This document shows positions 1 through 38,225 of a DNA stretch of 38,225 nucleotides, piece by piece (the first letter of the stretch is position 1; every line of letters starts with the position of its first letter). A program made the translations under genes and the position numbers. The stretch is from a virus (Duplodnaviria > Caudoviricetes), in IMG/VR virus record IMGVR_UViG_3300005326_000035, positions 1-38,225 of that record; one strand, given 5' to 3'. The notes under the pieces are model-generated. The model had not been told where the DNA came from. It made no database searches and saw only the letters and a program-made list of their open reading frames with translations.

Positions 1-123
1 CTTATGATTGTAAAAAACTTGTTTCCTTTTGATTCATCTCTGGCAATATGCAGATATTCCAAATTCCCCAAACAAAGCAGGTGCAATTTCAGACTGATAG
101 CCGCCCTTAAGTCTTCGAGGCTA
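1..123. repeat. Terminal direct repeat (copy 1), probably circular-assembly overlap
   Basis: 1-123 is identical to 38103-38225; a minus-strand ORF reads cleanly across the joined ends. Confidence 0.95.
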
Positions 124-143
124 TCTGCAATTAATACGCTCAT
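1..143 (-). CDS. Small hypothetical protein (50 aa) spanning the circular junction; continues at 38102-38093
   Basis: Manual translation MSVLIADSLEDLRAAISLKLHLLCLGNLEYLHIARDESKGNKFFTIISYA*; starts 7 nt after the portal stop; its stop abuts the next ATG. Confidence 0.55.
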   Translation of the reverse strand, partial: MSVLIADSLEDLRAAISLKLHLLCLGNLEYLHIARDESKGNKFFTII

Positions 144-150
144 TGAAAGT

Positions 151-1479
151 TTAAGCTGGGGCATTTTCGCTCACATCAAACGCATTTGGATCGCCCAAAG
201 AAATACCAAGCGGAATAGCGGGTAAATCGCAGTAAGGTTCGCTCCTTTTGGCATAGCCCATATATTCCCTCTTTTCGTTAATTGATGCACCCATAGCCGT
301 TAAATTAGCCATTACTTCGGTAGGGGCTGCTTTTAATATTTCTATTTTATCGGTATTTAAGACAAATTTAACACCTTCTTCCATTTTACAGAATGCAGTG
401 TAATCTTCCAAAAACTCATTCATCAAAGGAATTGCCGCCTGCTCGTAAACCGCTTTCTTTGCTTCTTTGGCGTTTTCGTACTTTGATTGTCCATATACCA
501 CGTCAATAGGAACCCCATAGACAAAACAAAGTACCATCACATTGAATTTAGAACTATCCAAAAGAGATAGGTCTGCCGGAGTATCTCCAATTTTATGAAC
601 TTCTAAAGGATAAGGAATAAATGAATTATAATTTCCTTTATGTCTATCGTTCATCTCTTGTTTAAGATTCTCGGCCGCCTGCGCAGTAATCCCCCCGAAT
701 TGGTCAGGTTTAGGTGTTACAAGGTTGTTCACGCCCCCATTATCTAAAGCTGCGTTTTGCCTCTTATCTCCTTTTTCGAGCAACTGAATAATATTTGCAG
801 CCGATTGAAGCGGAGAAAGTCCATAAAAAGTATTGCTTTCGGTGTTGTATTCACGGGAAAACATTACATTTTTAGGGGAAAGGGTAGCTGTCAAAGAGTA
901 GGTATTTGGCAAAGAATAGCCCTTAATGGGTTGTGTCAAACCGCCTATGTTTATGGTTACATCTTGGCTTGGTAACAAATAAAGCTCTGTAAATTGGTTC
1001 TTACTTAAAGCCTTCCCCTCTAATCCATAAACAAAAGCATCTCCGGTAAGCATACGATTGATCGCCCAACCCTTGATGAATTTTCTTTTGTTGTAAAGGT
1101 CATTTGGTTTATTAAGCACCTTTTCCGCCCAATGGCCTTCAATAACTTTTTTGTCTTTACCCTGAACCTCGATATAGTCCGCTAATTCAGATATGGCGTT
1201 TCCTATGGTTGTACCTACTATTCCCCTGACAATGGCGTTTGACTTGTAGTAATCAACTAACTTCTTCCGGTCAACACTTGAAAATTCCAACAAAGCCACT
1301 CCGTTCTGAATGTACTTTGTCAAGTCTTTTAAATACTCGTTATTTAGATTATCGCCCCCGAAGTAGCCCTTTACTTGAAGTATCTCGGCTCTTAACCCCT
1401 CTATCTGCTTTGTCTCTTCGGTCAAAGTCTCGATTTTCCCCTGAAGCTCGCTGACCTTTTTCGTATTGAATATATCCAT
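151..1479 (-). CDS. Phage portal protein (HK97-like)
   Basis: LNKPN, GDAFVY, YGLSPLQSA and YGVP-type portal motifs; follows TerL. Confidence 0.92.
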   Translation of the reverse strand: MDIFNTKKVSELQGKIETLTEETKQIEGLRAEILQVKGYFGGDNLNNEYLKDLTKYIQNGVALLEFSSVDRKKLVDYYKSNAIVRGIVGTTIGNAISELADYIEVQGKDKKVIEGHWAEKVLNKPNDLYNKRKFIKGWAINRMLTGDAFVYGLEGKALSKNQFTELYLLPSQDVTINIGGLTQPIKGYSLPNTYSLTATLSPKNVMFSREYNTESNTFYGLSPLQSAANIIQLLEKGDKRQNAALDNGGVNNLVTPKPDQFGGITAQAAENLKQEMNDRHKGNYNSFIPYPLEVHKIGDTPADLSLLDSSKFNVMVLCFVYGVPIDVVYGQSKYENAKEAKKAVYEQAAIPLMNEFLEDYTAFCKMEEGVKFVLNTDKIEILKAAPTEVMANLTAMGASINEKREYMGYAKRSEPYCDLPAIPLGISLGDPNAFDVSENAPA

Positions 1480-1495
1480 TTTCGCCTATTTTTTG

Positions 1496-1561
1496 CAATA
1501 ATAATAATATTATCGCCTACTTATTGGCTTTTGGAATGGATGCAATTTATTTTTAAAGCTA
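1496..1561 (-). promoter_or_regulatory. Putative late promoter for the portal gene
   Basis: TAGCTTTAAAAATAAATTG (1543-1561), 39-nt spacer, then -7-like TATTATTG (1496-1503); same layout at 23445-23510 and 37114-37179. Confidence 0.6.
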
Positions 1562-2953
1562 CTTTTCGCCCATATCATTAACAACACCTAATCGCCTAAG
1601 ATGCGTAACTGCTCCATAAAGAGTTGCGTCAATCAAGTGGTCGTCTCCGTCTTGTGGTTCATTAATCAGAATCTTCTCGTCTCCCTTTTTCTTTAACCAC
1701 TTGTAATCATCTACCTCATCGGCTAAATTTATGCTGCTTTCCGTATAAAACACATTGAAGTATTTTAAAAATTCTATCCGGCCTACCTTGTCCGTGTTTA
1801 CGGCTCCCATTGATGAAATCCCGTAAGCACTTCTAAGTTCGGCTATATGTTCTGGTCTCGACGGGTCGCAATATACTTCTGTTAGTATATCTCTAACAGT
1901 ATTAATTTGACGGGTATATAGTGAAGCATTAATATCTATATCTAATTTTTCATAAGTCATTAAATCGGCTATTTTGCCATTATAATGGATTTGCTTATTT
2001 TCGATATAAATTTCATTCTCCGCGTCTTGATAAATAAATGTCCGCTTGTTTCGGAAATCACTTTTAATCTTTTGAGAGATAGTATTGTTTTGTAACTCCT
2101 TTTGATAGCATATTTCGTGCAAATAAAGAGCGTTTATCTTATTGTCATAGCAAATTCTTACTATTGCAGTAGGGTCATTCGAAAATCCCCAGTCCAAACC
2201 ATACCAACAAGGTAAATTCGTAGGGTAATCAGAATCTTTTATACTTCTCCAATTCTTAAAGATAACCCCTTCGGCTTGTTTTGCCCAATGGCCTAAGAAA
2301 ATGTTATCGTATCTATCCGGGTCTTTCTTTGCTTTCTCCGCCAACTCTAAAAATGTAGCATCTAAATTCTGTATGTTGTCTAAATAGGTCGTATGGATAT
2401 AAGTGCAATCACCAACAACCCTATTACAAACATCGAAAACGCCCCTTTCCTTAAAGAATTTCCGGTAAATCATATGTTTTATTGAAGGCGGATTTAAGAC
2501 TAAAATAACCTCGTTAGCTTCGCCTTTCTTTCTTACTGAAAGGTCGATTTTATCAAACATATCTTCATCGGTCATTTCTTCGGCCTCGTCGAGTACCCAA
2601 GTGGTAATGTTATTTATGGATTTAAGGTTTGCAGTCTGTTTGCCGGAAGATGCCTTTAGCCCCCTGAAAAGAATTGTAGAACCCGTTTGAATATTAACAA
2701 TAGAATTTGCCGTGCGGGTAAACTGTTCCTCTAATCCCATTAACTCTACCTTTTCCCAAAACTCAGGTATAATGGAAATCTCTGCGGAAGTCATTGTAAA
2801 GCGGGTAAATAGAATAGTCTTACCCTCTTGAAAGGTTCGCATCAATAGAGCAACGGACAAAGCAAAGGATTTTCCACTACCTCGGCCACCGGTTACAACT
2901 GCATAACGCGTTTTTAATTGAAATAAAGGCTGGTATTGTTCAATCAGATCCAT
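1559..2953 (-). CDS. terL: Terminase large subunit (PBSX/XtmB family)
   Basis: Walker A GGRGSGKS, Walker B WVLDEAEE, LNP motif, nuclease GLDWGFSNDP and DDHLIDA. Confidence 0.95.
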   Translation of the reverse strand: MDLIEQYQPLFQLKTRYAVVTGGRGSGKSFALSVALLMRTFQEGKTILFTRFTMTSAEISIIPEFWEKVELMGLEEQFTRTANSIVNIQTGSTILFRGLKASSGKQTANLKSINNITTWVLDEAEEMTDEDMFDKIDLSVRKKGEANEVILVLNPPSIKHMIYRKFFKERGVFDVCNRVVGDCTYIHTTYLDNIQNLDATFLELAEKAKKDPDRYDNIFLGHWAKQAEGVIFKNWRSIKDSDYPTNLPCWYGLDWGFSNDPTAIVRICYDNKINALYLHEICYQKELQNNTISQKIKSDFRNKRTFIYQDAENEIYIENKQIHYNGKIADLMTYEKLDIDINASLYTRQINTVRDILTEVYCDPSRPEHIAELRSAYGISSMGAVNTDKVGRIEFLKYFNVFYTESSINLADEVDDYKWLKKKGDEKILINEPQDGDDHLIDATLYGAVTHLRRLGVVNDMGEK

Positions 2954-3362
2954 TCTTGATAAAATTAATTACCGGTTGAACATTCTCCTTAACCCTTAAA
3001 TCAATCTCGGACTTATCTCCGTATTTTTTAGGGTGCAACTTTGATAAAAACCATTTACGCGTTTCAACCCTTAATCTATCCCTTTGGACTACCTTTTGGT
3101 TTTCGATAGACACGCCGTCCTTATATATAACATCTTCGGCCGCATCATCTGCTATTTCAAGCGTTTCCTCGAATATAAGGTCAGCTCTTTGTGCGCACGC
3201 GCGCGCGTATTTATTCGCTTTCTCTGCATCGTTTTCAAGTATCTCATAAAAAGTACTTGGTGATAGTTTCCTCTCTATGGCCTTGTATGCAGGTTTCCCT
3301 CCTGATATTTCATTTAGAATATCATCAAACTTTAAATCTATCTCCTCTTTGCTATATGCCAT
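2940..3362 (-). CDS. terS: Terminase small subunit (Sf6-like)
   Basis: YARA...EIADD...RDRLRVETRKWFLSKLHPKKYGD signature; overlaps the TerL start. Confidence 0.88.
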   Translation of the reverse strand: MAYSKEEIDLKFDDILNEISGGKPAYKAIERKLSPSTFYEILENDAEKANKYARACAQRADLIFEETLEIADDAAEDVIYKDGVSIENQKVVQRDRLRVETRKWFLSKLHPKKYGDKSEIDLRVKENVQPVINFIKNGSD

Positions 3363-3443
3363 TTTACCCTCCTTTGCTTACTATTTTATAGTTCGCTCAG
3401 CGCACGGAAACAAAATATGTAAGTATTTCGCCTCGTTTTGCTT

Positions 3444-4424
3444 TTAATTTTTATTCTTTTCCCACTTCCAAGCCGTTTCTAAAATCTCGGTTAGTGGTGT
3501 TTCTGCTTTCCAGTCCAATTCTTTATTTGCCTTACTTGAATCGGCGTAAATCTCTTTTATATCCCCTGCCCTTCGTGGGGCAATTTCATAAGGCACTTTT
3601 ATTCCCGTTGCTTCCTCGAATGAATTGACCATTTCCAAAACAGATACCCCTTTGCCGGTTCCTAAATTATATACCTCAAATATAGGCTTTTTAATTAACT
3701 TCTCCAACGCTTTTATGTGGGCTTTGGCTAAATCGACTACATAGATATAATCCCTTATACAAGTTCCGTCCGGGGTGTTGTAATCGTTTCCGTAGATTTT
3801 TAGCTTGTCTCTCTTTCCTGCGGCTACCTCGGTTAAATAAGGAAGTAGGTTTTGAGGCTCTCCGTTTGGATCCTCCCCAATCAATCCCGAAGGGTGCGCC
3901 CCAATAGGATTAAAGTACCTCAAACAAATTGCGTTCCCTCTGTCTTTTAAAATCTGCTCGCACATTACTTTAGTCTGTCCGTAAGGAGACATCGGCTTAA
4001 TCTCGGCATCTTCGGTAATTGGCAGAGTATCGGGATTGCCATAAATCGTACAAGAAGAAGAAAAAATAACCGGCACATTCGGGAAGTAATTTAGCACATT
4101 CAATAAAGAATCTAAGTTGTTTTTGTAGTATTTTAATGGCTTTTCGATACTCTCGGAAACAGACTTATACCCTGCAAAGTGAATAATTGCGTCAAACTTA
4201 AAAGCCTTTGAAATTGCGGCCATTTGTGATTGATTTGCACAATCTAAATAATACATCTTTACAGGCTCTTGAATAATATAATTAATAGAATCAAATACAT
4301 CATCTTTGGAGTTTGAGAAGTTATCCCCACAAACCACATCGTAGCCCGATTGGATTAACTCAACTATTGTATGCGAGCCAATATATCCCGCACCGCCTGT
4401 TACTAAAATTTTCATAAATTTCAT
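3444..4424 (-). CDS. galE: UDP-glucose 4-epimerase
   Basis: ILVTGGAGYIGSHT, FSSSCTIYG, YGQTK (YxxxK), LRYFNPIGAHPSG, DGTCIRDYI; start may be 4415. Confidence 0.95.
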   Translation of the reverse strand: MKFMKILVTGGAGYIGSHTIVELIQSGYDVVCGDNFSNSKDDVFDSINYIIQEPVKMYYLDCANQSQMAAISKAFKFDAIIHFAGYKSVSESIEKPLKYYKNNLDSLLNVLNYFPNVPVIFSSSCTIYGNPDTLPITEDAEIKPMSPYGQTKVMCEQILKDRGNAICLRYFNPIGAHPSGLIGEDPNGEPQNLLPYLTEVAAGKRDKLKIYGNDYNTPDGTCIRDYIYVVDLAKAHIKALEKLIKKPIFEVYNLGTGKGVSVLEMVNSFEEATGIKVPYEIAPRRAGDIKEIYADSSKANKELDWKAETPLTEILETAWKWEKNKN

Positions 4425-4426
4425 CT

Positions 4427-4651
4427 TTAATCGTTTCCCTCAACCTGCCCCGCATCATCATTCTCATATTTGACAATATCGGACATAGGAGGATTGACCT
4501 TGCCCATTTGTTCGGGGTGTTGCCGAAAATAATTAACAACCTCTTCCCAATCGTTCCGGTCAGTAATTATGTGTGCGGAATCTATGTTCAAAGACCGCTC
4601 CATTTGCGGGTGTCTGTGCAGGTAATTAAGCCCAATTATTTTCATATCCAT
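4427..4651 (-). CDS. Hypothetical protein
   Basis: Tightly packed in the operon; A-rich start context identical over 15 bp to that of the RecE-like gene. Confidence 0.65.
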   Translation of the reverse strand: MDMKIIGLNYLHRHPQMERSLNIDSAHIITDRNDWEEVVNYFRQHPEQMGKVNPPMSDIVKYENDDAGQVEGND

Positions 4652-4663
4652 AATATAGTTTTT

Positions 4664-5248
4664 TTATAAATAAAATCTTGTAACCCCCTCATTAACTCCC
4701 TCCTGATAGAAGTAAAACCCCTTTTTAGGCACTAAGAAGTTGTACTTGTCCGAAGCCTTAGCCAAGTGGACATCATTGAATTCTCCCTTGCTTATGGCCT
4801 TTGTGTAGGCTTCCCAAATGATATTAGCTCCGTTGGCATCGGGTATGAGAATTGCGTGTGCGGAAAGCATATACAAAACTCTCAAATAATCATCGTCAAA
4901 TAGCCCTAATCCCATAGGCGGCAATTGTGGATCCCAATATCTCGAACCACCTAAATAAATCAAATCCGCTTCGGCCGGAATAGGAATCTCCTTTGGGAAA
5001 TCCTGCATCGGCAAACAATCGTCCTCAAAAAGAATGTACGGATAGTGCTTTTTCGTATCGGCCATTTCAATAGCCATAAGGTGTGCTCTTGACATTCGGT
5101 TGCATTTATTCGGGTCGGTGTCTATAAAAGGGTTAATCCTATAAGTAGAAGCCAAGCCCAAACCATTTACCACCTCTTCGATTTTCTCCCGCCTTAAAAC
5201 ATAATGGTCGGGATTTATGTAATAGCCGTATATTTGCTTTGTTTTCAT
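4664..5248 (-). CDS. Glycosyltransferase family 25-like protein
   Basis: YYINP...RRE N-terminus, AHLMAIE, ILFEDDC, DLIYLG and LSAHA match the GT25 pattern; start taken at MKTKQ. Confidence 0.7.
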   Translation of the reverse strand: MKTKQIYGYYINPDHYVLRREKIEEVVNGLGLASTYRINPFIDTDPNKCNRMSRAHLMAIEMADTKKHYPYILFEDDCLPMQDFPKEIPIPAEADLIYLGGSRYWDPQLPPMGLGLFDDDYLRVLYMLSAHAILIPDANGANIIWEAYTKAISKGEFNDVHLAKASDKYNFLVPKKGFYFYQEGVNEGVTRFYL

Positions 5249-5259
5249 ACTACTTAATT

Positions 5260-6150
5260 TTATTCGCATAATCCGTGAAACATACTCATACAAGCATACC
5301 CTCCCGCTGGTTCGTACATATCCAAAGTTGCTGATTTACTTCTTACATAATTAACAACCTCTTGCACATAGGGATATGATTTATTAAAAATAAATCTTTT
5401 GGGTATGTAGGTTGGAGGGAAAAATGTACTTCCCTGTTCTCCCTCTCCCCCCAATGACTGCTCGGCATTAATTAATCGCTCTAACATTTTAGGTTCGTTA
5501 TTTGCAATATTTAATATCTCGCCCTGTCTGCACATTATGCAAGGAAAACAACCAACTCTTGAAAATCCCTTGTAATAAAGAGGATTAGGCACTTGGTTTG
5601 CATTCAATATGCAATCTATTACATTTTGTGCAGTCCATTCTTTAATTGGTCTTGATATTGTCGCATCATACTTTTTACACCACTCAATTATGTCCTTTTT
5701 TCTGTAAGAATAATACTTATCTCTTCCGTTTTTATCCTTTCCTAAACTCTGGAAATATCCCTTAAAATACATACATTCGGCCTCCATATTTGCCCTTGCT
5801 GTACTTTCTCCGCTTCTAATACCTTGTATAATTATTAAACTCTCCTTCTGCTCAAGTACCCAATCAATCATTGGTTTTACTTTTAGTTCTTCGGTACAAA
5901 ATCTTGCTTTTGTGCTTGGAAATCGCTTTTTGTGCTTAGCCAACCCGACAAAATCATATTGCCCCTTTATAGTTGTAAACTTAACCCCAGTTTTGGCTAT
6001 AACATAGTCGATATGCTTATATGTGTCGGGGTGTTCCCAACCCGTATCACAAAAGACCGCTTCTATCTTGTCAATGCCATATCTATTTATCGCTTCAACT
6101 AAACACGCTTGGCTGTCTTTCCCCCCACTAAATTGCACTACTACTTTCAT
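5260..6150 (-). CDS. Phosphoadenosine phosphosulfate reductase family protein
   Basis: FSGGKDS PP-loop, FCDTGWE, FCTEELK, GIRSGES..RA, RVGCFPC. Confidence 0.88.
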   Translation of the reverse strand: MKVVVQFSGGKDSQACLVEAINRYGIDKIEAVFCDTGWEHPDTYKHIDYVIAKTGVKFTTIKGQYDFVGLAKHKKRFPSTKARFCTEELKVKPMIDWVLEQKESLIIIQGIRSGESTARANMEAECMYFKGYFQSLGKDKNGRDKYYSYRKKDIIEWCKKYDATISRPIKEWTAQNVIDCILNANQVPNPLYYKGFSRVGCFPCIMCRQGEILNIANNEPKMLERLINAEQSLGGEGEQGSTFFPPTYIPKRFIFNKSYPYVQEVVNYVRSKSATLDMYEPAGGYACMSMFHGLCE

Positions 6151-6896
6151 ACCTCAATTACTTTTCCGTTCACAATATTAACATTTTTTTCTTTCAAAAG
6201 CAACAAATCTTTTTTAAGACCCTCTATATTTAAACTCATATCCCGCGTTTCCCCGATACCGCCTTTGTCCGATACCTCAAAAACGAAGTCTTTGCACTCA
6301 ATTGTTATTGGCCTTATGTAGTGAAAATGGCAGTTCAAAAAACTTTCGTCATTCCAGACGGGTTCGTAACCTATCTGTCTATCAGCATCTTGCCATTCTT
6401 TTAACTTTTTGCACAGCCACATAAATAAGTCTTTTTTACCGGAAAAAAACGCCCCATAGTAATAAGTCTGTGGGAGCTTCGTATCCTTAGGCACATACGC
6501 GCACGAATTAGGGTTTCTATCAAAGGGCTTTTCCTCTTTCATATAGGTTTGGTCTGCATAGTGTTGCCCCCCTACCAAATCGCCTATAAACCAATCTCCA
6601 AAGTCTTTGCTTACATTAGTGTCCGCATCAAAATACGCCAAATAATCACAATCCGTATCTTTCAGCGACAAAATAGAAGTGAATTTTGAGTTTGTGCCAT
6701 CTACCCAATTTGTATTTCTCAACTCCTTCCAAACGAAATTAAAGCCTTCGGGCAAATAGGGCTTAGGGTCGCAATCCGTAAATAGATAAAAAACTATCTC
6801 GGCAGTACCTCGATAAAATTGAGTGAATCTTTTGGCAAAGCGGATTCCGAGCGGAAAATATCCGTTTGTGCATAAGACTATTATTCCGATTTTCAT
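6147..6896 (-). CDS. Family 6 glycosyltransferase (ABO/alpha-1,3-Gal(NAc) transferase-like)
   Basis: KIGIIVLCTNGY, FYLFTD, YFDAD (DxD), YYYGAFFSG, WNDESFLN (cf. WHDESHLN). Confidence 0.88.
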   Translation of the reverse strand: MKIGIIVLCTNGYFPLGIRFAKRFTQFYRGTAEIVFYLFTDCDPKPYLPEGFNFVWKELRNTNWVDGTNSKFTSILSLKDTDCDYLAYFDADTNVSKDFGDWFIGDLVGGQHYADQTYMKEEKPFDRNPNSCAYVPKDTKLPQTYYYGAFFSGKKDLFMWLCKKLKEWQDADRQIGYEPVWNDESFLNCHFHYIRPITIECKDFVFEVSDKGGIGETRDMSLNIEGLKKDLLLLKEKNVNIVNGKVIEV

Positions 6897-6897
6897 A

Positions 6898-7167
6898 TTA
6901 TTTAATTGCTATTTTTAATATGGCACTGTTTATATTTAATTGCGATTTATCATATTGAATATTTTCTAAATAGGAGAATAAATTACTTTCCCAATTCTCC
7001 TTTGGTTTCTCTAAAAACCAATAGTCAGCATCAAATAAAAGGCATCTAATTTCACTCGCTTTAAATCCACTTGAGTGAACAGAAGTAAAAACTAAATCAT
7101 ATATTTCTAAATATTGGGTTTCTGTTAATCCAAAAATCATTTTTACGCCATCTTTTTCTGTAATCAT
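6898..7167 (-). CDS. Hypothetical protein
   Basis: 89-aa ORF with 1-nt gaps to both neighbours; AT-rich. Confidence 0.65.
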   Translation of the reverse strand: MITEKDGVKMIFGLTETQYLEIYDLVFTSVHSSGFKASEIRCLLFDADYWFLEKPKENWESNLFSYLENIQYDKSQLNINSAILKIAIK

Positions 7168-7168
7168 A

Positions 7169-7564
7169 TTAGTATTTTTTGCCGTGTTTATACTCCCTGC
7201 TTTGATTATATTGCAATTTTAGTTCAATATGTTTTTCAATGTCAATATTTAATCCACCGCACAAATCAAAGAGGCGAATAAATGTATCTGCAATTTCATC
7301 TTCAAAAGTATCCTTAAAACAACACTCAAAAGATTGCTTAAAATTTTCTTTTGTTTCAAATCGTTCTTGGTCTTGGTTCTTCCAAATCATTGCATCAAAA
7401 CCATTATAGTTGGCTTGCTTGTCCTTTCGATGTGCTTCTAATGCTTCTGAAAGTTCAGATACTACAAGCATCAAGGTTTGTCCAACATTTTCTTTTGAAA
7501 CATCAAATCCACGAAGCTTATTGCCCTCGTAAATTTGTTTTGATAATTTATTTAGATTATTCAT
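7169..7564 (-). CDS. MazG-like nucleotide pyrophosphohydrolase
   Basis: LVVSELSEALEAHR...EDEIADTFIRLFDL...KLQYNQSR (ExxE...ExxD). Confidence 0.85.
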   Translation of the reverse strand: MNNLNKLSKQIYEGNKLRGFDVSKENVGQTLMLVVSELSEALEAHRKDKQANYNGFDAMIWKNQDQERFETKENFKQSFECCFKDTFEDEIADTFIRLFDLCGGLNIDIEKHIELKLQYNQSREYKHGKKY

Positions 7565-7566
7565 AG

Positions 7567-8517
7567 TTATTTAATTTTACTAATTTTCCCAACCTTTTTA
7601 ACCCATTTATAATATTCGGCACTCGCGCCCTCTTTTAGTTTTAAATCGGTGTCGTAAGGTGTTTTATCTTGATAATCCGCTTTAAAAAACAAGCCTTGCT
7701 CGTTGTCCGTAACCCCTGCGTTATGGAAAATATTACACCTCTCAAAGTCGCTTATTTCGTCTTTCTTGCAGACCTTAGCACTTGCCCAGCTGAAATCAAA
7801 AGCAGGGTCAGAAATGGTCTTAAATCCCAATCTCCAAGCGTTCCAAAGTACAGCGAACATATCCGCACACCAAATTTGTAACTCGTGATAAGTCGGGTCT
7901 TTAGCCTTTAGTTGAGCGTTCAAATTATTCACTCTTACAAATAAATCCTCACTGTCCTTTTCAACCCTTGCCCAATACTCAGAAGTTACGTTTTTCATCA
8001 GATATTGTGCCCCGATAGTGCCCGAATTATTTAACTCGATAACCTTTTCGGGCAGTTCCATAACCTCGCACATCAAATCCATAACCTTTTGCCCTTTGCT
8101 CAAAATGTACTCTCGATTTAAATAATGCCCCACCTCGGAGCCGTACCAATTATCATCGTTTATCATTTCCTGCGTGATCCAATCAATCGGCTTCGTGAAA
8201 ATAATGTCGCAATCGTGGTAAAAAATAGCATCTTGAGAGAGTTCCGGGAATTTGGCAAAATGTTGTTTTAAGATATTCGGTCTTATTGACGAAACATAGT
8301 TTGGCAGCTCCCTCGTGTCGTTATAAAAGTGAAAAGTAACCGGATAACTCATAAGCCCTTTCCAACAATTAGGAATGATGCCCCCTACTTTATTGCAGAC
8401 AATATCGATTTGAGAGGGTTTTATGCCCATTTCAAGGAAGTTATTTATTAATACCTCTACTTGCCACGCATAATACAAACTTGCGGGTTGGCAGCAGATA
8501 AATCGGAGTTGTTTCAT
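7567..8517 (-). CDS. GT-A fold glycosyltransferase resembling plant HPAT/SRGT1 protein O-glycosyltransferases
   Basis: YYAWQVEVL, IRPNIL, FYHDCDIIFTKP (DxD), GAQYL, WCADMFA, IFHNAG; order and spacing resemble GT95/GT96 motifs as I recall them. Confidence 0.65.
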   Translation of the reverse strand: MKQLRFICCQPASLYYAWQVEVLINNFLEMGIKPSQIDIVCNKVGGIIPNCWKGLMSYPVTFHFYNDTRELPNYVSSIRPNILKQHFAKFPELSQDAIFYHDCDIIFTKPIDWITQEMINDDNWYGSEVGHYLNREYILSKGQKVMDLMCEVMELPEKVIELNNSGTIGAQYLMKNVTSEYWARVEKDSEDLFVRVNNLNAQLKAKDPTYHELQIWCADMFAVLWNAWRLGFKTISDPAFDFSWASAKVCKKDEISDFERCNIFHNAGVTDNEQGLFFKADYQDKTPYDTDLKLKEGASAEYYKWVKKVGKISKIK

Positions 8518-9195
8518 TTAAAATACAGTTAATTGATTAGCATATTCCTTAAACCTCTTGACACTCGCATAAAAATAGTCTGGGTCTAATTCACACCCTA
8601 CAAAGGGCAAATTAGCCTTGTCTGCCGCTATTCGGGAACTACCACTGCCTAAATGAGTATCTAAAATCTTGTCGTTTGGCTTGGCGTAGTTTTTAAAAAT
8701 CCATTCGTAAAGAGCAATGGGCTTTTGGGTAGGGTGCAATCGTTTATATTCGTCTTTTGCATTATTACCAACCCAACTTTTAAAATATTTCCTTAAGGGC
8801 TTGTTGAATGAAGTCCAAGCGAGTTCCCCGTCAGCATAATCATTTTCTCCCGTACCTTTATCCCAAAATACCCAAGCCCCAGTTGGAGACAAGTGTTCCG
8901 TCATATAATTACCTCCCCATATAATTTGATTGGCACAGCTAAATCTTAATTGTTCGAAATATTTTTTGTCGGGTATTTTATTATCCCAATCTTCTTTGCC
9001 TCGATTAACCTTATTCTTGCCGTTTCCAAGTGTCATTTTATTCGCACCTATCCCGTAAGGCGGGTCAACTACTGCTAACTCAAAATATTTATCGGGAACT
9101 TGTTTTAATAAGTCCATACAATCCATAAGATACACAACAGAAGTAACTCCGTGCTTATTCGTGTATTCGTGCTTGTCTTTGTAACCCAAAATCAT
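8518..9195 (-). CDS. DNA methyltransferase (N6A/N4C, beta class)
   Basis: VDPPYG, HPTQKP, ILDTHLGSGSS, GCELD; start taken at the ATGA overlap at 9195. Confidence 0.92.
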   Translation of the reverse strand: MILGYKDKHEYTNKHGVTSVVYLMDCMDLLKQVPDKYFELAVVDPPYGIGANKMTLGNGKNKVNRGKEDWDNKIPDKKYFEQLRFSCANQIIWGGNYMTEHLSPTGAWVFWDKGTGENDYADGELAWTSFNKPLRKYFKSWVGNNAKDEYKRLHPTQKPIALYEWIFKNYAKPNDKILDTHLGSGSSRIAADKANLPFVGCELDPDYFYASVKRFKEYANQLTVF

Positions 9196-9413
9196 AGTAT
9201 CATTATCGTTAAATTCAAAGTCCTGCAAACCCTTTCGGCCGCACCCCAATTGCAGCCCTTTCCTGCCTCAATCCTATGGATAGTTACTTCGCTTACCTTT
9301 GACAATCGGGCAAGTCTGTAAACTGACATTTTGCCTCTTCGCTGACTTATTAAAGTGCCAAGTTTTATGCACCCTTCTTTTTCGGCCAAATCAAGCTCTT
9401 CGTAACTTACCAT
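9192..9413 (-). CDS. XRE-family helix-turn-helix regulator
   Basis: MSVYRLARLSKVSEVTIHRIEAG HTH pattern. Confidence 0.8.
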   Translation of the reverse strand: MVSYEELDLAEKEGCIKLGTLISQRRGKMSVYRLARLSKVSEVTIHRIEAGKGCNWGAAERVCRTLNLTIMIL

Positions 9414-9658
9414 ATCTCACAATTTAATTCCCTGCTTGTAACCTTGAAAATACCCATAAAAACGGCTTTCTGAGGGAGTTTATTTAAGAACAGGGTGTCT
9501 TTGTTGTTCCCTGCAGTTATCTCGACCATAACGGGCTGAAACGGGGTAATGGTTACCTCGGTAGTGTTATTCGGGTGCCTTACCTCAATTGAGTAGTTTT
9601 GCTCGATTTTCGTACAGCCTAAAATCAGGAGTGCGAATAAAAATATTAACTTTTTCAT
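9407..9658 (-). CDS. Putative small lipoprotein
   Basis: MKKLIFLFALLILG-C signal peptide II-like lipobox. Confidence 0.65.
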   Translation of the reverse strand: MKKLIFLFALLILGCTKIEQNYSIEVRHPNNTTEVTITPFQPVMVEITAGNNKDTLFLNKLPQKAVFMGIFKVTSRELNCEIW

Positions 9659-10044
9659 AAATTTATTTTTAGTTCTTTCTCATAAAACATAAAATATATA
9701 TTTTGGAGTTGATGTAAATATTTTACCTCAAAAAACAAAGAACCCTCAAAATCCTCTAACTTACAAACCCCATTAATAAGTACAAGAATTAAATTCCAGT
9801 CATTAAAATCTCCGACTATTAGCCTCATTTCTTGACCTGCTCCACGCTGCACCACTACCACTCCTTCACATTTTAATAAAATCTCATCAATTAGCGGAAT
9901 AGGCTCTATTTGATTAATGGTTATTGCTCCCGACTTGGGAGTTGAAACATAATCAATACCAACACCCTTTTGAATAGCTTCTATTATTGTGGGTTCACCA
10001 AGCCTATTTACATAGTTCCCGATTCTCAATTCGTTTGCTTTCAT
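9655..10044 (-). CDS. Conserved Bacteroidota phage hypothetical protein
   Basis: MKANELRIGNYV...EPIPL...YLHQLQNIYF pattern; ATGA overlap with the upstream gene. Confidence 0.75.
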   Translation of the reverse strand: MKANELRIGNYVNRLGEPTIIEAIQKGVGIDYVSTPKSGAITINQIEPIPLIDEILLKCEGVVVVQRGAGQEMRLIVGDFNDWNLILVLINGVCKLEDFEGSLFFEVKYLHQLQNIYFMFYEKELKINL

Positions 10045-10223
10045 TTCTTGCTCTTTACTAAGTAAATAATAAACATAAATAGACCGACAAACATAGTCAG
10101 CAAAATTACTTTCACTTTTGCCTTGCCGTCTCCCTTTCGCTTGGTTTCCTCGCTTGAAACAACGCCGGTCAAAAAGGCGTTAATCCAAAAATAAATGAAA
10201 ATTGTGAATAAAATTGCGTTCAT
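10041..10223 (-). CDS. Small membrane protein (two TM segments)
   Basis: Two hydrophobic stretches separated by a basic loop. Confidence 0.65.
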   Translation of the reverse strand: MNAILFTIFIYFWINAFLTGVVSSEETKRKGDGKAKVKVILLTMFVGLFMFIIYLVKSKK

Positions 10224-10252
10224 AGTATAATTTTTTAGTGTTAAATTTCTTT

Positions 10253-10276
10253 AAAAAGGGGATTTCGCTCCCCTTT
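10253..10276 (-). terminator. Intrinsic terminator closing the tmRNA coding piece
   Basis: AAAGGGGA-GCGAAA-TCCCCTTT followed by TT. Confidence 0.7.
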
Positions 10277-10505
10277 GGCGGATTACGCAGCAAGTCTAAC
10301 TTGCGGAGTAAACATTTTAAAAATATTGCCTTTTACAACTAAACAAATCCTCTGCTATACCTACTCATCTGCTGTCAAAACCAAAACATCCCCGAAAAAA
10401 CCGTACTAACGCGACGGGTTAGCGACAACTGGCATTGCGTGGAGATGGGCGGACTCGAACCGCCGTCCAAACAGACTTTTCTTATAACTTCAACGAACTT
10501 GTTTT
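10253..10505 (-). ncRNA. ssrA: Circularly permuted (two-piece) tmRNA
   Basis: Acceptor piece ~10505-10440 ends GGAC-GGCGG-TTCGAGT-CCGCC-CATCTCC-A; 46-nt intervening segment; coding piece starts GGGGATG-TTTTGGTTTTGAC at 10393; 7-bp acceptor stem with G3-U70; tag ORF 10330-10283 GNIFKMFTPQVRLAA*. Confidence 0.88.
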
Positions 10506-10506
10506 G

Positions 10507-10593
10507 AGGGGAAGGCGGGATTCGAACCCACAGAACGCCATTAATAGAGTCAATGCCACTTTACGCAGGTGCCGCCCTCTCTACCACTTCCCC
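10507..10593 (-). tRNA. tRNA-like element / pseudo-tRNA (anticodon not assignable)
   Basis: Perfect acceptor stem GGGGAAG/CTTCCCC and T arm GTGGG-TTCGAAT-CCCGC; 87 nt with a long variable-arm-like hairpin; D and anticodon arms non-canonical. Confidence 0.6.
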
Positions 10594-10666
10594 GTAACTT
10601 CAAAGAACAAAAAGGGAGAAAACAACCTCAATCGCTCCCTCCCCTCAACCATAATTAAAACCGCAA

Positions 10667-10697
10667 CGAAAATAAACAAAGTTTTTTAATCTGCAAA
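10667..10697 (-). promoter_or_regulatory. Bacteroidota sigma-A-type promoter for the RNA island
   Basis: TTTG-N19-TATTTTCG, near the consensus TTTG-N19-21-TAnnTTTG. Confidence 0.6.
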
Positions 10698-10704
10698 ATT
10701 TATT

Positions 10705-11046
10705 TTACTCTAATGAATAAATAATTTGTCCGCTACCTCGTTTTTCGCTGAATTTCTTAATTTTATAGCCTTGTTTAATCAGTCGGGTTATCGCATTCCA
10801 AACTATTTGCCTATCCTTTTTAGTCGCTATCTCTAATTTAGCCTTTTTATGTATCAGCTCTAAATCAATTTCCTTGTATTTTTTCAGTAAGAAAAGAATT
10901 TTATCCTTGTCAGTACCTACCAGGTCGGTAGTTTTATAGTGAATGCAGCCCTCTTTGGCATAGTTGCATTTCTTTATTTTCGGATCGCGGATTAAAAACC
11001 TCAACCGACAATTTTCAATATTCAAGCAATTCAAACAACTTTTCAT
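10705..11046 (-). CDS. Hypothetical protein (Cys-rich N-terminus, possible winged-HTH C-terminus)
   Basis: CLNC..C..C..C then ILFLLKK...AITRLIKQGYKI; start taken at the ATGA overlap. Confidence 0.6.
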   Translation of the reverse strand: MKSCLNCLNIENCRLRFLIRDPKIKKCNYAKEGCIHYKTTDLVGTDKDKILFLLKKYKEIDLELIHKKAKLEIATKKDRQIVWNAITRLIKQGYKIKKFSEKRGSGQIIYSLE

Positions 11047-11201
11047 TTCTCTTTTACTTTGTTCCATTCACTCTCCATAATTTCGTATCTGCATAAGGTG
11101 CAAGTGTGAAAATAAACATTAAACGGACTCGACACCTCAACTTTTGCCCTTTGAACCAGTCCGCAATTCGGGCACTTAATAGTTTCTTTGTAACTTTTCA
11201 T
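11043..11201 (-). CDS. Small zinc-ribbon protein (52 aa; not in the ORF track)
   Basis: Manual translation MKSYKETIKCPNCG...HTCTLCRYEIMESEWNKVKEK*; two CxxC; ATGA overlaps at both ends. Confidence 0.75.
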   Translation of the reverse strand: MKSYKETIKCPNCGLVQRAKVEVSSPFNVYFHTCTLCRYEIMESEWNKVKEK

Positions 11202-11422
11202 TTTTCTGTCAAAAATTTGATCGCATCATTAGCTGTGATAATCGGCAAGTCCATACTAATATTCGCATTAAAAGGGTATTTATAATTCAATTCTTTTAGT
11301 TCCTTTATTCGGCCATATTTCCATAAAATCAAAGCCCGTGTTGCTTGAAAATGGTATCTGTTTTCAAAACAATGGTTTTTTATGAAGTCCATAACTTCTT
11401 CGGGAGTTCTAATATTAGGCAT
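11198..11422 (-). CDS. Hypothetical protein
   Basis: Packed in the operon. Confidence 0.6.
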   Translation of the reverse strand: MPNIRTPEEVMDFIKNHCFENRYHFQATRALILWKYGRIKELKELNYKYPFNANISMDLPIITANDAIKFLTEK

Positions 11423-11424
11423 AG

Positions 11425-11622
11425 TTAAATGTGTTTTTTATTGTGGCATTCCCTACAAAGAGGGATTAAATTACTATCTTGATTTATTTCTTCCTTACTG
11501 CAATGGCTTCTAAATTTGATATGATGCAAATCAACAGCCTTTGCTCCGCACTCCTGGCACAAAATTACATCGTCAATTCCGTAGCCGTGCCGTTTCATAT
11601 AGTCTTTTAGATATTTTTGCAT
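11425..11622 (-). CDS. Small HNH endonuclease
   Basis: CQECG...DLHHI...NLIPLCRECHNKKH. Confidence 0.85.
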   Translation of the reverse strand: MQKYLKDYMKRHGYGIDDVILCQECGAKAVDLHHIKFRSHCSKEEINQDSNLIPLCRECHNKKHI

Positions 11623-12029
11623 TATACTTCTCGGATTTGTATTTCCACTCTTGGCACAGTTGAATAAAATTTATCTGCCCAACAACTCACTATTTGAGAA
11701 TCATCGTTATAGGCAATCCCGTTTAGCGCATCAAAAATTATTTTCTCGATATTGTCAATGTCGGGTTTTTTTGTTGGCCTTTCCGTTCCGGCTATCATTT
11801 TAGCGGTTGTTTTTTTAGAAGTACTTTTTGGGATAGCAAAGTAAATCATAAGTTCAGCTTTTAATTGTTCGCCCTCTAAAAATTTAATCCTTTCGGTTTG
11901 CAGATAACTAAATTTAACTAATTGCTCGTAATTAGCGGTCTTTTCCGGGGTGTAAACCCGCCCGGCTCCAAATATCGGCCGCCCCTTTGCTACCGGCTGC
12001 CCTAATATGGTAAATTTTATTTCTTTCAT
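11622..12029 (-). CDS. rusA: RusA-family Holliday junction resolvase
   Basis: PVAKGRP, KPDIDNIEKIIFDALNGIAYNDDSQI. Confidence 0.92.
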   Translation of the reverse strand: MKEIKFTILGQPVAKGRPIFGAGRVYTPEKTANYEQLVKFSYLQTERIKFLEGEQLKAELMIYFAIPKSTSKKTTAKMIAGTERPTKKPDIDNIEKIIFDALNGIAYNDDSQIVSCWADKFYSTVPRVEIQIREV

Positions 12030-12484
12030 AGATTTTCCATATTATCAAATTCTGAACCCTGATCAAACTCCCAGAATGATAATTTGCCCTTTGCCGGAAT
12101 AGGAACGGGGAATATTATTGGGTTTGCTAACACCCAATGCCACATAAATTTTGTGTCTACAAGTTCCCCGTCAATATATTTATTGATTGCTATATTTTCA
12201 GCCCACATAGACGCTGAATCTTGAATACAATCCACAATTTCAACAGAACCGATGATTGCCCCCTTTGGAAACATCTTGTTAAAGTCGTATTCGTAGCCAA
12301 CCGCCTTTTCAAATGCTCGTTTCTGGTCTATACTTAAAAGTTGATGAATAGAATACTGTTTGCCTTTACCTGCGTGAATCAGCACCCTGCCCCGAAAATT
12401 TGTTTTCCAAGTTCTGTTTTCAATGGGCTTTATTCCCATTACGATTAATGATGCCCACGGTTGTTTTATTGTTATTGCTTTCAT
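12026..12484 (-). CDS. ASCH domain protein
   Basis: AITIKQPWASLI..GIKPIENRTW...RGRVLIHA...GAIIG. Confidence 0.9.
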   Translation of the reverse strand: MKAITIKQPWASLIVMGIKPIENRTWKTNFRGRVLIHAGKGKQYSIHQLLSIDQKRAFEKAVGYEYDFNKMFPKGAIIGSVEIVDCIQDSASMWAENIAINKYIDGELVDTKFMWHWVLANPIIFPVPIPAKGKLSFWEFDQGSEFDNMENL

Positions 12485-12813
12485 TTTAAACCTCCTTTAA
12501 TCCAATTAAAAAGCCTTGCTGACCATTTTATGCTCTTATAGTAATTATCCCTCAAAATAGCCCATTGTGTGCGTTTGTAGAGCAATTTGAGCCGTGTGTA
12601 ATGCACCGAAGGCTTGTAATCCTTCATTTGGATAATGGTACTTCTATCCCGATTAATTAATTTCCCTACCTCTGTGGGGTGATAGCCCTTTTTAAGTGCT
12701 TCCTGAGCGAATAAAAGCCTAACTGCAACTAACTCCGATTTTCGGCAAGTGCCTTGAATGTCCGAAAGAGTAAACCCCGAAAGTTTTAGTATTTGGTTTA
12801 AAATCTTTTCCAT
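12481..12813 (-). CDS. DnaA C-terminal-like HTH DNA-binding protein
   Basis: RKSELVAVR...TEVGKLINRDRSTII resembles DnaA domain IV; start taken at MEKIL. Confidence 0.65.
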   Translation of the reverse strand: MEKILNQILKLSGFTLSDIQGTCRKSELVAVRLLFAQEALKKGYHPTEVGKLINRDRSTIIQMKDYKPSVHYTRLKLLYKRTQWAILRDNYYKSIKWSARLFNWIKGGLK

Positions 12814-12815
12814 AG

Positions 12816-13508
12816 TTAAGACTTTAGAAAAGCTTTGTATTGTTCGGGAGATTCGAAAAGATAGGCGTATCTCCAGCAAGAACCATAATTATCCATAAAA
12901 AAGCCATCTTCACGAACTCTTAAAAGTATTCTGCAAACAGAAAAACAACCTTCCCCGTCAGTAAATATGGCCATTTCGCCAATTATCGGCTCTTTGTGTT
13001 TCGGCTTTGGCTCCCACATTTCATAGCTAAAACAATTATGCTCTTGCCCGCAATTTGGATAATTAGAACAATTATCACAATGTTTTTCTTTTGGCTTTTC
13101 AATATCCACCAACTCCAATTTCTCTTTGTCGAATCTTTTGCCCTGCTCGGCTAATTTGGAATCCAAAAGAGCGATTTCGGAAGGGGTGGCGGGGCGCAAC
13201 AGAACATCGTCGTCCCTATTTACATATCCATCAAGGCCCAATCCTAAATCAACGCAGTTCTTAGATGTTGAACAAAAATAAACATAAGCGTTTATAATCT
13301 CATCAGAAATGCTTTTTAATATTATTATATTAGACGCGCTGCTACCGTTCCTGTCCGCCCATTTATGAAATATATATTCCCCTCTTTGGGGTAGGTATTT
13401 TTCAAGCTCTTTTTCTTTCAGACTTTCATTCAGTTCCTCAAACGCAGCAAACATCTCATTGGTTGCCTCTCTTGCGTTCTTAATTTTTTCTTCAATTTTT
13501 GATTTCAT
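12816..13508 (-). CDS. Hypothetical protein
   Basis: 230-aa ORF; LRPATPSE..LL..L...GK.FD.E pattern typical of Bacteroidota phage hypotheticals; TATATTTG element upstream at 13528-13535. Confidence 0.7.
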   Translation of the reverse strand: MKSKIEEKIKNAREATNEMFAAFEELNESLKEKELEKYLPQRGEYIFHKWADRNGSSASNIIILKSISDEIINAYVYFCSTSKNCVDLGLGLDGYVNRDDDVLLRPATPSEIALLDSKLAEQGKRFDKEKLELVDIEKPKEKHCDNCSNYPNCGQEHNCFSYEMWEPKPKHKEPIIGEMAIFTDGEGCFSVCRILLRVREDGFFMDNYGSCWRYAYLFESPEQYKAFLKS

Positions 13509-13539
13509 AATCTCGTTTTTTAGTGTTCAAATATAGTAA

Positions 13540-14193
13540 TTAATTTAATTCGGTGTCTATTATTTTAGTTTTTTTCTCCTTTTTGCATTGTCTGTAAAAG
13601 TCAATTAACTTCATTCCTTCGGGTTTCTTTTTCTCTCTTGTCAAAAAATTATCCTTTACATTTCCGTAGTCGCAAATATCCTGTTCACTCACTAATTTAC
13701 TCATCTCGGTTGTGGTTGCCCCCGAAAGATAATCAGCGTAACTTTCATTTATGGAATCAATAATCATTTGCCTTTTTTCGGCTTCGGTCGGTGCGTTAGT
13801 TTCGGTCAATTGTAATACGCCTCTATCCTGCTTAATTGAATTTATCGCCTCTTTGCGTTCCTCGCTGTAAAAATACGCCTCAATCCACTTGTAAAAGGTC
13901 GGGTAATTCATTCCGTAGGTCTTAGTTTCAAAATGCCCTTTCAATCCGCACATCAAACAATATCCGATTTCTTGCACTCTAAGAGTTTTAAATTCGGCCA
14001 AAATATCAATCGTAAGCTGCTCGGAAATTTCGTCAATCTCCTTTTCAACCTTTGCCGGATCCGCAGATTTTAATACACCGGATAGATTATATATTTTTAA
14101 CAATAACCCTGCAATATACAATTCAAGTGCCTTGCTATCTCCTTCGGTTACTTTACTTCCCCTTAAGAGTTCTTTTATGTCAATTACCTGCAT
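13540..14193 (-). CDS. Hypothetical replication accessory protein (position of a helicase loader)
   Basis: Overlaps the end of the initiator gene; function inferred from synteny only. Confidence 0.55.
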   Translation of the reverse strand: MQVIDIKELLRGSKVTEGDSKALELYIAGLLLKIYNLSGVLKSADPAKVEKEIDEISEQLTIDILAEFKTLRVQEIGYCLMCGLKGHFETKTYGMNYPTFYKWIEAYFYSEERKEAINSIKQDRGVLQLTETNAPTEAEKRQMIIDSINESYADYLSGATTTEMSKLVSEQDICDYGNVKDNFLTREKKKPEGMKLIDFYRQCKKEKKTKIIDTELN

Positions 14194-14857
14194 TTAGTAG
14201 CTTATTTCGTTTGTTAATTAAAATCTGGTCCATATCCGCCTGAGTTGTGCCAACCTGTTTTTTTGGCTGTGGAGTTATTATTTCATCTTCCCACGATTTG
14301 TTATTTAAATAAGTTTCTGGATTTTTCCGGTATTTCTTTTCAGTCGATAAAACATACTTTTGTACTGTCGCAAAAATTCTATCTTTTTCAACCTCTTTTA
14401 GCTTTTTCCATTTACTTAATAACTTTTCTTTATTACCAACCTTTTTATCATATACCCTCCAAAAGGTTTCAAACTCATCTTCAATTTCATTTTCATTTAC
14501 ATCTTCCATATGGCAGGTCATATGACCTCCTTTTTTATTCTCTTTTTTTGTATATTGATTTGTTCCGTTTTTATTATTATTCCTGCTATCTGTGTACTCT
14601 TTACGCTTAATTTGTTCCTCTTCCAACCGAACATTATAATATAATCCTACATCATCTTCTACAAACTTATCCGCTATATTGACCCAAAGTTGACCAACAA
14701 CTTGACCAATCATATGACTGGTCATATGACCTCGATTGAATTGAAGCATCAAAAGCTCCATATATGCTCCTTTTTCCTCAAAGGTCATACCCATTGTTCC
14801 GCCTAACCAGTCGTTAGGGTAGAATAAAAATGCCGGATCCTTAGCCACGATATTCAA
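14180..14857 (-). CDS. Phage replication initiator (DUF1376/YdaU-like N-terminus)
   Basis: PAFLFYPNDWLGGT..MTFEEKGAY; C-terminal FETFW.VY.KK...PETYLNNKSWEDE; internal iterons. Confidence 0.8.
   Translation of the reverse strand: MNIVAKDPAFLFYPNDWLGGTMGMTFEEKGAYMELLMLQFNRGHMTSHMIGQVVGQLWVNIADKFVEDDVGLYYNVRLEEEQIKRKEYTDSRNNNKNGTNQYTKKENKKGGHMTCHMEDVNENEIEDEFETFWRVYDKKVGNKEKLLSKWKKLKEVEKDRIFATVQKYVLSTEKKYRKNPETYLNNKSWEDEIITPQPKKQVGTTQADMDQILINKRNKLLNAGN
14506..14731. repeat. Iteron-like repeats / putative replication origin inside the initiator gene
   Basis: Palindrome GGTCATATGACC at 14516-14527 and 14720-14731; TGAC(C/T) at 14680, 14691, 14703, 14715, 14727; AT-rich tract between the clusters. 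Confidence 0.6.
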
Positions 14858-15275
14858 ATTTTAAAAATTTTTGTAGTCCCTTAATACCCTCATCTGAAAT
14901 AGCCTGAAAACAAAAACGGGTCTTGTTATTATCATATACATTTAATAGTTTAATTTCTTTTGCCTGTATAAACATTGCGTAACCCACACCATCACCGGCA
15001 ATTTTTGCTATCCGAATATCTTTAAACTCTGTCCCCTTAGCCCATATTTTCATAGATTCTATTTCCGAATGACAGTCCTCACAAAGAGTAACCAATATGT
15101 CGTTTTTGCACTCCCACGGCTCGCAGCTATTATCGTATTCAATATGATGAATATGAAGCTGTGTTTTAGTATCTCCGCATAGCCGACATGCAAATTTATC
15201 CCGCTTCAATATCTCAAGTCTTTTCTTTTGCCACTTAGGGCTTTTTAGCTTTTCAGCATAACTTAAATTGTTCAT
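14841..15275 (-). CDS. HNH endonuclease-like protein
   Basis: WQKKRLEILKRDKFACRLCG...LHIHH...LVTLCEDCH; start taken at MNNLS. Confidence 0.85.
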   Translation of the reverse strand: MNNLSYAEKLKSPKWQKKRLEILKRDKFACRLCGDTKTQLHIHHIEYDNSCEPWECKNDILVTLCEDCHSEIESMKIWAKGTEFKDIRIAKIAGDGVGYAMFIQAKEIKLLNVYDNNKTRFCFQAISDEGIKGLQKFLKFEYRG

Positions 15276-15405
15276 AATACTACATAAAAATAGCATCTCC
15301 AGTTAGAGCCGTTAGGTAATTTACATAACCTTTTCCGCCTTTCGGGTAGGAAACTCTTTGAAGATGCTGTTTTAATATTTCTCATTCTGTAAATTTTTAA
15401 CATTG

Positions 15406-15436
15406 CGAATGTACAAAATCTTTTTTAATCTACAAA
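15406..15436 (-). promoter_or_regulatory. Bacteroidota sigma-A-type promoter for the HNH/replication operon
   Basis: TTTG-N19-TACATTCG. Confidence 0.55.
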
Positions 15437-15442
15437 ATTTAT

Positions 15443-15820
15443 TTAAAAAATAAAGTCATCATCGTTTATTCCAAAATTTGCAGTAGTATAAAATTTACAC
15501 TCGCTTGGCATTTGTTCTTGATTTTCAAATTGCTCTGGGTATCTCAAATGTAACTTTTTACGCAAAACAATTGCAGGGTATAGGTCTTTGTTTAATTTAT
15601 TACAATGAAACATTTTAGATTTTATGTTCGGTGAGCTGCAATCATCGTCAGAATATCTGCTCTCAAACTCAAGAGGAACCTCCTCGATGTGTTTGCAACC
15701 CGAACAGGCCGAAAAGTTTTTAGGGTTCTTTCTACATACCTCTTCGTGATTTAATGCAGTACCTCTGTATTTGTAAGCCTTGCCACAATGGTCGCAAACA
15801 TAAGCCTTTATTTCTTTCAT
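15443..15820 (-). CDS. Cys-rich zinc-finger protein
   Basis: CDHCGK...HEEVC..NP...CSGCKH. Confidence 0.7.
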   Translation of the reverse strand: MKEIKAYVCDHCGKAYKYRGTALNHEEVCRKNPKNFSACSGCKHIEEVPLEFESRYSDDDCSSPNIKSKMFHCNKLNKDLYPAIVLRKKLHLRYPEQFENQEQMPSECKFYTTANFGINDDDFIF

Positions 15821-16260
15821 TTCTTTTTCTTTTTATAGTCTTTATCAGGATCCGGAATGTATGTATTAAGATACTCACTACAATATCCGCGTATAGCATC
15901 GCAGTAGGTCATTTCGTCAATCGTAACGAACTCCGATTTGCTAAGTGGTATCTTCAAAATCTCTCCGCTTTCCCTATTCATAACCTCTTTATTTGCAAAT
16001 AATGATTTCCAAAATAAATCCACTTGGTCAATATTCACAAACTCATAACCGGCGTCATTTAGGGCAATCATCGAAAGAGGGTAGACCAGTCCATAAAGGT
16101 AGCCAAATTGCAGGTGGGTAGCTTTTCGGTGGAATTTCTCAATGGTCATTTTGTATCTGCCCTTTGGAAGTGCGTCGAGTTCCGACCGTATTAAAGAGGG
16201 GTTTAGCATCCTATAAGGCTTCCCCTCCTCTTTGTCGGTGTAATAGATTAGTTTTTTCAT
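15817..16260 (-). CDS. Hypothetical protein, NinB/YbcN-like
   Basis: RKATHLQFGYLYGLVY...EMTYCDAIR...YIPDP pattern; follows ssb. Confidence 0.55.
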   Translation of the reverse strand: MKKLIYYTDKEEGKPYRMLNPSLIRSELDALPKGRYKMTIEKFHRKATHLQFGYLYGLVYPLSMIALNDAGYEFVNIDQVDLFWKSLFANKEVMNRESGEILKIPLSKSEFVTIDEMTYCDAIRGYCSEYLNTYIPDPDKDYKKKKK

Positions 16261-16263
16261 TGC

Positions 16264-16680
16264 TTAATCGAATGGAAGATCATTTTCGGTTTGATTTACT
16301 ACAACCTCTTTTGGCGGAAATACCTGCCCGGCTTCTGATGCTTCGGTCTTTTGTTCCTTCGGTTTTTCGCCCAAAAGCTCCATTGATTGAGCGTGAATTT
16401 CGGTTACATAATGTTTTATGCCCTCCTTATCGTCCCACTCTCTGTACCTTATTTCGCCCGTAATTGAGATTTGAGAGCCTTTTTGTACAAACCTCTCTAC
16501 TATGTCGGCCAACTTGCCATTAACAACGATATTATGCCATTCGGTGCGTTCCTGTGGGTTTCCGTCTTTGTCTTTCCATTTCTTCCCTGTGGCCAAAGAA
16601 AATTGAGCCAGTTTGTTATCCGTAAAAACTTTGATGTCCGGGGTTTTTCCAACCCTTCCGGTTAAAATTGCAATGTTCAT
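16264..16680 (-). CDS. ssb: Single-stranded DNA-binding protein
   Basis: LTGRVG, FSLAT, TEWHNIV, KGSQI, C-terminal DLPF. Confidence 0.95.
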   Translation of the reverse strand: MNIAILTGRVGKTPDIKVFTDNKLAQFSLATGKKWKDKDGNPQERTEWHNIVVNGKLADIVERFVQKGSQISITGEIRYREWDDKEGIKHYVTEIHAQSMELLGEKPKEQKTEASEAGQVFPPKEVVVNQTENDLPFD

Positions 16681-16681
16681 A

Positions 16682-17230
16682 TTATTCTTCTTTAAAAATT
16701 TCGTCGTGTTTTTCTTCTTTGCTCACTTTATTCAAAAGTGAATCGTATCCGATTTCGTCTTTTCGGTTTAAATCCTTGCCAAAGATTTTGCCTATCTTTT
16801 CGGCAGCATCTTTGATTGCGTAGCTTTCGGCAGCCGGGGCGGATTTCATTACTCCATCGTTTTTGGCATAGTTCCAATCCATTGCGCCCTTGCCCGAATC
16901 GGTCTGTATCGGTGCGGCTCCTATCCCGTCCTGCCAACTCCATTCGTCGTTTAAAATGTTTTGATAGTGTAAGCGAACAGAAACAACGCACGAATTAGCG
17001 ATAACTTGTATAGCCCTAACCTCAACTCTCCATTGCAGAAACAACCGGGTTAAAAGGTATTCAATTCTTTCAATAGGGATATATTTCACTCCCTTTGCCA
17101 TTGGGTGGTCTTTTATCCAAGCCGCCTGAGGGGGTTGATTTAAGAGTACATTAAGCGTGTTTTGATTTTCCTTTGTTTCCAGCTCCCCGGAATACAAGTC
17201 TTTTAAAGTAGGTAAATTTTTCTTTTCCAT
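16682..17230 (-). CDS. Rad52/Sak-like single-strand annealing protein
   Basis: YIPIERIE..L, WQDGIGA, AESYAIKDAA..IG..FG.DL; lies between exonuclease and ssb. Confidence 0.7.
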   Translation of the reverse strand: MEKKNLPTLKDLYSGELETKENQNTLNVLLNQPPQAAWIKDHPMAKGVKYIPIERIEYLLTRLFLQWRVEVRAIQVIANSCVVSVRLHYQNILNDEWSWQDGIGAAPIQTDSGKGAMDWNYAKNDGVMKSAPAAESYAIKDAAEKIGKIFGKDLNRKDEIGYDSLLNKVSKEEKHDEIFKEE

Positions 17231-17231
17231 T

Positions 17232-18143
17232 TTATTGATGATTAAAATAATCTAATTTTTTGATTGAATAAGGCGGCAAATTAAGGTCTAAAACTCCATA
17301 TCGGCTTTCGCACCAAACCTGATAACCCGGCCATTTGTCATTGTCTAAACATTGCTTATATAGACCGCAAAGGTGTTCGTATTCGTATCTGCCCTGAGAA
17401 ATAAACTGCGGGGAGGCTTCGAATACATTAAATGCATAAGGTGCTTTTTTCTCCTGAGCAATAAAAAAGAAATCCCACGGGCGATTATCCCCGGTAATTA
17501 GTTCCATAATGTCGGCATAAAAAGCGGCCTGTATATGATGATCCAAGTCGGCAGCGTGTCGAGTAAAGCCGTCCAAAGAGGCATCAATGCAGGTTTTTAA
17601 ATCTACAATAATTTTCTTTTTGTCGTTCAAATGGTCAGGTTTGATTTTAACCTTGATTGCTCCGGCCTCAGTTTCAAGTTCACCAGTAAACCCGATTTCG
17701 TTTCGGCCACCCTCTAAAAGCATTCTAACCTGATGATGTTGCATTAAACGGCCTTTCATTGCTTTTAGTTTTTCTGCATCGGCTTTGCTGATTGTTTGCC
17801 TGTCGCCAATTTCCATAAGTTGAGCGGCTGCCCAATCTTTGTACTTATTTGTCGCTCTCGGACTTTTTGAGCCTTCCCCGATTAAAATGTCGCAAATAAC
17901 CGAATCGTCAAAAATAAAATACTCTTTTTCGAATCTGTCCGGCTCTAAAATAAAACAGTGATACGCAGAGCCAAACAAAAGGGCTTCCGTTTCTTTTTGC
18001 TCTTCCTCTTCCTTGTAGTAGAGAGGGGATATTTTCAATCGCTTCATTGCCGATGCAGACAAATGGTCTTTCGCTGCGTGATACTCGGCTTCTAATCCCG
18101 TAAATTCGGCCATATTGACCGATTTAATAAATGTGCTTTCCAT
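17232..18143 (-). CDS. RecE-like PD-(D/E)XK exonuclease (DUF3799-type)
   Basis: YH...LSAS, FGSAYHCFILEP, KIKPD, IVDLKT, QAAFY, WPGY. Confidence 0.88.
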   Translation of the reverse strand: MESTFIKSVNMAEFTGLEAEYHAAKDHLSASAMKRLKISPLYYKEEEEQKETEALLFGSAYHCFILEPDRFEKEYFIFDDSVICDILIGEGSKSPRATNKYKDWAAAQLMEIGDRQTISKADAEKLKAMKGRLMQHHQVRMLLEGGRNEIGFTGELETEAGAIKVKIKPDHLNDKKKIIVDLKTCIDASLDGFTRHAADLDHHIQAAFYADIMELITGDNRPWDFFFIAQEKKAPYAFNVFEASPQFISQGRYEYEHLCGLYKQCLDNDKWPGYQVWCESRYGVLDLNLPPYSIKKLDYFNHQ

Positions 18144-18164
18144 AATATAGTTTTTAAATGTTCC

Positions 18165-18196
18165 GAAAGTTACTTTTAATTTTCAATATATGCAAA
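18165..18196 (-). promoter_or_regulatory. Bacteroidota sigma-A-type promoter for the recombination genes
   Basis: TTTG-N20-TAACTTTC. Confidence 0.5.
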
Positions 18197-18197
18197 T

Positions 18198-18467
18198 TTA
18201 ATTTTGATTTAAGAAAATACAGTTATTGTCTTGGACATTATCGACTGTCCCGTCTGGTAGAATTATACAAAATGCTAATCCACCCGTATTCAAGGTGTCT
18301 GCCCCTTCAGTAGTTCCGAGTAGTTCACACTTCATATTTTTGTATAAAACATATCTTCTTTCTGTTTTGGTTGATTTTATAGCATCGCACAGTGCTTTTG
18401 TCATCACCCCCAACGCCTCGACTGATTTGTCGAATATTTCTGCAATTATTTTTTCTTCTGCTTTCAT
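18198..18467 (-). CDS. Hypothetical protein
   Basis: 89-aa ORF with an A-rich start context. Confidence 0.65.
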   Translation of the reverse strand: MKAEEKIIAEIFDKSVEALGVMTKALCDAIKSTKTERRYVLYKNMKCELLGTTEGADTLNTGGLAFCIILPDGTVDNVQDNNCIFLNQN

Positions 18468-18566
18468 TTTATTTATTATTGGTGATTAAAATAGTCTATT
18501 TTTTTGACATATCGCCAGAGCAATTTTCAAATAAGTTATCTACTATTTCTTCTATTGTTTTCATGC

Positions 18567-18950
18567 TTATTTTAAATTATCCCTAAATTTTCTTGCCTCA
18601 ATTTTCTGCGAAGTGATAAGGTCGGCCATATCTTCCTCGATTCCCTCGTTTACCTCACGATCCAAATATTTCCGTATCTGATTTTTTACCTCCGATTCGA
18701 GTTCAGGAGTAAATAAATCGGTGTGCTGTTCAGCGTCGCAATCCTTCCAAAATTCGGGTATTGAATCCCAAAAGATAGCAATTTCGCCGTCTCTCAAAAT
18801 GCCAAATTCAAACTCGGAGAAGATACAACCGCCCTCGCACTTGGAGTCAATAGAAATAGTTTCGTTTTCGTGCTTCAGAAGTAGCCCGTGTTCAACCTTC
18901 GAGTCTAAAAAGGTGTCTAATTTTTGATAAAAAACTTGTGTAGGTGTCAT
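18567..18950 (-). CDS. Hypothetical acidic protein
   Basis: ATGA overlap with the upstream gene. Confidence 0.7.
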   Translation of the reverse strand: MTPTQVFYQKLDTFLDSKVEHGLLLKHENETISIDSKCEGGCIFSEFEFGILRDGEIAIFWDSIPEFWKDCDAEQHTDLFTPELESEVKNQIRKYLDREVNEGIEEDMADLITSQKIEARKFRDNLK

Positions 18951-19162
18951 AGCATTATCTCTTTATTAACCCCATATTTTTTGAATAAGTCAAGTATCTT
19001 AAATAGTTTGTTCGCCTTAATTTCGGTAGAACCATTAAAGTACCTATATCTCTGCACCTCTGCAACTCCTAAGATATTTCGTGCCTCTTTTTTAAAAGCC
19101 TCAATTTCGGGCTTTGTTTTTGTCAGCTTGATTTGCTGAAATCCTTTTTTTAGATTATACAT
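18947..19162 (-). CDS. Possible Cro-like HTH protein
   Basis: ARNILGV...YRYFNG.TE...ILDLFKKYGV; start taken at MYNLKKG. Confidence 0.55.
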   Translation of the reverse strand: MYNLKKGFQQIKLTKTKPEIEAFKKEARNILGVAEVQRYRYFNGSTEIKANKLFKILDLFKKYGVNKEIML

Positions 19163-19604
19163 TTTCGATAAGTTTATAAGAAGCAAACCGCTTCTTGCCG
19201 TTAGTAATCATAGTCGTTTCGATATTGTAGCCCTCTTTGCGGAGGTTAAAAATAGCGTCGCCACTATTCCAAATGCTGAACATTTTCAAGGCCTCTAATT
19301 TGGTTATTGATTTGCCGGTTTTCAGATAGTCCAAAATCTGCTTTTTTTGGGTTTCGTGCAGGTCTTCGGGTTCGGGTTGTTCGGGAGTGCTTTTGAGCTT
19401 GTAAAATTCTTCGCATAGTTTAGACCAAAATGAAACTCCTTCTTTAGTATTTTTCCATAAAAAAGACGTTGCAATGCCGTCTATATTAGATGGTACATAG
19501 CCATCATCAAGCCCGTGATGTTCGCAATTAAAAACGAATTGCTCCTTCAGTCCTTTCTCGATTAAGAATTTTTCCAATCGATTAGATAGTTCAATGGTTT
19601 CCAT
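19155..19604 (-). CDS. Protein with C-terminal winged HTH
   Basis: TQKKQILDYLKTGKSITKLEAL...IFNLRKEGYNIET. Confidence 0.75.
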   Translation of the reverse strand: METIELSNRLEKFLIEKGLKEQFVFNCEHHGLDDGYVPSNIDGIATSFLWKNTKEGVSFWSKLCEEFYKLKSTPEQPEPEDLHETQKKQILDYLKTGKSITKLEALKMFSIWNSGDAIFNLRKEGYNIETTMITNGKKRFASYKLIENV

Positions 19605-19987
19605 TACGCTTTGTTATTAAGATTAAAGTTTGAATTTCTGAAAATAATGTAGCCCAAAAGTGCATAGGCTGCAAATGCCCCAAAATAGAGCCAAAAATAC
19701 CCCTCTGACAGATTATCTATCATTCCGCAAAGGAATAATGCCACCCCGAATACATAGACGCCTAAAATCGCCTCTTTTGCGATATTCATTTCTTTCGGTT
19801 TTTCGGGTTCGGTGCAAACATCGTGGATTGTTTCACTTCCGTAGACTTTATTGTAGCACTCACGGCAGCATTGCCCGGCTCCCTCAACATAGTAAGGTCT
19901 TAATTCGGTTGGTGTGTTCTTGTCGATGTGGGTGTTTTTTCCACATAGTACGCAAAATTCTGTTTTCATAAAATTGTTTTTAAGCAT
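19604..19987 (-). CDS. Membrane protein with N-terminal Zn-binding motif
   Basis: CVLCG...YVEGAGQCCREC followed by two TM helices. Confidence 0.7.
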   Translation of the reverse strand: MLKNNFMKTEFCVLCGKNTHIDKNTPTELRPYYVEGAGQCCRECYNKVYGSETIHDVCTEPEKPKEMNIAKEAILGVYVFGVALFLCGMIDNLSEGYFWLYFGAFAAYALLGYIIFRNSNFNLNNKA

Positions 19988-19990
19988 TAA

Positions 19991-20152
19991 TTATTCGTCT
20001 CCAAACGGGGTATATCCCTCTGAACTTGTATCGTATTCTTCGGGGTCCCTGAGTTGATCCCCTGCCCTGTTGTAATAAATACCGTTTTCATCTTGCATTT
20101 CATAAGTGCCCGATGGTTCGTAATAGGCCCTATTCAGTTCACTTGTTTTCAT
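19991..20152 (-). CDS. Small acidic early protein (53 aa; not in the ORF track)
   Basis: Manual translation MKTSELNRAYYEPSG...DPEEYDTSSEGYTPFGDE*; strong A-rich start context. Confidence 0.7.
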   Translation of the reverse strand: MKTSELNRAYYEPSGTYEMQDENGIYYNRAGDQLRDPEEYDTSSEGYTPFGDE

Positions 20153-20188
20153 TGTAGTAGTTTTTAAATTGCTTTTATTTTTTTTATA

Positions 20189-20374
20189 TTATCCGCGAAC
20201 ACCACCATTGTAAACTCTTACAAGTTTGCCGTAATAGTGTTTGCTATAATTTGCTTTATCTGCCTTAAATAGTTTGTAAGCATCTTTTATATTTGATGCG
20301 ATGTAATAAATTTGGGTAGGTCTTCCCATTGAATCTTTAACCTCGTAAGTGTTTGCCTGTTCTGTTGTTTTCAT
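20189..20374 (-). CDS. Hypothetical early protein
   Basis: First ORF after the early promoter. Confidence 0.7.
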   Translation of the reverse strand: MKTTEQANTYEVKDSMGRPTQIYYIASNIKDAYKLFKADKANYSKHYYGKLVRVYNGGVRG

Positions 20375-20395
20375 TTTCGTAGTTGTTTTGTATTA

Positions 20396-20427
20396 CAAAG
20401 TAAAGCATTATTTTCTTATCCTGCAAA
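20396..20427 (-). promoter_or_regulatory. Putative early promoter
   Basis: TTTG-N20-TTACTTTG, directly upstream of the first early gene. Confidence 0.6.
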
Positions 20428-20443
20428 TATTATTTGCTTATTT

Positions 20444-20473
20444 TGTTAAGAAAATGTTAAGAAAATGTTAAGA
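20444..20473. repeat. 11-bp tandem repeat TGTTAAGAAAA, about 2.7 copies
   Basis: Read directly. Confidence 0.85.
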
Positions 20474-20490
20474 TTTTAGTTTTGATTCCT

Positions 20491-20593
20491 ACTTTTGGCA
20501 GTGTTTCGCTACGACTTTTGGCGGTGTTTTAGTACGAGTTTTTGCGGGTTAAACTCTCTTTAACTTTACGATTTGGCAGCGTTTTGCTTTACG
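20491..20593. repeat. Degenerate 23-bp direct repeats
   Basis: acttttggcagtgtttcgctacg / acttttggcggtgttttagtacg, plus partial copies at 20537 and 20567-20593. Confidence 0.75.
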
Positions 20594-20699
20594 TTTTGTC
20601 GCAAATTATTGCTTTATTTCGGACAAACAAAAGCCCATATTTTAGCGATTACACACAATAAATGCCAATTATGTGTATAATTTCACACATTAGGCACAT

Positions 20700-20729
20700 A
20701 AAAAGAGAGCAACCCTAAGGCTACTCTCT
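20700..20729 (-). terminator. Intrinsic terminator (end of the late operon / candidate sRNA)
   Basis: AGAGAGTAGCC-TTAG-GGTTGCTCTCT-TTTT. Confidence 0.8.
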
Positions 20730-20773
20730 CCCACTTTAAAAACTAAACTATGAAAAAATCCCTTTCGGGCGAA

Positions 20774-20804
20774 CAAATATAAGTTTAATATTTGAATCTA
20801 CAAA
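20774..20804 (-). promoter_or_regulatory. Consensus Bacteroidota promoter driving a ~70-nt non-coding unit
   Basis: Exact TTTG-N19-TATATTTG. Confidence 0.7.
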
Positions 20805-20812
20805 AATATTTC

Positions 20813-21025
20813 TTATCTGAACCCGAAAAAATCTTTTATAAAATTCGGATCTGTCGCTTTCGGCAAAACTTTAACGGTCTTATAGTAGTAGATATTCTTT
20901 GTACCCATTTTCTTCTCAACCTTATTCATCGCATCAAAGGCGTTTTCGGCATCCACCCTTGTACGCATCTTCTTTCCGTTAATCTCAAAAAATACTTCGT
21001 ATTTCATTTTAAAATCTATTGTCAT
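20813..21025 (-). CDS. Hypothetical protein
   Basis: TAATG overlap with the upstream gene. Confidence 0.7.
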   Translation of the reverse strand: MTIDFKMKYEVFFEINGKKMRTRVDAENAFDAMNKVEKKMGTKNIYYYKTVKVLPKATDPNFIKDFFGFR

Positions 21026-22038
21026 TAAGTAAGTATTTTCTTTCCGTAAATAATTTTATTCTCAAACTCAAAATCGCCTGAAGCGTCTTTTTGCCCTATT
21101 CCAAAACCATTTGTCCAATCGTTTTTAGGGTTATATGCCGGGTTTAAATTACACATACAGCCCAAAGTCCACGATCCAATCGGTTCGCCTTTAAGGTTCA
21201 TTCTTATATCCCTTTGGGAAATATGCGAGTGTGCTGAAACAACATTTTGTTTTGCTTTATTTAATCGATTATAGGCTGCGTGAATACCTCCGCCCCCCTG
21301 GTATTCGTGCCCGTGAATACAACCAAGTTTCCCGTATTCAATTACTCTGTGCCCTTCGACAAATTGCGTGTTAGTTCCTTCGTAAAACAGATAATCATAA
21401 TAACTCTCTAAACCCTGAATTTCCGGCATTTTAGCGGCCAGTCTTTGAATATGTAATTCCCTTCGTATGTCGTGGTTTCCTTTCTTTAGGACCACATAAC
21501 CGAAAGTATCTTGCAAGAGCTTTAAAATATCTTGCCCCCATTCTCTCTCGTTTTCAAATTGTTGAACTATTGAAGGATTTTTGTCAAACTTGCTATCCCC
21601 GTAAAAGTCCATAAAGTCGCCTAAAATTATAACTGAATCGCACTTTTGTTTTATCCCGTCATTTATGGCTATCTCCAGGGCCTGGCGATTGTAAAACCTC
21701 GAATGTAAATCTGCGATAAAAAGAGTTGATTTATAGCCTTCCGGCATAATAAAAGGTGCTGAGTTCACTAATTCATGAACAGGCTCGGAAATAAGCGCAA
21801 ATTTAGCCGCCAAAGCCTCTGATTTATTATTTACAGATACCCCTCCTTTTGCCCCAAGTGCCCTGCGGACATACTCACGGCAATCTTCTTGGTCCTTAAA
21901 AACATCAGGATATTCACTTAAAAGGACTGTCCCGATGAAGTTTTTTGAATAGCCTCGCTTGGTTCTTATTCCTATTTCAATGTACTTTTTAATTATCTCT
22001 CTTGCTAAATCAAGCTTCCCGTTATGTACTCCCGTCAT
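21025..22038 (-). CDS. Calcineurin-like metallophosphoesterase
   Basis: IADLH, LGDFMD, KGNHD, IHGHE, AHSH motifs. Confidence 0.88.
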   Translation of the reverse strand: MTGVHNGKLDLAREIIKKYIEIGIRTKRGYSKNFIGTVLLSEYPDVFKDQEDCREYVRRALGAKGGVSVNNKSEALAAKFALISEPVHELVNSAPFIMPEGYKSTLFIADLHSRFYNRQALEIAINDGIKQKCDSVIILGDFMDFYGDSKFDKNPSIVQQFENEREWGQDILKLLQDTFGYVVLKKGNHDIRRELHIQRLAAKMPEIQGLESYYDYLFYEGTNTQFVEGHRVIEYGKLGCIHGHEYQGGGGIHAAYNRLNKAKQNVVSAHSHISQRDIRMNLKGEPIGSWTLGCMCNLNPAYNPKNDWTNGFGIGQKDASGDFEFENKIIYGKKILT

Positions 22039-22041
22039 ACT

Positions 22042-22539
22042 TTAGAATTTAAATGAAACACCGGCAACAATGGCAGGGCCAAAATGGATTTGCTTATTGG
22101 AATACATAGCTCCATAGCCGGCCGTAACGCCGATTGTTATTCTTGCAGGCTTTTTATAGACAGTATTTGCGATAGTAGAATAGATTGTTTTTGGAAAAAC
22201 TTTTATTGAATCTAAGTTAGGCTTGTACCCACTCACCCACGCCTGATATAATGAATCTTTTGCGTAGTATTTTTGAGTCTTAGGCACTACTTGGTACAAT
22301 GTGTCGTTTATTCTTATAGTATCCTTAATTGGCACTAAAAGGGTATCTATGACCTTCTCGGAAAGATAAACCGGTTTGATGATTTTGATAGTATCTAATT
22401 TAATTATTATAGTCGTATCTCTAATAACTTTCCCTTCGTTGGATTTTAAGACTCGTATTCTATGTAAAGCGATGTTGAAAGCGATAATTAAAACTATGAT
22501 AACGCCCAGCATTACTATATACCATTTGTATTTACTCAT
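22042..22539 (-). CDS. Putative spanin-like lysis accessory protein
   Basis: N-terminal TM helix, repeated D-T/S-hydrophobic motifs, C-terminal amphipathic beta hairpin ending in F; follows the endolysin. Confidence 0.55.
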   Translation of the reverse strand: MSKYKWYIVMLGVIIVLIIAFNIALHRIRVLKSNEGKVIRDTTIIIKLDTIKIIKPVYLSEKVIDTLLVPIKDTIRINDTLYQVVPKTQKYYAKDSLYQAWVSGYKPNLDSIKVFPKTIYSTIANTVYKKPARITIGVTAGYGAMYSNKQIHFGPAIVAGVSFKF

Positions 22540-22973
22540 AATGTTTCCCTTAATTTTATATCTTGAAATCCTATCTTTGATGTCGGATCCTCGTACTGAA
22601 ATTTATAACAGACATTTTGAATCCAATTGCCCCCGTGCGCGTATGAGAAGTGAAGGTGCGCCCCTGTTCCTAAACCTGTATTCCCCGAAAGAGCCAATAA
22701 AGAACCCTGTATAACTGCCTCACCCTGTCTCACCCTGAACTCCGAAAGGTGGCAAAAGCCGTATCTTTCGCCCGTGTAGTAATCTCTTAAAATGATTGTC
22801 TTTCCGCCCGTTTGGTGTGTGTAGACCTGCATCACTATCCCATTGCAAGGCGCGTAAACCGGTGTGCCGATTGAGCAGCCTATGTCCACTCCGTTATGAA
22901 ATGATTTTTTCCCGGTTACTGGGTGGGTCCTGTACCCAAAATTAGACGTTATTCGTCCCTCGCAAACTTTCAT
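22536..22973 (-). CDS. M23 family peptidase (endolysin)
   Basis: ITSNFGYRTHPVTG..SFHNGVD, HLS, GNTG..TGAHLHF. Confidence 0.92.
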   Translation of the reverse strand: MKVCEGRITSNFGYRTHPVTGKKSFHNGVDIGCSIGTPVYAPCNGIVMQVYTHQTGGKTIILRDYYTGERYGFCHLSEFRVRQGEAVIQGSLLALSGNTGLGTGAHLHFSYAHGGNWIQNVCYKFQYEDPTSKIGFQDIKLRETL

Positions 22974-23421
22974 TGTCTTCTATTTTTTCGCCTGTTTCCT
23001 CAACTTTCTTTTTTACCATATTTGAAATTGAGTTAAACACGCCCCATTTAGTAATCTGAAATCCATTTTTTGCTATCGAAAAAAGCAGAACCCCGGATAT
23101 GAACCATCCTACAAATTTATAGGTCGAAATATAATCCTGCATAAAGACAGTATCCCAAATGTATGTAAGAATAATTAGAACTACTGATATTAACGCTCTT
23201 GGTGCTGTGTTGTGCCAAAATATTTTTGCATTAAAGCCCTCGCCCCTCAGCTTCTTTGCTGCCCAATAACCAAAAATGGCATCAAGCACGAAAAATAATA
23301 AAACCACATGAACAATATTTTTTACCGGAACTAAATAACCAACTATGTTTAATAGTATCCCCGTCAAGCACGCCCAAGCGTTTTCAATGGCATCCCTCAG
23401 CCAAGATAATGTCCTCATCAT
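22942..23421 (-). CDS. Phage holin
   Basis: Three to four TM segments, LD...G..AA motif, charged C-terminus; precedes the endolysin; adjacent Met-Met start. Confidence 0.75.
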   Translation of the reverse strand: MMRTLSWLRDAIENAWACLTGILLNIVGYLVPVKNIVHVVLLFFVLDAIFGYWAAKKLRGEGFNAKIFWHNTAPRALISVVLIILTYIWDTVFMQDYISTYKFVGWFISGVLLFSIAKNGFQITKWGVFNSISNMVKKKVEETGEKIEDNESLRGTNNV

Positions 23422-23444
23422 ATGCCCTCAATCTAAAATTTAGT

Positions 23445-23510
23445 TAAATATAGCAATAAAAAAAGGGGCAAGTCATAAACTCACCCCTTTACAATTTATT
23501 TATTAACCTA
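23445..23510 (-). promoter_or_regulatory. Putative late promoter for the lysis genes
   Basis: 16/19 match to the late motif (23492-23510), 39-nt spacer, TATATTTA (23445-23452). Confidence 0.6.
23458..23490 (-). terminator. Intrinsic terminator
   Basis: AAAAGGGGTGAGT-TTATG-ACTTGCCCC-TTTTTTT. Confidence 0.75.
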
Positions 23511-23987
23511 ATCTTTTAAGAAATTGGCAAGAATTGTCAGATAACCAAATTCAATATTGATGTCCTCGATTTTTTCCGTGTCAATCAGGAATAACTCAAT
23601 GTCGTTTTCTTCTTCCATCGCCTTGTTGTACTCGATCATTAATTTGGCGTGGTCTTTTTGCTCTTTTTCGGTCAGCATCTCAATGCCGTCAATAAGGGTA
23701 AGAAGTTTTTTAGGCTCCTTTTTGTCTTTGATGTCAAGAACCTTATCCGCTTCATTCTCTTTATTGATTATTTCGTTTTGTACTTTGATAAGTTCAAAGG
23801 CCTTGTTTTCGAGTTCTACCAACTTAGGATTGATGCTCTTGTTAATCAATTCAACCGCTTTTTCAAGTCGTTTGATATTCCGGTTCAAAGCATAATTCAA
23901 AGTGAAGTTCGTGATTTTATTATCGGCACAATACCCGATTAAAATTTGTGTGTCTCTGTAAAGTTTGTTTACCTCTGCGTGTTTCAT
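23508..23987 (-). CDS. Hypothetical coiled-coil protein (tail-fibre-assembly position)
   Basis: YALNRNIKRLE pattern; own TATATTTG element at 24023-24030. Confidence 0.7.
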   Translation of the reverse strand: MKHAEVNKLYRDTQILIGYCADNKITNFTLNYALNRNIKRLEKAVELINKSINPKLVELENKAFELIKVQNEIINKENEADKVLDIKDKKEPKKLLTLIDGIEMLTEKEQKDHAKLMIEYNKAMEEENDIELFLIDTEKIEDINIEFGYLTILANFLKD

Positions 23988-24049
23988 AGACTAATTTTTA
24001 AATGATTAATTAAAATGTCGTTCAAATATAACTAAATTTTTTAAATAAC

Positions 24050-24077
24050 AAAAGAAAGGGGGAAATTAATCCCCCTT
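24050..24077 (-). terminator. Intrinsic terminator after the tail genes
   Basis: AAGGGGGA-TTAATT-TCCCCCTT followed by TCTTTT. Confidence 0.7.
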
Positions 24078-24080
24078 ATC

Positions 24081-24224
24081 TTACTTGTAAATCGGTTTTG
24101 TAGGGTCTTGGTAGTTTTCGTCCTCCTTGCCGCCCTGTCCGCCCTTGGTGTCTTTCTTTGGATTCTTAAAATAGAGTAACAGCCCTATTGCGATTACTAC
24201 TGCGAAAATGATTAATGCTGTCAT
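24081..24224 (-). CDS. Small single-TM membrane protein (47 aa; not in the ORF track)
   Basis: Manual translation MTALIIFAVVIAIGLLLYFKNPKKDTKGGQGGKEDENYQDPTKPIYK*. Confidence 0.65.
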   Translation of the reverse strand: MTALIIFAVVIAIGLLLYFKNPKKDTKGGQGGKEDENYQDPTKPIYK

Positions 24225-24235
24225 TGCTTTTAATG

Positions 24236-25582
24236 TTAAATGATTTCTATAAAACTAAATTTATCGTATGGTATTGTAACGTTACTTAAAGATGCGTAAA
24301 AGGACGTATCAAATTGAACATTCGGCTCGATATAAATAGAACCTACAGGAACATCTTCGTTTACCGATGGCGTAACAGCGTTTGTCCGTCTCAAATAAAT
24401 TTCTGCATATCTTCCTACTCCTGTCCCCATTCCCGTAATACGTACATTTGCTCCAATCCCATTTACGCCAGTTCCAATCGCTATGACATTAAGATATTCA
24501 GAACCATCCGTAATAAATCCCGTTGCGGCAGTATCCTCTACCAAAGCAAAAGCAAAGTTTTTATAAAGTCTTGGCATACCCGTTGGCAAACCCTCTGAGT
24601 CCTGTCCTGTGGCTATATCGTATTTAGTAAACTCTCCCGCATAAGTAAATACCCTATTAGGATTAGCGGGGTCAAGCCCTTTATAATACCCGTCTGCTAT
24701 CTCTGTATTCATTAAATCAGAAGTAAATCCTTCAATTCCCAAAGACTGCGAAGAGGTGTTTAAATCGGCTATAAGTGCTTCATCGGGTTGAGTCATAAAT
24801 ATCTCCGTTGAGGTTCCTGTGGTATCGTTTATATTGGTTACTTTCAGAGCCAAGAGGTGCGAAATCTTATCTCCCAAAGCGTGTGAGTAAATGGTTTCGC
24901 TTATCCTTTCGCCTTCTTCATTGGTTGCAAAGGCTCTTAGGTAAATAGTATCGCCTTGACTTGCCCCGAAATCCTGTTGCCGTACTTCGTAAGTTCCAAA
25001 TGTCTTAGGGGCCAAACTGATTAGCTGTGTCAATCCCCGTGTCCAAGCACCTGAATTTATTTTAAAGTCATAGCCTACTCTTGTCGTATTGGCGTAAAAT
25101 GCACTTCGGGCTAAAATCCTTACCGAATACATATTTGCCCACCAAACTTGATTAGCGTGGTCTTGTACTACGTCAGAGACGGGCTTTCTATTTAGCCCCC
25201 CGTCATTCAAAAGTTCAGCGTCTGCGTGAGCCGTTGTTGGTACTCTTACGCCTGAAAATCGCTCTGTCTTGTGATACAATCCATTTCCCGAAGTGCGGGA
25301 ATAACAGAATCCGATAAACCCGTTTTCAGTCGTGCCTTTCGGAACGCAAAGAAAGCCATCTACCTTGAAAATAGATTTTATCTTCGCATTGGCTGCCGAC
25401 CAATCCGCTGCCGTTGGTGGTATGTCTGCGGCGTTAAAGTACCCGTCCCCCCAAGTGTCTCCGCTTTGAGCCGTTGTGTTTTGAAGGAATTTTGCTATGT
25501 ACAAATCAATGTCCACAGGTGTTGTTCCGCCTTTTCTTCTTCTTGTCATATAGTCTTTATAGACTGTGCTTGGTGCTGCCAT
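24236..25582 (-). CDS. Putative tail / receptor-binding protein
   Basis: Follows the large tail protein; beta-rich with an FN3-like IYLRAFATNEEG motif. Confidence 0.6.
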   Translation of the reverse strand: MAAPSTVYKDYMTRRRKGGTTPVDIDLYIAKFLQNTTAQSGDTWGDGYFNAADIPPTAADWSAANAKIKSIFKVDGFLCVPKGTTENGFIGFCYSRTSGNGLYHKTERFSGVRVPTTAHADAELLNDGGLNRKPVSDVVQDHANQVWWANMYSVRILARSAFYANTTRVGYDFKINSGAWTRGLTQLISLAPKTFGTYEVRQQDFGASQGDTIYLRAFATNEEGERISETIYSHALGDKISHLLALKVTNINDTTGTSTEIFMTQPDEALIADLNTSSQSLGIEGFTSDLMNTEIADGYYKGLDPANPNRVFTYAGEFTKYDIATGQDSEGLPTGMPRLYKNFAFALVEDTAATGFITDGSEYLNVIAIGTGVNGIGANVRITGMGTGVGRYAEIYLRRTNAVTPSVNEDVPVGSIYIEPNVQFDTSFYASLSNVTIPYDKFSFIEII

Positions 25583-25595
25583 ATTTTTTATTTAA

Positions 25596-28500
25596 TTATT
25601 CAACAATGTAAAAATAATATTCCCCACTTGTAGGTGAGGTAGGTGCTACTTTTGGAATCCGCAAATTGGTGTTTATGTTTTCGAGCATTGTTAAATTTCC
25701 AACGACTGTACTTGCTCCATTAAAATAGGTCGTTCCATTTACCGAAAATGCTTCTGTTCTATTAGTGTAACCAATCATTACGCTTCCACCTATCGGATTT
25801 AATGCTATTTTTCGAACATCATTGCCTGGTTGTATAGCTTGTATCCAAGCATAGTTTCCATCATTAATTCCAAAGACAAATTTATTGTCCGTATTAGCTC
25901 CCGCTCCTGTTGTTATCTGAAATATACCCTGCTGAGCGTTGTCCGCACTTGCTCCCACTATATGAAAAATTCCAAGTGGAGATGTAGCCCCTATCGCTAC
26001 TTTTGTTCCATCGGTATAAATCGGGCTATCTCCTATTGCGGAAGCACCCATAAATTTTGGTAAATACCCGCTTGTTCCCGTTCCTGTTACGGGATTAGTA
26101 AGAGCAGTTTGAAAATATGAAGTATCGTGCCCGTCTAATAGGTCTGAATCCGCAGCCTTGCCGTTTGCAGCAAGAAAGTCCGTAGTTGCCGCAGCCGCAG
26201 CCGTTCCAAAAGTCCTGCCCTCTAAAACCGTTCCCGCAGTTGTGCCAAAGTTTTTATTAAATGCCGTATTCTTTGAAAATGCTGGTTCCTTTCCGTTAAA
26301 TGTACTCCAATCAGTTGAGGATAACGCCCCGTTTGCAGACGCAGAAGCCAAACCTAACGAAAGAACTTGTGTACTTAAAGAAAGTCCATTTTGATTAGTG
26401 CCCAAAGTTACGGGATTATGTACTGAAATTACGCCCTCCGTGATAGTTACATTTGTGCCAATTTTTACACCCCCTAAAATCGCATCTGTGGCAGTCGGTA
26501 AGGAGTAGTTGTTTGCATTTGCCGCTATTCCCGCTAACTTTGAACTCTCGGTTGCAGTCATTAATTGCAAATTGGTGTCAAACTTGATGTAAAATGTTCC
26601 ACCCTCACCAGTAATCTGTTTTGATGTTCCAAAGGCAGTATTATCCAAACTAACTTGTATTCCCGACGTTCCTGCCGTGTTAAGGGTTATTGCAGTTACA
26701 CTACCTGCACCGCTTGGCACTTCTCCTACAAACCCGCTTTCTGTTGTGTAAATGCCTACCTCGCCACTTGCAAGAGTTGCAGAAGTCGGAAGTACCAAAG
26801 TAGAAAAAGAACCTTTTAGCCCTACTACGCTACCCGAAAACTCAGCACTCTTATCTCCCCTTAAAATCAAAACATCAACAGGCGGGTTATTCGCAGTTGT
26901 TCCTTCGTAAATGCGAAATTTCATTTGATTAGAAGCTGCTGCCCCTGCCGTAACTGTCGCATCTATTCCTATCCACCTATTTATGTTTGCCCCGCCACCC
27001 TCTAAGTCTGATATTGTTCCGTATTTTATGATATTATCAAAAGTGCCATCAAAACCCGTTGCGGTTCTCTTTTCGATATTTGCCCTAACCCCAAATAATC
27101 CTGTTAAAGTTCCCCCGCCCAAAGCCAATGCCCCCACATCTGCCGCAGTTGTTCCGTGAGGATTGCCCGTAATTATTTGGCTATGGTCGTAGGCCGTCTT
27201 CCCTCTGTCGCCCCTGTAAGCCGTTGCGGAAGTTTCGCCAAGTGCTATCCCTGCATACATTTGCACATAAACAGAGCCACCCCAACGCCAAGTTTTATTA
27301 TCGTCTTTGGTTACATAAATCTTACCTGCTTCGCCCGTTACTGGCAAGGCTGCAAAATTATCTACCTCTATTATGTCGTCAATATAAGAGGGAAGCTGCG
27401 TATTTTTAACAAACCCGTTTTCGTCTAACTCGGCAAGTCCATTTGCAGAGCCTTTTAGACTAGCATCTAATTTACTTGCAAATTGTGTAGTAGTAGGCAA
27501 GAAGTACCCCGAAGCAAAAGTAACCCCGAAAGTACCCGATTCTGTGATAGGTGAACCACTAACGGAAAATCCCGTTGGCATAGAAAGTCCAATCGAAGTA
27601 ACCGAACCTGCACCGCCCGGAGTTTCACCCGAAAAGCCCGATTCTAAGGCGTACAATCCAATTTCTCCGCTTGAAAGAGTCGAAGGTACCTGCGGAATTA
27701 AAAGCGTTGTAGCAGTTAATTTTGATGTAGAAAAAGGCTTTAATATATCCCCTGCAACAAGTGCGTATTTCGCATCACTCTCACTCTTTGTATAAGCATC
27801 TATTAACAAATCGAGTAAAGCAACTTTCCGAGCGGACGCCAGCCCTACTTTGTCTATAACCACATATGCACCTCCTTGTTCGGCTTCTGTTGCGGTGTCT
27901 AAAGAGTAAATTCTCGTTGCATTTCCCGCTGCCGACCACTGTAAGAATGTTCTATCGCCACTTCCTAAAGAAGTACCACCGCCGCCGTCAATCGCTGCCT
28001 CGACAAAAGTAAAATCTTCGGTTTCGTAAGCCTCAACTTCTACCAATTCTACCTGCATAACCTCGTTTGCGAAGTCCAAAGAGCCAAAGTTAAGCGCATA
28101 AAGTTTGCCATTTGCCGTAAATGTTTTTCCAAAGGAAGGAAGGGCCGCGTAATTTGTGGAGTTAATTATTTGCCCGGAAAGTTTTTCCCTTTGGACCTTG
28201 TAAATATTTACTATTTCTCTGCCAATTAACTCGCTTAGGTGATATTCAGTTCCGGCAGTCCTAAAAAAGTTACCCAAAGCCTTATAGTAATTTGCTCCGT
28301 TTGAGTAAATTCCGCCTTGCATTGTTGCGCTATCGCCAACCCCGGAAGGAACTTGACCTAAGTTTAGATTAACATCTAAAGAAACATTGTGATTTGCACT
28401 AATTATCGCCTGACTATCCAAACCCCCAATTTCGGCAGCCGGGTACTTAATTGTAATGTCTTTTATTAAAATCGGATAGGTAAGAGGGATGTTGTTTTTT

Positions 28501-30005
28501 ATGTCCTGAGGCACAACTGATGGATATTCCTGCACAAATTGCCCTACTATTTCGTAAGGATAAAACGCTATCTGTAAAACACCATCTTCCGGGATAGTTT
28601 GAATATTAAAAGTAATTTCTTCGTCTCTTGCGTTATAGTCTTTGAATATAGGCACTCCCCCATCGCTTCCACCCGAAGGCAAAAGAAAGGTTAAGTAGGT
28701 GCCAACAGAGGGAGTTGTATCGGTGAACTCTTCCCATTGTTCCCGCATTACATAAGTCTTTGTTGCACTAACTAAGAAGATATTATACCTTAATTTAATT
28801 CGGTAGTGCGCACCTGACCAGTAAATAGAAGTGCGCTCATCTGCCAAAAACATAAAAAACAAATCTTTCCAAATGGCTTTTCCTTCAACAACCGAAGGAT
28901 ATTTGACCAAATTAGAAACTTTCATTCTTATTTCTACATTACTCTCTGTAACGGGCATTATCTGTGAGTAAGAAATTGGCTGCCGATAAGTGGTGAGCGT
29001 GTATAAATCTCCGGTAATCATAATTGTGCTCGGCAGTTCGTTCCATTCATTAGGATTAATCATTCCCTGCGTGCCTGCCAAACCGCCCCAAACTGTCTGC
29101 CCTAACGACGGATCATAATAATTAATATTATATGTTTCCGGTTGTAAAATGTATTGATTGGTAGGCTGAACAACTGCCCGGACTGCCCTTAAATCGTAAT
29201 CCTCAGCGTTCATCACTCCATCATAGGAGTTGTCTATACTTCCGTAATTTTGACTTATTTTAATGTCTTTAACCGCAGGAATTATCTCTTTATTTCCGGA
29301 TTTATTTATAAATTGAAAAGATTGTGTCGCTAAAGTAGTGCCTAAGCTCGCAATATCCCCAATGTCGTAAACCGCATATTTTGCGCCTCCAATAAATCGC
29401 ATCTGTAAACCGCAATCGTGCAAAATTTCCTCTACTGCATCCGCCCAAGTGCCTCCGATGTATTTATCTGCCCTGATATATCCATCTAAAATATTTGTTG
29501 CTCCTGATGTCTTCGATTGTCTGTATTCAAGCGTATTTCCAAAAGAAATTAAGGTCATTGCTTCGTTTAAAAGGGTGCGCATTGTTGCTCTTGCCCCGGC
29601 TCTTTCGTAGCGGAAAGAAGCCAACATACCGAGATTATCCCTTGCCGTCAAAATGATGTCGCTCTTGTAACTTAATGCCTGAGAAAAACTGTCGGGAGTT
29701 AAAAACCCATACCAATAATCAGCCCCGGCAACCTTAATTACCACCTTGTACTTTGTTGCATCAGGAGTGAAAAGCGTATCGTAGTCAATCTGCCCGGTGT
29801 CTTTTATTACTATTGTAGCATTAGTCTTAATCAAAGGAGTCTCTACTTTGCCCCCTGAATTATCCAATGAAATAGTAAAAGGCGGCACTCCCATAGCCTC
29901 AATTTCCGCACTCGCCCCCACATAATCCTTCTCCCAAATCTCTAAGCGCATAGTTCTGCCGCCTACACTAATCGTTTCTTTATATAGATATAATCCGTAA
30001 CTCAT
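25596..30005 (-). CDS. Large tail protein (distal tail/hub plus fibre)
   Basis: 1469 aa directly after the tape measure; C-terminal half has Gly/Thr/Ala-rich fibre modules (ANGLAELD..QLP, AYRGDRGKTAYDHSQ, NPH.T, ADSDLLDG). Confidence 0.8.
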   Translation of the reverse strand: MSYGLYLYKETISVGGRTMRLEIWEKDYVGASAEIEAMGVPPFTISLDNSGGKVETPLIKTNATIVIKDTGQIDYDTLFTPDATKYKVVIKVAGADYWYGFLTPDSFSQALSYKSDIILTARDNLGMLASFRYERAGARATMRTLLNEAMTLISFGNTLEYRQSKTSGATNILDGYIRADKYIGGTWADAVEEILHDCGLQMRFIGGAKYAVYDIGDIASLGTTLATQSFQFINKSGNKEIIPAVKDIKISQNYGSIDNSYDGVMNAEDYDLRAVRAVVQPTNQYILQPETYNINYYDPSLGQTVWGGLAGTQGMINPNEWNELPSTIMITGDLYTLTTYRQPISYSQIMPVTESNVEIRMKVSNLVKYPSVVEGKAIWKDLFFMFLADERTSIYWSGAHYRIKLRYNIFLVSATKTYVMREQWEEFTDTTPSVGTYLTFLLPSGGSDGGVPIFKDYNARDEEITFNIQTIPEDGVLQIAFYPYEIVGQFVQEYPSVVPQDIKNNIPLTYPILIKDITIKYPAAEIGGLDSQAIISANHNVSLDVNLNLGQVPSGVGDSATMQGGIYSNGANYYKALGNFFRTAGTEYHLSELIGREIVNIYKVQREKLSGQIINSTNYAALPSFGKTFTANGKLYALNFGSLDFANEVMQVELVEVEAYETEDFTFVEAAIDGGGGTSLGSGDRTFLQWSAAGNATRIYSLDTATEAEQGGAYVVIDKVGLASARKVALLDLLIDAYTKSESDAKYALVAGDILKPFSTSKLTATTLLIPQVPSTLSSGEIGLYALESGFSGETPGGAGSVTSIGLSMPTGFSVSGSPITESGTFGVTFASGYFLPTTTQFASKLDASLKGSANGLAELDENGFVKNTQLPSYIDDIIEVDNFAALPVTGEAGKIYVTKDDNKTWRWGGSVYVQMYAGIALGETSATAYRGDRGKTAYDHSQIITGNPHGTTAADVGALALGGGTLTGLFGVRANIEKRTATGFDGTFDNIIKYGTISDLEGGGANINRWIGIDATVTAGAAASNQMKFRIYEGTTANNPPVDVLILRGDKSAEFSGSVVGLKGSFSTLVLPTSATLASGEVGIYTTESGFVGEVPSGAGSVTAITLNTAGTSGIQVSLDNTAFGTSKQITGEGGTFYIKFDTNLQLMTATESSKLAGIAANANNYSLPTATDAILGGVKIGTNVTITEGVISVHNPVTLGTNQNGLSLSTQVLSLGLASASANGALSSTDWSTFNGKEPAFSKNTAFNKNFGTTAGTVLEGRTFGTAAAAATTDFLAANGKAADSDLLDGHDTSYFQTALTNPVTGTGTSGYLPKFMGASAIGDSPIYTDGTKVAIGATSPLGIFHIVGASADNAQQGIFQITTGAGANTDNKFVFGINDGNYAWIQAIQPGNDVRKIALNPIGGSVMIGYTNRTEAFSVNGTTYFNGASTVVGNLTMLENINTNLRIPKVAPTSPTSGEYYFYIVE

Positions 30006-31975
30006 CGTGCTTTATTTTGTTGGTATTTTTGACTTGATAAATAAATATCTTGACCTTTTAAAACTCCAAATATCTCTACCGGGCCGCTATTGACGGCTGC
30101 TATTGTAGGCGTCGCACCTCCATTGTAAGAATAAGGGTCTGATTTTTGGTTTCCTCCAAATCCTGAACCTATTGAACCAATCGCTGCCGAAGCCGCAGTA
30201 CCCAAAGCAATCAATGCCGCACCTGCTGCTATCGCCCCCCACGGGCCACCTGCCGAGCCTATCGCCTTAGCCGCTAATGCAGCCGCACCCGTTGCCACCA
30301 TTACCTCCCCGATTTGGGTAGCCATATCCGCAAATGGCATCAAAATAGCCTTTGTCATATCCGAAGCGTCAATCTTTTCGCCCGAAGCGATTGCGTCCAT
30401 TATAACCCTCATAGAATCGGAAATAGAACTCGCCACTGTACGCCCGAAATTGGCTGCTATATCTGCACTTCTTAAAACTTCCGCATCAAATTCATCATTG
30501 TACGCCTTTAATCCGGTAGGGTCATTAGTCTTTGGAGCTGCCGTCTGTATTCCCGGTTGAGTTAATGGTTGAATGGTTGGCTGCCCTTTTGCGTCTACCT
30601 TTGAACTATCAACGGGTCTAATTGGAAGCTGGTCATTCTCTGCCCTGATAGCCTCTATCATCGAAAGATAATCGGCAGCCGCCTGAGTTGTGGTTTTCCA
30701 CCTCTCAACCAAAGTTTCCAAACCTTTCTTTTCCTCTACAAGTGCCTGTAAAGTAGTTTGGTCTGTTGTTGCAAGTATCTTTTTTTCTATCTCGGAAATT
30801 AAATATTGATACCTTTTTATTGTGCCGTCAATACCCATTTGCTCGGCCTTAGCTGCCTCCTCCGTTGCTGCCGCTGCTTTGGCCGCCTCTGCCGCTTCTG
30901 CCTTGTCAAGTTCGGTTTGTTGCTCTGTGGCAGCCGCCTTCGCTTTATAGTTTTCCAAAGCCGCAACAAAACTCGCTTCCTCTGACGAATATCTGCGAAG
31001 TCCTAAATCAAATAGTGCCTTATCAGCATCTGCAACACTATTTATCCCCTTCATTTTCTCGGCAGTCAATTTAGCATCGTCCTCAATCGCTTTTTTCTTT
31101 CTCTCTGCCTCTGCGTTGGCCGCCTTAACTGCGTTGTCATTCGCCCAACTAAAAAATGTAGCATATATCTTTGTGGCCGTCCATACTTCGTCCGAAGCCC
31201 AAAGATTTTTCATACTTGTCAAATAGGAGTTTAAAGACTTTGCAAAACCCTTTGTTTTTTCGGTTGCAGAGCCTATATTTTCCATTATATCACCTATGGT
31301 ATTACCTAATTGAACCCAAGCCCCTGCCGCCGTATCTGCGGCTGCTTTTGCTGCTCCTCCAAACTTACCTTCTAAGGCTGCTAATATTGATAGTTGCGCT
31401 TCGTGCGTCTTGCCTTCTGCAACTAACTTTTTAATATCTTCAATTTGAGCCAAAGAAAATGCACGGGTTGAGCGATTAAGCAACTGAATCCCTTCTGCCG
31501 GTCTTTCCAATGCTTTTGCTAATTGGTACACATTGCTCTGTAAATCGCCTCCAATAACCGTACTCATATCCATTGCAGCAGTAACTACACCTTTGAAAAC
31601 ATCGCCGTTAATGCCCTTAAAAGAGGCTAAAACTGCCATAGCCGCAATAGTTGCATCATCTTCAAATTTGGTTACTTTTTGTAAGTCTGCTGCAAAGTTC
31701 TGCATCTGTTCCGATGTCAGCCCCGCAGCCCCGCCCGTAGATTTTAAGACGGATTCTAATTTGGATAATGCTAAGGCACTTTCATTATAAGCCGCTACAC
31801 TCGCTTTTGCAAAATTAATTACGGCCGTAACAGAAAAAGCAGCCGCCATCATACCCCCTATTTTCTTTAGAGAGTTCTGAAATCCACTCGCTGACTTCTC
31901 GCTGTCCTTAAATCCTTTGTCGAGTTCTGAGTTATCCAAACCCAATTTAACCCAAATTTTCCCTAATAAACCCAT
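30002..31975 (-). CDS. Tail tape measure protein
   Basis: VKLGLDNSEL N-terminus; Ala/Gly-rich helical sequence; follows the chaperones. Confidence 0.88.
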   Translation of the reverse strand: MGLLGKIWVKLGLDNSELDKGFKDSEKSASGFQNSLKKIGGMMAAAFSVTAVINFAKASVAAYNESALALSKLESVLKSTGGAAGLTSEQMQNFAADLQKVTKFEDDATIAAMAVLASFKGINGDVFKGVVTAAMDMSTVIGGDLQSNVYQLAKALERPAEGIQLLNRSTRAFSLAQIEDIKKLVAEGKTHEAQLSILAALEGKFGGAAKAAADTAAGAWVQLGNTIGDIMENIGSATEKTKGFAKSLNSYLTSMKNLWASDEVWTATKIYATFFSWANDNAVKAANAEAERKKKAIEDDAKLTAEKMKGINSVADADKALFDLGLRRYSSEEASFVAALENYKAKAAATEQQTELDKAEAAEAAKAAAATEEAAKAEQMGIDGTIKRYQYLISEIEKKILATTDQTTLQALVEEKKGLETLVERWKTTTQAAADYLSMIEAIRAENDQLPIRPVDSSKVDAKGQPTIQPLTQPGIQTAAPKTNDPTGLKAYNDEFDAEVLRSADIAANFGRTVASSISDSMRVIMDAIASGEKIDASDMTKAILMPFADMATQIGEVMVATGAAALAAKAIGSAGGPWGAIAAGAALIALGTAASAAIGSIGSGFGGNQKSDPYSYNGGATPTIAAVNSGPVEIFGVLKGQDIYLSSQKYQQNKAR

Positions 31976-31979
31976 CGCC

Positions 31980-32291
31980 TCACTGTATTAACCCAATGTT
32001 TATTAATGCCTGTATGTCTTCATCGCTCACCTCAACCCTTACGAATTCTCTTTCGTCGGAAGGTAACTTCATCAAATCCTGCGGTCTTTTTACTTTGCTT
32101 CCCGCTACCCTTGCCGCTACAAATGTCTGCCACCTGGTCCGTTCCCAGTCTTCTGTTTTCTTTTTTTCGTATGCCTTTAATCTTAAAAGGTATTCCTTAA
32201 AAGTTACTTCGGCCGCTTGTCTTTCTGTAAGCCCTTGCCCAACCAAAAACGCTTGAATCGGCTCGTAATCCCCGATAAGACTGACTTTTTT
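31980..32291 (-). CDS. Tail assembly chaperone extension (gpGT-like, -1 frameshift product)
   Basis: The -1 frame is open from slippery A AAA AAG (32285-32291) to 31980. Confidence 0.75.
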   Translation of the reverse strand, partial: KKVSLIGDYEPIQAFLVGQGLTERQAAEVTFKEYLLRLKAYEKKKTEDWERTRWQTFVAARVAGSKVKRPQDLMKLPSDEREFVRVEVSDEDIQALINIGLIQ

Positions 32292-32656
32292 TTTATTTCT
32301 TCTTCTTTTTGTACCTTTTTTGCTGCCTGTTCAATAGTTTCCCCTTGTAAGCAGTAGAACCCGTCTAAAATCATTTGGGTACATTCTTTCGGGTGTAAAG
32401 TAGCCCATATCTCAATATCTACTAAAGTCAAATCAAACTCCTTAATTTCGGGGTGGTCAAACTTCTGTATCTGATAGTAATTTACTGCCGCAGCATAAAT
32501 CAGTTTGCAATAAGCGGCCCTAATCTGTAAGATGTCCGAATTTGAATCTACCTCGATGGTCCAGTTTCTTTCTTTGCAGATAGTATAAAGAGAGGGCGTA
32601 AATAAAACCGCCCTCCTTTCTCCCGCTACCTCAATGTACATTAAAGGGTTTACCAT
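32204..32656 (-). CDS. Tail assembly chaperone (gpG-like)
   Basis: Between tail tube and tape measure; IKKK encoded by an A9G run. Confidence 0.78.
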   Translation of the reverse strand: MVNPLMYIEVAGERRAVLFTPSLYTICKERNWTIEVDSNSDILQIRAAYCKLIYAAAVNYYQIQKFDHPEIKEFDLTLVDIEIWATLHPKECTQMILDGFYCLQGETIEQAAKKVQKEEEIKKKSVLSGITSRFKRFWLGKGLQKDKRPK

Positions 32657-32657
32657 A

Positions 32658-33080
32658 TTACGCTCCTGTTGTGGTTGTGGTTGTTCTTCCTAATACGCCT
32701 GAACCTTTGAAAGTAATATCCTTAGTTACTACGGCGTCTTTGTCCGAGTTTTCGTCTACATTGGTTACATAAGCAGTACCGACTTTTCCAAGAGCCACGC
32801 CTCCGATGATAGTTCCGTAGAATACATTTACAATAGTTCCTGCTACCAAAGCGTCCCAAAGAAGCTCTTGCTGACCATTGGCTGTATCGTTGCTTACAAA
32901 AGAAGCCGAACAACTCCAATTCTTATTACCCATTATGATTTCGTCCCAAGCAGAATCTTTGCTCGAAATATCAATCTCAACCCCGTTTGTGGTCATTGAA
33001 CTTGAAAGTTCGCCACCTATTGCAGTATGGGCTCCTGCCACACTTACATACAATTTTTTGTTGTTTCCTGATGTTGCCAT
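32658..33080 (-). CDS. Major tail tube protein with C-terminal poly-Thr
   Basis: IDISSKDS.W, KNWS.S, ITFKGSG (TP901-1-like tube pattern); ends RTTTTTTGA. Confidence 0.85.
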   Translation of the reverse strand: MATSGNNKKLYVSVAGAHTAIGGELSSSMTTNGVEIDISSKDSAWDEIIMGNKNWSCSASFVSNDTANGQQELLWDALVAGTIVNVFYGTIIGGVALGKVGTAYVTNVDENSDKDAVVTKDITFKGSGVLGRTTTTTTGA

Positions 33081-33225
33081 AATTATATTTGTGTTAATTA
33101 TTTACTTTACTTTCTTGTTTATTTTTAAAAGGGAAGACGGGCGGCGATAACAACTCGCTGATTGTGGTTTAATGAGTTTTCACACTTCCTCTTGTCATTT
33201 AAGTATCTTCCCTTATCGTAATATT

Positions 33226-33603
33226 TTAAATTTGTGTTAATTTTAATCTTACTCTTTGAGACTGCCTCCAAATGTGAAAGTCAGTCTCTGATATTTCTTC
33301 AAACCCTGAGCATATTTCCCATATCCAAATATCAATTTTAAAGTGTGATATTGTGAAGGTTTCTGAAAAATAACCCTTGATATTTTCTATCATATCTAAG
33401 GAAGGCCCCGGACTTGTCGAATTAGTTATTGCTTCCATTATGAAGGTGCAATCCCACATTGTTTGACCCTTTTCCCCTGAAGGAGTGGTATCAAATGAAT
33501 AAACCTCAAAACGAGGGTAAACAGTTCCTACAAGTGAGTAGCCTAATTGCACCAACTTTGCATTAACTGCTTGTAAAACATATTTTGAAGGTTCGTAAAT
33601 CAT
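33226..33603 (-). CDS. Putative tail terminator protein
   Basis: Size and synteny between the gp10-like gene and the tube. Confidence 0.6.
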   Translation of the reverse strand: MIYEPSKYVLQAVNAKLVQLGYSLVGTVYPRFEVYSFDTTPSGEKGQTMWDCTFIMEAITNSTSPGPSLDMIENIKGYFSETFTISHFKIDIWIWEICSGFEEISETDFHIWRQSQRVRLKLTQI

Positions 33604-34133
33604 ATTACTTTCTTTATTGCGTCCCCAATTACTTTCATCATATCGGCCTCATTTTTCCTAAATGCAGGGAATAAAAACGGCCTTGCTTTTGTTCCCTTTT
33701 TTGCTATACTCTTGGCTATTGCCCAAGCCAAAGATGTTGCTGCTTTGTAAAAATCTGCTCCTCTCTTTCGTCTTCCTCCTGCTGCCGTTGTGGTGTCGGA
33801 TAAACCTTTTTTCTTTATCCATTCCAAAATTGGTTTAATCGGTGGCATTCCCCCTGCCTTTCTGCCGAACTCCACCCAATAAGCGTGATTTGCTTCGGCT
33901 GCCACATCAATAGAAAGGTCTTTTTGTGGTCTTATAAATATGGAGTTAATCAATTGGCCTGTCGAAATACTCTTAGCTTCTTTTAGCCCCTTTTGTGCGT
34001 CTGCTTTGACCTCCATCGCAACTTTGTTCAGTCCCTCTTGTGCCATTTGGTTTATCTCTTTCGCCTTGCCCTTAAACATCTTGTTCATTCGGGTAAGTTC
34101 CGAGTTTGGGAGTTCTAAATGAGTGCCTTTCAT
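33600..34133 (-). CDS. HK97 gp10-like morphogenesis protein
   Basis: TGQLINSI, AYWVEFG, GTKARPFLFPA. Confidence 0.88.
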   Translation of the reverse strand: MKGTHLELPNSELTRMNKMFKGKAKEINQMAQEGLNKVAMEVKADAQKGLKEAKSISTGQLINSIFIRPQKDLSIDVAAEANHAYWVEFGRKAGGMPPIKPILEWIKKKGLSDTTTAAGGRRKRGADFYKAATSLAWAIAKSIAKKGTKARPFLFPAFRKNEADMMKVIGDAIKKVI

Positions 34134-34504
34134 TATCCCGCAGTAGTTGTTGTTGTAGTAGTCAAAACCTTAAATGAGCCTTCAATAACTAAGAATTTCC
34201 CCCTGTCTCTTTCGTCATAACCCTTAACTTCGTCGCTCGGAAGCACGGAACGGGGTAAAATCTCATAGCCTAACCAAATGATTTTAGCTATTTCGGTAGT
34301 GCCTGGGGTTCGTATTTCCACTTGAACCGGATTAGTAACGCCAACCTCTTGATAATACATAGCCCGCGAACCCGTGAGAACCTTAACAGCAGCCGGAACC
34401 ACTCCCAAAGAGACAAAGGAAGTAACAGGCATAGAGTATGAGTCTAATACCTGCACCGCCTTAAATAGCTCTACTGTGTGTTTATAGTCTCTCCCTCGTA
34501 TCAT
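34133..34504 (-). CDS. Head closure / head-tail adaptor with C-terminal poly-Thr
   Basis: Synteny and gp16-like N-terminus; ends LTTTTTTTAG. Confidence 0.7.
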   Translation of the reverse strand: MIRGRDYKHTVELFKAVQVLDSYSMPVTSFVSLGVVPAAVKVLTGSRAMYYQEVGVTNPVQVEIRTPGTTEIAKIIWLGYEILPRSVLPSDEVKGYDERDRGKFLVIEGSFKVLTTTTTTTAG

Positions 34505-34965
34505 CGTGGTATCTTTTGCAAAATTTCCTCAATAACCGCCTTGTCTTGCCCGTCATAAATAGCACAGGCCAATTCTAAGACTATTTGTTTTAGTTCTTCA
34601 TTTGTCGAAGCTGCCGTAACATAGGTAATCACAACTTGTTCGTTATCTAATAAAGCCACTTTAGTTTTATCATTACTCAAAATGTAATTTACAGGAGTTC
34701 CGTATTCATATTCAATAACAGAAGTAACTGAAGTAACCGGAAGCAAGAATAATGGCTCAGAAGTCGAAAGGCGTTCAGAATAGAGTTTTAGAGTATTGAC
34801 AGCCAAAGAGACATTAGAAACATCTTCAACCTTCGAAATGGCCGCATTTAAAATTCTTTGTATCTGCGTGTCCTCTGTCGTTGTGGTTATATTCCCGAAT
34901 GCCTTTACTTCGGCTATCGTTACTACGGCTCCCGTTCTGCTTGTCCTTTCGATTCTCATTTCCAA
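34501..34965 (-). CDS. Head-tail connector (gp6-like)
   Basis: VTIAEVK...EDTQI..IL.AA...VE...LKQIVLEL...Y. Confidence 0.8.
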   Translation of the reverse strand: MEMRIERTSRTGAVVTIAEVKAFGNITTTTEDTQIQRILNAAISKVEDVSNVSLAVNTLKLYSERLSTSEPLFLLPVTSVTSVIEYEYGTPVNYILSNDKTKVALLDNEQVVITYVTAASTNEELKQIVLELACAIYDGQDKAVIEEILQKIPR

Positions 34966-35150
34966 TATCCGTTTTTAACCATATACTCTAAAAACCTTGC
35001 ATCGGGATTGGTTATAATGGTTCCTACTTCTATCCCGTCATAAGCCTTTATTACCTCCACCCCAACTTTAGGGGCTTTGTTTTCTATCGGCTCCATCTCC
35101 GCCTTATTTTCGTAAAGCGGAGTTTCGGCCTTCTTTTCAATTTTCTTCAT
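34956..35150 (-). CDS. Small hypothetical head-associated protein
   Basis: Directly after the capsid gene; repeated E(N/K)KA motif. Confidence 0.7.
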   Translation of the reverse strand: MKKIEKKAETPLYENKAEMEPIENKAPKVGVEVIKAYDGIEVGTIITNPDARFLEYMVKNGYWK

Positions 35151-35152
35151 TA

Positions 35153-36520
35153 CTAACCAGCAGTAGTTGTAGTGGTAGTAGTTGTAGTAGTAATTCCGTA
35201 AGTTACAACAGGGTTTGCAATAGTGTTAGTGATTAACACATTTGAAACGGCTGCACCGGCTGAAATAGCTGCAATAGAAGTTGTAGTGTTGGCTACAAAT
35301 ATGTTTGCGAGTTTATCAGTTGTCGGAACAACTACCTGACCTTTCCAACGCATATGGAGAGTATAACCATCGGTTCCGGCGTTTCTTTCAAGTTCTGTTT
35401 CAAGAGCTGCTTTTTGATGCAGTTGTAAAACCTTTCTTGTTACCATAAGCATTTCGGTTGCCCCAATAGTGGCATCTTCCAAAATAGTAACCCCATGAAC
35501 CAAAAGTGAACCGTCGGCCAAAACATTGATGTAGTTCGCCCCCTTGTCTTTCAGCAGACGAATCTTTGAAACCTCGGAAGGATACAGATAAACTGCATCA
35601 GGGATATAGTTACCCTTGCCCTGAATCATTACCTGAGTTCTTGCAGCAAGGATAAGGTCTGTAATGTTAGCATCCTGAACAGATAATGCCATTCCGGCAG
35701 TAGTAGCATTAAACGCTGTCGAACCCTGTGTTTTCAGACCGTAAATTTTCTTTGTGTATGCTCCACCATCAGCACCAGCACCAGAATAGATAAGAGAGTT
35801 TACCTTTGATAGGATAGCCTCAATTCCTTTGCCTCTTGCCCAATTAACGAAATATGACATTTCGGTTGTAGTCTCGCTTGAGAATTTAAGCATAGAACCT
35901 ATTTTTGCAAGCTCTCTGTATTTCTCTTCGATTGTTGCGCCGTCTCCGGTTGTTACGGCAGTCAGTTCCTCAACATAGTCTGCATTATCAAAATACACAC
36001 CGTCAAACCACATAGCACGGTTCTTGTCGGCCGGAACAGTAACCACCTGCATATTTGTAATGAATTTATTAGGCTCATACAAAGCCCCTGAAATTCCACC
36101 TCCGTAGGTTCTGCTTACCGGATTAGTTGCCCCGGAAGTAATTACGCTTGTTGGGTCGTCTTTTACCTCGATTAAAAATGTTTGTGATTTGGCTCTCTTG
36201 CCACTCATTACTTCTTCAAGTTGAGTTTTAAATTCGGCTCCCTCATACACCGCTTTCAGTGCGTCTACAAATGTCTCCTGCTTTTCCATTTTTGTTTCTG
36301 CCATTTTTTTGTTCAAATCGTTAATCCCCTCATTCAACTTCACAACATCTTCCTGCATTTTTTTGATTTCGCCCTCTGTTGTCTCGCCCTTTGTTTGCGC
36401 CTCGCCCAACTTTTTAGTTGCTTCGGCCAAATCCTCAGTTGCCTTTTTGTATTCCGCTCTCATAGTATCGAGTTCGGCCTTCATTTCGGCTGCTTTTTCC
36501 TCAATTGTTTTCTCTGCCAT
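35153..36520 (-). CDS. Major capsid protein (HK97 fold, N-terminal coiled-coil delta domain) with C-terminal poly-Thr
   Basis: Follows the prohead protease; coiled-coil N-terminus; IYSGAGA, LKDKGANY; ends ITTTTTTTTTTAG. Confidence 0.88.
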   Translation of the reverse strand: MAEKTIEEKAAEMKAELDTMRAEYKKATEDLAEATKKLGEAQTKGETTEGEIKKMQEDVVKLNEGINDLNKKMAETKMEKQETFVDALKAVYEGAEFKTQLEEVMSGKRAKSQTFLIEVKDDPTSVITSGATNPVSRTYGGGISGALYEPNKFITNMQVVTVPADKNRAMWFDGVYFDNADYVEELTAVTTGDGATIEEKYRELAKIGSMLKFSSETTTEMSYFVNWARGKGIEAILSKVNSLIYSGAGADGGAYTKKIYGLKTQGSTAFNATTAGMALSVQDANITDLILAARTQVMIQGKGNYIPDAVYLYPSEVSKIRLLKDKGANYINVLADGSLLVHGVTILEDATIGATEMLMVTRKVLQLHQKAALETELERNAGTDGYTLHMRWKGQVVVPTTDKLANIFVANTTTSIAAISAGAAVSNVLITNTIANPVVTYGITTTTTTTTTTAG

Positions 36521-36521
36521 C

Positions 36522-37097
36522 TTAATAGATTTTTAAAAATTGTTTAATAGTTCGTATGTTAATTTCGCCTTCAATTTCGCTTTTGAGTTTAATAAGTTCC
36601 TCATCTTTCATTTCCTCAATAGGTTGTTTCTCTGCCTTTATCTCTGTTGCTTGTATGGTAGCTAACTGATTAGCTGCTCTCGAAACAAAAGAAATTTCAT
36701 ATAATTTAACCTCTTTCAAAAGTCGCACATTCCTTACTTCGTCCACTTCCCAAACTATAGACTGATACCCGATTGATATTTCGTTTATTGCATCATCTTC
36801 AATCAAAATAGACAAGTCTTTGCCCATAGTGGTATTGGAGATTTTAGCCTTAAACCATAAGCCCTTTTCGTCTTCCTTCATCTCCACTATCTTGCCGACA
36901 ATATCTTCCATATCGTGCTGCAAACAGAGCTTTATTCTCTTGCCCTCTTTCCCTGCAATAGTCTTTGTAAATGCACCCGCTACAATTATGTCATTGTAAC
37001 TATCCTCGTTTCCAAATACTGCCGCATAGCCCTCAACAAACAAATTCTTGCCGTCAGGTACTGCTTTCGCCTCAAATATCTGCGCTTTATATTCCAT
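36522..37097 (-). CDS. HK97-family prohead protease
   Basis: EGYAAVFGNEDSYNDII..GAF, LQHD, SIGY, LYEISFV...AN. Confidence 0.93.
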   Translation of the reverse strand: MEYKAQIFEAKAVPDGKNLFVEGYAAVFGNEDSYNDIIVAGAFTKTIAGKEGKRIKLCLQHDMEDIVGKIVEMKEDEKGLWFKAKISNTTMGKDLSILIEDDAINEISIGYQSIVWEVDEVRNVRLLKEVKLYEISFVSRAANQLATIQATEIKAEKQPIEEMKDEELIKLKSEIEGEINIRTIKQFLKIY

Positions 37098-37113
37098 ATC
37101 TCTAAATTTTGCC

Positions 37114-37179
37114 TAAATATATTTGTTTTAACCTTTCCTTTTCGGGTTTTTCAAGCAATACAATTTATTTTTAAAGCTA
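37114..37179 (-). promoter_or_regulatory. Putative late promoter for the protease/capsid operon
   Basis: 19-bp motif identical to 1543-1561, 39-nt spacer, TATATTTA (37114-37121). Confidence 0.62.
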
Positions 37180-37938
37180 TTTTGGACTCATAAACACAGT
37201 ACAGGCGCAATTGATAATATTCCCCGCACTTGCACCCATTGAATCATCGCGAGGGTACATCATTTTCTCCCCATCAACTTCAAATGGTTCATCTTCATCA
37301 ATCGTAACTCCGTCCATTTCTGCGTGAGCCGGGCGGGTGTTGTTTCCCGATATTACCCAAGTTTTAGTGTAAGGAATACCCAATGCTTTTATGCTTTCGT
37401 CTTGTGCCACACTAAGAGCCGTAAGACTTTCGGTTTGCACTATCCGCCTTATCTCCCACTCTTGCACACCCTCGTAGACATTCATTATGTTGCCTGAAAG
37501 TTGTTGTGTGAGCTGCTCGATGCTCATAGTTTGGTCTTTTATCGCTTCTTTTAAAGCACCGGAAAACCAATCTTTAAATCCCTTTGAAATGATCTTTACC
37601 TTTCGCCCTGCGTTCTTGTTTATCCACCCATTTAAGGCTTCGTGCCACATATCCGTATCTGATTTTCGTGAAAGAAAATTATTGACCGTTGTACGAGCTG
37701 CGGGCATACCTACCCCGATAAACATATTTTCGTACCAGCTTCTTAAATACTTTTCGTTTATCTTTGCAGGTAGTTTTGTTGGCCAGTCTTTAGGGTCGTA
37801 ACTATCTGCCATTCCCAAAACCCTTGCCAACTCTTTACGCCTTGCCGCTGCCAATTTGGGTGCGTAAGTGCGTCCAATCCTTAGTGATTGAAGCCTTAGA
37901 TATTTGGCCATTTGGCGTTGTTGGTTAGTTATGCGCAT
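37177..37938 (-). CDS. Mu gpF / SPP1 gp7-like minor head protein
   Basis: RIVQTE, KTW...TRPAH..MDG, MYPRD, NIINCAC. Confidence 0.88.
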   Translation of the reverse strand: MRITNQQRQMAKYLRLQSLRIGRTYAPKLAAARRKELARVLGMADSYDPKDWPTKLPAKINEKYLRSWYENMFIGVGMPAARTTVNNFLSRKSDTDMWHEALNGWINKNAGRKVKIISKGFKDWFSGALKEAIKDQTMSIEQLTQQLSGNIMNVYEGVQEWEIRRIVQTESLTALSVAQDESIKALGIPYTKTWVISGNNTRPAHAEMDGVTIDEDEPFEVDGEKMMYPRDDSMGASAGNIINCACTVFMSPK

Positions 37939-38092
37939 ACTTTACCATATTCAAGTAATTATCTACTATCTTTAAAAACTTATCTATCTCCGTAATGTCT
38001 GTTTCACACTCTGAAATAAAAGGATTTCCAAGCAAATTTTCCCTTCGCTTATAAATCTCATACTTTTCATATTCCTCAATAGTCATATTCAT
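37925..38092 (-). CDS. Small hypothetical protein (55 aa; not in the ORF track)
   Basis: Manual translation MNMTIEEYEKYEIYKRRENLLGNPFISECETDITEIDKFLKIVDNYLNMVKYAHN*; overlaps the gpF-like start. Confidence 0.55.
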   Translation of the reverse strand: MNMTIEEYEKYEIYKRRENLLGNPFISECETDITEIDKFLKIVDNYLNMVKYAHN

Positions 38093-38102
38093 TTATGCAT
38101 AG

Positions 38103-38225
38103 CTTATGATTGTAAAAAACTTGTTTCCTTTTGATTCATCTCTGGCAATATGCAGATATTCCAAATTCCCCAAACAAAGCAGGTGCAATTTCAGACTGAT
38201 AGCCGCCCTTAAGTCTTCGAGGCTA
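38103..38225. repeat. Terminal direct repeat (copy 2)
   Basis: Identical to 1-123. Confidence 0.95.

What the first reader, a model, noticed from the sequence alone, without database searches (positions are those of the whole stretch)
3444..8517. Candidate virion O-glycosylation system: three glycosyltransferases plus GalE, matched to poly-Thr tails on structural proteins
Seen: about 5 kb just upstream of TerS encodes three unrelated GTs (7567-8517, GT6 6147-6896, GT25-like 4664-5248) and GalE. In the same genome, capsid, head-closure and tail-tube proteins all end in T6-10 plus AG/GA. Established: some mycobacteriophages glycosylate capsid and tail-tube C-termini with their own GTs; GalE supplies UDP-Gal/GalNAc; GT25 enzymes are typically beta-galactosyltransferases; GT6 adds terminal alpha-1,3-Gal/GalNAc. 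Inference: a priming GT modifies the Thr tails, the GT25-like enzyme extends and GT6 caps, coating the virion in a mucin-like brush, possibly with an alpha-Gal/blood-group-B-like terminus. I know of no such system described in a Bacteroidota phage.
Basis: partly seen in the sequence, partly recalled or inferred. Interest (0 to 1): 0.92.

Follow-up and report, generated by a model that had tools for sequence, protein, structure and literature searches.

The report
Phage sugar-coating cassette with poly-threonine tags
This 38-kb phage ends its capsid, head-closure and tail-tube proteins in runs of threonine and carries three predicted sugar-transferring enzymes, one of which travels with such runs across many unrelated phages, so it likely builds a short sugar chain on its own particle, which nobody has yet measured for this enzyme family.

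Summary
Capsid, head-closure and tail-tube proteins end in T10AG, T7AG and T6GA, with mixed codons. The GT6 and GalE calls hold. The two unannotated genes fold as GT-A enzymes: 4664-5248 is GT25-like, and 7567-8517 ('GT1', PHROG 4417) is HPAT/SGT1-like only as a lead.

GT1 is the core. Poly-Thr proteins occur in 71 of 80 GT1 loci, against 0 of 106 control loci, and in 8 of 8 cultured GT1 phages examined. Sister phages with 98%-identical capsids lack both tail and enzyme. GT6 and GT25-like follow GT1 in the same order in unrelated phages, and GT1-GT6 fusions exist, so one pathway is likely.

Corrections: GalE is not conserved, four unrelated genes are interleaved, and no fucosyltransferase was found, so blood-group B is unsupported. 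Alpha-Gal is plausible but untested. Some tailed phages carry GT2 instead, or no detected GT. No glycan has been measured.

This scan noted the GT1/poly-Thr link before (46 notes matched, at least 44 genomes); no note matched the GT6/GT25/GalE extension. I found neither in the papers searched.

The parts
7567..8517 (-). GT1: 316-aa soluble GT-A glycosyltransferase (PHROG 4417, unannotated; HPAT/SGT1-like as a lead); predicted priming enzyme for the Thr tails
   Evidence: AF2 pLDDT 94.9. VIA Z 15.1 Skp1 alpha-GalT, 14.9 glycogenin, 14.4 LgtC. D102/D104 and H265 invariant in 27 of 27 diverse homologs. Co-occurrence with poly-Thr.
6147..6896 (-). GT6-family enzyme with DxD at 90-92 and catalytic Glu184; predicted alpha-1,3-galactosyltransferase, candidate capping enzyme
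   Evidence: PF03414 E 4e-13. Alignment to BoGT6a. Follows GT1 in L057, L079, L029, L031, L050. Fused to GT1 homologs in P0205, P0219, P0211.
4664..5248 (-). GT25-like enzyme (194 aa from ATG 5248; PHROG 24091); candidate extending enzyme, likely a beta-galactosyltransferase
   Evidence: Fold: ColGalT1 Z 13.1, rmsd 3.0. hhalign 96.1%, E 3.2e-9 to a Pfam GT25 protein. Follows GT6 in L057, L079 and P-SSM2.
3444..4424 (-). GalE UDP-glucose 4-epimerase; optional supplier of UDP-Gal, not conserved in the cassette
   Evidence: Replaced by a methyltransferase-like gene in L209 and absent at this position in L210.
35162..35191 (-). Thr10 tail (then Ala-Gly-stop) of the major capsid protein 35153-36520; predicted acceptor
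   Evidence: Thr-rich tails in 41 of 54 full-length homologs; 3 truncated ones left out.
34142..34162 (-). Thr7 tail (then Ala-Gly-stop) of the head-closure protein 34133-34504; predicted acceptor
   Evidence: PF05521.
32667..32684 (-). Thr6 tail (then Gly-Ala-stop) of the tail-tube protein 32658-33080; predicted acceptor
   Evidence: PF06199.
5260..6150 (-). PAPS-reductase-like gene interleaved in the block; probably not part of the system
   Evidence: PF01507. Absent between GT6 and GT25-like in L057 and L079.
6898..7564 (-). MazG-like pyrophosphatase (7169-7564) and an 89-aa ORF interleaved between GT1 and GT6; probably not part of the system
   Evidence: 0 of 80 loci of MazG-like homologs have GT1 or poly-Thr.

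Best explanation
The phage likely O-glycosylates its own virion: the GT-A enzyme at 7567-8517 is predicted to attach a first sugar to the poly-threonine tails of the capsid, head-closure and tail-tube proteins, and the GT25-like and GT6 enzymes would then extend it into a short, probably galactose-rich chain. Shown: the tails, the folds, the conserved active-site residues and the joint inheritance of enzyme and tails. Inferred: that the reaction happens in the cytoplasm on subunits or assembled particles (the enzymes have no membrane segment); the order primer, then beta-Gal by the GT25-like enzyme, then alpha-1,3-Gal by GT6 (from what those families are known to do); that GalE tops up UDP-Gal; and that the result is a dense glycan brush on the particle surface. 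What the brush protects against is not known. Odds: GT1 modifies the Thr tails, about 0.8; all three enzymes build one glycan, about 0.55; the chain ends in Gal-alpha-1,3-Gal, about 0.25.
For: (1) Poly-Thr ORFs in 71 of 80 viral GT1 loci; the gene directly upstream carries them in 63 of 74 loci with enough flank; 29 of 30 clusters at 80% GT1 identity have a positive locus. Controls: 0 of 26 TerL loci and 0 of 80 MazG loci. (2) All 8 cultured GT1 phages fetched, of 77 records matched, have poly-Thr on structural or adjacent proteins. GT1 sits directly after the tailed major tail gene in phiFL1A, 1706 and phiCTP1. (3) Natural experiment: iLp84 has GT1 and tails on capsid, decoration-like and tail proteins. 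CL1 and iLp1308 (capsid 98.5% identical) have no tails, no Thr6 run on the forward (structural-gene) strand and no GT1 in the whole record. (4) Tail-less capsid/terminase relatives of this phage: GT1 in 0 of 25 records, 14 of them at least 90% complete. (5) Three GT1-less tailed phages carry GT2 genes within a few kb of the tailed genes. (6) GT1-GT6-GT25-like adjacent and in the window's order in two phages with other gene surroundings, L057 and L079. Three GT1 homologs are fused to a GT6 42-44% identical to the window's, and one to a GT25-like domain. (7) GT-A folds with DxD/His metal ligands. (8) Precedent: glycans at the capsid and tail-tube C-termini of mycobacteriophages (passages in PMC12619734 and PMC11256854).
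Against: No glycan, activity or expression was measured. GT1's best structural matches are GT8/GT24-like enzymes at about 10% identity, which do not fix donor or acceptor. The HPAT link is weak: 1 of 104 members at E 0.017, feature-level similarity only, and no hit in a direct PF23452 search, which rang nowhere including the controls. One 98%-complete record (G046) has GT1 but no Thr6 run. Of 14 records with an in-frame T6AG-stop tail, 2 have GT1, 3 have GT2, 1 is cut inside the cassette, and 8 show no GT. Those 8 include an 85-kb record (82% complete) and a 15.9-kb record rated complete, although only 101 of 143 candidate proteins, drawn from 7 of these 14 records, were scanned. GT6 occurs in only 5 of 80 GT1 loci (3 near-identical) and GT25-like in 4 of 80; none was found in the 8 cultured-phage loci. 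The GT6/GT25-like pair also exists without GT1 in cyanophage P-SSM2. No tailed close relative's contig reaches far enough to show GT1.
Confidence: 0.78

Rival explanations
1. GT1 primes the Thr tails, but GT6, the GT25-like enzyme and GalE work on another acceptor (host LPS/capsule, a free oligosaccharide) and merely sit in the same cargo region.
For: The GT6/GT25-like/epimerase trio occurs in P-SSM2's large sugar-gene cluster without GT1. Most GT1 loci lack them. Unrelated genes are interleaved here.
Against: Direct adjacency to GT1 in L057 and L079, right after poly-Thr genes. GT1-GT6 and GT25-GT1 fusions. No membrane segment. No integrase found among the 57 window ORFs scanned with Pfam, making lysogenic conversion less likely.
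Confidence: 0.25
2. The enzymes hypermodify phage DNA against restriction, and the Thr tails are unrelated linkers.
For: Phage GTs often glycosylate DNA (passage in PMC12619734). A DNA methyltransferase and a PAPS-reductase-like gene lie in or beside the block.
Against: No TET/JBP or hydroxymethylase among the ORFs scanned. In cultured phages GT1 sits inside the head/tail operon and is gained or lost together with the tails. The tails are terminal and link to nothing.
Confidence: 0.05
3. The tails act unmodified (hydration, spacing, adhesion) or are glycosylated by host enzymes, and the GT link reflects shared inheritance of a structural-gene block.
For: 8 of 14 tailed records show no GT. Relatives place other things at the same C-terminus, such as Gly-Ser runs and Fn3 domains.
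Against: The link holds across unrelated head and tail genes, different hosts and different positions, including this genome, where GT1 lies about 9 kb from the capsid gene across the circular join. The Bacteroidota general O-glycosylation system needs an Asp before the Ser/Thr and works outside the cytoplasm (recalled); these tails are preceded by Ile, Leu and Arg.
Confidence: 0.12

Closest known systems
Mycobacteriophage virion glycosylation (Che8-type; Freeman et al. 2023, Cell Host Microbe 31:1216; not readable here, seen only through passages in PMC12619734, PMC11256854 and PMC10877033)
   Same: Phage-encoded cluster of three GTs (Che8 gp108-110); glycans reported at capsid and tail-tube C-termini; soluble enzymes.
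   Different: Che8 capsid and tail tube end in Gly-Ser with no poly-Thr. Che8 has no GT1 homolog; gp110 has only a weak hit (E 0.01) to the GT25-like profile. Other host phylum. Here there are 6-10 potential sites per subunit and a GT6.
Plant/algal peptide O-glycosyltransferases GT95 (HPAT) and GT96 (SGT1/SERGT, peptidyl-serine alpha-galactosyltransferase)
   Same: Primers that put a first sugar on hydroxy amino acids in low-complexity repeats (passage in PMC8012813). Language-model neighbours of GT1 include clusters with PF23452 in 10% and 58% of members.
   Different: GT1 does not reach the PF23452 cut-off. It is soluble, not a Golgi type II protein; the predicted acceptor is poly-Thr; the donor is unknown.
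GT6 alpha-1,3-Gal/GalNAc transferases (BoGT6a, human GTA/GTB, alpha3GT, P-SSM2 GT6)
   Same: Pfam member above cut-off; catalytic Glu and DxD present.
   Different: Has DxD where BoGT6a has Asn-x-Asn. Has Tyr147/Ala149 where BoGT6a and P-SSM2 GT6 have Ala/Gly. No GT11 partner found in this genome.
Sugar-gene cluster of cyanophage P-SSM2 (genes 257-271)
   Same: GT6, GT25-like and epimerase in the same order.
   Different: About 26% identity; no GT1 in that genome; much larger cluster; its acceptor was not tested here.

Membership tests
Mycobacteriophage-type virion glycosylation | Phage-encoded glycosyltransferases | tested here: met
Mycobacteriophage-type virion glycosylation | Glycan covalently attached to capsid/tail-tube C-termini | not testable with these tools
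   Needs mass spectrometry of virions
Mycobacteriophage-type virion glycosylation | Priming enzyme and acceptor tag homologous to Che8's | tested here: not met
   No GT1 match in Che8 with two positive controls ringing; no mycobacteriophage among 77 matched records; Che8 proteins end Gly-Ser
GT-A fold glycosyltransferase (7567-8517) | GT-A fold with conserved DxD and C-terminal His | tested here: met
   Z 15.1, rmsd 3.4, 220 aligned; D102, D104, H265 invariant
GT95/GT96 (HPAT/SGT1) | Match to PF23452 above cut-off | tested here: not met
   (1 of 104 members, E 0.017); rang nowhere, so it adds little
GT95/GT96 (HPAT/SGT1) | Remote homology by structure | tested here: inconclusive
   Feature scores 0.96-0.97 to HPAT-bearing clusters; no HPAT/SGT1 chain among the listed structural matches
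GT95/GT96 (HPAT/SGT1) | Transfers a sugar to a peptide hydroxyl | not testable with these tools
   Needs an enzyme assay
GT6 | PF03414 above cut-off, catalytic Glu, donor-binding motif | tested here: met
   49.3 bits against a cut-off of 25; Glu184 and DxD 90-92
GT6 | alpha-1,3 transfer to a beta-Gal acceptor; Gal versus GalNAc donor | not testable with these tools
   Bulky/Ala pattern at the donor-discriminating positions suggests Gal, by a rule recalled from GTA/GTB
GT25 | PF01755 above cut-off | tested here: not met
   No hit for the window's protein; 1 of 16 homologs at E 0.053
GT25 | Remote homology and fold | tested here: met
   hhalign 96.1% to a PF01755 member; ColGalT1 Z 13.1. Hence 'GT25-like'.
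Blood-group-B glycan pathway | alpha-1,2-fucosyltransferase (GT11) to make the H acceptor (recalled) | tested here: not met
   No PF01531 hit among the 57 window ORFs scanned; a host enzyme cannot be excluded

The most novel reading that the evidence does not exclude
Tailed phages across several bacterial phyla use a genetically encoded poly-Thr 'glyco-tag' and a modular toolbox of enzymes to build varied mucin-like coats. This phage's version assembles a Gal-alpha-1,3-Gal-terminated glycan on hundreds of capsid subunits, a bacterial virus displaying an alpha-Gal-type epitope made wholly by its own cytoplasmic three-enzyme pathway.
Probability: 0.22. Interest if true: 0.93.

Novelty: new variant of a known kind. 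Interest (0 to 1): 0.8.

Why it matters
Virion glycosylation in tailed phages has, in the papers I could see, been shown only for mycobacteriophages. This points to a second, non-homologous route that is widespread: 981 clusters at 50% identity match the GT1 profile. It is present in long-studied dairy and gut phages whose gene is still annotated 'hypothetical', so it can be tested at once with strains in hand. It gives a likely function to PHROG 4417 and to poly-Thr tails. It bears on how phage particles meet antibodies, mucus, proteases and host sensors. It also offers a compact, soluble, cytoplasmic O-glycosylation pathway with a short peptide tag, of use in glycoengineering. This genome matters because it carries candidate primer, extender, capper and sugar supply together.

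Tried and rejected
GT1 against Pfam and PDB by sequence gave nothing significant. The direct PF23452 search rang nowhere.

Single-sequence scans of viral contigs with GT6 found no confirmed locus. With GT25-like they found one. The partner counts therefore come from the GT1 loci only.

Searches for tailed close relatives with long contigs returned mostly short fragments or tail-less gut phages. L207 is the window's own sequence and was left out of all counts. L285 was not held. Three of the 17 records from the T6AG DNA pattern (L114, L121, L124) had no in-frame Thr run and were dropped before counting 14.

The ORF after the Thr-tailed gene in L118 looked like a candidate GT by position, but it has no Pfam or GT1-profile hit and reads like a head-morphogenesis protein; rejected.

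The count of 34 of 80 GT1 loci with a further GT is soft, because one probe was a GT-methyltransferase fusion. GalE's Glc versus GlcNAc preference could not be read from Ile at the gatekeeper position. DNA slippage as the origin of the tails was rejected. No complex prediction was run.

Literature searches found no paper linking poly-Thr tails or this family to phage glycosylation. Freeman 2023 and its supplements could not be read and may list related phages.
Full report
The window is a complete 38-kb tailed phage: a 123-base terminal overlap, listed with direct terminal repeats and 100% complete. Nearly all genes are on the minus strand. The host is probably a Bacteroidota bacterium. That is inferred from capsid relatives on contigs of two Bacteroidales-type genomes (the placement of one is recalled), from Shine-Dalgarno-like words before only 10 of 46 starts with A at -3 in 28 of 46, and from a Chryseobacterium phage as the closest cultured GT1 match. 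It is not shown.

Observation. Reading towards TerS, the block holds GT1 (7567-8517), a MazG-like gene, an 89-aa ORF, GT6 (6147-6896), a PAPS-reductase-like gene, the GT25-like gene (4664-5248), a 74-aa ORF and GalE (3444-4424). Capsid, head-closure and tail-tube proteins end in T10AG, T7AG and T6GA. No other of 57 ORFs has five Thr in a row, the codons are mixed, and chance expectation is about 2e-5.

The enzymes. GT1 matches only PHROG 4417, of unknown function. Its model (pLDDT 94.9) is a GT-A fold closest to Skp1 alpha-galactosyltransferase, glycogenin, LgtC and UGGT (Z 15.1-13.4). D102-x-D104 and H265 are invariant across 27 homologs, including those from cultured Bacillota phages. Language-model neighbours carry the plant HPAT family in 10% and 58% of members, but GT1 does not pass that family's cut-off, so HPAT/SGT1-like is a lead. 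The 194-aa protein folds like ColGalT1 (Z 13.1) and aligns to a Pfam GT25 protein at 96% probability. GT6 is a clear member, with DxD and the catalytic Glu. Tyr147 and Ala149 stand where BoGT6a and the P-SSM2 enzyme have Ala and Gly; by the rule recalled from blood-group enzymes this favours UDP-Gal over UDP-GalNAc. None of the three has a strongly hydrophobic segment.

Do tails and enzyme travel together? Of 306 viral stretches encoding a GT1 relative, the best 80 were fetched. Seventy-one contain a poly-Thr ORF; five of the nine negatives are cut within 400 bases upstream, and one of those has Thr runs at the other end of its circular record. The gene directly upstream is the poly-Thr gene in 63 of 74 loci with enough flank, and 29 of 30 clusters at 80% identity are positive. 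Controls fetched with other genes of this window gave 0 of 26 (TerL) and 0 of 80 (MazG-like). The TerL loci fall into few clusters, and neither control is centred on tail genes, so they bound the background only roughly.

Seventy-seven cultured-phage records match GT1; the 60 listed call it hypothetical, unknown or 'prophage pi2 protein 34', or have no annotation. All eight fetched carry poly-Thr on capsid, major tail or neighbouring proteins. The cleanest contrast is iLp84 against CL1 and iLp1308: capsids 98.5% identical, but only iLp84 has the tails and the gene. In this phage's own capsid family 41 of 54 full-length homologs have Thr-rich tails, some as (A/V)PTTT repeats. Tail-less relatives lack GT1 in 25 of 25 records, 14 of them at least 90% complete, though many belong to two gut-phage clusters.

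The reverse direction is looser. A DNA pattern for Thr6-Ala-Gly-stop gave 17 records, 14 in frame. Two have GT1, one is a close relative cut inside the GT25-like gene, and three have GT2 genes near the tailed genes. Eight show no GT, mostly fragments but including an 85-kb record; 101 of 143 candidate proteins were scanned. One near-complete record has GT1 and no Thr6 run (G046). So poly-Thr looks like a tag served by at least two unrelated enzyme families, with exceptions unexplained.

Is it one pathway? GT1, GT6 and GT25-like stand adjacent, in the window's order, directly after poly-Thr genes in L057 and L079, phages whose flanking genes do not match this phage's head and tail genes (48-50%, 50-53% and 34% identity for the three enzymes). 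GT1-GT6 recurs in three near-identical loci and GT1-GT25 in two. Among 83 long GT1 homologs scanned, of 150 listed, fused domains include GT7-like (10), GT2 (7), GT6 (3), GT25 (2) and GT29 (1). The fused GT6 domains are 42-44% identical to the window's. Other GT1 loci have GT2, GT4, GT11 or GT32-type genes and methyltransferases downstream. This reads as a constant primer with interchangeable extenders. GalE is one of the optional parts: the closest relative has a methyltransferase-like gene in its place, and another has nothing there. The GT6/GT25-like/epimerase order also occurs in cyanophage P-SSM2 without GT1, which shows the pair is an old unit but also that it can serve another acceptor.

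Mechanism. Most likely GT1 adds a first sugar to the Thr hydroxyls, the GT25-like enzyme adds beta-Gal, and GT6 adds alpha-1,3-Gal, with GalE supplying UDP-Gal. Each catalytic step is inferred. That relatives carry Fn3 domains or Gly-Ser runs at the same capsid position suggests the C-terminus faces outward. A blood-group-B structure needs fucose, and no GT11 was found. DNA modification and serotype conversion fit poorly: no oxygenase/hydroxymethylase, integrase or membrane GT was found among the ORFs scanned.

Comparison. It works like mycobacteriophage virion glycosylation, which I saw only in passages of citing papers (PMC12619734, PMC11256854, PMC10877033); the original and its supplements were not held. 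It is not a member by homology: Che8 lacks GT1 and its proteins end in Gly-Ser. PMC8012813 (passages) gave the GT95/GT96 relation. PMC6821194 (passages) says nothing on phage poly-Thr tails in the passages seen. Searches (listings only) found no description of this tag or family. The scan's own notes record the GT1/poly-Thr pairing on other genomes (46 notes matched, 8 shown) but none matched the GT6/GT25/GalE words. My scores rest on the tests above.

Verdict: a real, likely virion O-glycosylation system; a new variant of a known kind; interest 0.8.

Noticed in passing
L232, L240, L244, L245, L247, L250 (capsid relatives): Capsids end in Gly-Ser repeats instead of Thr runs; others (P0175, L239, L243) end in an Fn3 domain. 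No GT1 or GT2 was found in two complete Gly-Ser-tailed records (G034, G035). Possibly another tag or a plain flexible tail.
   Followed up: partly
L108:14226-16060, L115:13712-14923, L125:13826-14992: GT2-family genes near Thr-tailed capsid genes in phages without GT1; in L108 they lie between a terminase-like gene and the portal. A candidate second, non-homologous priming enzyme.
   Followed up: partly
P0215 (residues about 320 onward): A GT1 homolog fused to a GT29 sialyltransferase-like domain (E 1e-20); could give sialylated coats if it is viral. Context unknown.
   Followed up: no
P0239: A protein with Thr/Ser runs at residues 78 and 190 joined to a partial GT1 domain (294-475): a real tag-enzyme fusion or an assembly artefact.
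   Followed up: no
L118, L122, L116, L110, L107: A group of larger phages (baseplate J in G010) with two or three small proteins ending in (TTTTTTAAP)n-like tails and no GT detected; unexplained.
   Followed up: partly
L362:8490-8700 and L363:7974-8210: A short, almost pure Thr/Pro/Val reading frame directly after a capsid or tail gene (unannotated in VPE25), in another frame: a possible frameshift-added mucin-like extension.
   Followed up: no
L003:11550-12928 and related loci: Two unannotated gene families follow GT1 in 40 and 23 of 80 loci, with no Pfam hit; possible further glycan-pathway parts.
   Followed up: no
L209:1324-3537 versus window 1559-2953: A relative with a 90%-identical portal has a different terminase pair (about 30% identity, 737 aa, likely with an insertion): packaging-module exchange.
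   Followed up: no
P0004 and P0007: Two close GT1 homologs, each on a 67,523-base contig, the same length as that of GT25-like homolog P0182; may be one contig with duplicated GT1 (inferred from length only).
   Followed up: no
window 5260-6150 and 8518-9249: PAPS-reductase-like gene and DNA methyltransferase in and beside the block; possible separate DNA-modification functions.
   Followed up: no
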